A stretch of DNA of 64,000 nt from contig NC_086097.1 in NCBI RefSeq assembly GCF_963921235.1, positions 12,152,001 through 12,216,000 on the forward strand. The letters run 5' to 3'. The notes below the pieces were generated by a model that had not been told where the DNA came from, made no database searches, and saw only the letters and a list, made by a program, of their open reading frames with translations. Origin of the DNA: Mobula hypostoma. Lineage: Eukaryota. Positions within the stretch are counted from its first letter, which is position 1, and each line of letters starts with the position of its first letter. Of the stretch, positions 1-64,000 are shown in pieces. Position numbers and translations under genes: made by a program.

Positions 1-57
1 TGTATAAAAGCATGCAGACATGCAAAATGTTCAATTGTTGTTCAGACAACTTCACCA

Positions 58-200
58 TGGTCAGTCAGCATCTATGGAGGGGAACAAACAGTCCATGTTT
101 CTTGATGATAGAGGGTCTTGACCAAAAATGTCAATTGTTCATTTCCCTCCATTGATGTTGCCTGACTTCCTGAGTCCCACCAACTTTTTACTTGTGTGGC
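58..200. mobile_element. Decayed inverted pair of Penelope-like pLTR fragments
   Basis: cagcatctatggagggaacaaacag followed by its inverted counterpart ttgttcatttccctccattgatgttgcctgac; similar to the pLTR sequence at 62617-62730. Confidence 0.55.
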
Positions 201-289
201 TTTAGTAAGTCCAGTGGGTGAAAGAGGCTGATAAATGCACCTGTGGGGAATAAAAACTAAGTTGTATCTACCTTCATGCAAGGAGCCTT

Positions 290-1250
290 TCTACGAATGC
301 AGATAAACTCAAAGCTTTAGTTAGTAAGTGGGACTATAACACTGTTTCCATCACTGACACATAGTTTAAAGTTGGTGGGGACTAGCAACTCAGTATTCTG
401 GAATGTAGAAATTTCAGGTGAGGCAGAAGGAGGGTGCAAAAGAGGAGATGACATTGTGCTATTAGCCAAGGATTCCATTGCTTCAGTATTAAGGGAAGAT
501 ATTCTTAGAGGCTTCTCAGTTTGTGGATGACAGTAAGATTAGGACAGCAAGAAAGGCTATCAAAGCTTGCAAACTGATCTGGATCAGCTGAGAAAATGGG
601 CTGAAAAGTGGCTCATGGAAGTTAATGCAGACATATGAGGTGTTATACTTTCAGATGACAAACCAAGGTTAAACTTACACAGTGAATAACTGGGATGTAT
701 GGTAAAATAAAGGGATTCGGAATACAGATCCATACTTCCTTGAAAGTAGTACCACAGGTACATAGGGTCGGTCATAAAGAGAGCTTTATAAATCAGGTCA
801 CTGAGTACAAGAGTTGAGATGTTACGTCGAAGCTGCATAATTGATTTTAGAGATACAGTATGGAAATGGCCCTTCAGGCCCTTCGAACTGCGTGGCCCAG
901 CAACCCCTAACAATCTTCGATTTAACCCTAACCTAATCACGGTACAATTTATAATGACCAGTTAACCAACTAATTGGTCTTTGGTCTGTGGGAGAAAACC
1001 AGAGCACTTGGAGAAAACCCACCCCAGAGAAAAAGTACAGATTCCTTACAGAGGATGCTGGGATTGATCTCTGAACTCCGAGCTGTAATGCCGTTGTGCC
1101 AACCACTACACTACCCTGGTACCCAATAAGACGTTGGTGAGGCTAAATTTAGAGTATTGTGTGTAGTTCTGGTCACCTACTTAAGGGGAATATATCAATA
1201 AGCTTGAAAGAATGCAGAGAAAATTTATAAGGATGTTGCTAAGAATTGAA
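290..1250 (+). mobile_element. Old CR1 LINE fragment interrupted by a minus-strand V-SINE-like element (about 850-1122)
   Basis: Resembles CR1 ORF2 (gatctggatcagctgagaaaatgggctgaaaagtggctcatggaagttaatgcagac; ttggtgaggctaaatttagagtattgtgtgtagttctggtcacc), similar to the CR1 at 17965-19117. Confidence 0.7.
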
Positions 1251-1545
1251 GACCCACAGCAACGCACCAAGATTCCTCTGACAATACCTTCCAAACTCAC
1301 AGCATATATGGGGATCTAATAACATAATTTTCTCGGGGTATAGAAGGACAAATGTAACAATAGCAGGGAATACCTCCAGCTGGAAATTGCCCTCTATGCC
1401 ACACACCGTCATGATTTGAAAATACATTGCTGTTCCTTTCCCATCACTGAGCTAAAGCCTTTGAACTTCCTCCCTAACAGCTTTGTAGGCATACCCAAAG
1501 TACAAGGACTACAGTGGTTCAAGAAGACATTTCACCATCGCCTGA

Positions 1546-1712
1546 CAAAATGCTGGAGGAACTCAGCAGGTCAAGCAGCATCTATGGAAAACAATAAACA
1601 ATTTATGTAGCAACTGTTTATTCCTCTCCATAGATGCTGTCTGACCTGCTGAGTTCCTCCAGCATTTTGTATGTGTTACTCTGGATTTACTGCATCTGCA
1701 GAATCTCTGGTG
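1546..1712. mobile_element. Foldback (inverted) Penelope-like pLTR pair
   Basis: acaaaatgctggaggaactcagcaggtca...tgacctgctgagttcctccagcattttgt forms a near-perfect hairpin. Confidence 0.75.
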
Positions 1713-2074
1713 TTCACCATTACCATCTCAACAACACCTAGTGATGGGCAACTAAATGATAGCTCTGTTCTTGAATGGGCCAGATGGCCGCCTTCTGTAC
1801 TGTAGAGAAATACAAAGTATTCGCATGAAACAAGGTCCAGGAATGCTTTAATCAGTTGTTTTCTGGCATCAACATAACAATTCAGATCATGCATTTTAAA
1901 CTAACAAAGACTGGTTTATCAAGAACAATGCCGAAGGAGATACAATGATGACCAGAAACTGACGCTGTATGTCTTGATCTGCATTTTGATAACATATAGA
2001 AAGAGTCATGCCATACACCTGTCAGCTAGATTTAATGCAAAGGATGCAGTCAAAGGGTAACTGTGGTTTCTAGT

Positions 2075-2640
2075 ATTGAGGCAATTACAAAGCAGGCACA
2101 AGAGCAGCTATATTTCATTGGGAAGTTGAGGAGAAATGGTACATCATCACAGGGTCTTGCAAATTTCTACAGACGTGCTGTGGAGAGTATTCTAACTGGC
2201 TGCATCACTGTCTGGTATGGAGGATTGGAAAAAGCTGCAGGAAATTGTAAACTCAGCCAGCTCCATCATGGCCACTGGCCTCCCCAGCATTAGGACATCT
2301 TCAAAAGGTGAGATCCATCATTAAATACACCCATCGCACAGGACGCACCCTCTTCTTACTGCTGCCATCAAGGAGAATGTACTTGTGCCAGAAGGCTCAC
2401 ACTCAATGTTTCAGGAACAGCTTCCTCCCCTCCACCAGCAGATTTCTGAATGGACAGTGAACCCATGAACACTATCTCACTTTTTTTTCTCTCTCTCTAT
2501 GGATTGCTTATATATATATATATATATATATCTTATTGTAATTTAGAGATTATTTTTATCATGAATCACACTGTACTGCTGCTACAAAACAAGTTTCACG
2601 ACATATGCCAGTGATGTTAAACCTGGTTCTGATTCAGATT
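2075..2640 (+). mobile_element. Rex1/Babar-type LINE 3' fragment (RT C-terminus plus 3' UTR with gattct tail)
   Basis: Translation LYFIGKLRRNG...LANFYRRAVESILTGCITVWYG, typical of the fish Rex1/Babar RT C-terminal (DUF1891-like) region; a second tail follows at about 2655-2915. Confidence 0.8.
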
Positions 2641-3629
2641 ACTGCGATCAAGGAGCTGGTACAGGAGTCTGAAGACACACTCAATGTTTTAGGAACAGTT
2701 TTCAGATTTCTGAATGGACAATGAACCCATGTTCACTAGCTCACTATTTGTTTTACTTTTGCCCTCTTTTTCTGCTGTTTATTTATTTTAATATGTATAG
2801 TTCTGCTTGTAATTTATAGTTTTTTATTATTATGTATTTCAGTTTGCTGCTGCCACAAAACAACAGATTTCATGGTATATATCAGTGATATTAAACCTGA
2901 TTCTGATTCTGATTCTTGAACAAATGTGCATTTCACGGCAATTTGCAGAGCTTGTCAATTTTGTAGCATCTGGAAGCCGCCCGTTAGTCCCCTCAACCAC
3001 TCTGGATGTTGATCTGCACGATTAGCCTCCTTATCTTTTACAGAATCGCACACCTCATTTCCTACTTACTGAAAGAGATTCAAAGTCCTTGGTTACAGTC
3101 TCGCTGCAGACTGTTATGAAAAGATACTGCTCGTGATTGTTTATTCTCTAACAAGTGCACCGTGCTCCTGTTCTGCAGATGTAAAGGCCTTTCTTAATGC
3201 TGTGCTGAGGAGTGTGCACAAAGAATATTTCTTGTGCTTTGTGATCTTAACCGTTTTCAAATGTACTATGGACTAATTCTGTTCTGATAGTTTATTTCAA
3301 AATTCAGACTGATTTTTTTTTAACAGTCAAATGGTAAGGGCTTGAAAGTTACACAGTCCTTTGATTCTACATTAGCTATGCTTGCATTTCACTAGAAGCA
3401 CTAAGTAAGAAATACTCTGGAAGTTCTTTATCAGAGTACAATCAAGTCGGCTTTAATGCCTCTACAATTGATTGGGGTATTTTTAAAAAAATGGAGAATA
3501 TCTTTTCATGCATAGACATCTCTATTGTCACTTTAAGCTCTTCATCAGAATACATTCATGTTATTTTATTGAAGAATACAATACAAAATCCACGGTTTTG
3601 TAGGAGGTGGATAATTCTTTAAATCACAG

Positions 3630-4655
3630 AAAGTACGCCATTTGTAAAATTGTGAATGATCCTACCCACCCTGCCTATGGACTGCTTGTCCCACTCCCAT
3701 CAGAGAGGAGGCTACATAGCATCCTCACCAGGACCACCAGACTCAAAGACAGCGACTTTCCCCATGCAGTAAGGCTCATTAATACCTCCACCCACTAACT
3801 CCCCCACTTCTTTAATATTTCCCATCAGACACCTTAGGTACACCTCCACAATCTGGATCTGGAGGTAAGCGTTGTGTGAAGGCTTGCATGCTTCAAGGGC
3901 TCCATCAGATGATGCCAGCTCAGGGCCATCCAGGTGGGAATGGCTGTGGATGAGATGCCAGCCAAAGACCGATCCAACCCCAGCTCCCTAACAGACAGAC
4001 TCACATCTGTCCCTCCCAGGCAACGCTTCACTTAGATGAGAGGTGATCTGATAGAGGTGTACAAGATGATAAGAGGCATTGATGGTGTGGATAGTCAGAG
4101 GCTTTTTCCCAGGGCTGAAATGGTTGCCACAAGAGAACACAGGTTTGAGGTGCTGGAGAGTAGGTACAGAGGAGATGTCAGGGGTAAGTTTTTTACTCAG
4201 AGAGTGGTGAGTGCGTGGAATGGGCTGCCAGCAACGGTGGTAGAGGCGAATACAATAGGGTCTTTTAAGAGACTTTTGGATAGGTACATGGAGCTTAGAA
4301 AAATAGAGGGCTATAGGTAATCCTAGTAATTTCTAAGGGAAGGGCATGTTCGGCACAACTTTGTGGGCCAAAGGGCCTGTATTGTGCTGTAGGTTTTCTA
4401 TGTTTCTATGTTTAGAAGTGTGAACGCCATACGAAACAAATTTATGTACAGACTAGTGTCAATTTATGGACCTACAATCAATCTATGTATATAAACTATC
4501 TTATGTATTTATATTTATTGTGCTTTTTAATTATTGTTAATGTGTTCTTAATCTTATGTGTTTTTTTTTGTGCTGCATTGGATCCAGAGGAACAATTACT
4601 TTGCTGTCCTTACAATTGTGTACAGGAAATGACATTAAACAATCCCGAATCTTGA
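3630..4655 (+). mobile_element. Rex1/Babar 3' end containing nested RTE-derived (3843-4441) and CR1 (4036-4412) insertions
   Basis: IVNDPTHPAYGLLVPLPSERRLHSILTRTTRLKDSDFPHAVRLIN C-terminal motif; the UTR resumes after 4442. Confidence 0.7.
4036..4412 (+). mobile_element. CR1 LINE 3' end
   Basis: MRGDLIEVYKMIRG...FFTQRVVSAWNGLP; 3' hairpin gggccaaagggcc and (TTTCTATG) tail. Confidence 0.9.
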
Positions 4656-4685
4656 AATATTTCCTGGCTGTGTTTATGTGTATTA

Positions 4686-5752
4686 GAACATAGAACATTG
4701 AACAGTACAGTACAGCACAGGAACAGGCCATTCAGCCCACAATATTGTGCCAAATCAGCTAAAAATCAAATCAAAAACTTCCAAACACTAATCCCTCCTA
4801 CCTGCACTATGTCCATATCCCTCCATCTTCCTTATATCCATGTGCCTATCCAAATATCACTTAAAAGCCTCGAATATACAATGTTTGCCTGCTCCACCAC
4901 ACCTGGCAACACATTCCAGGCACTCATGACTCTCTGAGTAAAAAACTTACCCCTCATATCCTCCTTCAAATCATGTACTCTGGTATTAGACATTTCAACC
5001 CCGGGGTACAGATACGCTTTGTCCACTCTGTCTATGCCTTTCATTATCTTCCCTCATCATCACACTTTTCGTCCCTCTTCCCTCTGGGAGAAGGCTCAGG
5101 AGCTTGAAGACTTGTACTGCCAGGTTCGGGAACAGCTTCTTTCCAACTCTGATAAGACTGCTGAACGGATCCTGACCCGGATCTGGGCCGTACCCTCCAA
5201 ATATCCAGACCTGTCTCTCGGTTTTTTTGCACTACCTTACTTTCCAGTTTTCTATTTTCTATTTATGATTTATAATTTAATTTTTTAATATTTACTAATT
5301 TCTACTATTTTTAATATTTGATATTTGTAATCCAGGGAGTGGGAAGCACAGAATCAAATATCGCTGTGATGATTGTATGTTCTAGCACCAATTGTTTGGC
5401 GACAATAAAGTATAAAGTATCTTGTAAATCTCTATCAGATCTCCCCTCAGCCTCCAGCACTCCAGAGAAAACAACCAAAATTTATCTAGCCTTTCATAAT
5501 AGCACATGCCCTCTTAAACCAGGCAACATCCTGGTGAACCTCTTCTGCACCCTCTCCAAAGCCTCAATTATTCCTAAAGTGAGTCAACCAGAACTGTACA
5601 TAATGCTCCAGCCGTGGCCTAACCAGAGTTTTATAACGTTGCAACATAACCTCTTGATGGTTAAACTCAATGCCTCGATTAATAAAAGCAAGCATTCCAT
5701 AAGTCTTTAACCATCTTATCAACCTGTGTAACCACTTTCAAGGAGCTATGAG
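4686..5752 (-). mobile_element. CR1 LINE 3' fragment with a nested plus-strand Rex-type insertion (about 5051-5419, short TSD tatctt)
   Basis: tagaacatagaaca tail; KFFTQRVMSAWNVLP on the minus strand; the insertion matches 13122-13411. Confidence 0.8.
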
Positions 5753-5764
5753 CTTTGATGCTGC

Positions 5765-6912
5765 TCATGGGGCTACTTAACAAGATAAGAGCCCATGGTA
5801 TTACAGGAAAGATACTAGCATGGATAGAAGATTGGCTGAATGGCAGGAGACAAAGAGTGGAAATAAAGGGGACCTTTTCTAGTTGGCTGTCGGTGACTAG
5901 TGGTGTGCCGTAGGGACCGGTGTTGGGACCACTTCTTTTCATTTCGTATGTCAATGACTTGGATGATTAAATTGTTGGTTTTGTGGCCAAGTTTGCATAC
6001 GATATGAAGAGAGGTAGAGGGGCAGGTAGTGCTAAGGAAGCAGAGGGGCTGCAGAAGGACAGACAGATTGGGAGAATGGACAAAGTAGCAGATGGAGTAT
6101 AGTGTAGGGAAGTTTATGTTCACGCACTTTGGTAGAAGGAATAAAGATATAGGCTATTTTCTAAATGGGGAGAAAATTCAAAAATCAGAAGAGGAAAGGG
6201 ACTTGAGAGGATTCCCTAAAGGTTAACTTGCAGGCTGAGTTGGTGGAAAGGAAAGTAAATGTGATATTAGCATTCATTTTGAGAAGACTGGAATATAACA
6301 GCAAGGATGTAATGCTGTGGTTTTATAATGCAATGGTCAGACCACACTTGGAATATTGTGAGCAGGTTTAGGTCCCTTATCTACAGAAAGGTGTGCTGGC
6401 ATTGAAGATGGTCTGGAAGGGATTCACAAGAATGATTCCAAGAATGAAAGAGTCAATGTATGAGGAGTGTTTAATAGCTCTGGACCTGTACTAGCTGGAG
6501 TTTAGAAGAATGAGGGGGAATCTCATTGAAACTTACCAAATGTTGAAGGGCCCAGATAGAGTGGATGTGGAGAGGATGTTTCCTATAGAGGGCGAATCTG
6601 GAACCAGAAGGCAAAACTTCGGAATAGAGGGACGTCCATTTAGGACAGCGATGAGAAGGAATTTCTTTAGCTAAAGGGTGATGAATCTGTGGAATTCATT
6701 ATGATTGTTGGCTGTGAAGGCCAAGTTATTGAGTATATTTAAAGCAGAGGTTGATAGGATTTTGATTAGACAGGTCATCAAAGGTTACAGGGAGAGGCAG
6801 GAGAATGAGGTTTAGAGGGATAATAAATCACCCATGATGGAATGGCAGAGCAGACTCAATGGGAGAAATGGCCTATTTCTGCTCCTATGTCTTATGGTCT
6901 TATAGTCTTATA
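5765..6912 (+). mobile_element. Decayed CR1 LINE (RT domain to 3' tail)
   Basis: gtgactagtggtgtgccgtagggaccggtgttggg (VTSGVPxGxVLG), stops and frameshifts, tcttatggtcttat tail. Confidence 0.9.
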
Positions 6913-6962
6913 GTGTGGGTGTCATCAGGAGCAATATTCAGTAGTCTGGAAAATCAGCTCAT

Positions 6963-7777
6963 CAAAGGTTCAAAGGTACAATTTAATGTCAGAGAAATGC
7001 ATACAATATACATCCTGAAATGCCTTTTCTTTGCAACCATCCACGAAAACAGAGGAGAGCCCCAAAGAATGAACGACAGTTAAATGTTAGAACCCCAAAG
7101 TAACCCCCAGCTCCCCCCTCCTGCGTGTAAGCAGCAGTGAGCAACAATCCCTCCTCCCCTCCCACCGGCAAAAAAAAGTATTGGCACCCGCCACCGAGCA
7201 CTCAAGCGTGAGCAAAGCAACAGCAAAGACACAGACTTGCAGTTACCCAAAGATTGGGTTTCACCCAGTATTCAACATACCGCAGGTTCTCCCTCTCCCT
7301 AATAAGGGAGAAAGAGGTGTCTCCGTTTTCCCAGCGAGCGGGGAGACATAACAAGCAACTCACTGGTTTACGATGTTAAACGTCGGTTACGTCGCTTTTT
7401 TCGAGCTCTGTGCTTGAAGATCACAAAGATCCCGGGTCTCCAGGCACACAGCAGATATCCAACTCCCCCAATAGCACACGGGTCTCCTGTCGTGACACTG
7501 ACCCTCGATCCACCTGTCTCCAGAGCCTCGAGATCCTAGGCTTCCAAATTCGAGCCTCGACTCTTAGGCCGAGCCCTTGGCATGACGAACAATGGCCAGT
7601 TATGGAACCCCGAGAACAGGTCCCATTCCCACAAAGAACCGTAGTCAGCGTGTAACTCCAAGTCAGCGTCTTCAAAAGAACCCTGAAAGGAAAAAATAGA
7701 GATATTAAAGATGGAAATAGCGCTGTTTCCAAAGATGCAAATAAATGAGTCACCATTAGGAGCCATTAAGCCTCCTA
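6963..7777 (-). mobile_element. Non-coding retroposon or LINE-UTR-like element with (TGAACCTT)n tail
   Basis: caaaggttcaaaggtacaatttaatgtc tail of the Rex-type class; GC-richer body with no credible ORF. Confidence 0.5.
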
Positions 7778-9774
7778 AGCTTCACACCATTATTGGAATT
7801 TCACTGAAGACTGCAATACTAATCGTCAAACACACAGTGCATTCATGAGTTACATTTGTTTGTTAAGCACTTCCATAGAGTAAGTTGAATGTTAGCATAG
7901 ATAACATTAACAAAGTATTGAGTTAGATGTTAACTTGTGAATAGATTAAACTTTGCTAAAATACCCAGGACAAAGACAGGTGTCTTGTATATAGTATGTG
8001 ACCTGATAAGTTCCTAGAGTAAGTGCATTCGAAGTGTCACCAGGTAATCTGCTCTGTACCTTACAATATTTAATTTATGCCTTTACTTCATTTGTTTATG
8101 CATAATTTATCTGTAGATGTTATCCTTACTTTCATAAGTTATTGTGTGTTATATGTTAGCTATTATTGTGCTTTACACCCTGGTTGGGAGAAAAGTTGTC
8201 TCGGTTGGCGGGATGCATGTATATAGTTAAATGACAATCAACTAGACTTGACTTGAATATCTGTCATGTTTAACTAAGGAACAGAATATCACTGCAAACG
8301 TGCCAAAGCTCATGAAACTGAGAAAAAAAGAATATCCTTAGGTGAAGAATTACATATTGTGGACAGCCTTTTCCATACCACAGATGTGTTTATTCAAAGG
8401 AATGCTTATTAGGATAATAAATTACATTGATTAATATAGACTTCAATGTAAATTCACTCCCATTAATGCCTTCTCCAGGAATGTAAGGACAAAAGGTTTC
8501 TGTCCTTTAGCCCATTATAAATAATCGCTTCGCTTCTGATCACACACTGTCAAGAAATGTTATGCAAAAAAGCCACAAAGTTAAAAAGAATACAAAAAAA
8601 AAGAAAGTGGAAATGGTTAAAAGGTTGTGGTGAACATAAAGAACCCAGGACTAACAAAAGCCAAGAATTGAGTGTGGACGCAGAGTGCAAAGACAGAGCC
8701 TCTTTCATGTTGCTTTTATGAGCAGAAGAAATCCGAACTGTGGATGGATAGAGATTTGTTCTCCAATGACATGGATAAATCGTTTGTTTCTTTCGAATAA
8801 TTCCTCATATTTTTTCTGTCTCTCTCCCTCTCTTGCTCTCAGCAGCTGATAACCTCCATGAAACTGAGAAGTCTCTGTTTAAGTAATTAATTGTCATTTC
8901 CTACAAAAAAAAGGGATAAGAAATGGAAGAGGTGATGAAAATAAAGTTTGATGCTTTGCACACAGCACAAGTCTTTATGTGGATGGGAAATAATTGTAGA
9001 AGATAGCAGGGAAGAAGAAGAAAAGACACATCAAATGGTGACAATTATTCATATAGAATTGATTGAGTATTCTTACTATAAATGTTTAGTTTTTTGTTGC
9101 ATAGCTGTACAGTGACAACTTGCTGAGATGAACCTTTGTAATACTGTGACCTTGAGCTCTCATAACGACACATTTGCGAGGCAAAAGGAATAATAAAATC
9201 TGCCCAGGCTGACACTGAAAAGCAACACCATTGAATACAAGTGCATCAACCTCAGAGGTTTCTGCGACCAAGATTAACCCATTGGGATTAACTCCAAGAC
9301 AACGGAAAGCATCTTCCTGCCGACTACAAATTCAGGTCGGAGTAATGTGGAAGATAATGAAGTGTAGTTTCATTCAACACGTAGAATAACTGCTTGCCAT
9401 TTCAAGTAATTGTGAGCACATAATTCAAGGAACGCTTATTAGAAACTCAGACGATGTAATTCAGTGTAATATTATAACCACAAGCAATCATAAATGACCC
9501 CAGACAATTAAACAATAATCAGGAACTCCCACATAATTGCTTATTATTGGTGATGGTAACGATTATATACTGCGTTCAGGTGACTAAGATAATCAGGTAG
9601 TTTCTCACAGGGAAGGTTTGAAGAATAGATAATTATCACAGGGAACAAACAGCTTTTGTTATAACAACAGAAGATGCGGGAAACACTCAGAAGGTCAGGC
9701 AGCATCTGAGGAAACAGAAACAAAATTAACTTTTCAGGTTGCCTAATTATCTTAACGTGTTAAATCTGTTTCCT

Positions 9775-10256
9775 GACTGACCGTATCATTGTGTGGTATG
9801 GAAGCTGCGAGGCATCGGACCTCAAGAACCTACGGAGGACAGTAAAATCTACCAAGAGGACCATCAGGGCTTCTCTCCCTCCCCCATTTGTGACATCTAC
9901 TCGGTGCATTACAGCCGAAGAGAACGAAGCATTGTTGAAGATCCCTGCCAGCCATCTCACTCTCTTTGACCCATTACCATCAGGAAGCAGGTATAGCAGC
10001 ATTAGGGCTAGGACTGCTTCTCCTCTCACTGATGAATAACCTGTCACCACCAAGGTCTTGTCACTAGGGCAGAGAGCTGTCTACTGTTTTTACCTCTGCT
10101 TTACTACGTGCATTTTGAATTATATTTTAATACTATAATATCTTAGTTTATGTGCTGTATGTGATATATGTTTTGTGGGTGCACCGTGGTGCGGAGGAGT
10201 GTTGTTTGGTCTGATTGTATATACGTACAATCAGATGACAACAAACTTGAACTTAA
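9775..10256 (+). mobile_element. Rex1/Babar 3' fragment
   Basis: VWYGSC...DPLPSGSRYSSIRART motif and aacttgaactt tail. Confidence 0.75.
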
Positions 10257-10707
10257 CCTGTTGCTCCTTCCAGAGGCTCTTCCTCCTTGCTGAGGATTTC
10301 TCACATCATTTTTTTAAATTTCAGATCTCAGCATTTTTATATAATTGCTTTGTGTAGCAATACAGTAAAGACATTAGGTATGATAGACTTATGAAGAGCT
10401 TGAGAGTGGAAAGCCACTTCGTGAAGTTTGTGAAGTTATGTAGACTCCTGTTGTACCCCACATGAGAAAATCAATAATAAGTTGATTGTTACTGTCGAAC
10501 TGCCTATATTTCTTGCCTGCATTCATGCTCTGGTTATCTATCATCCATCTTTTAATATAGAATCCATTTACACCTACAACATGGTTTAAAGTTTGTTGGT
10601 GACGATCCTGTATGTCACCACCAACAAGAGGTCCGATCAATCATTATCATTTTTCTCTGTTAGAAGGGCACTAAAGAACAGTTAAGACAGTAGCAGTTGT
10701 AGTAGTT

Positions 10708-11052
10708 GGGTGGAGGGGTGGAGATTTGTATCTACCAAAGGAGGTGTAAGGAGCTCCCTCCATCCACTAGCCTGCAGGTCACTATTGGGCAAGGTGCAGC
10801 TCCTGCTTTGCCCCCTCACTCCTCCCCCAGTCAGGGTCACATGAAGCCACGGGAGCAGGTGGGTAGCTGCTGCGTATCACAAATCCTGGTTATGCGACCA
10901 CTGACGCCAGGCGGACAATCTCTGAAGAGTATTGATAATGGTTGGGGTCAGCCATCTTGTAAAGACACTGCCCAGAAGAAGGCAATGGCAAACCATTTCT
11001 GTAGAACAATTTGCCAAGAACAATCATGGTGATGGAAAGACCATGATTGACC
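10708..11052 (+). mobile_element. RTE-related short non-autonomous element (family also at 17405-17700 and 25484-25848)
   Basis: Three similar copies; gaagaaggcaatggcaaaccatttctg...ttgccaagaa resembles the RTE/BovB-type (Bov-A, Sauria-SINE) segment. Confidence 0.75.
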
Positions 11053-11629
11053 AATTTCTGATGAGGGGGTACAAAATGAATAAACAAGTGCACTTCATGG
11101 ACTGAATAAATATTCCTCTAGGCCAAGCCATTAGGCATATGTAAAACAGAGGATGATAGCTTCTTGATTAGAAAGCAGGAGTATGGGGTTGAGAGGGATA
11201 ATAAGTCAGCCATGATTGAATGGCAAAGAAGAATTGATAGACCAAATGGCCTAATTCTGCTCCTATCTATGTCTCACAGTTTTATGGTCTTATTCCATGG
11301 AAAGATTAAAGATTATGGATAAGATTTATTTGTCAGGTGTACATTGAAACATACTGGGAAATGCTTCCTATGCATCAGATAAAATCAATGAAGATTGTGC
11401 TGGGCCATGCTTCCAGTGCCAATGTCTCTCTCTAACACTAACCGTACATCTTTGCTTTGTGGGAGGACACCAGAGCACCCGAAAGATACCCATGCGGTCA
11501 TGGGGAAAATGTACAGACAATAATGGCAAATGAAGCCCAGTCTCACAGCTGGCAAGCACTACTTGCAATCCTAGCGTTCCTGCCCATAGACACTCGTTGT
11601 TCTGACCCTCCCATGTGGTGTGAGTGGTC

Positions 11630-12400
11630 AGAATCAGGTTTAGCGTCCTGAAATCCGTTCGTTTTTGTGTGGCAGTAGTGTAATGCCATTCATAAGGAAT
11701 CTATAAATTACTATAAGAAATATATGCCAAGAACAATCACGGTCATGGATGGAGGGGTGACATGGAGGGGTGGCTTCCCCTAGGCAACAATCCCTCACTG
11801 CTTCTCAAATTAAAGACAGATGGAAGACCATGATTGCCCATGTCATACAACATGGCACATAATGATGAAGATGATGATATAAATACAAAAGGAAAGGTAC
11901 GTCGCATCCGGAGTTTCTCCGGTTAACGGACGATTTCCCTCCACGCCTCTCCGACATAGTGGGGAACAGCATACGAGGCAAGTTACAGCAGTGGTTTGCC
12001 ATTGTCTTCTGCCGGGTAAGTTTCCACAGAGATCATCAGCTCGTAACCCAGCACGGATGGAAAGCGTGCGGGGGAGCCGGCTGGATTCGTCCCGAAGTTC
12101 GACACTGATGCCACTACGCCACCAACTGGGTACGATATAATTATATATAAATTAAATTAAATAAGTTGTGCAAAAAAGATAGAGAAAAAAACGTACTGAG
12201 GTAGTGTTCGTGGGTTCATTGTCCATTCGGAAATCTGATGGCAGAGGGAAAGAAGCTGTTCCTGAATTGTTGAGTGTATGTCTTCAGGCTCCTTATCTCC
12301 TCCTTGAAGATAGCAATGAGTAGAGGGCATGTCCTGGGTGATGGGTGTCTTTGATGAAGGATGCCATGTTGGGGCTGGCAGAGTTTGCCATTTTCTGCAG
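11630..12400 (-). mobile_element. Rex1/Babar 3' end hosting nested SINE insertions
   Basis: cagaatcaggttt tail and ccattcggaaatctgatggcagagggaaagaagctgttcctgaa, shared with 27396-27875 and 54535-54855. Confidence 0.7.
11890..12130 (-). mobile_element. tRNA-headed SINE with RTE-derived body
   Basis: Minus strand: A-box TGGCGTAGTGG near the 5' end, then ggcagaagacaatggcaaaccactgc. Confidence 0.65.
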
Positions 12401-13121
12401 CTTTTCAGGTTACCAGCTATCTGAGGAGTGAAAAGACCGCTTGTATGCTTCAGTGAGGTTTCCTCAGTGTAAGGTATTGAAGAACCTCACTGGCATGAAG
12501 CCTGCTCACAGATGCTCATTTTACCCTGTAGAGGTCTCCACACTGGTTCAGGCAACACTCTTAAGACAAAGCTTGGCAAAACCTCATGGGCAAATGTTAC
12601 TGAGGTATGTTCTGTATTTTTAAGTCTGAGTGAGAAATCTAGGCCAATAGTTTTAACTAGAGTGACAAAATGAATTTTCACCTCAGGGATACATCTACCT
12701 TCAAGAATCTGTAAATCTAACACTGTTGCATATTGCATGAAAATTAAAGTGAATCTACAACATCTATCATGCAAGGCTTGAGTACCTCTGCACATCTAGT
12801 GTAGTACCTTGTTCTTACAAGCCATGTGACATACTGAGATGAATCTTGCATAGAGCCCTTGGTGCTTTGAGATTTCTCTGATTGGTTAAATGTGGCAGGA
12901 TCCTCCTGCATGTTGCAGATCTCTCTCTGGAAGGTTCTACAGGGATCTACCAGATTTGAGTCAGTGGATGGCTTATCACCACTGATCCAGGCAAAATGGT
13001 CTATGTCTATACAACTGGTCTGTTGGATAATGGGAAGCAAGTCTGTTTCTGACCTCTGGGGCAAAATTATACTGCTGCGTTCTCTTCCAGCTTTCCTCAG
13101 TTGATATGGGACTGACCTGCA

Positions 13122-13411
13122 TTTTCGTACGGCCAGATTTGGGAACAGCTTCTTTCCAACTGTGATAAGACTGCTGAACGGATCCTGACCTGGATCTGGG
13201 CCGTACCTTCCAAATATCCGGACCTGCCTCTCGGTTTTTTTTTGCACTACCTTACTTTCCATTTTTCTATTTTCTATTTATGATTTATAACTTAAATTTT
13301 TAATATTTACTATCGATTTGTAATCCGGGAGCGGAATGCGCAGAATCAAATATCGCTGTGATGATTGTACATTCTAGTATCAATTGTTTGGCAACAATAA
13401 AGTATAAAGTA
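13122..13411 (+). mobile_element. Young Rex-type 3' fragment, near-identical to 5115-5419
   Basis: Direct sequence match ending aataaagtataaagta. Confidence 0.8.
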
Positions 13412-13540
13412 TTTTCCGAGCAGAAGGTGAATGGAATAATTGTGACCAGAGGTGCTGCCTATAGTCTCTCCTGGGCAGGCCAGCCTTGTAGGCCCAAGGT
13501 CTTTGTGGGGCCTTACCCAATCCGGAGAGTGAAAGGTAGA

Positions 13541-13990
13541 GATTCAAGATTCAAAATTGGTTAATTTCATTTCCAGTGCACAAGTGTAAAGAAGAATTGT
13601 TTCTCCAGTTCATTTGCAACACACACACAAAAAAGAGAAAGAATACAATAAATATAGATACATGGATTAATAGTACATCCATAAAGTGAGGCTAGGCACA
13701 AGAGCATTTGTGAATAAGGTGACTGACAGGAAACAGCGGTGGTAGGATGTTTTAGTGGGTGGAGATGTTGATCAGTCCTGTTGCTTGGGAAAAGTAACAG
13801 TTTTTGAGTCTAGTGGTTCTAGCGTGGATGCTATGCAGTGTCATTCCTGATGGGAGTGGAGGTGAAAAGTCTGAGCAAGATGGTTGGGATCCTTCATGAT
13901 GTTGAAAATTCATGAAGGTTCCTTCTTCTGGCACCTTCCTGTATACATGTCTACATGACTGGAAGAAGTTAAGATGTCTGAACCCAAGGA
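13541..13990 (-). mobile_element. Rex1/Babar 3' end (tail reads attcaag repeats on the plus strand)
   Basis: PLPSGMTLHSIHARTTRLKNCYFSQATGLIN on the minus strand; same family as 57591-58300. Confidence 0.75.
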
Positions 13991-14004
13991 TCTAATCATC
14001 AAAA

Positions 14005-14550
14005 ATGGCAGGTTGGAGGGAGAGGAAGAGGAAAGTGGGGAGGAGGAGAAGGAAATTGAGAGGAGGTGGAAGGGAAATCGAGAGAGAATGGAGGGGGGAA
14101 ATCGAGAAGAGGTAGAGATGGGTCCAAGGGGGAGTAAATGGAAAATGATTTGGAGGAAGGAAAAACATAGAAGAGGAATGGAGGCTAGCAGGAAAAGGAG
14201 AATGAGGAAGATTGGAAATAAGTAGGGTGAGGAGGAGACGAGGAGAGGAGAGAGCAGAGGGAGGAGGCTGAGAAGAGGGAGCAATTAAAGAGGAAAAAGG
14301 TGAAGTAAAGGAGAGAAGAAGAACGTGGAGGGAGAAGAATACAAGGAGGACGGGCTGATATAGTGGAGAAGGAGAAGGACGGAGAATGAGTTGAAAAGTG
14401 AGGGGAGAGCAAGGAAAAGAAGAAAGAAGTAGTAAAATTTGGAAAGGGGGAAGGGGAGGGAGAAGAAATGAGACAGGTGAGGAGGAGGGAGAGAGCAAGA
14501 GGGAAAGGTAGAAGGAAAAGAGAAGTATAATGGACTGGGTGAAGGGGGGC
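14005..14550 (+). repeat. Purine-rich (GA) low-complexity tract
   Basis: About 550 bp dominated by G/A on the plus strand. Confidence 0.9.
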
Positions 14551-14865
14551 ACAATAGTTACTTTTGCCTCTTCAGCTGCTAGTTGGGCCGAATTGACTTG
14601 GGACTGAACTCTTTTCCATATCTGCTGCCCGGCCTGCTGAGTTCCTTCAGCATTTTGTGTGTGTTGTTTGGCTTTCCAGCATCTGCAGATTTTCTCTTGT
14701 TTCCTCTAGCATCATGTTAGTTGCTCCAGGTTCCAGCGACCCCAGTCTCTTAGAATCAGAATCAGGTTTAATATCACTGGCATATATCACGAACCTGTTG
14801 TTTTACGGCAGCAATATATTGCAATACAGAGTATAAAAACAATAAATTACAATAACAACTATATA

Positions 14866-15329
14866 CGAGGGGTGATTGATAAGTTCACGGCCTAGGGTAG
14901 AAGAAGTGGATTTTAGAAAACCTAGCAGATTTATTTTTCAACATAGTCCCCTCCTACATTTACACACTTAGTCCAGTGGTCACGGAGCATATGGATCTTG
15001 GACCTCCAGAAAGTGTCCACAGCAGGGGTGATTGATAAGTTTGTGGCCTAAGGTAGAAAGCGATGAGTTATACAGCTCTCGTTGCATGCACATGCAGTTC
15101 AACTCTTTGAGTGATTATGCAGAAAGTTTGAAGTTAATAAATCATCAGGAGTGATTGATAAGTTTGTTGGCCTAAGGTAGAAGGAGATGAGGTCCAAAAT
15201 CTGGATGCTCCACAACCGCTGGACTAAGTGCGTAAATGTAGGAGGGGATTATTTTGAAAAATAAATGCGATAGGTTTTCTAAAATTGACTCCTTCTACCT
15301 TAGGCCACAAACTTATCAATCACCCTTTG
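14866..15329. mobile_element. Mariner-type MITE with long inverted arms and internal TIR copies
   Basis: TA|CGAGGGGTGATTGATAAGTT...AACTTATCAATCACCCTTTG; family match to 48466-49055. Confidence 0.85.
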
Positions 15330-15511
15330 TGTATATAATAAATTAAATAAGTTGTGCTAAAAGAGAGGGAAATATAACACAAGATCAGACATCTCTCCAC
15401 TGGCAGCTGACCCTCACTGGGAGAATATAGACTGAAACACTCCCATAAAAATCAATGTGCTTCCAATGGTACATGACCATTCAGATCAGGTGAAACACTG
15501 GTGCCTTCAAT

Positions 15512-15763
15512 TCTTCTTCTAAAGCCTATCACCCATACAGGGACATAGACCGCTGACAGCCCCTCACCACTGGGCTCTGTCCTGGGCCAGTCTTTCCAGT
15601 TGTCCCCAGGTGCAGCCCATCTTTGAAGATCCTTCCTTTCCCACAGATGACATCCTTGGACCTTCTATTGCCGTTACTCTAGCTCTGGGTTTTTAACGGG
15701 ATGAGGCAATTGCCCAACTGTACTCCTTTTGCAGCCGGCCTTGGGGCCATCCACAGTAGAGTT
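15512..15763 (-). mobile_element. Bipartite RTE-derived non-autonomous retroposon (5' UTR with twister-like motif plus 3' end)
   Basis: TSD tggtgcctt(c/t)aat at 15499-15511 and 15764-15776; 3' part translates GCTWGQLERLAQDRAQW*GAVSGLCP (RTE C-terminus); (AGA)n tail. Confidence 0.85.
15712..15763 (-). ncRNA. Decayed twister ribozyme, 3' cleavage product
   Basis: AA-CUCU-AC-UGUGGAUGG-CCCCAAGG-CCGGCUGCA-AAA-GGAG-UACAG-UUGGGC compared with the twister pattern U|AA-P2-GC-P4-UCCCAAGC-P4'-P2'-GAGGG-P1'. Confidence 0.7.
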
Positions 15764-17404
15764 TGGTGCCTTTAATGGCTGCCTAAACCATGTGTTGGTA
15801 TGCCCAACTCTTATTGATGGCCCACTTCACTGAAACAGGACACAGGGCTGATGAATGATCTTGGCGCGAAACACTGACTTTTCATCTCCCTTGATAGATG
15901 CTGTCTAACCTGCTAAGTTCCTCCAGCTTTGTGCGTGTGTTGCTCACAGAGACAGGAGCAGGAGATTCACCTGACACGTGGGTGCCAGGGTAGCATCATC
16001 TTTAGCATGACGCCATTACAACTCGGAGCATTCCAGAGTTTGGATTTGAGTTTCAGCGCCCTCGGTAAGGGGACTCTGGATTCTTCCCACAGTCCAACAA
16101 AGTACTGGTTAGTAGGTTAGCTGGTGATTCTAAATTGCCCTGTGATTAAGCTAATTTTAAATCAGTGGGTTGTGGCTGCAACACCACTCAACCAGCTGAT
16201 CTGTCTCTCTCCTGTACGCAAGTTACTGTATGTTCATTCATAGCCTTAGACCTCCTATTGGGGGTTCATTGCACTATTTCAACCTCTAAAACAGACCTAA
16301 ATAAATGTACAAACATATTCCTGGTTTTTCTCTAAGTTGTCAGGTTGTCAAGGCTTTAGAAGCTTTATCAAAGTTGTTTGTCAATCTTTTCTACTCTCCT
16401 CATTGGCATATGTTCTGCAGAGGGCACTCTACCAAGATTTAGACAGGACAAACGGAGCTCAGATTTAAACTAACATTTCATCATGTTTCTTCATCAGATT
16501 TCCTTTATCTTCTTCCTTTCTCTCTCTATAATATCCTGCCCTCTGTGTGTCTGCTGAAGGCAATTATGAAATGCAGATGGATGTGAACCATAAACACAGG
16601 AGTTCTGCAGGTGCTGGAAACCCAGAGCAATACACACAAAATGCTGGAGGATCTCAGCAGGTCAAGCAGCATCTGCGGAAATGGCCGAGACCCTCCATCA
16701 GGACTCTGATGTGCTGAAGGTTTGCAGCATTATCACTTACGCATATCACAGTAATGCACAGGTCAGGCCCACGGACCCCTTACTTAATGGTATTTGTCCA
16801 TGGCATTAAAAAGATTGGGAACCCTTGCACTAATGGTGCACAGTACTCCAAATACTTTACACAGCTGCAAAGTAACTTTACAAGTGTTATATTTAGTATC
16901 TTGGCTGATATAGGCAGTATGCTGTATGCCTTCTTCAAAACTCCATCCTTTCAGAGAGCTTCTAGTGCACATCTATTAGGTGCCCCCTCAGTCTTCCCTT
17001 GGCAAAGACAATCTTTGTGTCTATAAGGACAATTGATGGAAGAAATATTTACATTGCAATTGCTTTACTTGCAGATATATTAAGTTACAGATAATTCCAT
17101 TCAGTTTATGTCTTATTCTTACACATATGAATGGTGCACATATAGAAGTCCACATACACACACCCATGTGTATATAAACTTTTATATATTGTACATGTAT
17201 GCTTCATGCACATACATAAAGAAGAGTGGATAGCATAAATGCAGGGAATGTTTCTACAGACATGAGTTTAAATCCCACCATAGCAGTTGGGGATTGAGTT
17301 GTCTGTGATCAAATACAGTAAATTCTGAATTTGAAAAGCTAACATCAATAATAGCAAAAATTATCATTTCTCAATTATTGAGAAGTATATTTGCTTGTTC
17401 GTTA

Positions 17405-17700
17405 ATTGCCATATCGTACGACATGGGTGATCATGGTCTTTCCATGACCATGATTGTTCTCGGCAAAGTTTTCTGCAGAAGTGGCTTGCCATTGCCTTCA
17501 TCTGGGCAGTGTCTTTACAAGATGGGTGACCCCAGCCATTATTTATATTCTTCAGAGATTGTCTGCCTGGCATCAGTGGTGGCATAACCAGGACTTATGC
17601 TAAGCAGGTGCTACACCTTGCTTAAGGGTATCCTGCAGGTTAGTGGAGGGAAGGAGTGCCTTATATCTCCTTTGGTGGCGATGTACTCTGCCTTGCCCAG
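17405..17700 (-). mobile_element. RTE-related short element, internally deleted copy
   Basis: Matches 10708-11052. Confidence 0.75.
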
Positions 17701-17964
17701 CCATTCAGAAACACTTCTGATTCATTAACATCTTTTGAGTAAGGGCTCTGGTAAGAAATGTGACCACCAGATAAGAATTTACGCCAACTTCCTCCTTCCC
17801 TGAAAAAGCCTAGAAATCACTAATTTTAAGGGCAATTTAGGGTGTGTATAAATGCGGGTCTTAACGATGACAACCTCATTGAATAAATGAATGAGAATAG
17901 ATCAGACTATAAATCAGATCTGCTTTACTGAGTTAGGTTTCGTTTTGGTCTTTCATAGTACATA

Positions 17965-19117
17965 GTGTGCAAACTTAAAGCACACGGTATTGCGGGTAAG
18001 GTATTGGTGTGGGTGGAGAATTGGTTAGCAGACAGGAAGCAAAGAGTGGGAATAAACGGGACCTTTTCAGAATGGCAGACGGTGACTAGTGGGATACCGC
18101 AAGGTTCAGTGCTGGGACCCCAGTTGTTTACAATATATATTAATGACTTGGATGAGGGAATTGAATGCAGCATCTCCAAGTTTGCAGGTGACACGAAGCT
18201 GGGTGGCAGTGTTAGCTGTGAGGAGGATGCTAAGAGGATGCAGGGTGACTTGGATAGGTTGGGTGAGTGGGCAAATTCATGGCAGATGCAATTTAATGTG
18301 GATAAATGTGAAGTTATCCACTTTGGTGGCAAAAATAGGAAAACAGATTATTATCTGAATGGTGGCCGATTAGGAAAAGGGGAGGTGCAATGAGACCTGG
18401 GTGTCATTATACACCAGTCATTGAAAGTGGGCATGCAGGTACAGTAGGCAGTGAAAAAGGCGAATGGTATGCCGGTATTTATAGCGAAAGGATTCGAGTA
18501 CAGGAGCAGGGAGGTACTACTGCAGTTGTACAAGGCCTTGGTGAGACCACATCTGGAGTATTGTGTGCAGTTTTGGTCCCCTACTCTGAGGAAAGACATC
18601 TTTGCCATAGAGGGAGTACAAAGAAGGTTCACCAGATTGATTCCTGGGATGGCAGGACTTTCATATGAAGAAAGACTGGATGAACTGGGCTTGTACTCGT
18701 TGGAATTTAGAAGATTGAGGGGGGATCTGATTGAAACATATAAAATCCTAAAGGGATTGGACAGGCTAGATGCAGGAAGATTGTTCCCGATGTTGGGGAA
18801 GTCCAGAACGAGGGGTCACAGTTTGAGGATAAAGGGGAAGCCTTTTAGGACCGAGATTAGGAAAAACTTCTTCACACAGAGAGTGGTGAATCTGTGGAAT
18901 TCTCTGCCACAGGAAACAGTTGAGGCCAGTTCATTGGCTATATTTAAGAGGGAGTTAGATATGGCCCTTGTGGCTATGGGGGTCAGGGGGTATGGAGGGA
19001 AGGCTGGTGCAGGGTTCTGAGTTGGACAATCAGCCATGATCATAATAAATGGCGGTGCAGGCTCGAAGGGCCGAATGGCCTACTCCTGCACCTATTTTCT
19101 ATGTTTCTATGTTTCTA
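17965..19117 (+). pseudogene. Young 5'-truncated CR1 LINE: ORF2 RT domain with premature stops plus 3' UTR
   Basis: VTSGIPQGSVLGPQLFTIYINDL, KFAGDTKL, YKALVRPHLEYCVQFW; stops at about 18391 and 18445; (TTTCTATG)n tail. Confidence 0.95.
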
Positions 19118-21011
19118 TCTACTCATATCAAGTTTGGCTTTGTGGTTCTTGTTAGTCTTCAGAAATATTGGATATTTATGCTTTTAGAAATTAGTTCTTT
19201 CAAAACTCTTTATGAAATGCTACAGAAGTTAAATTCATTAGAAATGAAAACTAACTCAAATCAGTAACGTTCAAATGTTGGGTGGCATGACAACACTTTA
19301 CAGCACTAACAATCCAGGTTCAACTGCTGACGCTGTCTGTGAGGACTCTGTATGTTCTCCCCATGTCTGCATAGGTTTCCACCCACATTTTAAATGTGTA
19401 CGGTTCGTAGGTTAATTAGTCACTTGGGCGGTGTGAGCTCGTTGGGCTGGAAGAGCCTGTTACCGTGCTGTATCTTTAAATAAGTAAAGTTGAAAAAAAG
19501 TGTGTATTATCTCAAAGTTCGAAGTATATTCATTATTAAAGTATGTATAAATTATGCAACCTTTAGATTTGTCTCCTTAAAGGCAGCCATAAAACAAGAA
19601 CGCGAAAAAACCCGTTGAAAAAAAGACTAACAAACACTGAAAGTGCAGAGAGAGAGACAGAGAGTGAAAAAACACAAATCGTAGAAACAATAAAAACAAG
19701 CAACAACATTCAGAACGAAAGTGCATCTGTAGACACGAAGCCCGGAGCTGCCAGGGCAGAATCACAGCCTCAGCCTCAGTACGGCAGACAATGGAGTGAA
19801 AGTCACTGGGTACTGGCTAACACCACACACCACTGACCAGCTCATCCCACAACCAAACAAGACTGGTCAATAGTCCAAACACTCTTTTTTTAAAAAAAGC
19901 TGCATGCAGCATTCTTAAAGCTGTATAAATGTAAATATAAATTCTGCATTGTTCATATTTATTGCAGCATAAAATTTTAATAGTGCAGAAAATGATTTTT
20001 TTTCAAGTAAGCCTTTGACGCTAATTTCTCAGTGCTAGTCAGTTAGAATGATAAATCTGAAGCCCTGCAATAGCACAATGTACCAAGCATCTGAAATTTA
20101 TTTCATGAAACTCAAAGAAACAGATTTTGGAGGCAGGGTAGAACATGCTAATGTTAATAGATAGCTTGTTTAGTGCTAATAACTAGGAATACATTTCTAG
20201 GTAACTGTTTTTTTTAAGACCTTGATAAAAGCATCTCTACATTCAGTATGTTGCCTGATGCAAGTTAGTTCAGCTGCTAAAGCGGCTCAGCAAATGCAAG
20301 AAGTGTTCTTCAAATTTTCCATTTTAAATCATCAAAAACAAACAGTGTAGAACCAGTCTCCAGGGGGTGATAAATACACATTACCTAATTGCTCTCACTT
20401 AGGGTGGCTTTTAGAGTCCTGCTTTCGGGGCTGTGTATCATGGAGCGGCTCCCTGTGGTGCAAATGGAAAAAAAGCTACTTCTTTACCAGCTTTTAAAGC
20501 CTTGCTGTGATTTTTTTTAGTGAAAACAGATGCTGGTGTCTTCTTCTTCTGCAGTGCCATAACTGCTAAACTGTATGTAAGTGAATTGAGAGTCTGCACG
20601 ACCAGCTTCGAGAAAGCCAATGGCTTGCTCAATTTAGCGGAAAGGTGTGAAGAGCCATGTAAAAATATTTTGCAAGGAAAATGAAAAGTTCTGGCCGTAT
20701 GTTAAATGAAGGAGATGGAGGTGATGTATCCCATTATATGTCGCTCCTCACTGGATTGCAAGCATATCTTAAGTCCCGACTTGTGTAAAGAACCGGAATT
20801 TACAGGTTCTGAAGTTTAAAATATTTAATGCTACTCACTAAATGCTCAACACACACTCAACTTTTCAAGATAATTGCAGAGAAACGAAGTACAATACATT
20901 GTGAGAGCATTGAGAAAGCTGTCTTTATCTCGGAATGTTCCACTAATGTCGGGGCTATCAAAGCTCATAAACTCAAAATGTCTTCTTTCAGTTTGATCTG
21001 CGTTCTTTCAT

Positions 21012-21262
21012 CTTAGAGATACAGCTCAGTAACAGGCCTTTCCAGCCCAATGAACTCATGCTGCCCAATTACACCCATAGGACAAATTAAATAACTAACA
21101 CGTACATCTTTGGACTGTGGGAGGAAATCCGAGCACTGGGAGGAAACCCATGTGGCAAGAGGAGAACGTACAAACTCCTTACAGGCAGTGCCGGGTATTG
21201 AACCCAGGTGTCTGCGCTGTGGTAGCATTAGTCCAACTGCTATACTAAGATGCTGCCCCATG
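21012..21262 (-). mobile_element. V-SINE-type tRNA-derived SINE (one of more than 12 copies, e.g. 19280, 23230, 31850, 34500, 45330, 53455, 60660, 61190, 61550, 63085)
   Basis: tRNA-like head with gggttcaatacc B box and central gtttcctcccagtgctcggatttcctcccacagtccaaag V-domain-like motif. Confidence 0.8.
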
Positions 21263-21286
21263 GTTCAAATTTATGATTACACTTTA

Positions 21287-22003
21287 TAGTACTGGGCAAA
21301 AGTCTAAGTGATATATCTGTAGCTAGGGTGCCTAAGACCTTTGCACAGTGCTGCATTTGTCAATGTGATGTGGAGAGCGAGTCTGTAAATCCGGCGGAAG
21401 CAAAGGATGTTGGAAATGGTGAGGGTGGAGCACTGCAGGAGGGGTATGAGACAGGTGCCAGAGGAGGAGCACTGAGACGGGGTGGAGGGTACATACACCG
21501 TATATTTCTAGGGCGCCTAAGACTTTTGCACAGTACTGCAGTCATTTTATGCGTTGCACTGTACTGCTGTAAAAAACAAATTTCATGACGCATGTGAGTG
21601 ATGATAAACCTGATTCTGGTATGGATCGTCTGTTGCGGACTGAGAGTAGGAAGGGGGCAGGAAGAGGGGAATCGTGATTGGGAAAAGGGGAAGGGAGAAA
21701 GGAGGGAACGGTCAGTACCAGAGAGACATTCTGTAATGAGCAATAAACCAATTATTTGGAATCAGATGACCCTGCCTGTTATCTCAGGGCTGGGTGCACA
21801 TCTGCACTTGCGTCACACCCACCCCCAGGAGTCCTTCTCTGCCTCCTGTCCCACAGCACCCCATCCTCACCATTCCCAAAATCCTTTGCTCCAACCAGAT
21901 TTACGGGCTCTCTCTCTGATCCACCTTAACAAATGCAGTACCGTGCAAAGGCTCGGGCACCCTAGCTATATATGTATGTGCCTAAGACTTTTGAACAGGA
22001 CTG
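21287..22003. mobile_element. Composite Tc1-type non-autonomous element built from about 65-bp mini-MITEs plus a captured LINE tail
   Basis: TIR-like CAGTACTGTGCAAAAGTCTTAGGCAC at both ends and internally; about 200-bp inverted arms; related copy at 38969-39470. Confidence 0.75.
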
Positions 22004-22164
22004 TTCGGCTCATCAGGTCAATACTCTCACAGTAGACCAATCCTTTCCTCTTCTGCTCTTTCTCCTTTGTCTTGCTAATGAAACACTTTCAAGGACCATT
22101 GCAATTCTGAGCAAGTGGAGATTATTCTATCACTGTCCCCGGATGTAGATAGCGAAGAGAGATA

Positions 22165-23038
22165 GGCTACGTCTACACTAGACCGGATAAATCCATAACT
22201 GAGGCTTTTTCTCTTCGTTTTGATCCTCCGTCCACACTGGAACGGCGTTTTCCTCCCCCAGAAACGGAGATTTTTAGAAACGCTTTCCAGAGTGAATAAA
22301 TCTGAAAACGCCTAATATCCGGCGTAGTGTGTGCGGGGTAACGGGCGATTTTTAAAACCGCTGTCATGCCGGAACAAATGGTGGCGGTAGCGCGGCATTT
22401 CATTGTATTCTTGAACGCAACCTCCAACACCACAACAACAATATCTGACAATAGATGTGTAACAGCCTAATGTAACATTGTATGGAAATACAAGATAACA
22501 CTGATGCAGACATGTTTTATACATTTAACAAGATGATTTATTAATGTATTGCTTGTGCAAATATTCAATAGATGCAATTGTCACTTTTGCCCAGTAACTC
22601 GTTTTATTGCACATGTTAAATACAGCAAAATAATACACAAAGACATGGCAAAAGTAAAGGCAAACAGATGAGGTAACAGTAAATTTCACTTTTGCCCAGT
22701 AACAAGCCTTATTGTATTTAGTTGTACCTGTCATCCCTTTCATCGGTGAAGAGACTATGGCTGTAGGAAATGTTTCTGGACAAACGTGCACCAAGTCTTT
22801 CACTTGGCAATTTCCTTTTAAGTTTTTCTAGTCTATAACTGGACAAATGCACACCAAGTATACCGTTTCCTCTTCGCTTGTTTTCTGTGTGTCCTGCGCA
22901 TGCCCAGTAGGAGGAGATTCGCCAAATATCCGTTTTAATGTGGACAGAGGTATTTTTAAAAATGCCTAGTGTGGATGCCTGTCGTTTTTACGTGAAACCG
23001 GTGTTTTCAAAATTATCTGGTCGAGTGTGGATGTAGCC
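22165..23038. mobile_element. PIF/Harbinger-like non-autonomous DNA transposon
   Basis: TIRs GGCTACGTCTACACTAGACCGGATAAAT and ATTATCTGGTCGAGTGTGGATGTAGCC; internal repeated aaaacgc-type motifs. Confidence 0.8.
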
Positions 23039-23904
23039 TCAGAAGAATCAAAATGAGGAGTGGCCCACTGATGCTTTCTTGTTGCCATAGTAACAGGTCC
23101 TGTTAAGCTTCAGATCAATGGTGATTCCCAATGATGTCGATAGCAAGGTACAAGAGTGCTAGACAACATTAGTATCCTTAAAAACCATGACAAGCTGGTG
23201 ATATTATTTTTCAGAGGATAGTCTTTGCGTGGGCATACTGGTTAGTGCGGCACTATGACTGCTTGGACTTCAGAGTTCAATGCTGGAGCTGTCCGTAAGG
23301 AGTTTACTCGTCCTCCCCATGACCACGTGGGTTTCCTCCGGGTGCTCCAGTTTCATTCGACAGTCCAAAGATGTAGCCGATGATGTAAATTGTCCTGTGA
23401 TTGGGTTAGCATTAAACAGTTGGGTTGCTGCACAGTGCAGCTCATTGGCTGTAGGGTCCTGTCCCATGCAGTGTCTCTAAATAAATTACTTGATGCAGGG
23501 TCTTTCACGGCAAAATTCTTGGAAACCCTGGCACTGACTATCACTATTGATTTTCTATCTTGCAAATGACTTGTGAAATTTTATGGACTGAATCCTGGGG
23601 AAAACTGAACTGAATTGTTTTCAGTTGCTGCCAGAGTGTGGTGTGAAACCTACTGACATCATCAGTAGCCTCTGGTTGGAAACAATAACTCCTCATGTGG
23701 CAGCATTGTGACTGACAAAATCACTGGCTCCGGAACATCAAGGGCCACAGAAGAGGGCCTATGTCTGGGGTGAATTTTGGGCTTGCTTGCTTTGTTCCTG
23801 GGCAAAATCAGGAATTGGACCTTCACATAAATCGGTTAATAGAAAGAATCTGTTTCTAGGAAGTTATGAATTTTATAAGTTGCAGCAGAATTAAGCTGAC
23901 ATTA

Positions 23905-24805
23905 GTATACCTCATGTAATGTTGCAGCTTTATAAAATGCTAAGTGGGCCACATCGGGAGTATTGCACACAGTTCTGGTCACCCCATTATGGGAAGGATA
24001 CTGAGGCTTTGCAGAGAATGCAGATGAGTCTACTGGGACGCTGCCTGAATTAGAGGGCATATGCTGTATATGTAGTCCACAGCCTCAGAGTAGAGGGACA
24101 TCCATTTAGCATGGAGATGAGGAGGAATTTCTTTAACCAGAAGGTGGTGAGTGTGTGGAATTCATTGCCACAGACAGCTGTGGAGGCCAAGTCATTGGGT
24201 ATATTTGAAGCAGAGGTTGAAAGATTCTTGATTAGTCAAGAAGGGATATGGAGAGAAGGCAGGAGACTGGGGCGGGCTGAGAGGGAAATGGATCAGCCAT
24301 GATGAAATGATGGAACAGACTCGATGGGCCAAATGGCCTAATTCTGCTCCTATATCTTCTGGTCTTATGGTTTTATTACAAGAGGCTGAATAAACTTAGG
24401 TTGCTTTCTCTGGAGTGGTGGAGTTCGAGGGGAGATCTGATAGAGGTTTAAAAGATTATGATAGGCATCGATAAAGTAAACAGACAGTATCTTTTTCCCA
24501 AGGTTGTAATGTCTAATAACAGAGGGAATGCATTTAAGGTTCAAAGGAAATATGATGAGCATGATTTTTACATGTAGGTGGGTGCCTGGAATTCGCTGCC
24601 TGGGGTGGTGGTGGCAGCAGATACATCAGAGAATTTCAGGTGATGTTTAAATATGCTCATAAATAGGAGGAAAATGGAAGGATGCAGGCATTGTGTAGGC
24701 AAAAGGAATTAGTTTAGTTGGCCATTTGACTACTAATTTAATTGGTTTGGCTCAACACTTTGGGCTGAAGGGCCTGTTCCTGTGCTGTACCGTTCTATGT
24801 TCTAC
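23905..24805 (+). mobile_element. Old CR1 3' end with a second CR1 3' end (about 24075-24370) nested inside
   Basis: MRRNFFNQKVVSVWNSLP; two CR1-type tails. Confidence 0.8.
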
Positions 24806-25483
24806 ACTCGATGTCTAGCTAGTTGCAGTGACAGTAGTGAAGGGACATTCCTCGTTTATTTGCCGACAGTCACTGACGACGCTTCCCTCTAAACTGCAAT
24901 AATGTCAAAATGAAATCAACACAACATTGTTTCATTAATTGTTATATCCATTCTACGTTCAGCCCTAGTACCATCCTACCACGAAGGCTGAGTAGGTAGC
25001 AATCTTGATTCGGAGCGTTTGAAAATCAAATCTACTCCAGAATCTCTAGGACAAAAATTGAACTTGGCAATCTGCAACGTGAGTGCTACACCATCAGAGT
25101 TGCTTAGTTTTGATGGAGGTATTAAAACTGTACAACTTGCCCACTTGAGTCAGTGTAAAGAACCATTAGATGGTATCCTGAAGTAAGGAAAGGGAGTTAT
25201 CCAAATATCTCACTACCACATTATTGATTGTGGGAAATTGTTATGTGTAAATTGACTGACATGTTCCTAAAGTTACAAGCATCACTACCTTCCAAAATAT
25301 ACTGGAGTCATGGAGAGTCAGAGAGCCACAAGACTTTTGTCCATTATATGTAGATCCATTCAAATGTAATTCTATAATAATCCAACAACAAGCATTTCTT
25401 CCATAGCCTTCTATGTTGCTGATTCAAGTGTACATCTTATGAAGAACTTTGAGATATTCTTCTGAAAGGGATATGAGTGACTT

Positions 25484-25848
25484 ATTATCATCATTATGTG
25501 CCGTGGTGATAGTTCATGGCAGTCTTTTCTGCAGAAGTGTTTGCCATTGCTTTCTCCTGGGCAGTGACTTCACAAGATGGGTGACCCCAGCTGTTATCAA
25601 TACTCTTCAGAAATTGTCTGCCTGGCGTCAGTGGTCACATAACCAGGACTTGTGATATGCACCAGCCGCTCCTACGTCCACCCACCATTTGCTCCCATGG
25701 CCCCATGGCCTCACGTGACTTCGGTCGGGGTTGTGGGGACTAAGCAGGTACTAACCCCTTGCCCAGGGGTGACTTTCAGACTAGCAGAGCACCTGAAAGG
25801 AGCACCTTACACTTCCTTTGGTAGAGACATAACTCTGCCCCACCACCT
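25484..25848 (-). mobile_element. RTE-related short element, third copy
   Basis: Matches 10708-11052; (TGA)n tail. Confidence 0.75.
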
Positions 25849-27395
25849 AATGAGTGATCATATAAATAATAATCTTTAGAGTCAGAGAGTCATAGAATCC
25901 AATACAGATACAGGCCATTCGGCCCAACTTGTCCATGCTGTCCACTTTTTTCCTATTCATGTAATCATCCAAGTGCCCTTTACCTTTATTTCAAAGTATT
26001 TCCTCTGTATCCCTCACTCCTTCCTTCTGATTTAGCTCTCCATTTTTAAAGCAGTTCTCATTCAGGGACTGAATCAAAGAATCACAAAGCTCCATTAGAA
26101 CACTGAACCCACCAGGGCCACCTTGAAATAATAGCAGGAATACTCAGAACAAAATAAATTGTCCTTTTGATATTTCGACAAGTTTACCCTCATTCTGTGG
26201 TTGTTGTTATGCCTTTTGAGGGAAGCTTTAATAATTGCTGTTCAACCACTTTCCTTACTTCATTTTCGATCAAGTTAAATTTTCCGCCTATTAAACGTAG
26301 TTCCATTCAGTAAATAATATTACCTATTACTAATATGATGTGGTCAAATAGGTAGCTTTACTGTAAATCAAACGCACAGTTTAACATTACTGAAATCTAA
26401 CATTAAACATTTTTATTATAGACAAGAATCATGAAGATAAATTTTGGCTCTGCACTCTTGCTATTTAATTGGTCTGAAATTGATTATACTAACTGATTTG
26501 TCATGGGAGATTGATCATGCGATCCAGCTGTTTTAAGCAGGGTAAAAAAAAAATCAGTAATTCTGCAAATGATTGCAGTCACTGAACAATCACATTAAGT
26601 GGCGATCACACCCGAATGCTTTCTCTGGCATTAAAGGTGGAACTCATTCCCCATCGAGCTATTCACCCAATATGCATTATCATAATGGCAAACAATTTTA
26701 GTCTCCATGGGTCAGAGGTGAAGGGGATGTCTTGAATGGAACCACTCTATTCCTGACACCTGCAACATTCCTTTACCTTTAACCTCCAAAGGCAACTGTG
26801 ACTTCCTGTCTTCATGTCTTGAATGGTGAAAGTTGAGTATGATTAAGTGGTTTCTACATTGCATGTAGGAACACAGTAAGCTAATTAAAGTACAGGGTCA
26901 ATAGCCAAAGGCTTTCTCCCCCTTTGATGAGAGTTTTATTTTTCATTTAAGACTATTCTGTGAAACTTTGTTCATTTGGTTCGGAAGTACATATTTGCAG
27001 CTGATCTTACTTCTAACCACTTATAATTAAAATAACATTCATCAGACTAAATAGTGTGTTAAAATTTACTTGGTTATTTTCAATATAATATGTTGATGGC
27101 ATTTTTGACATCCAAATCCTCTCAATTCTTTTGAAATCATCTTCTCCTGATTTCTGAAGGCATTCCGAAATCACCATTATTAATCTGTGATAAGATATTT
27201 GGTTGGGACGTGTTATATTTTATGGGAGGAATTTTACAATGAACTTTACTTAGGTAGATGAGATACAACATTATCTGATTTCCTATTCAATGAAATTTAT
27301 CGCCTCCATCTCAACATCAATTGTATGTTCAAAGCCACAATTTAATAATGATAAGGATTTTAAAAAAGAATTACTGAAGAAAGCACTTTAAAACA

Positions 27396-27875
27396 TCAGA
27401 ATCAGGTTTAATATTACCAGCACGTCATGAAATTTGTTGGTATGCAGCAGCAGTATATAATAATAAAAACTGTGAATTATAGTAAGAAGTGTGTAGATAT
27501 ATATATATACATACAGTTGAAATTAAATAGGTAGTACAAGTAGTGTTCATTGGTTCAATGTCCATTCAGAAATCAAATGGCAGAGGGGAAGAAGCTGTTC
27601 CTGAATTGCTGAGTGTGTACTTTTAGACTTCTGTACCTCCTTCCTGGTGATAGCAATGAGAAGAGGGTATGTCCTGGGTGATGGGGATCCTTAGCGATGA
27701 ACGCCGCTGTTTTGAGACTTTGCTGTCTGAAGATGTCCTGGATACCACGGAGGCTAGTGCCCATGATGGAGCTGACTGAGTTCACAACTTCCTATACCCT
27801 ATTTCTATCCTGTGCACTGCTACACCTCCCGCCCCATACCAGATAGTGATGCAGCCAGTTGGAATGCTCTCTATT
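27396..27875 (-). mobile_element. Rex1/Babar 3' fragment
   Basis: AKDPHHPGHTLFSLLSPGRRYRSLKVHTQQFRNSFFPSAI. Confidence 0.85.
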
Positions 27876-28659
27876 TATTTACATTAATTTAGGCAAAACA
27901 TTTAACATTAGCAAGCTTCTCACTAAATACAGTTTTCTGTGAAATACGGAGCTGCTTGTTTAGAATTTACCAGTACAATTATTTTGTTTTACTTTGGGTT
28001 ATTAGATTTTACGCACACTACACAGAAAAGCGTTCGCATTTATCTCACTTGTATTTAGTCTGTACAGTAGCCCTTTGAGTATTTGGAGTAGGTAGGTTAG
28101 TGTGGGTCGTTAGATTTCATTTTAATTACAACAATTTGGAATGGGATAAGCAATACTAATGATAACTCCTCATACTTCTTTCTTCCATTTAAAGTTATTG
28201 TAAATATTTAGCATTAAAAGTTTTTAAAAAACTGCTTTGGATTCAGTGTAAGGGATGGTTATTTAAGGGAAGAAGCTCACTGTCTATTCAAACTGATCTA
28301 CAAAGAAATTCAGCTCTTGTCTAATTCTTTTAAGTAGATAACCATTGACTTACACTCCCCTTATACTTGTTGACCCATGCTAGCTTCCAGTTAGGGCATG
28401 CCACAATTCTACAAATTATATCTTTGTTTTCAAATTCCTCCATGATGTCACTTCTCTGCATCTCTGTTCCCTCCAGTTCTGACTGAAAGTCATTGCGAAG
28501 TTTAAGAGCACCACCATAGCCAGCCATGCAGTCAGCTGGCAAGCCTCTGAACTCACAGAGCTGACCCTAATTCTCTCCACACTGCCAACTGTTCCTCCTT
28601 GTTTAATCTGCATTTTAAACGTACTTCTTCAGCCAACGTTGAAAATAAACTTATCATCA

Positions 28660-29345
28660 AAGTTCAAGTCAAGGCAAGTCAAGTCAAGTGACTTTTATTG
28701 TCATTTCAACCATAACTGCTGGTACAGAACATAGTAAAAATGAGACAACATTTTCCAGGACCATGGTGCTACATGAAACAATACAAAAACTACACTGAAC
28801 TATGTAAGAAAAAACACAAAAACTACACTAGACTACAGTCCTATCCAGGACTGCATAAAGTGCACAAAACAGTGCAGGCACTGCAATAAATAATAATAAA
28901 TAATAAACAAGACAGTAGGCACAGTAGAGGGCAGTAGGTTGGTGTCAAGCCAGGCTCTGAGTATTGAGGAGTCTGATGGCTTGGGGGAAGAAACTATTAC
29001 ATAGTCTGGTCGTGAGAGCCCGAATGCTTTGGTGCCTTTTTCCAGATTGTGGTAAACCATATATATGTTGTAACTGGGTTAACTGTCTGGACACGCCCCT
29101 CTGCTGACTGCCCCTGTGGCTCCTCCCGCAGATTCCTGTATAAAGGTTTTCGCCTTGCCCCTCCCCCTGAGTCCGGGGGCAGACACTCACCATGGAGGTC
29201 ATATTGTACAGCGAATAAAAGCCTTTCAGTATTTTACCCAACGTCAGTCTTTTGGAGTGATTGAAGGTGCTTCACAGATGGCAGGAAGGAGAAGAATTTA
29301 TATGAGGGGTGCATGGGGTCCTTCATAATGCTGTTTGCTTTGCGG
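28660..29345 (-). mobile_element. Rex1/Babar 3' end interrupted by a solo LTR
   Basis: SGKRHQSIRALTTRLCNSFFPQAIRLLN; (TCAAG)n tail on the plus strand. Confidence 0.8.
29048..29274 (+). mobile_element. Solo LTR, 227 bp
   Basis: TG...CA termini, perfect 5-bp TSD CAGAT (29043-29047 and 29275-29279), internal TATAAA and AATAAA in the expected order. Confidence 0.85.
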
Positions 29346-32300
29346 AAGCTCAAAGCACAAGTATGCAGTTACAACCCTAAGATTCACCTTCCCACAGACA
29401 GCCATAAAACAAAGAAACACCATGGAACACGCTCAAAAGAAACATCAAACAGCCAATGCGCAAAAAAAAGAACAAATCGCGCAATCAGCAAAAAACAAAT
29501 GAAAAACACAGAATATAGCACATCAAACCACAAAGTAATTTGTCTAGGAATGTTCAGTTCAGTTCAGTTCAATTGAATTTAACAGTTCATTCGTTTACTG
29601 CACTCCGCAGATCCAGTCCGCCCAGATCAAAATCGCACAAAATAGGAGTAACCAGAAACCAGAAACGCATATAAGGTGAACTGTAGAGCCCAATCCACAA
29701 ACTGTGCCGATTAAACCTTGCCTGCACTCAAGACTCTGGCACCATCCTCCAGCAACATCGAGCGAAAGGCATGTATGAGTCACCACATAGTACCTTGAGA
29801 TTTGTTGGCCTTCTGGTACAGTATTTACAGGGAAACAAAGAAATACAATAGGCCGTGCCAGTTTCGCTGAATTAACCAAATGTGGCAATGCACCACTTTT
29901 TGTTCAATTATGTTTCCGTGAGGAGATACTGAGGCATACAGTCAGAAGGAAACACTGAGGATCTCTCAGGAAGTTTCATGTATCCACATTTGCATTAGTG
30001 ACCCCCAGAGGTGTCTCAGATTGGTAATTTAGCCCTTAATGCAGAGAAGCACGTATTTCCCAATGAGTTAATAAAAAGTTCAGGCAAAATTTATCAGCAC
30101 TGGCTTTGCCATTTTGATTATTTTTTATTGATTTGGTTTCAGGATGTGACCACCAACAAAACTTTCTTTATTGTCCATCTCTATTGTTGCTGTAAGTCAA
30201 CCATATTGGTGTGTTTCACCATCTGGAACCTTCCCTCTTTGCATTATTACCATTGAGGAAGAGGGTACAGGAGCTCAAATGCTTTAGGGACAGCTTCTTC
30301 CCCTCTCCCATCAGATTTCTGAATGATCCATGGCCCTGCCAGGATTACTAGCTCATTATTCATCTTCGGCACTATTTATTATGTTTTGTAATTATAGTAA
30401 TTTTTATATCCTGCACTGTACGACTGTCACAAAACAACAAATTTCATGATAATAAACCTGATTCTGATTCATTTCGGGCAGACTCGGTAAAGATGTCAGA
30501 TTTCTCTCCCGGGAGAATATTGGATATTTTTATAACAATTTAGCAGTTTCATGGTTACCATTACTGATCTTCTTCTTTTCATTTAATTCATTATTAGAAT
30601 TTAAGTTCCTCAGCTGCCTTTTTGGGATTTGAACTTTCTGGATTCAAGTTCTGGATGCTAACTTCGTAACAAAGGCACTGGTACTACATTGTGACATTTA
30701 ATAAACTCGTGAGTGTCCACTCCTTGGTGGTTCAAGAAAAGCAATGTGCTTGGGATTTCTGCTCCCATCTCCACAACAAGGGCTTCCACAGAATTAACTT
30801 CTAAAATTAAGCTTCCACTTACTTACGCAAATATTAATAAACCATGCAATATATCTTCCATCATTCTTTTTTGACCTGGAATATTTGCTGGTGATATTTA
30901 ACCCTCATAATCTGGTAGTACCCACCTAGTTTTCCTCCCCATCTTTTTCGTAGCCAATTTTCTTCATAATTGTAAGTGTTAGTTATGATTCCAAGAAATG
31001 TCATTCAATAGCTTTGTCTTGGTTTTCATTACCGTCAGTCATGCAAGTCTGGAGTGGAGACTCAGGAATACTGTCGCACTCAGATGTAGAAGGATTCTTT
31101 ATTGCTGAGATGAAAAGTCCTTGAAATTTTTTAATCAGAGTGCATATATGTCACCTTATGCAACCCTGAGATTTATTTTCTTGTCGGCATTCACGGCAGA
31201 CACAAATAAGCACCATAGAATCAATGAAAGACCGTACCATACAGAGATGGACAACAACCAATGCGCAAAAAGAAGAACAATAAACTGTGCAAATACAAAA
31301 AGAAAGATTACAAAATAGAAATAATAATAATAATAATAATAAATAAATAACCAATAAATATTAGGAACCTGAGATAATAATTCCTTGAAAGTGAGTCAAT
31401 AGTTTGTGGGAACAATTCACCGCCATAGGTTGTGAAGGCTGGGGTGAGTGAAGCTGAGTAAAGTTATCACCACTGGTTCAGGACCCTAGTGGTTAAGGGG
31501 TAATAACTGTTCCTGAACCTGGTGGTGTGAGTCCTGAGGCTCCTGTACCTTCTTCCTGATGGTAGCAGCAAGTAGACAGCATGTCCTGGATGGTGGGGAT
31601 CTCTGATGACGGATGCTACTTTCCCGCAACAGTAGATGTGCTCAATGATTGGGAGGGCTTTACCTGTGATGGACTACACTTGACACTATACTGCTGGACA
31701 GTATGTGAAACAAGCTTTTCACTCTGCGTGGTACATGTGACAATACGCTACACAATTCAACTCTAATTCCAATTCCATTCCGAAGACTGTAGCACAAAAT
31801 CAGCAAAGACACATCTGTACAGAGCGAAAGGCCTTCTGATGCTGAGGAGGCACAGTAGCGTAGTAGTTAGCACAATCACTTCACAACACCAGTGGTCAGA
31901 ATTCAGGGTTTGGTTCCCACCACTGTCCATAATTCCCCTGTGATCACATGCCTTTCCTCCAGCTGCCTCAGTTCTGTCCCACATTCCAAAGACTTGCAGT
32001 TCGAGTTAGCGAGTTACTGGAATGTCACATTGGCACCGGAATAGCGCCGACACCTCGGACTGTGCTGGTCATTGACACAAACCAACATGTTTCACTGTAC
32101 GTTTCAACTAATAAAAGTAATCTTATCTCTTAATCTTCTTCTGAAGTACCAGTTTTTCTTTAATTTGAGCACAAAAGATTATATAGTGTTACTTCTATTG
32201 CGATGAGCCAAATGGTCTAATTCTGCTCCTATATCTTATGGTCTTATTGGTGTGAACCTCACTGGTTTGGGCAACAGGCCTCCCTTCAAGTTCAAAGCAA

Positions 32301-32689
32301 CTTTATGATCTAAATATGGTACATATATGTTGCTATATAGTACCATGAAATTCATTTTCTTGCAGGCATTCACCGTTAATGCAAATGAACACAATAGAAT
32401 CAATGAAAGACTGCACAAAGGTGAACAAGCTACCAATATGCAAAACACAGCAAATTGAACAAGAATTAAAAAAGAAAGAAAATAATAATAAATAAATAAA
32501 TAATGAGTATGGAGGACATGAGTTGCAGAGTCCTTGAAAGTGAGTCCAAATTGACAGCTGATTTTCAAACATCTGAACCTTGAGTAAATATCAAAAATCA
32601 CTGCAGGGATTACGGAAAGAAGATTAGGGAATGGAAATGGAGATTAACTGTGTTGATCATTCAGAAACTTTGCAAAGCAATCAAGTTCC

Positions 32690-33580
32690 TTAAATTCCTT
32701 GGCATTATCATTTCAGAGGATCTGTCATGGGACCAGCATGTAAGTGCCATTACAAACAAGGCACTTCTACTTTCTTAGAAGTTTGCACAGATTTGGCAAG
32801 TCATCTAAAACTTTGACAAACTTCTATAGATACATAGTGGAGAGTATCTTGACTGTTTGAATCATAGCCTGATACGGGATTTCCAGTGCCCAGGAATAGA
32901 AAATCATTCAAAAAGTATTAGAAACAGTCCAATCCATCACAAGAAAAACCCTACACGAGGAATTCTGCAGATGCTGGAAATTCAAGCAACACACATCAAA
33001 GTTGCTGGTGAACGCAGCAGGCCAGGCAGCATCTATAGGAAGAGGTACAGTCGACGTTTCAGGCCGAGACCCTTCGTCAGGACTAACTGAAAGAAGAGCT
33101 AGTAAGAAAAAACCCTCCCCACTACTGAGCACATCTACAGGAGCCCCATCGTAAGAGAGCAGTATCCATCATGAAGGACCCCAACCATACAGGCCACGCT
33201 CTCTTCTTGCTGCTGCTATAGGGGAAGAGGTACAGGAGCCTTAGGTCCCACACCAACAGGTTCAGGAACAGTTATTACACTTCAGTCATCAGGCTCCTGA
33301 ACCAACTTGGAAAACTTCACTCACCTCAAAACTAAACTGATTCCACAGCCTATGTATTCACTTTCAAGGACTCTAAAACTCATGTTCTCAGTTTTACTTT
33401 TTTTTGTGTTTGCTCAGTATGTCTTTTTTTGCACATTGGTTGTTTGTTAATCTTTGTGTGCAGTGTTTCATCAATCTATTGTACTTCTGTGCCTGACTGG
33501 GAATGTCTGCAGGAAAATGAATCTCAGGGTAGGTGATGCACATTGGTAATAAATTTACTTTAAATTTTGGACTTTGAAGT
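32690..33580 (+). mobile_element. Rex1/Babar 3' fragment with a nested Penelope pLTR fragment (32953-33103, minus strand)
   Basis: ttctactttcttagaagtttgcacagatttggc...aacttctatagatacatagtggagagtatcttgactg; PLE flanked by an aagaaaaaccct duplication. Confidence 0.8.
33049..33084 (-). ncRNA. Minimal type I hammerhead motif (Penelope pLTR)
   Basis: AGUC-CUGACGA-AGGGUCUCGGCCU-GAAA-CGUC-GACU. Confidence 0.8.
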
Positions 33581-33928
33581 GCTTACTGGCCTACTTGTGT
33601 ATCTTTCTATGTTTCTATGAACCGTCAAGTCTCTCTCCGCATTCCACAGCCTTAAAAAAACAGTCCAAATGATAATTGATGCTTCGTTTATCTACATTAT
33701 AAAAATTGCTAGATAAAGGTCCATACTCTCAAATTGAAGTTTATTGTCATTCAACCGTACACACGTATACCGCCAAATACAACATCACTCCTCCAGACCA
33801 AGGTGTACAACATTGCACATATAACTCACACACTTAACACATACAGTAATATTACTACAAATAAATTAACAAATAATAAGGTGCATATACGATAGAAGTT
33901 AAAGGTAATCAATATAATGCTACAAGCG

Positions 33929-34412
33929 CTTCACCAGATTGATTCCTGGGATGGCGGGACTTTCATATGATGAAAGATTGGATCGACTGGGCTTATACTC
34001 GTTGGAATTTAGAAGATTGAGGGGGGATCTTATTGAAACATATAAAATCCTAAAGGGATTGGACAGGCTAGATGCAGGAAGATTGTTCCCGATGTTGGGG
34101 AAGTCCAGAACGAGGGGTCACAGTTTGAGGATAGAGAGAAAGCCTTTTAGGAGCAAGATTAGGAAAAATTTCTTCACACAGAGAGTGGTGAATATGTGGA
34201 ATTCTCTGCCACAGGAAATAGTTGAGGCCAGTTCATTGGCTATATTTAAGAGGGAGTTAGATATGGCTCTTGTGGCTAAAGGGATCAGGGGGTATGGAGG
34301 GAAGGCAGGTACAGGGTTCTGAGTTGGATGATCAGCCATGATCATACTGAATGGTGGTGCAGGCTCGAAGGGCCGAATGGCCTACTCCTGCACTTATTTT
34401 CTATGTTTCTAT
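33929..34412 (+). mobile_element. Young CR1 3' end, highly similar to 18628-19117
   Basis: IPGMAGLSYDERLDRLGLYSLEFRRLRGDLIETYKIL; same tail. Confidence 0.95.
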
Positions 34413-36037
34413 ATGTGATGAGACCTGGGTGGTGGCAGGGAGTTCAGTAGTTTCATGTCCTGGGAGTAGAAACTGTTTCTCATCCTAACAGGACACTTAT
34501 TTTATCAAGATACAGCGTGGAATAGGCCCTTCTGGCCTTCACGCCCCGCTGCCCAGCAATCCTAGCCTAATCAATACCAATTAACTTAACAACCACTATG
34601 TCTTTGGACTATGGGAGGAAACCAGAGAATCCAGAGGAAACCCACGCATTCACAGGGAGAACGCACAATCTCCTTACAGGCAGTGCGGGAATTGAACTGT
34701 AAAGTGTTGTGCTAACCACTGCTCTACCGTAATGCCCCAGTTCTACAGTTCTTGCTCTAATGCTACGGTACCTCCTGCTGGATAGACGGGAGGGGTCATT
34801 GACATTAGGGCATTGTGTATGCAGCGTACATATCATTAAACCAGAGATTCCCAACCTGGGGTCCATGGACTCTTCAGTTAATGGCAAGGGTCCATGGCAT
34901 AAAAACGTATACTCCTCTTCCATTTAGGCTTTGCCTATGCATCAGTAGCAATCTTTGTGGTTCTCCCCTTGAAGCTTTCTTTAATAAAGAAGTGAACAGA
35001 GTAACATAACGCTGACCCTCACTAGTGATCTGCATACATGTGGAACTGCTTCAGTAACTGCCTTCTCATTCCTAAAATAATCACTAACTAACTTACACCA
35101 GGCCCCCCCACCATATCGCTGAGCACATATAGCTCCAACTGCCTCGGAATGCATTTCAGTCAGTATCAGTATGTAGTAATGACACCACACTATAATCTGC
35201 CTCATTGAATTTCAGGCATGCACAGAACATGCTGATGCCACTACACAGCATGTTTATGGACGGATCATAAATTTGTAGACAAACATTTTTCTGCGGCACT
35301 TTTTCAGAGATGTTTTGGAAATGAAGATACACAATGCCTATCAGATTTCCAGTGCTCCTGATGAGGTAACTTTTCTATCACAAAATATGGTGAGATTTGA
35401 CAATAACTATTACGGGTTGAATACCCCTTTCCAGAAATGTTTCAGATTTCAGGTTTTTTGGATTTTGGAATACATAATGGTGACATATCCTGAGAGTGTT
35501 GTGACTACAGTTTGTTTTCCCGCTGCCTCCTCCCTTTCCAAGTCCAGGCTGCAGTGAGTGGTCCACACAGCGGAGAAGATCTTTGGCTGTCAGCTACTGA
35601 CATTAAAAGACCTGTTCATAGGCAGAGCGAGGAAAGGAGCTTGAAAAATTACAGCTGACTCCACCCCACTCCCAAACAGTCATCTATTGTCATCAGGGAG
35701 GCCCTGCAAGTTCACTATCACCAGGACTAGGTGTCATCTCGAAAGCTTCTTTCCTGTCGCTATCCAGCTTCTCAGCAAATCACTCTCTGGTGTAATACCC
35801 TCACTGTTCCTGCACAACATCCAGGTCTTTCCTGCTCTCCTTGTTCTGTTGATAATTATTGAGTTTGTCCGTATGCTCACTTTTATTTAAGTTTGATTAT
35901 TGAAGTTTGTGCATATGACCATTCTGCTAGTTGTTAATTGCTCAAGGTTGTTTACACTATTGTGTTGTAAACAGTTGGCTGCTATTGTGTCTATTGTCTA
36001 TTGCTATATTGCTATTGCTATTGCTATATATTGCTAT

Positions 36038-36073
36038 AGTCCTGACGAAGGGTCCCGGCCTGAAACGTCGACT
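36038..36073 (+). ncRNA. Minimal type I hammerhead motif (Penelope pLTR fragment 36037-36167)
   Basis: AGUC-CUGACGA-AGGGUCCCGGCCU-GAAA-CGUC-GACU. Confidence 0.8.
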
Positions 36074-36418
36074 GTACCTCTTCCTAGAGATGCTGCCTGG
36101 CCTGCTGCGTTCACCAGCAACTTTGGTGTGCGTTGCTTGAATTTCCAGCATCTGCAGAATTCCTGTTGTTGGCTGCTATTGTGTTGTCTGTTTTGGTATT
36201 GTCTTGTGCTTTATGTTTGGCATGAAATTACTATCAATTCTGGTATATTTCACATACTGACAATAAAGCGATTCTGATTCTGATTCCAAGATAGCTTGGG
36301 ACCACCATTACTTCCAACTGAATTTATGTACTACCGGTAAGCAGCCTTTGTCTGAGCAACACACATCAAAGTTGCTGGTGAACGCGGCAGACCAGGCAGC
36401 ATCTCTAGGAAGAGGTAC

Positions 36419-36454
36419 AGTTGACGTTTCAGGCCGAGACCCTTCGTCAGGACT
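36419..36454 (-). ncRNA. Minimal hammerhead motif with a stem I mismatch (pLTR fragment 36355-36500)
   Basis: AGUC-CUGACGA...GAAA-CGUC-AACU. Confidence 0.7.
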
Positions 36455-38968
36455 AACTGAAGGAAGAGCTAGCAAGAGATTTGAAAGTGGGAGGGGGAAG
36501 AAGAGATCAAATTTTCAGTTTGTCATGTTGGATCTTCGCTTGTTTCATGATCAGCATACTGTAAAGAGGCATATGTTGACTCCGATTCTGATGAATCCAC
36601 TCTTTCATTACACAATCAAGATCTTCATTTTTGCTTTATGCAGTGTTTTTCCGTTTTTCATTAATTTCTGTTTAGAACATTTCTGAGATCACTTCTCAGA
36701 ACTGCCTGTGATGTGCAGAGACCTATGCATCGCCTAACAACCTTCCAGTGCCTTATGGAATATTCCATTTGTGATGTTAAGTCAGCGCTCAAAATGGATT
36801 CGGATTTCAGAGGTTTTAAGATTTTGGATTTTTGGATATGGGGTATTCAAACTGTATACAATGTTCTTTCTAAAAGTTACACATTTGTCTGTAGTATTGT
36901 CTTTTAAAAACAGAGCTAAGGTATTTCTTCTATTTCTGATAACAGTCTGGAAAGTATAAACATTACTGAGGCTCCTCTGGAATTAATAAGAACCTCAGCC
37001 TGTCCAAGCAAGCCAAAGGTTTGTATTACTCAGCAATACTTGTCAACTATTCTTCCTACCATCGCTGTTGGCTATTTCATACACTGTATCGGTAGCTACA
37101 CCGCAAAATTAATTATGTTGGAGGTAATTTATTTTTTTAAACCTTGAGGTTCAGCAATGTCCCAGACAAATAAAGTCTTCCTCTCCCCTTCTGAGCCACC
37201 TCGTGGCAAATTTTACACAATGCTGTGTATATATATACATAAGTAGTACTGAGAATGTGAGTTGTAGAGTACTTAGAAAGTGAGTCTGTTAGTTTTGGAA
37301 TCACGAATAACAGATAGCTAGTTAGAATGTGGGTGCCATGGCAGTGTAGCAGTTAGTGCAACATTATTAAGGCTTGGGGCATTTTGGAGTTCGGGGATTT
37401 AATCCTACCACCATCTGTAAGGAGCTTGTATGTCTAGCTATTTTGATTTTATTTTGTCCCATTTGTCATGCAAAATAAGATCATTTGCATCATAGCGCAA
37501 TTACCTTTGAACAGTAAGCTCCATGAGTCCCACCTTTGGCAAGTCCAAAGTCAGTATGCACTGGTAAAGTAATGGGGTACACCTTCATGTTGCCTGCAAT
37601 CCCTCAAAGGCAGATTTCAATCTTTCAGCAAGAAGATTTGATTTCCATTTCGAATGCCCATTATTTCATCGTTGAGTCTCATGAATGAAAGCTGATCCTT
37701 GAAGTAGGCACATACATGTTCATACTTAATACAAGATCCTTCAAATCACAGAAATTGAAAATACTTGTCCAAAAATGATATACATCAATGTACTCTTAGC
37801 AGGAATTTTGTCTTATGGAAATTAACCTGGGGGGTTAGTAGAGGAAAGATTAATTGACTTGGTTCTAAGCAAGCTTCACAATTGTCAAAGAAAGTGATGA
37901 GTGAAAATGATATCTAAAACAGTGCATTGTTTTCAAAGATCGAATCTTCCTTGCTGTTTCTATACTAATGGTCTTAGGGCATTGAAAGACAAAATTAAAT
38001 TTAGCAGGGTGTAAGCTTGGAAAATGTCAATTCATGATAAAGAAATAAAACTATTTTATTGTCAAGCAATAAATGCATTTACATGCTATTTTTTAATAAA
38101 ATTTACTGAATGCCACCTGCTTAACAAGTGCTTCCATGGAAGGCAGCTTCTAAAATTAGTCTCCTTCCATTTACATACACAAATATTAATAAACCAGCCA
38201 CTTGAAAATGTATTTGTCTCTGGGAAAATAATGAATATCTGCACTTGAACATGAACTTTGATCATCACAGAAACACTCACAGAATAATAAAAGAGTGTGA
38301 TTTTTTTTGGGTAGCAAAGCGTCTTGAGTTTGAGATATGAAGTGGGCGGTGGGAGAATTGTTGGGGGAGGTGCATTCATAATGAAATTACAGAATAACTG
38401 TGAGTGTCCTTTTATGGGCACTGCTTAAATAGCATGGTTAAACAATTAATTGAATTCTTATTAGCAAAGCCTGTTTATGGTACTCTATGGATAATATTGC
38501 TAAATTCTGTATATCTGCCTAGCATCAGAGAAGACAAGGCATGTTATTTCATCTGTGTGCCCTTCATTGGAACTGATAGTTGAAAATTTGAAAAAGCTTG
38601 TTCATACAGTCCAGAAAATTCAACCGAAAAACTGGAAATGACAAGGGAGGAGAATTATCAGACTCACTGTCCACCAAGGGCACGGGACTGGATAGAAATT
38701 TGCAAGATTTAATAATGTTTAATGGGCTTGACTTTGAGCTGGTCGCTCTTTTTAGTTAGAAGGTGACATCAAGCAGGAGGTTGCTTAGGATTAAGATGGG
38801 AAGATATTTCTTCACTAAAAGCATGGCAACACCTTGGGAATTCTCCACCGGAGATGGCTGAGGGCAGATTCTATCCCTCCACCATCAGATTTCCTAACAG
38901 ACAAAGAACCAACACATGAACACTTCATTGATATTTTTGTTCTCAACTGTATTATTATTTAAGTTATA

Positions 38969-39464
38969 CAGTACTCTGCAAAGGTCTTTGGCACATATGC
39001 AGCTAGGCTGCAAGCTTTTTACACAGTACTGTAGTAACTTTATGTATTGCACTGTACTGCGGTTGCAAAAAAAAAACAATTTTCATGACATACGTGAGTG
39101 ATGATAAACCTGATTCTGATATTGGTCTCTATTGTGGACTGAGAGTGGGAAGGGGGTTGGGAGAGGGGAATCACGGTTGGGAAAAGGGGAAGAGAGAGAG
39201 AAAGGAGCAGGAAGCATCAGAGAGACATTCTGTAATGATCAATAACCCAATTGTTTGGAATCAAATGACCTTGCCTGGTGTCTCAGGGCTGGGTGTGCCT
39301 GCACCCGTACCACCCCCTGACACCTGGAGCTCCTTCTCTGCCACCTGTCCCAAACCTCTCCCACGACACTCCACCCTCACCATTCCCAACATCCTTTGCT
39401 CCCGTCAGATTTACAAACTTGCTGTCTGGTCCATGTTGACAAATATAGTACTGTGCTATAGGCA

Positions 39465-39470
<6 letters not shown>
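38969..39470. mobile_element. Second copy of the composite Tc1-type element, inserted in a Rex 3' UTR
   Basis: TA|CAGTACTCTGCAAAGGTC; body matches 21500-21960; followed by (CT)n at 39471-39520. Confidence 0.75.
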
Positions 39471-39522
<52 letters not shown>

Positions 39523-40329
39523 GGTATATATTTCTTATTGTAATTAATCATATGTTTTAAGTATTGCACTCTAGCGCTACTGCTACAAGGCAACAAATTT
39601 CACGACTTATGGTCAATGATATTAAATATGATTCTGATTCTGGCTCATTCAAAACGGAGATCAATAGATTCCTGGACAATTAAGGACATTGGGAAGGGTT
39701 TTGGAAAATAGTGCTGTATTCAAATACCAGCTGCAAATGGCAGAATACACTCAAAGTTCTGAATATTCCTCTCCTGTGTCTTTGCCTTATGTTCTTCTGT
39801 TGCCAGTTGGAAGGTGGCATTCTGTATCTGACCGCAATGGGGATCGATAATTTAAGCAGCTGAATCTAATCATGGGAGGCTTTGATGAAGTTACAGCCCC
39901 TTTAAGGATGGCTGATGAGACTGACCTCACCCAAAGGAAACAGAATGCAGTACTGGCATCACAGGATCATAACCTGCATGTTTGTACAGCAGGCATCTGT
40001 GCCTCATTTAAAATGACAATGACCTGTCTGTTGCTGGAGCATCGCAGTAAATCACAGATCATGATTTTCATTGTGACACCATCTCCTTCCTGGCAGGTGT
40101 CTCATCCATCTCTAATCCCAACTGCATTAAGATCCAGATCATGGACCCACCCCCCGCCTTATCGACTTACCCCTTGCACTGGGGGGAATTTAAATTACCC
40201 CCACTCATTTGGTTTTCTGTTGAATTTACCAGTTTGTTTAACTCTTCTGTGTTTTGCCCAGATTTATATCTGTGTAACATTCTTCTTTAAACTGAACACA
40301 CAGTCAATAAAGTGGTCTGCAATTGCACA

Positions 40330-40830
40330 CTAACACACTATTCGTTTATTTTATTGGGCTTATTACATTTTAATGAAATAAATTAAAACTGATTAACAAC
40401 TGCCTGATTTCTTTCCAAAATGGCTCATTCCATAAGTTATTCAAAGTATATTTTTTTAATTTTTACAAAACTATTGGTAAGTAATGATGTCATTAAACTT
40501 GTATTAATTATAGAAAGCTTCTCTCAGGAACTCATTAATTGTAGTCTAATTTGCATAATGATGCATATTAATGAAGTCTTAATGAATCATGTTTTTCCCC
40601 AACTCTTTTTATTCGAGCTTTGAAATGAATTAAACAAATGAGTTAAAAGCATTCCTAAATTAACATTTTTTTCGCCACAACCAACTCAGCATAATCATTT
40701 ATATGAAGTAATGTATTTCTGAAATGAAATATAGCACATGTATTCCTTTGTTAATTGTAGTTAAATGCAAACATTTTATCTTGTTTTACAAAGTGGGGAA
40801 CAATTAATGGTCTCATAATTTCTAAAAAGC
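40330..40830. promoter_or_regulatory. Candidate conserved non-coding element or enhancer
   Basis: Repeat-free AT-rich block with many TAAT/ATTA motifs and octamer ATTTGCAT at 40549-40556; conservation not testable here. Confidence 0.4.
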
Positions 40831-43800
40831 TCCCTTTATGTGTACATTTTAAGGGCACAGAATATTGTACTCAGATCCTGGGATTTTTTGTTACTCTGTA
40901 CAATCTTCAAGTGAGCACTCGGGCCCCTCCCATTGGTTGTCATTCCGTATGAAGCTCTGCGTAGTGGGGGACAGCTATATAAGAAGTATGAATACAACCG
41001 TCTGTATTACATATTTTATTTTCATGTACAATTAATGGAATTCAGAAGGGTTTTCAAATATTTCCTCTGTAATATCAGATTATTCTGTCTGAGAAGACAG
41101 ACCCATGGACAAACCCATGTGAAAACCCTTGTAGAAAACTGCGCTGGGGCGTGATTTTGGGTCAGACAGCCTCTACTGTTGTTCACCTTCAGGAGTTGGT
41201 GTGAAGTCACAAGATCACTATCTGTGACAGAAATGAACCCTTCAAAAAGAGAAGCGGACAGGGTTTCTAAGCAAATCTGTGGTAATGAGTTCAAAGGGGT
41301 GTGTAGATTATTTGGTTTCAAAGCACGACTGCACATATTCCATTACTACACTTGGGTTCAACCAAGATAGCCCCTGATATGCTAATACCCATCATAAATG
41401 CTTTTTTTTTGCCTAACCAATGCCATTTTGCGTGTGCTGGATATGCTGAGCAGTGTAAACATATTACAGCTCCCAAGATAATATACAGCTCTCAATGAGT
41501 TACAATGAAATACTTCAATTTATCAGTTCTGTTGATGTCATAAATCACAGATATGAAGTTCAGGTAGTTTACGAACATCTGCAGAACTCCAAGATTAAAT
41601 GATCAACCTCAACTTACCATTAGCCTTCTGTTCTGCTATATCATTTATATGACTATTAGAACCTTTGTTGCTTACATAGGAGCACTAGGATGGATGGAGG
41701 ATTTTACTGTCGAATGGTTTCACAATAAGCGTTACAGTAACATAAAGGATAAGACACTTTGGAGCTGGTGAAATGCAACGTTTAAGATCCTGAGGAGGAT
41801 TGATAGGGTAAGTGTTGGGACAATGATTCTCCCTGTGTGGGAACATACAGCAAGGGAGCTTAGTTTCACAATGAGGGAAAACCGATTTCAGACAGAAATG
41901 CCAAGGAATTTCATCCCTCAAAAGGTTTCAAACCTCTGGAATTTACTAACCCCGTAAACAGTAGATGCCGCATCATTGAATGTTATTGGCTAGAAAGAGT
42001 GACAATCAGTGAACAAGAATGGAAGCACCTAACTTGTGAGATTGCCCTGGTGGCCACTATTTTCTGAACTGTTTGAACTGACTTCTTGCTCTGGGATAAT
42101 TTAATCTGAGCAATGGAATATGGATGCAAGGAAGGTTTCCGCTAATGACCTACTAAACCGGAGACCATTCTCAGAAAACTAGCTATTTATTTTGTATGTG
42201 AGAGGCTTGCAGGAGAAGCAATCTGTAACCTCCTCAGGCTCAGTGCCTAGGTCACTTAGTTTGACTGGTTTGAATTTGTCAAGAGTTGAAAAGAACAAAA
42301 AGCACGAGGTTAAGGACAAAGACCGAAACTAGACCGATATTGGTTGTAGCCCTGGACCAGAGGCAATAAGAAGGTTCCCCAGTTCAGTCAGGTGATCTCA
42401 AAAACAACGAGATTGAAGTGCAACATTTGAACTGGTGAGGAAAGGGTATAAAAATGAGAGGTTTTGAATGCAAAGGAGTGACAACTCTCCTGAGACCAAC
42501 TCTCACGGACATGGAGGACCCCATATCTGAGCGTAGACTCCTTTCCTGTCACGGGGAGAATTGAACTCTGAACTCTGAATGCCCCAAGCTGTAATGTGTT
42601 GTGCTAGCCAGTATGCTACCGTGGAGCCCCAATCTATAAAGGAAACACTCACTTCCCAACTTTCAATCTACATTCCATTTAGTTTACAATGAAGCCTGGT
42701 ACAGCTGGAAGAGTAAGACCCTGGGAATGCACCCATTTCCAATTAAACCACCACCACCCCTCCTACTCTCACCTCCCCCCAACCACCAACCACGGCATCA
42801 GTTGCATCCTCAATCTCTTACAACAATCTTTACAGTTCATGGGTTAAAAGAAAATAAAACTCGATGCATTTTTTGGGCGTGTTGCTTGAATTTCCAGCAT
42901 CTGCAGATTTCCTCGTGTTTGCATTTTTAAATGAAACTCGATGTCCTGTACTGCGACCGTAACTGGGAGCTGTGATGTATGAAGAACCCAGGATGAATGA
43001 AGTTAGGTAAGATGGCACCACCCTTGTATGCAATGGCCACCCTGAGCCCAACCAAAGGTGTAATTGTTCATCATTTATGTCTTCGAGATTATCAGAAGAC
43101 ACTGCTGGTTATCAAGAACATTAAGCACTGTAGGTCTACCTCATTAGCAAGTTGCTCAATAGCGATGGAGCTGGACATGTGCAGTAGTTGCCTTGTTGTG
43201 TACCATTGTGGTTCTGGGGCAGTTCATGGTCCAAAAAAATGTGTGAGCTGATAGTATTGGACTTTCTATTTTTGCAGTTGCAAGGCCCAGTTGGATATTG
43301 GTAATGTGGAATACTGCACATCCGGTTCACTGATTCATTGATGAGACAAGTGGTGGGGGAGCTGCGTTGTCTCGGTTGTGGTGAAGACCAGGCCCTTGGA
43401 CCCCGGGATTGTCTTTTGCTGCCGTGCAGGAGAGAGCAGGGACCTCTGTGGGCACACTGGAGTCCGTGCTGCGTTGGCGGCTGGCTCCTCCTGTCAGTGC
43501 TGCCCTCCAGTGTTTGCTCGGTGGAAGAGCAAGTTGGACCAGGACAACCACCTGTGCACATTCATTCTACAGGCCATGCCATTCAGTGACTTGGGCTATA
43601 TATTTTTTTGTGTTTTTGCATGTTTTCTGCTAAAATAACCATATGTGCTATGTGTTGTGTGCTGTGTGTTGTTGGTAATGTGTTTTGCACCATGGTCCCA
43701 GAGGAAAACTGTTTCTTCTGGCTATATTCATGTATGGTTGAATGATACTTCAACTTAAACTTGATCTTGAACGTCTGTGATACCTTTGTGTTTCAGTGCT

Positions 43801-46800
43801 CATGTTTCAATGTCTTTTTTCTTCTGCTTTAAGTAACATGCTTTGAATAAAGAGCATTTTTCCATCTGAGAGTACATTATAGTTCCAGTTAGGGTCACCT
43901 ACATAGCACAGTGGGGATGGCCTACTGATCAGTGCTTGAGACTAAATTATGCTTTGCGATTCATCCCCTTAGGATCTAAAAATTGCCTGCACTTATATCG
44001 TGCTTTGATGTTATAACTAAAACCTTGGGAGCATTATGAAGCAACACTTGGGAAAATTTATGTGTAAAGTGAAACTTCTTTAAGAAAACACTGAAAACTT
44101 TCCTGTAAATGGAAGTTATCAAGGGTCCCATGCAAAATGGAGGAACATACACCACAACTTCCAATAATGTTTTCTCACAGTGCTATGACCATGCTCTGGG
44201 GGTCCAATGGGGAAGCACAAAATTGCACGTTCCCTTGCATTTACAGAGGAGAATCTGTTCAAACAACCCTTTTCCAGATAGGTCGAGTGCAGAGAGCTCT
44301 CCATTGAAATCAGTACCAAGGATTAGCATATGGATGTTTTCAGATAGAGTTTTAAATTGGTCAATTTTATTTGAAGGATTTAAGTGTTTTAGTTATATTC
44401 CTTCTTAATTGTTAAATCATTTTTTTCAATTTTGAATTATCTTTAATAGTTTTTGAATGTTTCTGAATCTCGAAAATATTCTGAAAGACCCACTGTGTTA
44501 TGACAGCTTTGACATAGCCATCTGTCAAAGTTTACTCAGCTGATTCGTGGCCGGGACTTGCTCTGGCTCCCTGATGTGATTGGATTGATGCTCTGTTGCT
44601 GAGCTGGAAATGGAGCCACCTTTCTATCAGTGAGCCCCTCACTGGGAGGTGTGAAGGACTTAAATGGGAGCTTAGTCTGTAAATCAGCTTAGGTGTGGGT
44701 GGCACACGGTTTATCACAATTCCAGGCCGTGTGACAAAAGCTTAGTTGAGGAGGTAGGCAATAAGGAACTTCGAAGAAAAAGAGAGTGAGGAAGGGAGGG
44801 GAAAAGGCTGGAAACAGTGTCTGCTATGGGCCTTTAAGAAGAATCATCCAGTCTTGGAATTTAAGCCTTTAAAGTTAATTTTGGTGGAATAATGCAGAAA
44901 TATTTGGAAGGGTGCAACTATAAGGTCATGAACTTAAGGAACAGCACAGAACAGCACTGGTCTGTCAGTGTGGTTATGTGGTTCTGTCAGTGTTAGTCTT
45001 TGGTTTGTCCTGTTTTTCTGTGATATCACTCTGGAGAAACATTGTATCATTTCTTAATGCACATATGCATTTCTAAATGACAATAAAAGAGGACTGAGTG
45101 TTCTCATAATCTAATCTAAGAAGCAGGCCTTTTGCCTTCTGATTCCACACCAGCCCATTTACACTAATCCAACATCTCAGTAGATTGCAGAGACAGAGTA
45201 CGCTGGACAGATGGGAGAAGGCAAATAGGAAGCGGCTTGAGGCTTGAAAATAGGTGCATGAATTTTAAAAGCAGTGTGCTGCTGGACCAGGAGCCAAGGC
45301 AGATCACCAAGAACCAGGGTATACGGAGCGGCACAGTAGCATAGAGGTTAGCGTAATGCTGTTACAGTGCAGGTGATCAGAAAATCAGGGCTCATTTCCT
45401 ACTGCTGTCTGTAAGGAGTTTGTACTTTCTCCCTGTGGCCATGCAGATTTCCTCCGGGTGCTCCTGCTTCCTCCCACATTCCAAAGGTGTAAATTTAGCA
45501 TTAGGGTTAGTGAGTTGTGAGCAAGGTGCTATATGTGCAGGAAACATGACGACGCTTGTGGGCTGCCAGCACGATCCTCGCTGATTTGATTCCATGCAAA
45601 CGATGTGTTTCACTGTATGTTCTGATATACATGTGACAAATGTACATGGAGCTTAGAAAAATAGAGGACTATGGGTAACCCTAGGTAATTTCTAAAGTAA
45701 GTACATGTTCGGCACAGGACTGTGGTCCGAAGGTCCTGTATTGTGCTGTAGGTTTTCTGTGTTTCTGTGTTTCTAAATAAGGTTAACCATTGATCTCAGT
45801 GGAATAAGACTTGAAACTGGTTACAATTCAGTATGTGTTGTAGATGCACCTTCATCCGGAAGAACATTATTTCATTTGGTTATATATGTATTGTCAAATG
45901 ACTATAAACCTGAACTTGATTACAATTATGAGGGTATTTGGTTGAGTTTAAGTTTTACTCAAGCAAATCCAACTTTTGACCAGGCATTGAACGTTTGCAG
46001 ATGTAAACTTGGAAGGCACCTAAAAAAAAACTGTTAAATAAGTTAGCCTCAGTAAACATACAAAGTTGTTCATTACAGCTCTGGTTTTATGCTTGAGAAT
46101 ACATCTTTTTACTGCCTTCCTTCAACGTTCCAACCCTTGTATCAATCTCTCCCCATATTAACAGCAAAAAATAGTCGTATCCATCTAATATTCAGACGGA
46201 CATGAAAAGAATCACAACGGAACCTGCTCTATGCAAACATCATTTGACACTGTATTATCTTGAATATGTCTCACTGCATTAACATGCACTAACGTACCTT
46301 GCCAGCCTTGTAGACTGGCTCACTTCTATTGTTCCAGGCATGTTCTCCCCTTCCACCAAGACGCTTTATTTTTCTCTCAGAGATCCAAATCCAAGTGTGT
46401 TTTATGAAATGAAACTGCCAGATAGCTAAATACTGTAATTTATACCCCAAGAGCTCTGATAAGTTATGCCAGTCTGTATTTCATTCTCATGCTTCAGGAA
46501 CTCATATGAATCCCTTAGGTGTGTTTTTGGCTTCTGTTTCTCACCCAGATATCTGTAATTTTGTCTATTTTAGTAGTTATAAATGAGAAGCTATGAGATG
46601 TAACATGAGGTAAAACTGGGCCCTGCTGTGTTGAAACCAAAATAAATGTGAAATGTTGTTTCTGATTGCCACTTGACGGTGAAAATCCTGTGTTGTTTGC
46701 TAATTTATAGTTTTGCATCTTCATGACGTTTTCGATTCCACAGTTCCTGCTCTGAAGTAAGTAGATCCTTGATAATGAGGCTGCCGATGTTTCAGAGCCA

Positions 46801-47769
46801 ATTCAATTTTTAACCCTTATTGATTATCTATTATGTATTAAATGCTAAATACTTTGAAATGCACTTGTTTCTAAGCAGCGACCCTTTGATGTCATTTTGT
46901 TAACCCAAAGGCTACAGAAGACATGGTAAATCTCAATGGGTGGGCAATGGTCTGTGCGATTATTGTGGATTAAATGTGTATAAGAATACAGTTTAGTGTC
47001 AATGCTGTATGGTCATTCATTTAGAAGCTTGCTATTGTCAGAATGAAGCTTTGAGATGGGGAATGTCTTCCCGGGGAGAGTCGGGAATTAGAGGTAATAG
47101 ATTAGACAAGCTTGTTCCTTGTGTAAATGAAAATGGGAAACAGATGTTTGTTAATTAGGGTGAATGCAGATGATGACAGGACTACACTGCTATGATATAA
47201 ATGCTATTTGTCAAGAAGCAGCTGGTTAGTAGTTCCATTGTTAGATCCATATATGAATCATACTACAGGGTGACATGTGCCCCTCATGATGACCAGTAAA
47301 TCAAGCCTTTGTCTTTTATTGCTGCATTACTATTACATGCTGCCAGAGGGTATCAAAAAACACTAAACAACAGAATGGTTTCCGAAAGCCCTGCTTGTAC
47401 ATGTAGTATAATGACTTTTTGGAACAAACGTGTTACCATAACACTAGGATCATAAGCAGCAATGTGAGACACATAAAGGTGAAGGGGCATGAAATTTAAT
47501 CCGATATAAAATAGAAATAGGAGGAGTAGATCATATGGTCCCTGGAATCTGCCGTGTCATTCAATAAGTTCATGGCTGATCAGATTTTGGTATCAGCTTC
47601 CCTTCTATTTCACATTACCCTAGATGGTCCAAAAAAATTATCAGTCTCATCCTTAATGACTTCACTTCTATGTCCCTCTGAACAGCCAATTTCAAAGATT
47701 CACAGCTTTCTGTAGGAAGAAAATCCTCATCGTTTTAAGTGAGTGACCCTTTGTGAATACTGGTTTGCT

Positions 47770-48122
47770 TAGTGTTCCTAGAGCCGAGGGTATAAGAACT
47801 GGTGATGTGGCCTTTTGCTCTTACGCACCAAAAAAATCTGGAATACTCTACCGACTGAGGAATGCGTAACGTTTAAAACACTTCTAAAAACCTACTTTTT
47901 AAAAAAAATTGATCTACTTATAAGATTACTTAATGCCCGTTGATGTTGTTTACATTGAAATATTTTACATATTTGATTACATTTTATTCTATATAATGTT
48001 TTACTTATGATTTTTAATTTTGTCTAATTTTTATGACTATATTGATTTATCTTTATGTGGAGCACTTTCAGCCTGCATCTTAATGTATGAAAGGTGCTAT
48101 AGCAAAGTTATTATTATTATTT
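47770..48122 (+). mobile_element. L2-type LINE 3' end
   Basis: ctggaatactctacc...tttaaaacacttctaaaaaccta; tgtatgaaaggtgctata plus (ATT)n tail. Confidence 0.65.
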
Positions 48123-48465
48123 TTCTCTGAAACCAGGCCCTTCTGCTTGAGCATCCCTGACAGGGGAAAATATCATCATTGAGTTGCCCTTGTCAGTTGC
48201 CTCATAATCTTTTAGGCTGCAACAATAGTTGAAATAATAAAGAAGTGATTCTGCAAACATCAGGAATCCAGAATAACGCACACAAAACGCAGGAGGGACT
48301 CCAGAAGGTCAGGCAACATCTATGGAAAGAAATAATCAGTCGACCTTTCGGTTTGAGCCCCATCTTCATCAGCATTGTTGAAGTAATACCCGCTTAAGGA
48401 ACCAAATTGTGGTGTACTTCAGAAGGATGAGATCGATTTGATGAAGTTGGGGGGTTGTCCAGGTA

Positions 48466-49055
48466 CGAGGGGTGATTGATAAGTTTGTGGCCTAAGGTAG
48501 CAGGAGCCAATTTTAGAAAAGCTAGAACATTTATTTTTCAACATAGTCCCCTCCTACATTCTCCAGCCTTGTATCCCTTTTTCCAATCAACTTTCCATCT
48601 CTTAGCTCCATCTTCTCCTATCATTTCGGATCTCCCCCTCCCCCTCCCACTTTCAAATCTCTTACTAGCTCTTCTTTCAGTTAGTCCTGACGAAGGGTCT
48701 CGGCCCGAAACGTCAACTGTACCTCTTCCTATACATGCTGCCTGGCCTGCTGCGTTTACTAGCATTTTTTTGTGTGTTGCTCGAATTTCCAGCATCTGCA
48801 GATTTCCTCCTGTTTGCCCCTCCTACATTTACACACTTAGTCCAGCGGTCGTGGAGCATACAGATCTCGGACCTCCAGAAAGTGCCCACAGCAGGAGCGA
48901 TTGATAAGTTTGTGGTCTAAGGTAGAAGGAGATGAGTTATTAACTTCAAACTTTCTGCATAATCACTCAAAGAGTTGAACTGCATGTGCACGTAAAGAGA
49001 GCTGTATAACATGTCTCCTTCTACCTTAGGCCACAGACTTATCAATCACCCCTCG
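48466..49055. mobile_element. Mariner-type MITE with nested Penelope fragment (48561-48816, 13-bp TSD cccctcctacatt)
   Basis: TA|CGAGGGGTGATTGATAAGT...ACTTATCAATCACCCCTCG|TA. Confidence 0.9.
48683..48718 (+). ncRNA. Minimal hammerhead motif with a stem I mismatch
   Basis: AGUC-CUGACGA-AGGGUCUCGGCCC-GAAA-CGUC-AACU. Confidence 0.7.
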
Positions 49056-49369
49056 TACAAGTCATCTGAGTGGATTCTCCATTGGAAGCATTGGGAGGTT
49101 ATCACACCATCATGACTGTGGTAGATTGTGGCTGGGAAATGACCAGCAAAGACCTGCCAACAAATTTGGAACGTCCTTGGTCTCATATCCACATGTGAAA
49201 TTTCTAAACATGATGCAACAAACATAGAGAAATGTCAACCGTTCTATGAGGAACTATTGTTTTTTTTCCCTGCTCATCTCTAATGAAGCCATTGGAAATA
49301 AAGGCCATGTGGACATAAAGTGTGGATTGGAAAATTTGTACCACATAAATATCAGTAAATGTCTAATCA

Positions 49370-49895
49370 AATAGACAAACTATGACAATGCACGTTCTAC
49401 TGGATTTCCAAAGTAATCTATTGACAAACTTCAACTCATTTAGAACACTGCTGTTAAAACTTTAACTAGAGCCGGGATGAAGGAGCATATCACTCCTGTC
49501 CTAACTACTCTGCATTGGCTTCCTGTATCTTTTAGAATTGCTTTTAAAGTTTTCTTACTTGTTTTTAAAGCTCTCAATGGTCTGGGACAGGAATACATCA
49601 CAGGATCACTTCTGTTTTATAATCCTGCTCTCAGGTCTTCTTCTGCCAGACTCTTAATTTTAAAAAATCTCCCTCAAAAGATAATTGGCAAGTCATCTTT
49701 TTTTGAACTACACTCCTAACTTGTAGAACTCAATACCTAAAACTGGGACGCAGCCTCAGTTGACATTTTAAACATCAGCTCAAAACCTCAAAACCTCCAA
49801 AACTGACGTCTTTTTGTCTTTTATTTTAACATTTGCACTTTATCCCTTTGTAAAGCATTTGTATAAAAAGTCATCAATAAAACAAATTATATAAA
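49370..49895 (+). mobile_element. L2 LINE 3' fragment
   Basis: EHITPVLTTLHWLPVSFRIAFKVFLLVFKALNGL, a typical L2 ORF2 C-terminal motif. Confidence 0.9.
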
Positions 49896-50728
49896 AATTA
49901 ATTCTTTGATTTTTTAATTTTCTCATATTTTCCCAAATTGGCTTCAGAATCTATTTTTAGAATTGCATTTGAATTCTCTCTTCACAGTTATTGTCAGGAT
50001 TACAGTTCAGCTGGTTTATCTGTAGACCGACGGCAAAACTAAAAAAATAAGTCAACAGTGTGAGATCTGACAGTTACCGTCTCAGTGTAAAACATCTTCC
50101 TTAAAGGCACGCCGAGGGTTAATTGATTTTTTTTGCTTGGGCCCAGATGAGAGGGCTCTTCAAATGTTAATGTTTTCAGGGAGAAATTTGCAAACCCAAT
50201 CAGAGACCCATTCACAAACAATTTAGTTGTTCACCTGTTAAAATGCAAGCATTGCCATTAGAACCTCTTTAAAAATCAATCAGTTACGGGGAATTGTAAT
50301 TGACACCCTTTTGATTTCTTTTCTGTTTCAGTTGAATTAGTTTGAATATTTTGATCAAACAGTGACTGATGATGATGAGTTGAATGTGTTGATCCCCAAG
50401 TAGTGCAAAAGCACTCAATCAACTTGTATAGTTCAACTGACAAGATTGGTATAGGTTTCAGGACTACTGACCACACTACTGGACACAGAATCCTGTCCTT
50501 ATCGGCCTGAAATTCGTTTTCATAGATACTGCCTCACCTGCTGAGTTCCTCCAGCGCTTTGTGTGTTTTATGCCTGCTTCAGTTTTGTTACTGAAAACTT
50601 GTGCTGTAATCTGTTGAGGATCTTATTATACCATGTGGAGTGTAATTTATTTTTTAGGCAGAGTTACACACAAAAAATGCTGGAGGAATTCAGCAGGTCA
50701 GGCAGCAACTATGGAGAGGGGGAGAAAG

Positions 50729-50764
50729 AGTCGACGTTTCAGGGTGAGACCCTTCATCAGGACT
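50729..50764 (-). ncRNA. Minimal hammerhead motif in an older Penelope pLTR subfamily
   Basis: AGUC-CUGAUGA-AGGGUCUCACCCU-GAAA-CGUC-GACU. Confidence 0.75.
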
Positions 50765-51509
50765 GGAGAAGAAAGTGGGAAGAAACCAGAACAAAGTAGT
50801 GAGCGGAAGAGAAGAAGTTCAAACTGACAGGTGATAGGTGAAAAGAGGTGAACAGGAAGCTGGGAGGTAATAGGTGGAAAAGATTACATAAATAAATAAG
50901 CAATAAATATCGAGAATTTGAGATGTCACATAGAAATATAGAAAAATAGATAGTAGAGCTACTGGGACTTGATGTTTCAATCCCTATGGTAAGTTGGCAC
51001 TCTCGATGTTGGCAGTGGGCTTGGAGTGGTGACAAGGAGGGAGGGTAGGTATGTCATCGGGGTCATCAGGTGGGCACCCTCCTTCTTTGACGTTTCGTTG
51101 GTAAGCCCACAACGTCTCCAGAGAGCTCAATGGTGCTACCTGGCGTCCCAGATACACCCCCTCAGTTTCATACCCTCCTGTCTTCACCTTGCAACCCAGA
51201 TGTTGTCTTTCCTTTTAATCCAAATCCAATTGCTGCTTTCTGTTATTCTTATGGTACCGTCAGACTTTACTATCTCCTACATGGAGCAACCTTAGGCATA
51301 TGAAAGCCTTAAAAAAACTGCAGATGTTGAAAAGTTGAAATAAAATGCTGGAAACACATGCAGTTATCTGTATAAAGAGAAAAAGAGTTAATATTTTCAA
51401 TTAAAGTCCCATTTTATTTCCTGATAGATATACTATAATTCTTTAACGTCATCTTTCTCCTGACTTTATTTCACACTTGACCTTCAATGTCTCCTGAAGT
51501 CCACCTCAG

Positions 51510-52985
51510 CCAAGGTGGCGCTGGTGAACCACAGCAACGTGTTGTGGGCTGCTTACAAAATTTTGAAATATACTTCTTCTGAATTACAATCACGACAATC
51601 TGCAGCCTGTAAATTCCCTTGACGTGATCTACTTTTGATCTGTCTTAGTGAACTAGCAATTTCACAATTTGTCAAGCACTCAGTGGACTTAAGCATGGCG
51701 GTACGGCACCATCAAGCGGATGAGGGTATATCACTATAGCCAGAAGAAAGGCCGGAGTGGAGGGACTCCAGGCCAGGCTTTGAAAGTTTTTCTACCCAGC
51801 ATCTTTTTAGCAAATGTACAGTCACTGGGAAGCAATATCGAAGACCAAAGGGCAAGATTGCTGGATTGGAGGGAAATGAGGAATTGCTGCATTCTATGTT
51901 TCATGGACAGATGGCTCAGCCTGAACACGTCACATTTAGTGATCAGACCCAAGGGCTTCTTGATACACAGGAAGGACCAAACTACTGATTCCAAGAAGAC
52001 AAAACAATGGGGTCTGTGTTTCATGATAAACTCTCTATGGTGCTTGAACACAATGGTTTTGGTCTTGTCACGTTCTAGTTCCCCTGACCTGGAACATCTA
52101 ACAAATAAGTGCCAACCATTCTACTTAACAAGCTCTTTTCCATGATCCTGACCAGAGTTTACATACCACCAAAAGTCAATGTTAACCAGGCTCTTGAGGT
52201 ATTGAATGTTACCATCACTAAACAAGAAACTGTCCTCGCCAACATGTCTAAAATCATAGCTTTGTCTTCAATCAGAGTTGTTTGAAGAAATTCCTTCCTA
52301 ATTATCAGCAAATAACTTGCAGCACAAGAGGTCCCAACGCGTTCAACTACTGCCATACTACAAATAGGAACGCCTACTGTTCCATGCCTAGGCAGCTTTT
52401 AAGGAAATCTGATTACATGACTGGCCTCCTGCTACATGAGTACAGGCTAAAGGGCAAGGCTCCAGAGATACGAACAACAAAGAGGTGGTTGCAGGAGGCA
52501 AAAGAGTGGCCATGGATTGCTTCAAGTCAGTGGACTGGGCTGTGTTCAAGGACGCATCAGAGGACAAGTGTTTCTCCACAATATCGTTCAGAATCTTCTC
52601 CAACCAGAAGCCCCGTATGAACCATGAGATCCACAATCTGTTGAAGGCTAGATCAGTGCCATTCAGGTCTGGTGACCAAGAAAATATTAGAGGTCCAGGT
52701 ATGATCTCCAGAAAGCTGAACTGTTCCCACAACCTATGGAATCACTTTCAGGGTTTCTTCCTCCTCAAGTTCTCAATATTTATTGCATATTTATTTATTT
52801 TTACTCTTTCATATTTGCACTCTTTATGGTCGGTTTGCATATCAGTTGTTTGTCCATCCTGTTGGGTGCAGTCTTTCATTGATTCTATTGTGTTTCTGCG
52901 GACTTACTGTGTATGCCTACAAGAAGAATGTCAGGTTTGCATATGGTAATATATATGTACTTCTATAATAAATTTATTTTGAACT
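51510..52985 (+). pseudogene. Internally deleted Rex1/Babar LINE: APE endonuclease remnant plus 3' UTR
   Basis: LPSIFLANVQSL...EMRNCCILCF..WL, GLCFMIN..WC, DCFKSVDWAVF, FSNQKPRMN; frameshifted. Confidence 0.8.
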
Positions 52986-54900
52986 GTACATTCACAGGCA
53001 TCTCCTTGGTTTCTATCTACTATCTCTTCTTTTGTTGCACGTTAAAACCTGTTTTACTTCGGTTTGGTGAAAGGTCATTAACTTTCGATTTCTCTTTCCA
53101 CAAAATGTTGTGTGCCTTCAGCATTTTTATTTAGTTTTGCTTTGTAAATGTGATAAATGTTTCTGGCATTGCGTTCTAACTTTTATGTCAAAGGAACGTC
53201 CTCATAGTAGTTAGATGTGAGTTTGGGTAGACAGAGATTAGGGAGCAACAAGCAATCTTCTGCAATAAACAATCTATTGTAAGAACTCAGCCGTTTAATC
53301 AGTAACTTTGAGAGGAAGAAATTGTCAGTGCTTCGGAATGAAACTCTGCATCAGGATTAAGAGAGGAGACATAAGATGGCCACTATAAAGAGGAGAAGGA
53401 GAGTGGAATTTGAGATGATTGGTGAGCAGAGAAGAGGTGTAAGGTTCAATGCTATGGTACCATAGTGGTTAGCCCGATGCTATGACGACTCATAGCATCG
53501 GAGTTCTGAGTTCAATTCCGAAGCTGTCTGTAAGAAACTCCTAAGCCTTGCAGTGAGTGCATGGTTTTCCTTCTGGTGCTCTGGTTTCTTCCCACATTCC
53601 AAGTTCCTCCATCATTTTGGGTGTGTTATTCACTAAATAGTTTCTTTCTCTTTGTCAAATCATTCATCTAAAAATGTCTCTCAATTCCATCTAGTAGGGT
53701 AGTTCGTCTTTGATTAGGTTTGGGTTAAGTAGGTGGGTTGCTGGGTTGGAAGCACCTATTCCGCACTGTAGCTCTAAATAAATAAGTAAGTAAATAAATA
53801 ATATAATAGGTAAGGAGCGTTAGTGGAACGGAGCATGGATGGAATTGAGAGACATTTTTAGATGAATGATTTGACAAAGAGAAAGAAACTATTTCGTGAA
53901 TAACACACCCAAAATGATGGAGGAACTTAGCAAGTTAGGCGACATCAATGGAAATTAATAAACAGTCAGCATTGTGGGCTGAGATCCTTCACTCAATTTG
54001 TTGATTGAATCTATATGAATGAAGTTTTGCATTGTATGTATGACTCACCGTACCTGTGCATGGATGTACCTAATAAAGTGGCCACTGAGTGTATATTATT
54101 GCACTTCATAAGAAAGAGTGAGGTTTCATTTTCATTAAGTGTATATGTCAATGAGTATTGCCTCGAGTTTAATTTAGTCTATTTGATGAACAATCTTGCA
54201 TGGACACTTTCTTCTACAAAAGGGATTGAGGAGCTAATAGGGAGCTGTGGTTCAGATTTGATAGAGAAAATATCCCTTCTGGAAGATGAATTCACAGCAA
54301 TGGTGGATAAATGGAAGATTTCCACCACCTCCTGCTTTACCCTTACTTTCTGTCCTGTACAATTTCCAGGTCACGCAGCCATGCTGAGTAATTGAACTCT
54401 GATAATCAATCTGCATGGGTAAATCAATTCACAGCCAGTAAGAATGGTATTGCTACAGGGATAGGTGGGGTGTGTGAACACGTGGTGCTTGCTGCCTTTC
54501 GGACTGATTGAAGCAAAGGGAATTCACAGATTTTAGAATCAGAATCAGGTTTAATATCACTAGCATATGCCATGAACATTTTGTTATGAGGCAGCAGTAC
54601 ATTGCAATATATGATAATACAAACTATAAATTGCAGTAAGAAGCATAGATATAGTAAAAAGTTAAATTAAGTAGTGCAAAAAGAGAAAAAAATAAGTATT
54701 GGTCATGAGTTCAATGTCCACTCAGAAATCTAACAGCAGAAGCTATTCCTGAATTGTTGAGTTTGTACCTTAAGTCTCCTGTACCTCATTCTTGATGGTA
54801 GCGATGAGAAGAGGGTATGTCCTGGATGATGGGCGTCCTTAATGATGGATGCTGTTCAAGATCAAGGTCAAGATTCGAGAATTAAGGTTCAAAATTGTTT

Positions 54901-57590
54901 TTTCTTACAGAAACATCTGCATGATGCTAAGCTAGGGCACATCATCAGTGATATTACCTGGGGTCATCAGGTGTTTCGGGTCTTTCAACATCATACACCC
55001 TCGCCCAGGCGACCCGACCGGGGTTGATCAGACCCCGGTCTGTGCCCTAGCAGCAACCCACAGATCTGCCCTCCTTATCCAAAGCCATCTTGACGCTTTC
55101 TCTGCTGCATCTGTGTTGGTAGAAATGACTCTCCTTCTTCTCTCTCCAGTGATTCCAAGTGCAGTATGTACTTTGCAGAGCGACTGGCCTGCAAAGCCAC
55201 GACACCCGACCTCCACGGGCCAACACTTTGCTCTCCAGCCTCTTCTTTGGCAGTTGTTCTTCAGATCCTCATTCTTCGCTCTTTTCCACTCGTAGGCCTC
55301 CTCCATGCGTTCTTCCCATGGCACGGTAAGCTCAAGCATAAGAACGTGCTTCGATGAGTCGGGTCACAACACAATGTCGGGCCGCAATGTAGTCTCTCTA
55401 ATGTGGGAGGAAACTGCAGCTGCTTTCCCAGGTCTGCTTTCAGCTTCCAGTCCTGTGCAATGAAGAGCAACCTGGTTGCTTTCTGGTGTTCTGTTGGTCT
55501 TTCCCCCTCTTTGACAAAGCAGATGCTATTCTCGACCGGACTTGTTTTCCGGCAGATGTTAAGGGAGCTGCAGATTGTCTCAGCAATTGTCCGGAGGACC
55601 TGGTCATGGTGCCACCACTGATAACGGCCATCGGCAAGAGCTCTGGGGCAGCAGCTCAGAATATGCTCTAGCATACCGGTCTTCTCACAGAGGGGGCAAG
55701 CTGGTCGTTCTGCAAGGCTCCAGCAGTGCAGGTTGGATGGGCTAGGAAGGACGTCATAAACAGCCTGGATAAGGAACTTGATGGGGTGTGGATCCACCTT
55801 CCAGAGATCATTCCATGTGATCTTTCGCTCGATCACTTGCTCCCATTTGGTCCAGGCTCCTTGCTGTTTCATTGCCACTGCTCTGCTGGTCCTCTCCTCC
55901 TCCACAGCTGCCATTACTTCATCCTGAACCAGTTCTCATTGCTCTTTCCCTTGTACTTTGTCAAAATGGGGGACTTCAAGGCTTCCAGGTCCAACTCTTC
56001 CCTTGGCGACTGCCCCCACCAGCACTTTGTGGTGCATTCGTGCCTCAGCTTCATCCACTGCAGCTTCTGCTCTCCGCTCTCTTCCAGTTCTCACTACCAC
56101 TCTTGCTCCGGCAACCTTTGGATCTGAAGATTCCCGGAACTGCAGCACCTCTCTTACTCGCCAAACCTTGAACTCCTCCTCGATGGATTTCAGGGGGAGC
56201 CTCAGTTTGTAGTTATTCCTGTACAGAGCGATGCTGCTGATGTTGCTTAGTGAACCAGCCATCTTCGCAGGAACCAGCTGACTACCCTCTCTAATTCAGC
56301 AACAGTGGAAATTGGAAACTCACAGAGAAGCAGTGGCCAGAGGATTCTTGTTTGTATACCGTGCTGGTAAATCTATGCCTTAAACCACCCTGGAATGCCA
56401 GTCCTGTCAACCTCTCGCAACCATTGTTCAAACTCCCCACTGGTATTTCTTATTGCCGCCTTATCTCTGAGTGTGGCATCAAACCTCTTCCCAAGACTTT
56501 TAACAGGGTTCTCTGTGATGGTAGGAATTGGAATGTCCTCAGTGGAGAAACAAAATTTCTCCTGTGCTCTCCCCTTCTTAAGCACCACAGATCTTGATTT
56601 TGCAGGCTTAAAGGACATCCTTGCCCACCTCATCAACCTTTCCAGCCCCTTAAGAATCCACCTAACACCAGGCACTGACTCCATAGTGATAGTCAGATCA
56701 TCCATGAAGGCTCGTGTTGGTGGTTGGCGGATCCCAGATCTTGACCTCGGGCCTCGACACTCTGGCTCTGCAGATTTTACCAGCATGATCATTGCCAGGG
56801 CAAAAAGGATGACTGAGATGGTGCAGCCTGTGATAATACCGATCTCCACCCTGCACCAGTCTGATGTCATTGGCCCTGTTGAGACTCTCAAGTGGAACTC
56901 GTTGTGGTAGTCCATAAGGAGGCCTCTGATTCCTTCAGGAACATGGTGCCTCCTCAGAGCGCCTGCAACAACCTTGTGGGGGATTGATCCATAAGCATTG
57001 GCCAAATCCAACCACAAAACCACTAAGTCACCCTTATTCTTTCTGGCCTCTCTCAGGAGCTGTGTGATGACTCCAGTGTACTCCAAGCAGCCTGAGACCC
57101 TTGGAACACCACTCTTCTGGGTAGAGGTGTCAATGTAAGGCACTTCACCACCATGCTGAGGAAGATCTTCCCTTCAACACTCAGCAAGGATATTATCCTG
57201 TACTGGCTGACGTTCTCAGAGTTCTCTTCTTTTGGAATCCACACTCTGTTTGCATACTTCCATTGCTTGGGCCCTTTGCCTCTCTTCCAGACGACCTTGA
57301 GGATTCTCCACAGCCGCCGGAGAAGCCGGGGGCAGTGTTTGTAGATGTTGTACGTGGTGCCACTCGGACCAGGAGCTGAGCCAGCTCAGGCTTTCTTGAC
57401 TACTTGCTGAACCTCCTTGAAGAGAGGCTCTCGAAGGTCGAAAGCCTCTGTTGCTTCTGTGGGGGCGATGAGGGCATCACAGTCTCCCAGTTCAGCTTCT
57501 CTGTCTGGGTTACTGAAGGTGCTTCGAAGGTGGTGGTCCGTCTATTCCTTTGTGCAGGACAGCTTTCCACTTCTCTTCTGACCCAGCAGC
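54901..57590 (-). mobile_element. HERO-clade (R2 group, RLE-type) non-LTR retrotransposon, 5'-truncated and frameshifted
   Basis: RT motifs WLDLANAYGSIPH, GIITGCTISVILF, AFMDD; zinc knuckle CPLC..HILSCC; HDQVL; TLRPDIV and LELTVPWEE RLE motifs; stop at 55028; imperfect 45-bp flanking duplication. Confidence 0.9.
54935..55016 (-). ncRNA. Candidate strand-permuted hammerhead-like RNA with kink-turn in the HERO 3' UTR
   Basis: Core GUA, GAAA and CUGAUGA each correctly flanked by the complementary arms of stems I and III; canonical k-turn sequence extending stem III; stem II weak or supplied by an upstream strand. Confidence 0.6.
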
Positions 57591-58300
57591 TCAAGGTCAA
57601 GATCAAAATTCAAGAATCAAGGTTCAAAATGGTTTAAAATCATTTCCACTACTCAAGTGTAAAGGAGAACAAAATTATTGCCACTGTGGATCCAATGCAG
57701 CACAAAAGAACACAATAAGATAAAGATCACAATAATAAAAACACCATAAATATAAATACATATGACAGATTATATATATAGATTGATTGTATTAGATTAG
57801 ATCAGATTCAACTTTATTGTCATTGTGCCGAGCACAGATACAAAGCCAATGTAATGTATTTAGCATCTGACCAGAAATGCAAAGAATAGTGTTATTTACA
57901 AAATAACTGAAAATTTAAAAAAGTGCTACAGCACACAAATACAAAAATACTGAGACAGTACAATACTGATGCTACACTGCTTAGCACTGTGATGAGAGGT
58001 TCAACAATGTCACAGTCTCAGGGTAGAAGCTCTTCCTGTGCCTGCTGGTGTGGGAGCAGTGGCTCCTGTAGCGCCTACCGGATGGGAGGACAGTATGCCC
58101 ATAAAGTGTCTTTGGGCACAGGTGTGTCTGTACATAAAGTACATAAAGTGCAGGAAATGATAAAGTAGTGTTTGTTAGGGATGTGTTGGGGTGGGTTAGT
58201 GGCTGGAGATGTTGATCAGTCTTGTTGTTGCTTAGGGAAGGTAACTGTTTTTCAGTCTGGTGTGGGTGTTATGTAGCCTCCTCCCTGATGGGAGTAGGAG
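57591..58300 (-). mobile_element. Rex1/Babar 3' end (HERO target) with a further nested Rex-type tail at about 57790-58092
   Basis: Matches 13541-13860. Confidence 0.75.
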
Positions 58301-58668
58301 AACCAGACAAAAAGAGAATTGATGTTTTCATGAGGGAGAATGGAATTGAGGAATGCATGGTAAACTGGCGGAAGACTTGAGTGAAGCATGAACTTCTATG
58401 TAAAATAATTGGCACAAGTGATCAAGATGATGAATACCCCATGTATGCAGTGGAAAGTTCTGACAAATGCCCATAAATAAAATTCTATCTGAAGTTAACA
58501 TGCATTTTCTAAAGATAATCCCAAGGCTCCTTCTCCAACCCTGTGCAGGATGGAACAGCACGGTCTTTGAGCTGTACAAAATCACCAGCCTCCATAAATG
58601 ACACAAAACTAAACCAATTTTGTACTGCAAAGGAGAAAATTATTTGAAGGTTTTACTTTTTTGTGATT

Positions 58669-58878
58669 AACACACACAAAATGCTGGAGGAACTGAGCAA
58701 GTCAGGTAGCATCTATCGAGAGGAATAAAAGGTCGACGTTTCAGGCCGAGAACCTTCATCGCGGCGATAAGGTTGACTGCTTATTCATTTCCATAGATGC
58801 TGTTTGGCCTGCTAAATTCCTCCAGCATTTTGTGTGTGTTGCTCTGGCTTTCCAGCATCTGCAGAATCTCTTGTGTTT
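58669..58878. mobile_element. Foldback Penelope pLTR pair with decayed hammerhead
   Basis: aacacacacaaaatgctggagga...tcctccagcattttgtgtgtgtt; gtcgacgtttcaggccgagaaccttcatc. Confidence 0.75.
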
Positions 58879-60111
58879 ATCCTTTTTTAGTGATTAATGG
58901 ATAATAATCTGAAATAGTATAATGTTAATAATAATGAACAAATTTCCTTTTACTTGCAAAACTTTCTAACTCTTTGAAAGCATCTAACAAGGAAAATCAG
59001 CTTTATATCCAATCCTAAAAGTGTATACAGGCCATTTAATAAGAACCGTTCTGCATGAAAGGAATTAACTCTCTCGACATTAGCTCCTTTTATGATGTTA
59101 CCCATGAATTCAATCTGTCAAGGCTAGCTTTATTCTAGTGATATTATAGCCGCAGTTTAAACATTCAAGCTGGCAACACATATAAAGAAGAGATTTTAGT
59201 CAAAGGGAAATAATCTGCCCCATGACAAATGGCAATCCTAGGCCCGATTTTATTGACTGCCTAAGTTTTAATATACAGAGTCCTAGAAGATTTAATTTCA
59301 CATTATTTTGCTGAAAACATCTTTCGATTGAATTGTAATGGCCTCATGTTTATTGTAAATTGTTCTATCTGCTTGGTATGCAGTGTTGAATGGGAGTAAT
59401 GCACAGTCTGTAGCCTAAGGCTTTTAATTCATCGTTATTGCTGTTTGAATATGTACTCAAAAGGGCTTGCATCACTATGTTTACAGAAAAGTTTTCATTT
59501 TTAAATAGTCTTAGCTCTATTTGGTGTCCAATTTTTTTTGTCACACTCAGTAATTGAGGACTGCTTAATTGAAAATTGTTTCTAGTTATGAACTTGGGGA
59601 AATATAATCTATTGGAACAATTTTATGTAAATAGAGTATTATAAACCAACCATCACTCCAGGGAGTCTATCGCTCTCTGATGGTTTATTGCAATTCAGCA
59701 CAGCCGGGGAACTTTGAAAGCGGACTGGCAGATTTGCAAAGAGTATTGGCTGGTTTTCTCATTGGCTAGCTGTAATTTTTATGGTGATCATCAAAGTCTG
59801 TTGTAATTTGCTAGAGGAATAATGACTAGCCAATTACAAATAGCGATAGCATAAATATTTATAAATTCACGTGCAGAGTTGTTAATTTGTGGAGCAATGG
59901 CTATTGTGAAAATATGAGGTACAAAGTGCCTCATGGTGTGTGGATGTAGGCTGGAGGAACTGATTTCACAAGGTTACCCAGGTCCTGCAGGATTCCTCTG
60001 TGGTAGAGTGAAGAGGAGCACCTTCCACTTGTTTCTCTCTCTGGGCCCTGCCAATTGTGAATTGTTGGCTCTCTGTTGACTTATGAGAGACATATACACT
60101 GGATAGTCCTT

Positions 60112-60435
60112 GCCTCCAAGAGGACTACAACTTTGTCATACCGTTTGGAGGCTTGTGTGCCTCAATGTCCCAGAGATCCATGTTAGCTGGAGTTGGGGCC
60201 TTGTGCTTTGGCTCTTGGTGGGGTCATCCATGCCAAACAGGTCAAAGGGTAGAAGCCGGACTAAGAGTGGTCCACCGGTCCTCCAGGTTCAGGAGGTAGG
60301 CTCAGGGCTAACAATCCTAATTGGTCAAAAAGCAATTGTTATAGAAACAGCAATGAAGATTTCTTCTGTACAGACAGAAATGGAGGACCTTCATTGCTGC
60401 CTTAAATGCAGCGGTATAACAGGCAGTAAGTAAGT
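60112..60435 (+). mobile_element. Bipartite RTE-derived non-autonomous retroposon
   Basis: TSD atagtcc(t/a)t; RTE/Expander/BovB-type 5' UTR motifs (ggaggcttgtgtgcctcaatg, ggggtcatccatgccaaacaggtc, gactaagagtggtcc); 3' end DRNGGPS/WRTFIAALNA frame; (TAAG)n tail. Confidence 0.8.
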
Positions 60436-61214
60436 ATAGTCCATGGAAAAGAAGTTCAAAGTTCCAAGTAAATTTAGTATCAAAGTACATACATGCCACC
60501 ATATACAGCAACCCTGAGATTCATTCAACCCTGAAAATCAGGAGTATGCCAACACACATAGGAAGTTAGCCGTCAGCAACTGTCATTATCATATTAAAAA
60601 ACAATATCTTGGTGGAGTGCAGCACAAGAAGTCCATTTTTTCTTAGTGTTTGGAGAAAAGCATGGTAGTGTAGTGGTTAGCACAGCATCTAACAACACCA
60701 GCGACCAGAGTTCAATTCTCTCTGCTGTCTGTCAGAGTTTGTACCGTGTGGGTTTCCTCCGGGTTCTCCAGTTTCCTCCCACAGTCCAAAGTCATACTGG
60801 TTGTTTGGCTAATTGGTCATTGTAAATTGTCCTGCAATTAGGCTAGGATAAAATCAGGATTGCTGGGTTGGAACGTCTGGAAGGGCTGGAAGGGCCTATT
60901 CCATGCCATATTTCAACAAAAAAGAAAAGAGGAAGAGAAAGGAGAAACAAAAAAAAAGTCAAGATGCCACATTTTCAAAAACAGATTCATTGAGGTTACT
61001 TCATGGTCAATTTACAATGTATGAAGTATTTTAGAAGTGTGGATACTCTGCAAACGTAGAAAGCTCAGTTTGTCTGCATGTTGAACTCCCACAAGTCTCA
61101 ATAGGATAACTGAATTAACAATCTAATATTCTTGAGTTATGGATTCATATTGGTAAGCAATCAAGAATAACTCATATTTACTTATTAAGAGATATAGCAT
61201 GCTAGCAGGCCCAC

Positions 61215-61390
61215 GTCACCCACTTCCCACCCAACGAGCCCAACAACCCATTTCCCACACCACCCACTTCCACCCGACGAGCCCAACAACTCATTTCCAC
61301 CCAACGAGCCCACACCACCCATTTCCCACCCAATGAACCCACACCACCCTCTTCCCACCCAACAAGCCCAACCCCCCACTTCCACACTTG
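61215..61390. repeat. C-rich minisatellite (about 26-28 bp unit) inside a V-SINE
   Basis: Repeats of cacccatttcccacccaacgagccca. Confidence 0.85.
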
Positions 61391-61947
61391 TAACCAATTA
61401 ACCGACTAATCTGTACGTCTTTGGACTGTGGGAGAAAACTGGAGCACCCAGAGGAAGCCCACGAGAATGTACAAACTCCATGCAAGCAGTGGCAAGTTGT
61501 ATCAGTGTCACTGGCTCTGTAATAGCATTACGCTAACCACTACGTTACTGTGCTGTAAGGAGTCTCTGTACATCCTCCCCATGAAATGCAAGGATTTTCC
61601 CCCAGTGTTCTGGTTTTCTCCCACAGTCCAAAGACCAGGTAGGTTAATTGGTCATTGCAAATTCTCCTGTGATCATTTTGGGGTTATCTGGGATTGTGGG
61701 GTGTTGCTGAGACAGCACGACTCGAAAGGCTGGAAGAGACTTTTCCGTGCTGTACCGCAAAACAAATCAAATAAATTATCCAATCAAATAGATGGGGCTT
61801 CGGGTTACTCTTTCAGGTGGTAACTGTCACTCTGCAGTGCATCCTCATCATGGTACGACAATGCCAGCCCAGATCTTGACGCATGGGGTTTCTGGGCATG
61901 GATAAAAAGATGTCAAGATCAGATAGCACGGAAGAAAGGAAGATAGA

Positions 61948-62733
61948 AAGGGTCTCGCCCCGAAACGTCGACTGTACCTGTTCCTAGAGATGTTGCCTGG
62001 CCTGCTGCGTTCTCCGGCAACTTTTATGTGTGTTGCTTGAAAATCCAGCATCTGCAGATTTCAAAACGCAAACATGAGGAATTCTGCAGAATTCTGGGTG
62101 ATCGTTTCGCTGAACACCTACGCTCTGTTCGCCAGAGAAAGCAGGATCTCCCAGTGGCCACACATTTTAATTGCACGTCCCATTCCTATTCTGATATGTC
62201 TGTCCACGGCCTCCTCTACTGTAAAAATGAAGCCACACTCAGCTTGGAGGAACAACACCTTATATTCCGTCTGGGTAGCCTCCAACCTGATGGCATGAAC
62301 ATCGACTTCTCTAATTTCCGCTAACGCCCCACCTCCCCCTCGTACCCAGTCCGTTATTTATTTATATACACACATTCTTTCTCTCTCTCTCCTTTTTCTC
62401 CCTCTGTCCCTCTCACTATACCCCTTGCCCATCCTCTGGGTTTCCCCCCCTCCCCCTTTTCTTTCTTCCTGGGCCTCCTGTCCCATGATCCTCTCATATC
62501 CCTTTTGCCAATCACCTGTCCAGCTCTTGGCTCCATCCCTCCCCCTCCTGTCTTCTCCTATCATTTTGGATCTCCCCCTCCCACTTTCAAATCTCTTACT
62601 AGCTCTTCCTTCAGTTAGTCCTGACGAAGGGTCTCGGCCCGAAACGTCGACTGTACCTCTTCCTAGAGATGCTGCCTGACCTGCTGCATTCACCTGCAAA
62701 TTTGATGTGATCTGCAGATTTCCTCGTGTTTGC
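61948..62733 (+). mobile_element. Penelope-like element 3' part: partial pLTR, GIY-YIG endonuclease C-terminus and pLTR
   Basis: LGDRFAEHLRSV...PVATHFN...H...EEQHLIFRLGSLQPDGMN (62093-62324); direct pLTR repeats at 61948-62061 and 62627-62733. Confidence 0.9.
62617..62652 (+). ncRNA. Intact minimal type I hammerhead motif
   Basis: AGUC-CUGACGA-AGGGUCUCGGCCC-GAAA-CGUC|GACU; predicted cleavage after 62648. Confidence 0.85.
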
Positions 62734-62818
62734 ATAGAAAGTGATTGCTGGAACATAAAATTAGAGCACAAGAGGCCACAAATTCTGTAATCTGGAGCAA
62801 CAAATAATCTACTACACA

Positions 62819-62898
62819 CAGGGGTTCCCAACCTGTGGTCCATGGAACTCTCAGTTAATAGTTGGAATTTGTGGCATAAAAAAGGTTCTGAATCCCTG
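62819..62898. mobile_element. About 80-bp hAT/Charlie-like MITE (related remnants at 16759-16829 and 34842-34905)
   Basis: CAGGGGTTCCCAACCT...AGGTTCTGAATCCCTG termini. Confidence 0.65.
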
Positions 62899-63787
62899 TG
62901 AATCAGCAGGCAACGCAGTGTTGATGTGAATAAAGGAACCATTGATATCTCAGGTTGGTTCAGGGTCTCTGCCTTGAAAACCTGGCAATTCCTTTCCTCC
63001 CACAAACGCTGTTTGACCTGCTAAGTTTTTCCAGCAGATTGTTTGTTGCTCTCCATCCTTCACTTCCATTAACCACTTTCAGAGTTGCAATATGAGTTCT
63101 TCCCGGGACCGCGTGGGTTTCCTCGGGCTGCTCCCGTTTCCTTCCACAGTCCGAAGGCGTACCAGTTAGCAGGTTAATTGGTTGCTGTAAGTTGTCCTGT
63201 GAATTAGACTAGGGTCAATAGTTGGGTTGCTGACTGGCACAGTTTAGTGGGTCAGATGGGTCTGTTCCGTGATGTATCCCTCAGTAAAGAAATGACATTT
63301 ATTTATTTTAATTGCGATACTGCTTTGGTCGGCTTGTCAATCCATTTCCTATGATTGCAATAGATGGGAGTTTGAGATGAATTGGCTTTTGTTTGGGACA
63401 AAATGCATTATCTCATTGGAGTCTTTTCATGGATCGTGGTGGTGTCATTCCCTGGAAAGCAAAAAGACAAGTTAGGAAAACTAAAACAGACTGGAGCAGG
63501 GAAAGAAGTGAACAGACGACATTACTAACACTTTGATTCATAGTCTGTTATTTTTCAGATGTTTCGCATGCAGCCTGAACTTTGTGTTTCATGAAAATAT
63601 GCCAGAGAATTGCAAAGTTGAAAAAAGGGTTATAAATAAAGACTTACATTGATATAGAACTTATCATGATGTAATAAAGGATCTTACATGTCGAAGAATA
63701 TAAACATCCATTTCCTCATTATTGATCTGTACTGCTAAACATGTTATATTTGACTCTAACATTCAAAAAACTGAGCTGCTGTTACAC

Positions 63788-64000
63788 AGAAACACAGAAA
63801 GCCTACGGCAAAATGCAGGCCATTCGGCCCACAAAGCTGTGCTGAACACTTCCTTACCTTAGAAATTACCTAACGTTACCCACAGTCCACTATTTTTCTG
63901 AGCTTGATGTACCAGTCCAGGAGTCTCATAAAAGACCCTATCGCATCCATCTCCACCATCATTGCCGGCAGCCCATTCCACGCACTCACCACCTTGTGTA
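63788..64000 (-). mobile_element. CR1 3' end, running off the window
   Basis: agaaacacagaaa tail; same subfamily as 4036-4412. Confidence 0.85.

Follow-up and report, generated by a model that had tools for sequence, protein, structure and literature searches.

What is the 252-bp insert that lies in a stretch of DNA from Mobula hypostoma, and why does its 5′ end fall on a position where a twister ribozyme would cut? The window considered here is the whole stretch of 64 000 nt (positions 12,152,001–12,216,000 of the forward strand of contig NC_086097.1, assembly GCF_963921235.1). An original prediction, made from the letters alone, read the insert as an RTE-derived mini-retroposon, a full-length cDNA of a self-cleaved RNA, and called it a ribozyme-released SINE. 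Comparison with other copies in the genome, with longer elements sharing its two ends and with published ribozyme-bearing retrotransposons makes it probable that the insert is a defunct copy of a non-autonomous element, derived from an RTE-like LINE by internal deletion, which would have been released as RNA by the twister at its head and copied in trans.

Anatomy and decay of the insert

The insert occupies positions 15512–15763 of the window on the minus strand, between two 13-bp target-site duplications, ATTAAAGGCACCA (15776–15764) and ATTGAAGGCACCA (15511–15499). We estimate the chance of a match between anchored 13-mers, no more than one mismatch being allowed, at ∼6e-7 per placement. In minus-strand order the parts are:

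15764–15776, minus strand: 5′ target-site duplication ATTAAAGGCACCA; 12 of 13 bases identical with 15499–15511; abuts the first base of the element.
15714–15763, minus strand: decayed twister head, element positions 1–50; from the sequence, comparison with the family majority, and the homologous positions of other copies, which match RF03160.
15625–15713, minus strand: leader from a LINE 5′ UTR; from the alignment and from the same leader standing before the ORF start in LINE copies L082/L099, L101 and L105.
15521–15624, minus strand: last ∼34 codons of an RTE-like ORF, noncoding now; from translations, a profile search and the LINE 3′ end L100.
15512–15520, minus strand: (AGA/AAG)n 3′ tail; same tail type on other copies and on RTE-like LINE copies.
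15499–15511, minus strand: 3′ target-site duplication ATTGAAGGCACCA; its first A could equally be tail.

Read from 15763, the minus strand gives AAC (15763–15761), CUCU, AC, the arms UGUGGAUGG and CCGGCUGCA, AAA, GGAG, UACAG and UUGGGC, the order from AAC to UUGGGC that had been described at the outset. A1 at 15763 corresponds to the cleavage-site adenine, CUCU and GGAG to the strands of P2, and UUGG to the 3′ strand of P1. The two arms, of nine bases each, flank CCCCAAGG in this copy. Here GC has become AC, UCCCAAGC has become CCCCAAGG and GAGGG has become UACAG, so that the loss of pseudoknot bases claimed for this copy is borne out. Because both pseudoknot partners and part of loop L4 are lost, the window copy should, judging from these positions, no longer cleave. 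Rfam at its gathering score gives no match in the whole window; around the insert, at E ≤ 10, twister is not found and three unrelated weak matches are the only ones returned. A SNORA77-like match at window positions 15731–15847 on the plus strand (17 bits for a cut-off of 42, E 0.46) spans the 5′ junction of the element on the opposite strand and is taken as chance.

What follows the head had been called a short linker, a term to be replaced, as this segment is LINE 5′ UTR of about 90–95 nt. In the window copy, part of the hairpin that is conserved downstream of the ribozyme has been lost (∼9 nt), and ∼40–75 nt of the leader are also common to the 5′ UTR of L066, an RTE-like LINE considered below. 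The internal deletion junction lies at about 15625/15624. Beyond it, the 3′ part reads in one frame as ...MGCTWGQLERLAQDRAQW, a stop, GAVSGLCPCMGDRL, a stop and KK, an ORF remnant of the form …KMGxTWGQLERLAQDRxxW, stop, xAVSGLCPxxGD…, and the 3′ terminus is AGAAGAAGAA (15520–15511). The window holds no second copy of the element. A weak reverse-transcriptase-like fragment at 56769–57472 on the minus strand, 20–27% identical to the L066 ORF (tblastn, E 3e-11), probably belongs to another LINE clade.

The family, its common 5′ end and the twister head

The window's own 3.48-Gb assembly contains at least 2,605 first-look candidate copies, and the 40 candidates scored all match, with E ≤ 4.8e-36, identities of 74–82% and many alignments starting at query base 1. 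Thirty copies were aligned together with 100 bases of upstream flank; they are 79–89% identical to the majority sequence, the window copy standing at 81.5%. The majority reads AACUCCGCC, a short spacer, GGUCCCAAGCCCGG, CUGCGAAA, GGAG, GAGGG and UUGGGCAU, followed by the GGGGCUAGCAACCCC hairpin. A 26-nt stretch of natural core occurs 155 times in the genome at up to one mismatch, and its reversed control 0 times. Exact core matches number 22, of which 20 were retrieved and are referred to as core-intact loci (of the other two, one was already present as L008). The entire head is unchanged in six of these 20 natural copies, for example at L088:61–110 (AACTCCGCCATGGACGGTCCCAAGCCCGGCTGCGAAAGGAGGAGGGTTGG), and these read AACUCCGCC...GGUCCCAAGCCC...AAAGGAGGAGGG like the majority, as foreseen for the consensus. 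Contigs from three public runs bridge the 3′ end of L088 into unique flank with 13–14 differences over 150–190 bases; the L088 insertion is therefore common to related sources and old.

The 5′ ends were compared in 54 unique copies, obtained from 61 BLAST hits in 60 loci after removal of duplicates and with L031–L035 excluded. Column identity in the 30 aligned copies rises from 0.3–0.4 upstream to ∼0.9 at AAC. Among the 54 copies, 41 start with AAC and five with AAT; 45 match at least six of the first nine majority bases, the remaining nine being without recognisable head. In a sample collected with the tail only, and thus unbiased toward full length, 18 of 23 copies match at least six of these nine bases. 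Duplications were scored when the match ended exactly before A1, one mismatch being tolerated from 9 bases and two from 14 bases. Such duplications, of 9–16 bases and abutting A1, are present in 13 of 45 copies, the window copy among them, against 4 of 135 trials when the anchor is shifted 5, 9 or 13 bases upstream.

Four public contig sets, placed on L088 at 85% likeness, tell the same on a larger scale. The element collects 4,903–7,454 contigs per run, with a depth of 0 over flank bases 1–42 of L088. Contigs beginning at A1 number 218, 193, 130 and 173 in the four runs (714 in total), and those beginning one base before A1 number 109, 134, 83 and 100 (426 in total, 1,140 with the A1 starts). 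Their upstream letters agree at only 0.35–0.37, and the flanks are therefore unrelated. In the copies and contigs compared, homology begins sharply at the cleavage-site A, with 5′ ends piling up at AAC as anticipated. The common 5′ end of the family falls on the predicted twister cleavage site.

The assignment of the head relies on covariance models and on its conserved nucleotides. With Rfam at E ≤ 1, 13 of the 20 core-intact loci match twister-P1 (RF03160) and no other family; the top three scores are 42.0, 41.2 and 39.8 bits, with a best E of 9.6e-7. Within a sample of 20 of the 29 older copies, ten match twister-P1 at 24.2–30.7 bits and one unrelated weak match appears. In the Rfam check proposed at the outset, twister-P1 is the only recurring family, but the best score is 42.0 bits and no copy reaches the gathering score of 67.2 bits. 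Scores remain below this value because P3 is absent and because the 5′ strand of P1 is flank DNA that pairs only by chance; the alignments also show one P4 pair as A·G. Every alignment shown places the U/AA of the model (the slash marking the cut) on a flank base followed by AA. The conserved nucleotides, that is N/AA, the GC after P2, the GUCCCAAGC loop, AAA and GAGGG, are all found in the majority and in the six natural copies, and align to conserved columns of the RF03160 model. At the level of sequence, the strands of P2 (CUCC/GGAG) and the partners of pseudoknots T1 (GC/GC) and T2 (CCC/GGG) can be recognised. P4 consists of three pairs and an A·G mismatch, and a G precedes AAA where the model has a conserved U; either of these could lower activity.

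P1 has a particular status in this family. Its 3′ strand UUGG is conserved and its 5′ strand is flank DNA, where positions −2 to −5 show no enrichment of bases complementary to UUGG, so that P1 is not generally formed. T occupies position −1 in 19 of 45 copies, a bias that is weak at best. Pairing of CUCU with AGAG occurs in only 2 of 54 copies, and the CUCU and ACC variants represent CpG decay in copies that decay neutrally. The minimum-free-energy fold of the L088 head is no better than that of shuffled sequences (z +1.36), pseudoknots being outside the fold model. Taken by its sequence, the family head is a predicted P3-less, type-P1-like twister.

A head of this kind might be an inactive relic, the 5′ end being set instead by the transcription start of a master copy at A1 or by a strong stop of the reverse transcriptase. 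The Rfam cut-off that no copy reaches, the mismatched P4, the missing P3 and the unremarkable fold energy would suit such a relic. They have to be weighed against a 5′ end that equals the cleavage site of the model to the base in LINE copies, in the main short family and in other derivatives alike, against the integrity of all strongly conserved core motifs in the majority, and against the identity of these motifs with those of Schistosoma elements shown to cleave. Moreover, P3 and P1 are dispensable according to the consulted part of PMC5408937. A relic is for these reasons unlikely, and the reading of the head as the source of the AAC end is preferred.

Relation to an RTE-like LINE

The 3′ part of the element resembles the end of a LINE protein. 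A profile built from six open tail translations yields 132 protein matches (E ≤ 1e-3; lowest E 5.1e-18). In six of nine profile-matched proteins inspected, the match extends to the C-terminus or ends only a few residues before it, and the matched C-termini read ...MGYTWxQLERxAQDRxxWRxxVxGLCPxRGxxxK. When Pfam is applied to the 12 longest of the 132 matches, RVT_1 passes its cut-off in one of them and DUF6451 is found in three, while six have no family and the others unrelated families; with RVT_1 or DUF6451 in few of these 12 proteins, the linkage to reverse transcriptase is therefore supported by a minority of the matches. A homology search for longer proteins with one open tail translation found none. 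The C-terminal motif is one that we take to be typical of RTE. Further RTE-like traits are the domains of the L066 ORF, a short 3′ UTR with an AAG-repeat tail, and atlas neighbours that include a ‘craniofacial development protein 2’ cluster.

A LINE copy of ∼3.0 kb on C45, examined at both ends, carries the head at one end and the tail of the element at the other. Its 5′ end consists of flank, then AACTCTGCCATGGACAGTCCCAAGCC..., the leader and the ORF start, and its 3′ end (L100) matches element positions 148–241 at 81% identity. In L082/L099, head and leader are followed by an endonuclease N-terminus (...IGAWNVKTMHESGK... in L082), and the endonuclease stretch of L082 is 44% identical to residues 28–124 of the 1000-aa ORF of L066. 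Element positions 1–142 match the LINE 5′ end. The 252-nt element is thus made of LINE positions 1–146 (twister and 5′ UTR leader) joined to the last ∼106 nt (C-terminal codons and AAG-repeat tail), the junction lying at majority position 146/147, ∼20 bases ahead of the ATG of the ORF. It is a SIDE-like deletion derivative, in which the 5′ and 3′ ends of the LINE are kept and the ORF is gone. The RTE origin proposed from the window copy is upheld, both by the tail, which matches C-termini of reverse-transcriptase-bearing proteins, and by the ∼3.0-kb LINE with the same head and tail.

The main short type is accompanied by other derivatives. BLAST sorts the 20 core-intact loci into eight of the main short type, about five of a second type, four with other junctions, one LINE and two truncated copies. 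The second type consists of the LINE 5′ end to about position 178 and a shorter tail; in L084, L090, L092, L094, L097 and L093 it seems to join the early LINE coding region to the tail at a CCAGGAC word. This shared word, noticed by eye only, hints at microhomology at the second-type junction. In the four public runs, 315, 394, 291 and 411 contigs diverge from L088 at element position 142 and share a LINE-type continuation from there. Five partial matches retrieved with 8-kb flanks are all short copies without LINE tails.

The diversity of internal junctions among the 20 well-kept copies, one of which appears by eye to use the shared CCAGGAC word, raises the question of whether full-length LINE RNA gave rise to the short copies one by one, through template switching during reverse transcription, with no self-propagating short family. 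For the main type this is very unlikely. It has one junction, and in 51 of 54 copies the 18-mer spanning it shows no more than six differences; TGG is followed by a TGA codon in 35 of the 54 (by CAA in seven and CGA in four), where a LINE copy keeps CGA; and a genome search with the tail only returned 30 matches out of 30 of this short type and no LINE. Descent of the main type as a short family of its own is therefore retained. A classical polymerase-III SINE is highly improbable, since the GGTCCCAAGCC stretch, which resembles the B-box consensus at most positions, begins at element position 16 and leaves no room for an internal A-box, ARAGORN finds 0 tRNA genes in eight loci, Rfam finds no tRNA, 5S or 7SL match in 40 loci at E ≤ 1, and the same head stands on a 3-kb LINE. 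In the expression ‘ribozyme-released SINE’, what holds is a short ORF-less retroposon with an AAC end; ‘SINE’ itself is loose for an internally deleted LINE without a tRNA, 5S or 7SL head.

Other LINEs and repeats of the genome were encountered in these searches. L066 (C36:131599000–131603200, minus strand) is an RTE-like element that appears intact: its ORF of 1000 aa contains Exo_endo_phos, RVT_1 and DUF6451 domains, and it has an AAG-repeat tail. Its 5′ UTR has the hairpin and leader of the twister-headed family; Rfam at E ≤ 1 detects no ribozyme in it, its leader lacks the CCCAAGC core and it shows no clear duplication. Having neither twister core nor ribozyme match, L066 was rejected as the parent. 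An abundant RTE family (L067–L078), in which the ORF ends ...GMTWSQLERYAQDRLIWKEVVDGLCSLVS and is followed by GTTGAAAGGCAGAAGAAG, is a protein-level relative of the tail of the element. Compared by blastn with the tails of these 12 loci (12 of 147 matches), the tail of the element gives no match, and the family was rejected as direct source; with its tail of the same type, it represents a distinct lineage. When the genome was searched with Pfam RVT_1, 332,529 first-look candidates appeared. Of these, 150 were scored and almost all belong to one family, at ∼157 bits, and many matches of this search have open frames of 1264 aa; a different LINE family, seemingly young, dominates the genome. Two small repeats can be added. 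Positions 1–2214 of L035 (C63:55100300–55102513) form a tandem array of ∼2.2 kb with a 57-bp period and copies 93–97% alike. At ∼918–1000 of L099 (C36, ∼105646767–105646849), an ∼80-bp stretch within the decayed LINE copy has many genome matches at 92–96% and is probably a much younger small repeat inserted there.

Proposed mechanism, significance and known systems

The life cycle proposed for the family can be described in a few steps. The element would lack a promoter of its own and be transcribed inside a longer host or read-through transcript. The head twister would then cut between the flank base and A1, giving an RNA that starts exactly with AAC, as the position of the 5′ ends suggests. 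The endonuclease and reverse transcriptase of an RTE would act in trans by recognising the shared 3′ end, and target-primed reverse transcription would copy the RNA to its very 5′ end. The outcome is observed as full-length copies with duplications of 10–16 bp abutting A1. Each new copy would regain an arbitrary upstream base and flank in place of a P1 5′ strand. In the consulted part of PMC5408937, the twister core comprises stems P1, P2 and P4, P3 is optional (78% of twisters have it, the rice ribozyme does not), and twisters without P1 cleave off a single nucleotide at nearly wild-type rate. This literature on the dispensability of P1 and P3 makes the postulated cleavage and release plausible.

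A twister-defined 5′ end of RTE elements is already published for Perere-3 of Schistosoma, and the present family is a further example, not a new principle. Its novelties are modest: a P3-less head missed by the Rfam cut-off, a dominant 252-nt derivative, and the recurrent formation of derivatives. It provides a second, independent and very large data set for a twister setting the 5′ end of RTE RNA. The host genome is a large animal one, remote from Schistosoma, and thousands of copies occur in it and also in at least four further sources that have been sequenced. The family further suggests that neither P3 nor a fixed P1 may be needed for a twister to fill this 5′-end role. As the Rfam cut-off misses the P3-less form, surveys based on this cut-off under-count such elements. 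For annotation, the appropriate label for the copies is RTE-derived non-autonomous element, rather than unknown repeat. The open full-text literature searched yielded no paper on non-autonomous elements with a twister head, nor on their occurrence in vertebrates.

A broader proposal can be put forward tentatively. The twister head could be an ancient portable module of RTE elements, pared here to a working P3-less and P1-less mini-ribozyme that repeatedly spawns ORF-less, promoter-free retroposons. Its basis is the presence, by eye, of the CUCC/GGAG, GAGGG and UUGG strands in sequences of the PMC8501958 supplement from a grass, teleosts and Schistosoma, as far as that supplement was consulted, and the existence of at least three distinct junctions between 5′ UTR and 3′ end among the 20 loci. 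If true, there would be a class of short promoter-free retroposons relying only on read-through transcription and self-cleavage, and every sense-strand insertion in a gene would plant a cutting site in the host transcript.

The closest known system is Perere-3, an RTE element of Schistosoma mansoni with T-variant twisters at its 5′ end (Liu et al. 2021, PMC8501958). In the portions of that article consulted, target-site duplications adjoin the cleavage site, the flank supplies the P1 5′ strand, cleavage is shown in vitro and in reporters, and Table 1 gives the strands CUCC/GGAG, GC, GUCCCAAGC, GAGGG and UUGG. The likeness to the present family is close: in both, the twister stands directly upstream of an endonuclease/reverse transcriptase ORF (here in L082/L099), the duplications abut the cleavage site with a P1 5′ strand taken from the flank, and all the strands just listed are identical. 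The differences concern P3, missing here and present in all examples of Table 1 and the supplement that were inspected; the replacement of GUAAA by GCGAAA; and the ribozyme itself, known here from sequence and there with cleavage in vitro and in reporters. The setting differs too, with a 3.5-Gb genome in which the dominant form is a 252-nt ORF-less derivative, without counterpart in the consulted portions of PMC8501958. The same supplement contains similar sequences from Aegilops, several teleosts and two snakes. By eye, some of its sequences continue with UUGGGCAUGGGG as in this family, and all those inspected have P3; its consulted part makes no mention of Callorhinchus, Rhincodon, Chiloscyllium, shark, Danio or Latimeria.

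In a passage of de la Peña et al. 2020 (PMC7761336), ‘truncated but catalytically competent’ twisters are mentioned at the 5′ end of RTE-superfamily retrotransposons, with reference to work in preparation. The present head, without a P1 5′ strand, at an RTE-type 5′ end and with a proposed role in 5′ processing, fits this remark; the passage itself names no sequences, hosts or non-autonomous forms, and the open literature searched yielded no later article that follows it up. For the architecture of the ribozyme, the nearest case in the part of PMC5408937 consulted is that of Oryza sativa, a basic type-P1 twister without P3 and P5. Both share the P1-P2-P4 organization without P3 and the same L4 and GAGGG motifs. 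In rice, however, P1 is fully paired, whereas here its 5′ strand is arbitrary flank; P4 is here interrupted by an A·G mismatch and may contain additional pairs.

For the derivative as a whole, the parallel is found in the SIDEs of R2, short elements with an internal deletion in which the HDV-like ribozyme of R2 is preserved (PMC6765202, in the part consulted). In both cases, ORF-less derivatives retain the two ends of a LINE, the 5′ one with its ribozyme, and depend on copying in trans, a step that is presumed for the family here. The ribozyme is HDV-like there and a predicted twister here; R2 is site-specific in rDNA and co-transcribed with rRNA, whereas the present family is dispersed, with variable duplications. 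An arrangement of ribozyme and tail can thus propagate as a 250-nt parasite of a LINE, in parallel with the R2 SIDEs and with another class of ribozyme.

What the first reader, a model, noticed from the sequence alone, without database searches (positions are those of the whole stretch)
54935..55016. Candidate new hammerhead topology: non-cyclically permuted core closed by a kink-turn in a HERO retrotransposon 3' UTR
Seen (minus strand, just after the ORF stop): GCCUGGG-C-GA-GGGUG-UA|UGAUGUU-GAAA-GACCC-GAAA-CACCU-GAU-GA-C-CCCAGGU-AAUAUCA-CUGAUGA-UGUGCCC. Stem III is GGGUGU/ACACCU next to GAAA (54977-54974). The NUH triplet is GUA (54996-54994). Stem I is UGAUGUU/AAUAUCA (7 bp) directly before CUGAUGA (54948-54942). 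The stem II arm GACCC pairs fully with upstream GGGUC (55015-55011) or weakly with downstream GUGCC. Stem III continues through a 3-nt bulge and tandem GA/AG into the 7-bp helix GCCUGGG/CCCAGGU, a canonical k-turn sequence. Known: types I-III are cyclic permutations A-B-C of the three core strands. Here the order is A-C-B, i.e. pseudoknotted, so standard descriptors would miss it. Inference: the short GAAA linker bridges the neighbouring distal ends of stems I and II, and the k-turn bends the chain back to stem I. The element continues about 90 nt past the predicted cut (54994|54993), so cleavage may be regulated, may leave paired fragments, or the fold may be a non-catalytic RT/RNP-binding scaffold. 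I do not know of this being described.
Basis: partly seen in the sequence, partly recalled or inferred. Interest (0 to 1): 0.93.

Follow-up and report, generated by a model that had tools for sequence, protein, structure and literature searches.

The report
Rearranged hammerhead ribozyme in LINE tail
The end of a jumping gene (a LINE retrotransposon) carries a deeply conserved RNA fold with every hallmark of a hammerhead self-cutting ribozyme wired in an unusual order, a wiring first described in 2023 but not reported in animal genomes or in this exact form.

Summary
Every motif is at the stated minus-strand coordinates. A strict descriptor finds it once in the window and never in 300 shuffled windows.

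It is the 3'-terminal RNA domain (about 55050-54932) of LINEs with a reverse transcriptase and a restriction-like endonuclease motif. At least five lineages here, and copies on 12 metagenome contigs, share it. Their C-terminal proteins are only 40-63% identical.

Compensatory changes support P1, P2, P3 and stem III. The hammerhead core letters are family-level invariant. Only N7 (U/A/G) and the cleavage-site H17 (A/C) vary, as in real hammerheads.

The S-G-C strand order is not new. It is the type-SGC non-circular permutation validated in vitro by Eckert et al. 2023, whose HRIMA-1 stem I (AUGUU/AACAU) recurs here.

Three things appear new:
- The chain is closed between helix 'I' and stem III by a k-turn.
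- It is opened between A9 and G10.1 by a gap-free four-way junction.
- The host is an animal LINE, whose stop codon lies in the P2 loop.

Catalysis is untested. Stems I and II show no covariation. A cut would sever the last 96 nt of the template. I rate it a new variant of a known kind, with confidence about 0.55.

The parts
55028..57173 (-). Decayed LINE ORF pieces (reverse transcriptase, CCHC, restriction-like endonuclease motif). The last frame, 55363..55028, ends with UGA at 55030-55028.
   Evidence: frames; RVT_1 E 3e-12, weak zf-RVT; stop in the P2 loop. The endonuclease motif is read by eye.
55041..55050 (-). P1 5' strand CUAGGGCACA. It pairs with 54941-54932 and lies inside the ORF.
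   Evidence: MFE; 8 of 10 pairs change on both sides across families.
55016..55040 (-). P2 hairpin of 9 bp. Its loop CUGAUCA (55031-55025) holds the ORF stop codon UGA and the palindrome UGAUCA.
   Evidence: 8 of 9 pairs change on both sides; loop letters invariant or nearly so..
55011..55015 (-). GGGUC, proposed stem II 5' strand (G10.1-C10.5). It pairs with GACCC 54982-54978 as a pseudoknot.
   Evidence: Complementarity. 95.3% of cells paired, no double changes. GGGUC in 26 of 40 copies of the protein-anchored sample.
55004..55010 (-). P3 5' strand GCCUGGG, the equivalent of helix 'I' of type-SGC hammerheads. It pairs with 54962-54956.
   Evidence: 4 of 7 pairs change on both sides. Topology compared.
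55001..55003 (-). C-G-A, the non-bulged strand of the k-turn (3n, 2n, 1n).
   Evidence: A55001 is invariant in 67 of 67 sequences and A in 39 of 40. Position 55003 varies C/U/G.
54995..55000 (-). Stem III 5' strand GGGUGU. It ends in G16.2 and U16.1.
   Evidence: 3 of 6 pairs change on both sides. Variants GGGCGU/ACGUCC, GGGGGU/ACCCCC and GGACGU/ACGUCC.
54994..54994 (-). H17, A in this copy. The predicted cut is between 54994 and 54993.
   Evidence: A or C in 11 of 11 metagenome copies. A 33, C 6, G 1 of 40. By analogy with hammerheads.
54987..54993 (-). Stem I 5' strand UGAUGUU. It pairs with 54955-54949 as a pseudoknot.
   Evidence: 92.6% of cells paired, no double changes. The distal AUGUU/AACAU equals the HRIMA-1 stem I.
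54983..54986 (-). GAAA linker from the distal end of stem I to the distal end of stem II.
   Evidence: G54986>U is seen in contigs of other organisms. Type SGC has a linker of about 3 nt.
54978..54982 (-). Stem II 3' strand GACCC, ending in C11.1.
   Evidence: A54981>G keeps a wobble pair with U55012.
54969..54977 (-). G12 A13 A14, then stem III 3' strand ACACCU (A15.1, C15.2 and onward).
   Evidence: Majority letters. No variant at or above 10% at 54975-54977 in the four runs laid.
54963..54968 (-). GAU-GA-C, the bulged strand of the k-turn: L1-L3, then G1b, A2b and 3b.
   Evidence: GAYGA is kept in families A-C. G 36 and A 39 of 40.
54956..54962 (-). P3 3' strand CCCAGGU.
54949..54955 (-). 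Stem I 3' strand AAUAUCA, which is AACAUCA or UACAUCA in other copies.
54942..54948 (-). CUGAUGA, core positions C3-A9.
   Evidence: 2896 genome copies of ACAUCACUGANGAUGUG against 53 with A6>G. N7 is U, A, G or C.
54932..54941 (-). P1 3' strand UGUGCCCUAG. It follows A9 directly.
54898..54931 (-). 3' tail with a small hairpin GCAUC/GAUGU (54927-54913), ending in ..UGUAAGAAAA.
   Evidence: the hairpin arms are kept and the loop varies between families. Copy ends.

Best explanation
The stretch is the conserved 3'-terminal RNA domain of a clade of LINEs that carry a restriction-like endonuclease.

The fold is a hammerhead core in the non-circular 'S-G-C' order:
- cleavage-site strand: stem III 5' strand, U16.1, H17, then stem I 5' strand;
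- GAAA strand: stem II 3' strand, GAAA, then stem III 3' strand;
- CUGANGA strand: stem I 3' strand, then CUGAUGA.

Stems I and II are tied at their far ends by a 4-nt linker on one side and by helix P3 on the other, as in the published type-SGC ribozymes.

Two things differ from those ribozymes. P3 runs into stem III through a k-turn on both strands. The chain is open between A9 and G10.1, where P1 (which carries the 5' and 3' ends) and hairpin P2 form a four-way junction with no unpaired nucleotide.

Shown here: the sequence, the nested helices (by covariation), and the hammerhead-like pattern of conservation.

Inferred:
- the two pseudoknot stems;
- that the RNA cuts itself after GUH (54994|54993), leaving two pieces still clamped by P1, stem II, P3 and stem III (28 base pairs);
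- that the same domain is what the element's reverse transcriptase recognises to start copying;
- that ribosomes stopping at the UGA in the P2 loop keep P1 and P2, and so the ribozyme, unfolded during translation.
For: 1. All 13 hammerhead core letters are present, with no spacer between them and three helices. The strict descriptor gives 1 hit against 0 in 300 shuffled windows.

2. The domain sits directly after the ORF in 40 of 40 LINE copies picked by protein alone. It occurs in lineages whose C-terminal ORF is 40-63% identical to the window's, and on 12 of the 16 metagenome loci found.

3. Compensatory changes: P1 8 of 10 pairs, P2 8 of 9, P3 4 of 7, stem III 3 of 6. 91.5% of cells are paired against 31-44% when the partner is slid. 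0 of 500 shuffles reach any measure.

4. The core strand CUGANGA was never part of a retrieval pattern, yet it is kept, and only N7 changes between lineages: U in A, B and D, A in C, G in L100. In the genome, 2896 copies have A6 and 53 (1.8%) have G6, the level of decay. H17 is A or C in 11 of 11 metagenome copies and A 33, C 6, G 1 of 40. These are the two positions that hammerheads leave free.

5. This order of strands is a validated ribozyme class, type SGC. Five representatives cleave at the predicted site, and mutants and rescues were done for all four helices.
- Our P3 lies exactly where their helix 'I' lies.
- Our linker is 4 nt against about 3.
- HRIMA-1 has an unpaired U after A9, at the point where our chain leaves.
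- Its invariant stem I AUGUU/AACAU is the distal 5 bp of ours.

6. The junctions need no spare nucleotides in any family: A9|U-P1, P1|P2, P2|G10.1, C11.1|G12. The P2 closing pair covaries: AU 36, GC 20, GU 6.

7. The tandem G.A pairs of the k-turn are kept while the 3b.3n pair varies C.C, U.C, G.U.

8. One family-A variant repeats the 63 nt from 55056 to 54994. The repeat boundary falls at the predicted cut within a 1-nt ambiguity. It is found at 4 single loci and 2 arrays. This is suggestive only.
Against: - No cleavage data of any kind.
- Stems I and II show no compensated change: 0 of 7 and 0 of 5 pairs. One strand of each was fixed by my retrieval patterns, but the protein-anchored sample and the contigs of four other organisms show none either.
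- One-sided family-level changes exist.
  - A subfamily of the most abundant lineage C has G54992>A with C54950 unchanged, an A.C mismatch at pair 1.2-2.2. This holds for 17 of the 20 fetched, out of 28 hits.
  - Lineage C also has a U.C mismatch in stem III.
  - Most lineages have U at 54955, which loses the distal pair of stem I.
- Block C is interrupted between A9 and G10.1. No tested hammerhead has this, and Eckert et al. assumed it cannot happen.
- A cut would separate the ORF from the last 96 nt that all copies retain, so it is hard to see how it helps copying.
- Copies that begin at the cut are not enriched: 0 of 29 anchored copies, and at most 3 of 42 pattern hits.
- No Rfam family matches, even at E up to 10.
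- In lineages B-D, GUGUC after CUGAUGA-U could pair 4 of 5 with GACCC, an alternative stem II that competes with P1.
Confidence: 0.55

Rival explanations
1. A non-catalytic scaffold. The domain is only the 3' UTR handle that the LINE's reverse transcriptase grips to start target-primed reverse transcription. The hammerhead-like letters are kept because the protein, or the tertiary fold, needs them. The RNA may descend from a ribozyme but no longer cuts.
For: The domain is at the very 3' end, directly after the ORF, in 40 of 40 protein-anchored copies. Every copy keeps the 96 nt downstream of the putative cut. The most prolific lineage carries mismatches next to the core. Stems I and II are sequence-invariant rather than covarying. 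Relatives such as R2 bind a pseudoknotted 3' UTR RNA (PMC12222951: only the start of the abstract was seen, in the listing; the rest is recalled).
Against: It does not explain why the only family-level variable letters within the three core strands are N7 and H17, nor why H17 avoids G. It does not explain the identity of stem I with HRIMA-1 ribozymes. Scaffold and ribozyme are not exclusive.
Confidence: 0.3
2. A plain type-SGC hammerhead with a switch. Stem II is formed by GUGUC/GUGCC right after CUGAUGA-U, as in HRIMA-1. P1 plus GGGUC/GACCC is an alternative, inactive (or active) conformer, so the RNA toggles between two folds.
For: In lineages B-D, GUGUC pairs 4 of 5 with GACCC after a single U spacer, the same spacer as in HRIMA-1.
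Against: Only 3 of 5 pairs form in the window's family. The P1 pair 54937-55045 covaries C-G to U-A (GC 27, AU 27), which supports P1, not this stem. GGGUC is invariant although it lies outside the ORF, and it forms 5 perfect pairs.
Confidence: 0.08
3. Chance resemblance. This is a structured LINE 3' UTR whose joining strands merely happen to spell hammerhead motifs.
For: The stem II criterion is weak, since a 5-nt partner is easy to find.
Against: 0 hits in 300 shuffled windows for the strict descriptor. The exact letters are conserved across lineages with about 50% protein identity. The match to a validated topology extends to helix 'I' and the stem I sequence.
Confidence: 0.05
4. A box C/D-like small RNP. 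The UGAUGA and CUGA-like boxes with a k-turn would recruit SNU13/15.5K as in snoRNAs.
For: CUGAUGA occurs twice in the window copy, and a k-turn-like loop is conserved.
Against: The first box reads CUGACGA in 21 of 29 family copies. There is no terminal stem bringing a C and a D box together, and no guide region. The only snoRNA match in Rfam lies elsewhere (54673-54769) at E 9.9, far below its threshold.
Confidence: 0.02

Closest known systems
Type-SGC hammerhead ribozymes (HRIMA-1 motif and variants; Eckert, Friedrich, Weinberg & Weinberg, NAR 2023, PMC10085705)
   Same: - Same order of the three core strands (site, GAAA, CUGAnGA).
- Stem I 5' side joined to stem II 3' side by a short linker (3 nt there, 4 here).
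- An extra helix whose strands flank stem I-3' and stem II-5' (their helix 'I', our P3).
- The same core letters.
- Stem I sequence-invariant, with the same AUGUU/AACAU.
- An irregularity right after A9: one unpaired U there, the chain exit here.
   Different: - There the chain runs A9-(U)-stem II-5'-helix I and ends. Here it is closed from helix I into stem III by a k-turn on both strands, and opened between A9 and G10.1, where P1 and P2 make a four-way junction. Their 'block C' is therefore split.
- Theirs come from metatranscriptome or metagenome contigs with hairpin ribozymes (viroid-like RNAs); all accessions but one are IMG/M. This one is in thousands of LINE copies in an animal-sized genome.
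- Theirs are shown to cleave. This one is not tested.
Type-CSG hammerheads (same paper; two sequences, both cleave)
   Same: A circular permutation of S-G-C. Stem II-5' lies upstream of the site strand, as here.
   Different: In CSG the whole block (stem I-3', CUGAnGA, stem II-5') is upstream. Here only stem II-5' is upstream, and stem I-3' plus CUGAUGA stay at the 3' end.
Classical hammerheads of types I-III in eukaryotic retroelements (Penelope-like elements, retrozymes; PMC4209133 seen in a listing only, otherwise recalled)
   Same: The same core. The host is a retroelement.
   Different: Those are nested three-way junctions without pseudoknots. They often act as dimers or in tandem repeats and process multimeric transcripts. 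Here there is a single pseudoknotted copy inside the 3' end of an autonomous LINE.
HDV-like ribozymes of R2, RTE and other LINEs (recalled, not checked here)
   Same: A self-cleaving ribozyme built into a non-LTR retrotransposon of the same broad group.
   Different: They sit at the 5' end and free the element RNA from a co-transcript. The fold and chemistry context differ. Here the site is 96 nt from the 3' end.
R2 3' UTR RNA bound by the R2 protein (PMC12222951, abstract start seen in the listing; otherwise recalled)
   Same: A pseudoknotted 3' UTR of a LINE with a restriction-like endonuclease, needed for target-primed reverse transcription.
   Different: No hammerhead core is reported there. 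No sequence likeness was tested.
Kink-turn (Kt-7, U4 5' stem-loop, box C/D; consensus recalled)
   Same: A helix, a 3-nt bulge, tandem G.A/A.G, then a helix with a variable 3b.3n pair.
   Different: Only the sequence signature and its conservation were tested. There is no structural or protein-binding evidence.

Membership tests
Hammerhead ribozyme (any topology) | Core letters C3 U4 G5 A6 N7 G8 A9, G12 A13 A14, the A15.1-U16.1 pair, and H17 not G | tested here: met
   Present in the window copy. The majority letter at every core position in 40 protein-anchored copies is the core letter; H17 is A 33, C 6, G 1; N7 is U 30, A 6, C 2, G 1. A6 occurs 2896 times against G6 53 times.
Hammerhead ribozyme (any topology) | Three helices I, II and III abut the core strands without spacers | tested here: inconclusive
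   Stem III is supported by covariation, 3 of 6 pairs. Stems I and II are perfectly complementary and abut the core. They never covary (0 of 7 and 0 of 5), and the strand 3' of A9 goes into P1 instead of stem II.
Hammerhead ribozyme (any topology) | Site-specific self-cleavage 3' of H17, abolished by core mutations | not testable with these tools
   No raw RNA reads were available. A 63-nt repeat boundary at the site within 1 nt is only suggestive. There is no excess of copies starting there.
Type-SGC permuted hammerhead (Eckert 2023) | 5'-to-3' order of site block, GAAA block, CUGAnGA block, with a short linker from stem I to stem II | tested here: met
   The order is read. The linker is GAAA, 4 nt.
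Type-SGC permuted hammerhead (Eckert 2023) | A helix joining the other sides of stems I and II | tested here: met
   The P3 strands lie directly 3' of GGGUC and directly 5' of AACAUCA. P3 covaries at 4 of 7 pairs. Compare the HRIMA-1 rows.
Type-SGC permuted hammerhead (Eckert 2023) | Block C uninterrupted: CUGAnGA followed by stem II 5' strand (at most 1-2 nt between) | tested here: not met
   After CUGAUGA comes the P1 3' strand, and P1 covaries at 8 of 10 pairs. The perfect partner of GACCC lies upstream. It is therefore not a member in the strict sense. It is a re-opened circular permutation of that topology.
Kink-turn | A 3-nt bulge followed by tandem sheared G.A/A.G between two helices, with these letters conserved | tested here: met
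   Sequence signature. A55001 is invariant in 67 of 67. G 31, A 39, G 36 and A 39 of 40 at the four positions, the losses being at CpG sites. Both flanking helices covary. The kinked geometry itself was not testable.
HERO clade of non-LTR retrotransposons | Placement of the reverse transcriptase within the HERO clade in a phylogeny; a single ORF with a restriction-like endonuclease | not testable with these tools
   RVT_1 only. CCHC and PD..E.T..K motifs were seen by eye. No reference set of named clades is at hand.
Box C/D snoRNA | C (RUGAUGA) and D (CUGA) boxes brought together by a terminal stem, with a guide sequence | tested here: not met
   The first box is CUGACGA in 21 of 29 family copies. 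There is no Rfam snoRNA match at the site.

The most novel reading that the evidence does not exclude
The LINE carries a working hammerhead whose two products cannot fall apart, because P1, stem II, P3 and stem III hold them together.

The ribozyme would then make a reversible, protein- and translation-gated nick in the retrotransposition template:
- Ribosomes ending at the UGA in the P2 loop keep it unfolded.
- Once folded, it cuts after GUH.
- The element's reverse transcriptase either crosses the nick by end-to-end template jumping or selects uncut RNA.

The 63-nt tandem units that end exactly at GUA would be fossils of such jumps. This would be the first ribozyme acting inside the 3' recognition domain of a LINE. 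It would also be a seventh hammerhead connectivity, with the CUGANGA block split by a four-way junction and a k-turn solving the distance problem noted for type SGC.
Probability: 0.2. Interest if true: 0.92.

Novelty: new variant of a known kind. Interest (0 to 1): 0.8.

Why it matters
If the RNA cleaves, four things follow.

1. Non-circularly permuted hammerheads, so far known from environmental viroid-like RNAs, would also live in thousands of copies in an animal genome.
2. The assumption that the CUGANGA block cannot be interrupted would fall, so descriptor searches have been blind to a further topology.
3. The k-turn would give a concrete answer to the geometric puzzle that Eckert et al. 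raised: how the far end of helix 'I' reaches the far end of stem III.
4. It would put a ribozyme in the part of a LINE RNA that its reverse transcriptase must recognise, with the stop codon inside the fold. That would open testable links between translation, RNA cleavage and target-primed reverse transcription.

Even if it does not cleave, the element stands out. Its 24-nt central stretch recurs letter for letter in lineages whose proteins are only about half identical.

Tried and rejected
- **Rfam.** Nothing at E up to 10 around the site and nothing at gathering score in the whole window.
- **Earlier findings of this scan.** Nothing by place, sequence or words.
- **RNA evidence.** No RNA holder listed among the 19 runs. 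The four runs laid were contigs only, so they cannot show ends or expression.
- **Copies starting at the predicted cut.**
  - 0 of 29 family-A copies anchored downstream of the cut.
  - Of 42 genome hits with a changed G54996, 39 are plain point mutants and 3 were not followed up.
  - Two of the 12 metagenome copies (L101, L106) do lose likeness at or within 4 nt of the site. This is too few to weigh.
- **The 63-nt duplication in lineage B.** 1 hit against 10 in the reversed-pattern controls, so it was not found. Variants shared within arrays suggest that the arrays grew at the DNA level. The junction therefore counts as one event.
- **Covariation in the two pseudoknot stems.**
  - The G54992>A copies proved uncompensated.
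  - The protein-anchored sample gave no variant lineage.
- **A canonical type I, II or III reading.** Rejected by eye. The strand after CUGAUGA pairs with CUAGGGCACA, which is followed by G(A/G)CC or AGCU, not GAAA. An HDV-like topology was also rejected from the order of the helices.
- **A6>G.** This was seen in some contigs of two organisms. In this genome it is at decay level, 53 against 2896.
- **Literature.** Searches for HERO/non-LTR/ribozyme, type-SGC, hammerhead/non-LTR/SINE/fish, Rex6/HERO/UTR, self-cleaving/restriction-like endonuclease and permuted hammerhead found no report of a hammerhead in a LINE 3' end. One search failed on a term's syntax.
- **The HERO label.** It could not be tested.


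Full report
**What is in the window.**

The last open frame of a decayed LINE copy runs 55363..55028. The copy's reverse transcriptase domain is at 56373-57173 (RVT_1, E 3e-12). A CCHC motif and a PD..E.T..K endonuclease motif are read by eye. The frame ends with UGA at 55030-55028.

The 151 nt around the site fold at -63.4 kcal/mol, z = -5.2, with 0 of 200 shuffles as stable.
- P1, CUAGGGCACA (55050-55041) with UGUGCCCUAG (54941-54932).
- Hairpin P2 (55040-55016), whose loop CUGAUCA holds the stop codon.

Its 20-nt loop carries UGAUGUU, GAAA, GACCC and GAA.

**Is it more than chance?**

It required stem III of 6 pairs ending in U, an H, stem I of at least 6 pairs, a 2-6 nt linker, a 5-nt strand, GAAA, a stem I partner directly before CUGANGA, and a 5-nt partner for stem II. 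It finds this site and nothing else in the window, and nothing in 300 block-shuffled windows on both strands. Rfam has no match at the site even at E up to 10, and none at gathering score in the window.

**It is a repeat, and the window copy is slightly decayed.**

The genome is 3.48 Gb, and the first look gave 2030 candidates. Compared with 29 other copies of the same family, the window copy has three private letters:
- A55039 is G in 29 of 29.
- U54953 is C in 28 of 29, so stem I is UGAUGUU/AACAUCA with seven Watson-Crick pairs.
- U54966 is C in 21 of 29, so the k-turn strand is GACGA and the window's GAUGA is CpG decay.

Copies end at ..UGUAAGAAAA near 54898.

**The domain is shared by a whole clade of LINEs.**

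- A pattern that excludes the window's own A at 54994 found 94 sites, with 0 in the reversed control: 72 GUC, 11 GUG, 11 GUU. The 30 loci fetched fall into further families (B, C, D, E) with different P1, P2 and tails.
- tblastn shows that these are LINEs too. Their C-terminal ORFs are 40-63% identical to the window's.
Four are chance matches in unrelated sequence. Twelve are real copies, several with the ORF end upstream.
- A sample chosen by protein alone used the ORF tail of metagenome locus L103. 150 of 9384 candidates were scored and 40 were fetched. It has the domain directly after the ORF in 40 of 40, though only 11 of 40 keep both central blocks letter-perfect, as expected for dead copies.
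- The motif ACAUCACUGANGAUGUG occurs 2896 times in the genome.

**Which helices are supported.**

The test used an alignment of 67 sequences: the window, own families A-E, and 9 metagenome copies. A pseudoknotted structure string gave these counts of pairs with changes on both sides:

| Helix | Pairs with changes on both sides |
|---|---|
| P1 | 8 of 10 |
| P2 | 8 of 9 |
| P3 | 4 of 7 |
| Stem III | 3 of 6 |
| Stem II pseudoknot | 0 of 5 |
| Stem I pseudoknot | 0 of 7 |

91.5% of cells are paired, against 31-44% when the partners are slid. 0 of 500 shuffles reach any measure.

Examples of compensated helices:
- P1: CUAGGGCACA/UGUGCCCUAG, CUGGGACACA/UGUGUCCCAG, UCUGGACACA/UGUGUCCAGA, CUGAACACA/UGUGUUCAG.
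- Stem III: GGGUGU/ACACCU, GGGCGU/ACGUCC, GGGGGU/ACCCCC, GGACGU/ACGUCC.

Variant letters in contigs of four other organisms point the same way for P1, P2 and P3.

Caveats:
- One strand of each pseudoknot stem was fixed by my retrieval patterns.
- Rows are decayed copies.
- Related rows inflate shuffle tests.

The protein-anchored sample is free of the first bias, and it too shows no compensated change in stems I and II. These two stems are simply invariant.

**The conservation pattern is that of a hammerhead.**

The CUGANGA strand was not part of the patterns. It is kept in all lineages, and only position 7 differs between them:
- U in A, B and D; A in C; G in L100.
- Among the first 100 of 2896 listed sites: A 80, U 19, C 1.

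A6>G occurs 53 times, 1.8% of the canonical count, which is decay level.

H17 is A or C in 11 of 11 metagenome copies, and A 33, C 6, G 1 of 40. In the four runs laid, the variants at or above 10% within the three core strands and their stems were:
- A54994>C;
- G54992>A;
- A54981>G;
- G54986>U (in the linker);
- A54945>G in two contigs each of two organisms.

GAAAC and GU(A/C), meaning the pairs A15.1-U16.1 and C15.2-G16.2, are kept even where the next stem III pairs change.

**The topology is known, in part.**

Eckert et al. 2023 (PMC10085705; I read sections 13, 14, 15 and 18 and searched the supplement) split the hammerhead into three blocks, S (site), G (GAAA) and C (CUGAnGA). They found natural type-SGC ribozymes (583 sequences) and showed cleavage at the predicted site. 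A G mutation in CUGAnGA abolished it, and disruption and rescue were done for stems I, II, III and a fourth helix.

In type SGC:
- stem I is linked to stem II by about 3 nt;
- a helix ties 'the other sides' of stems I and II;
- the far end of that helix is joined to the far end of stem III by 0-44 nt, which the authors call geometrically puzzling.

Our P3 lies exactly where their helix 'I' lies: directly 5' of stem I-3' and directly 3' of stem II-5'.

Their alignment and consensus line show:
- stem I AUGUU/AACAU, invariant in HRIMA-1 and identical to the distal five pairs of ours;
- a single unpaired nucleotide between A9 and G10.1.

All their accessions but one are from IMG/M. None is reported from an animal genome or a LINE.

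**What differs here.**

First, helix 'I' (P3) continues into stem III on both strands through C-GA / GAY-GA-C, a k-turn signature:
- A55001 is invariant in 67 of 67.
- The four G.A letters are the majority in the unbiased sample, with losses at CpG sites.
- The 3b.3n pair varies C.C, U.C, G.U.

Second, the chain is open between A9 and G10.1. A9 runs straight into P1, P1 into P2, P2 into G10.1 of GGGUC, and C11.1 into G12. That is a four-way junction with no unpaired nucleotide, in every family.

So the RNA is a circular permutation of type SGC, cut inside block C. Eckert et al. assumed block C cannot be interrupted. It is therefore not one of their six types.

In lineages B-D, the GUGUC that follows CUGAUGA-U could pair 4 of 5 with GACCC, which would be a plain SGC stem II. 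Covariation favours P1, but a switch cannot be excluded.

**Tests for traces of cleavage.**

- No run with raw RNA reads was offered, so this could not be looked at directly.
- Copies starting at the predicted cut are not enriched. None was found among 29 family-A copies anchored downstream. At most 3 were found among 42 hits with a changed G54996.
- One family-A variant repeats exactly the 63 nt from 55056 to 54994. The junction ..GGGUGUA|UUGCUG.. falls at the predicted bond within a 1-nt ambiguity.
  - It occurs at four single loci and in two arrays of 9 and 7 units.
  - Shared variants within arrays indicate growth at the DNA level, and lineage B has no such repeat. This is therefore one founding event, with a chance of a few percent. 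It is suggestive, not proof.

**Points against a working ribozyme.**

- A subfamily of lineage C has G54992>A with C54950 unchanged. This holds for 17 of the 20 fetched, out of 28 hits. Lineage C is the most abundant lineage here.
- Lineage C also has a U.C mismatch in stem III.
- Most lineages have U54955, which loses the distal pair of stem I.
- A cut would detach the ORF from the 96 nt that every copy retains. The two products would, however, stay joined by 28 base pairs.

**Function.**

- *Shown:* a deeply conserved, structured 3' end directly after the ORF, or overlapping it.
  - The stop codon lies in the P2 loop in lineages A and B and in metagenome copies L094, L100, L103, L104 and L105.
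  - Lineage C stops 27 nt earlier.
- *Established for relatives* (R2; recalled, with only an abstract start seen): the 3' UTR is the handle for target-primed reverse transcription.
- *Inferred:* the same RNA is a permuted hammerhead that can cut after GUH, gated by translation through P1 and P2 and perhaps by the element's protein.

I put 0.55 on this combined reading. The rivals are:
- 0.3 on a non-catalytic scaffold;
- 0.08 on the switch variant;
- 0.05 on chance;
- 0.02 on a box C/D-like RNP.

**Novelty.**

Seven literature searches found the 2023 paper, and nothing on a hammerhead in a LINE 3' end or on this connectivity. The library lacks most subscription journals, and bioRxiv supplements are closed.

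My verdict is a new variant of a known kind. It would be of high interest if cleavage is shown.

Noticed in passing
window 55031-55025 (minus strand); loci L047, L094, L100, L103, L104, L105: The LINE ORF ends with the UGA inside the conserved P2 loop CUGAUCA. P1's 5' strand and half of P2 therefore encode the tail ..GTQAGV. The loop UGAUCA is also a 6-nt palindrome that could kiss a second copy. Lineage C has an earlier UAG instead.
   Followed up: partly
L107 (G000:C22:58007850-58008600) and L108 (G000:C55:3219100-3219700); single repeats in L074 and L087: Tandem arrays of 9 and 7 units of exactly 63 nt, equal to window 55056-54994, sit at the end of LINE copies. Each unit ends in GUGUA. Variants shared by neighbouring units suggest unequal crossing-over.
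   Followed up: yes
L110-L125, L128 (own genome, lineage C): A subfamily with UAAUGUU instead of UGAUGUU has evidently multiplied although the change is not compensated. Lineage C as a whole (CUGAAGA) makes up about 80 of the first 100 listed sites of the core motif.
   Followed up: partly
L067 (own genome): A copy lacks window 55075-55015, which holds the ORF end, P1's 5' strand and P2. A contig of run X17 shows the same 61-nt skip, so this deletion form may be a propagated variant.
   Followed up: no
L101, L106 (metagenome loci): Two of the 12 real metagenome copies lose all likeness upstream, at or within 4 nt of the predicted cut (..GUCAA|UGAUGUU.. and ..AUUGUC|UGAUGUU..). No such excess was seen in the window's genome.
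   Followed up: partly
L138 (own genome): A copy in which the domain breaks off right after UGAUGUU and continues as an (ACU)n microsatellite.
   Followed up: no
window 54927-54913 and the same place in other lineages: A small hairpin GCAUC/GAUGU downstream of P1 keeps its arms while its loop differs between lineages (AUGCA, GCA, AAUA, GUCA). The tails after it differ by lineage.
   Followed up: no
L091, L097, L099, L102 (metagenome loci): Exact 21-mer matches in otherwise unrelated sequence. Three are the same sequence. I judged them to be chance hits, and they were left out of all counts.
   Followed up: partly
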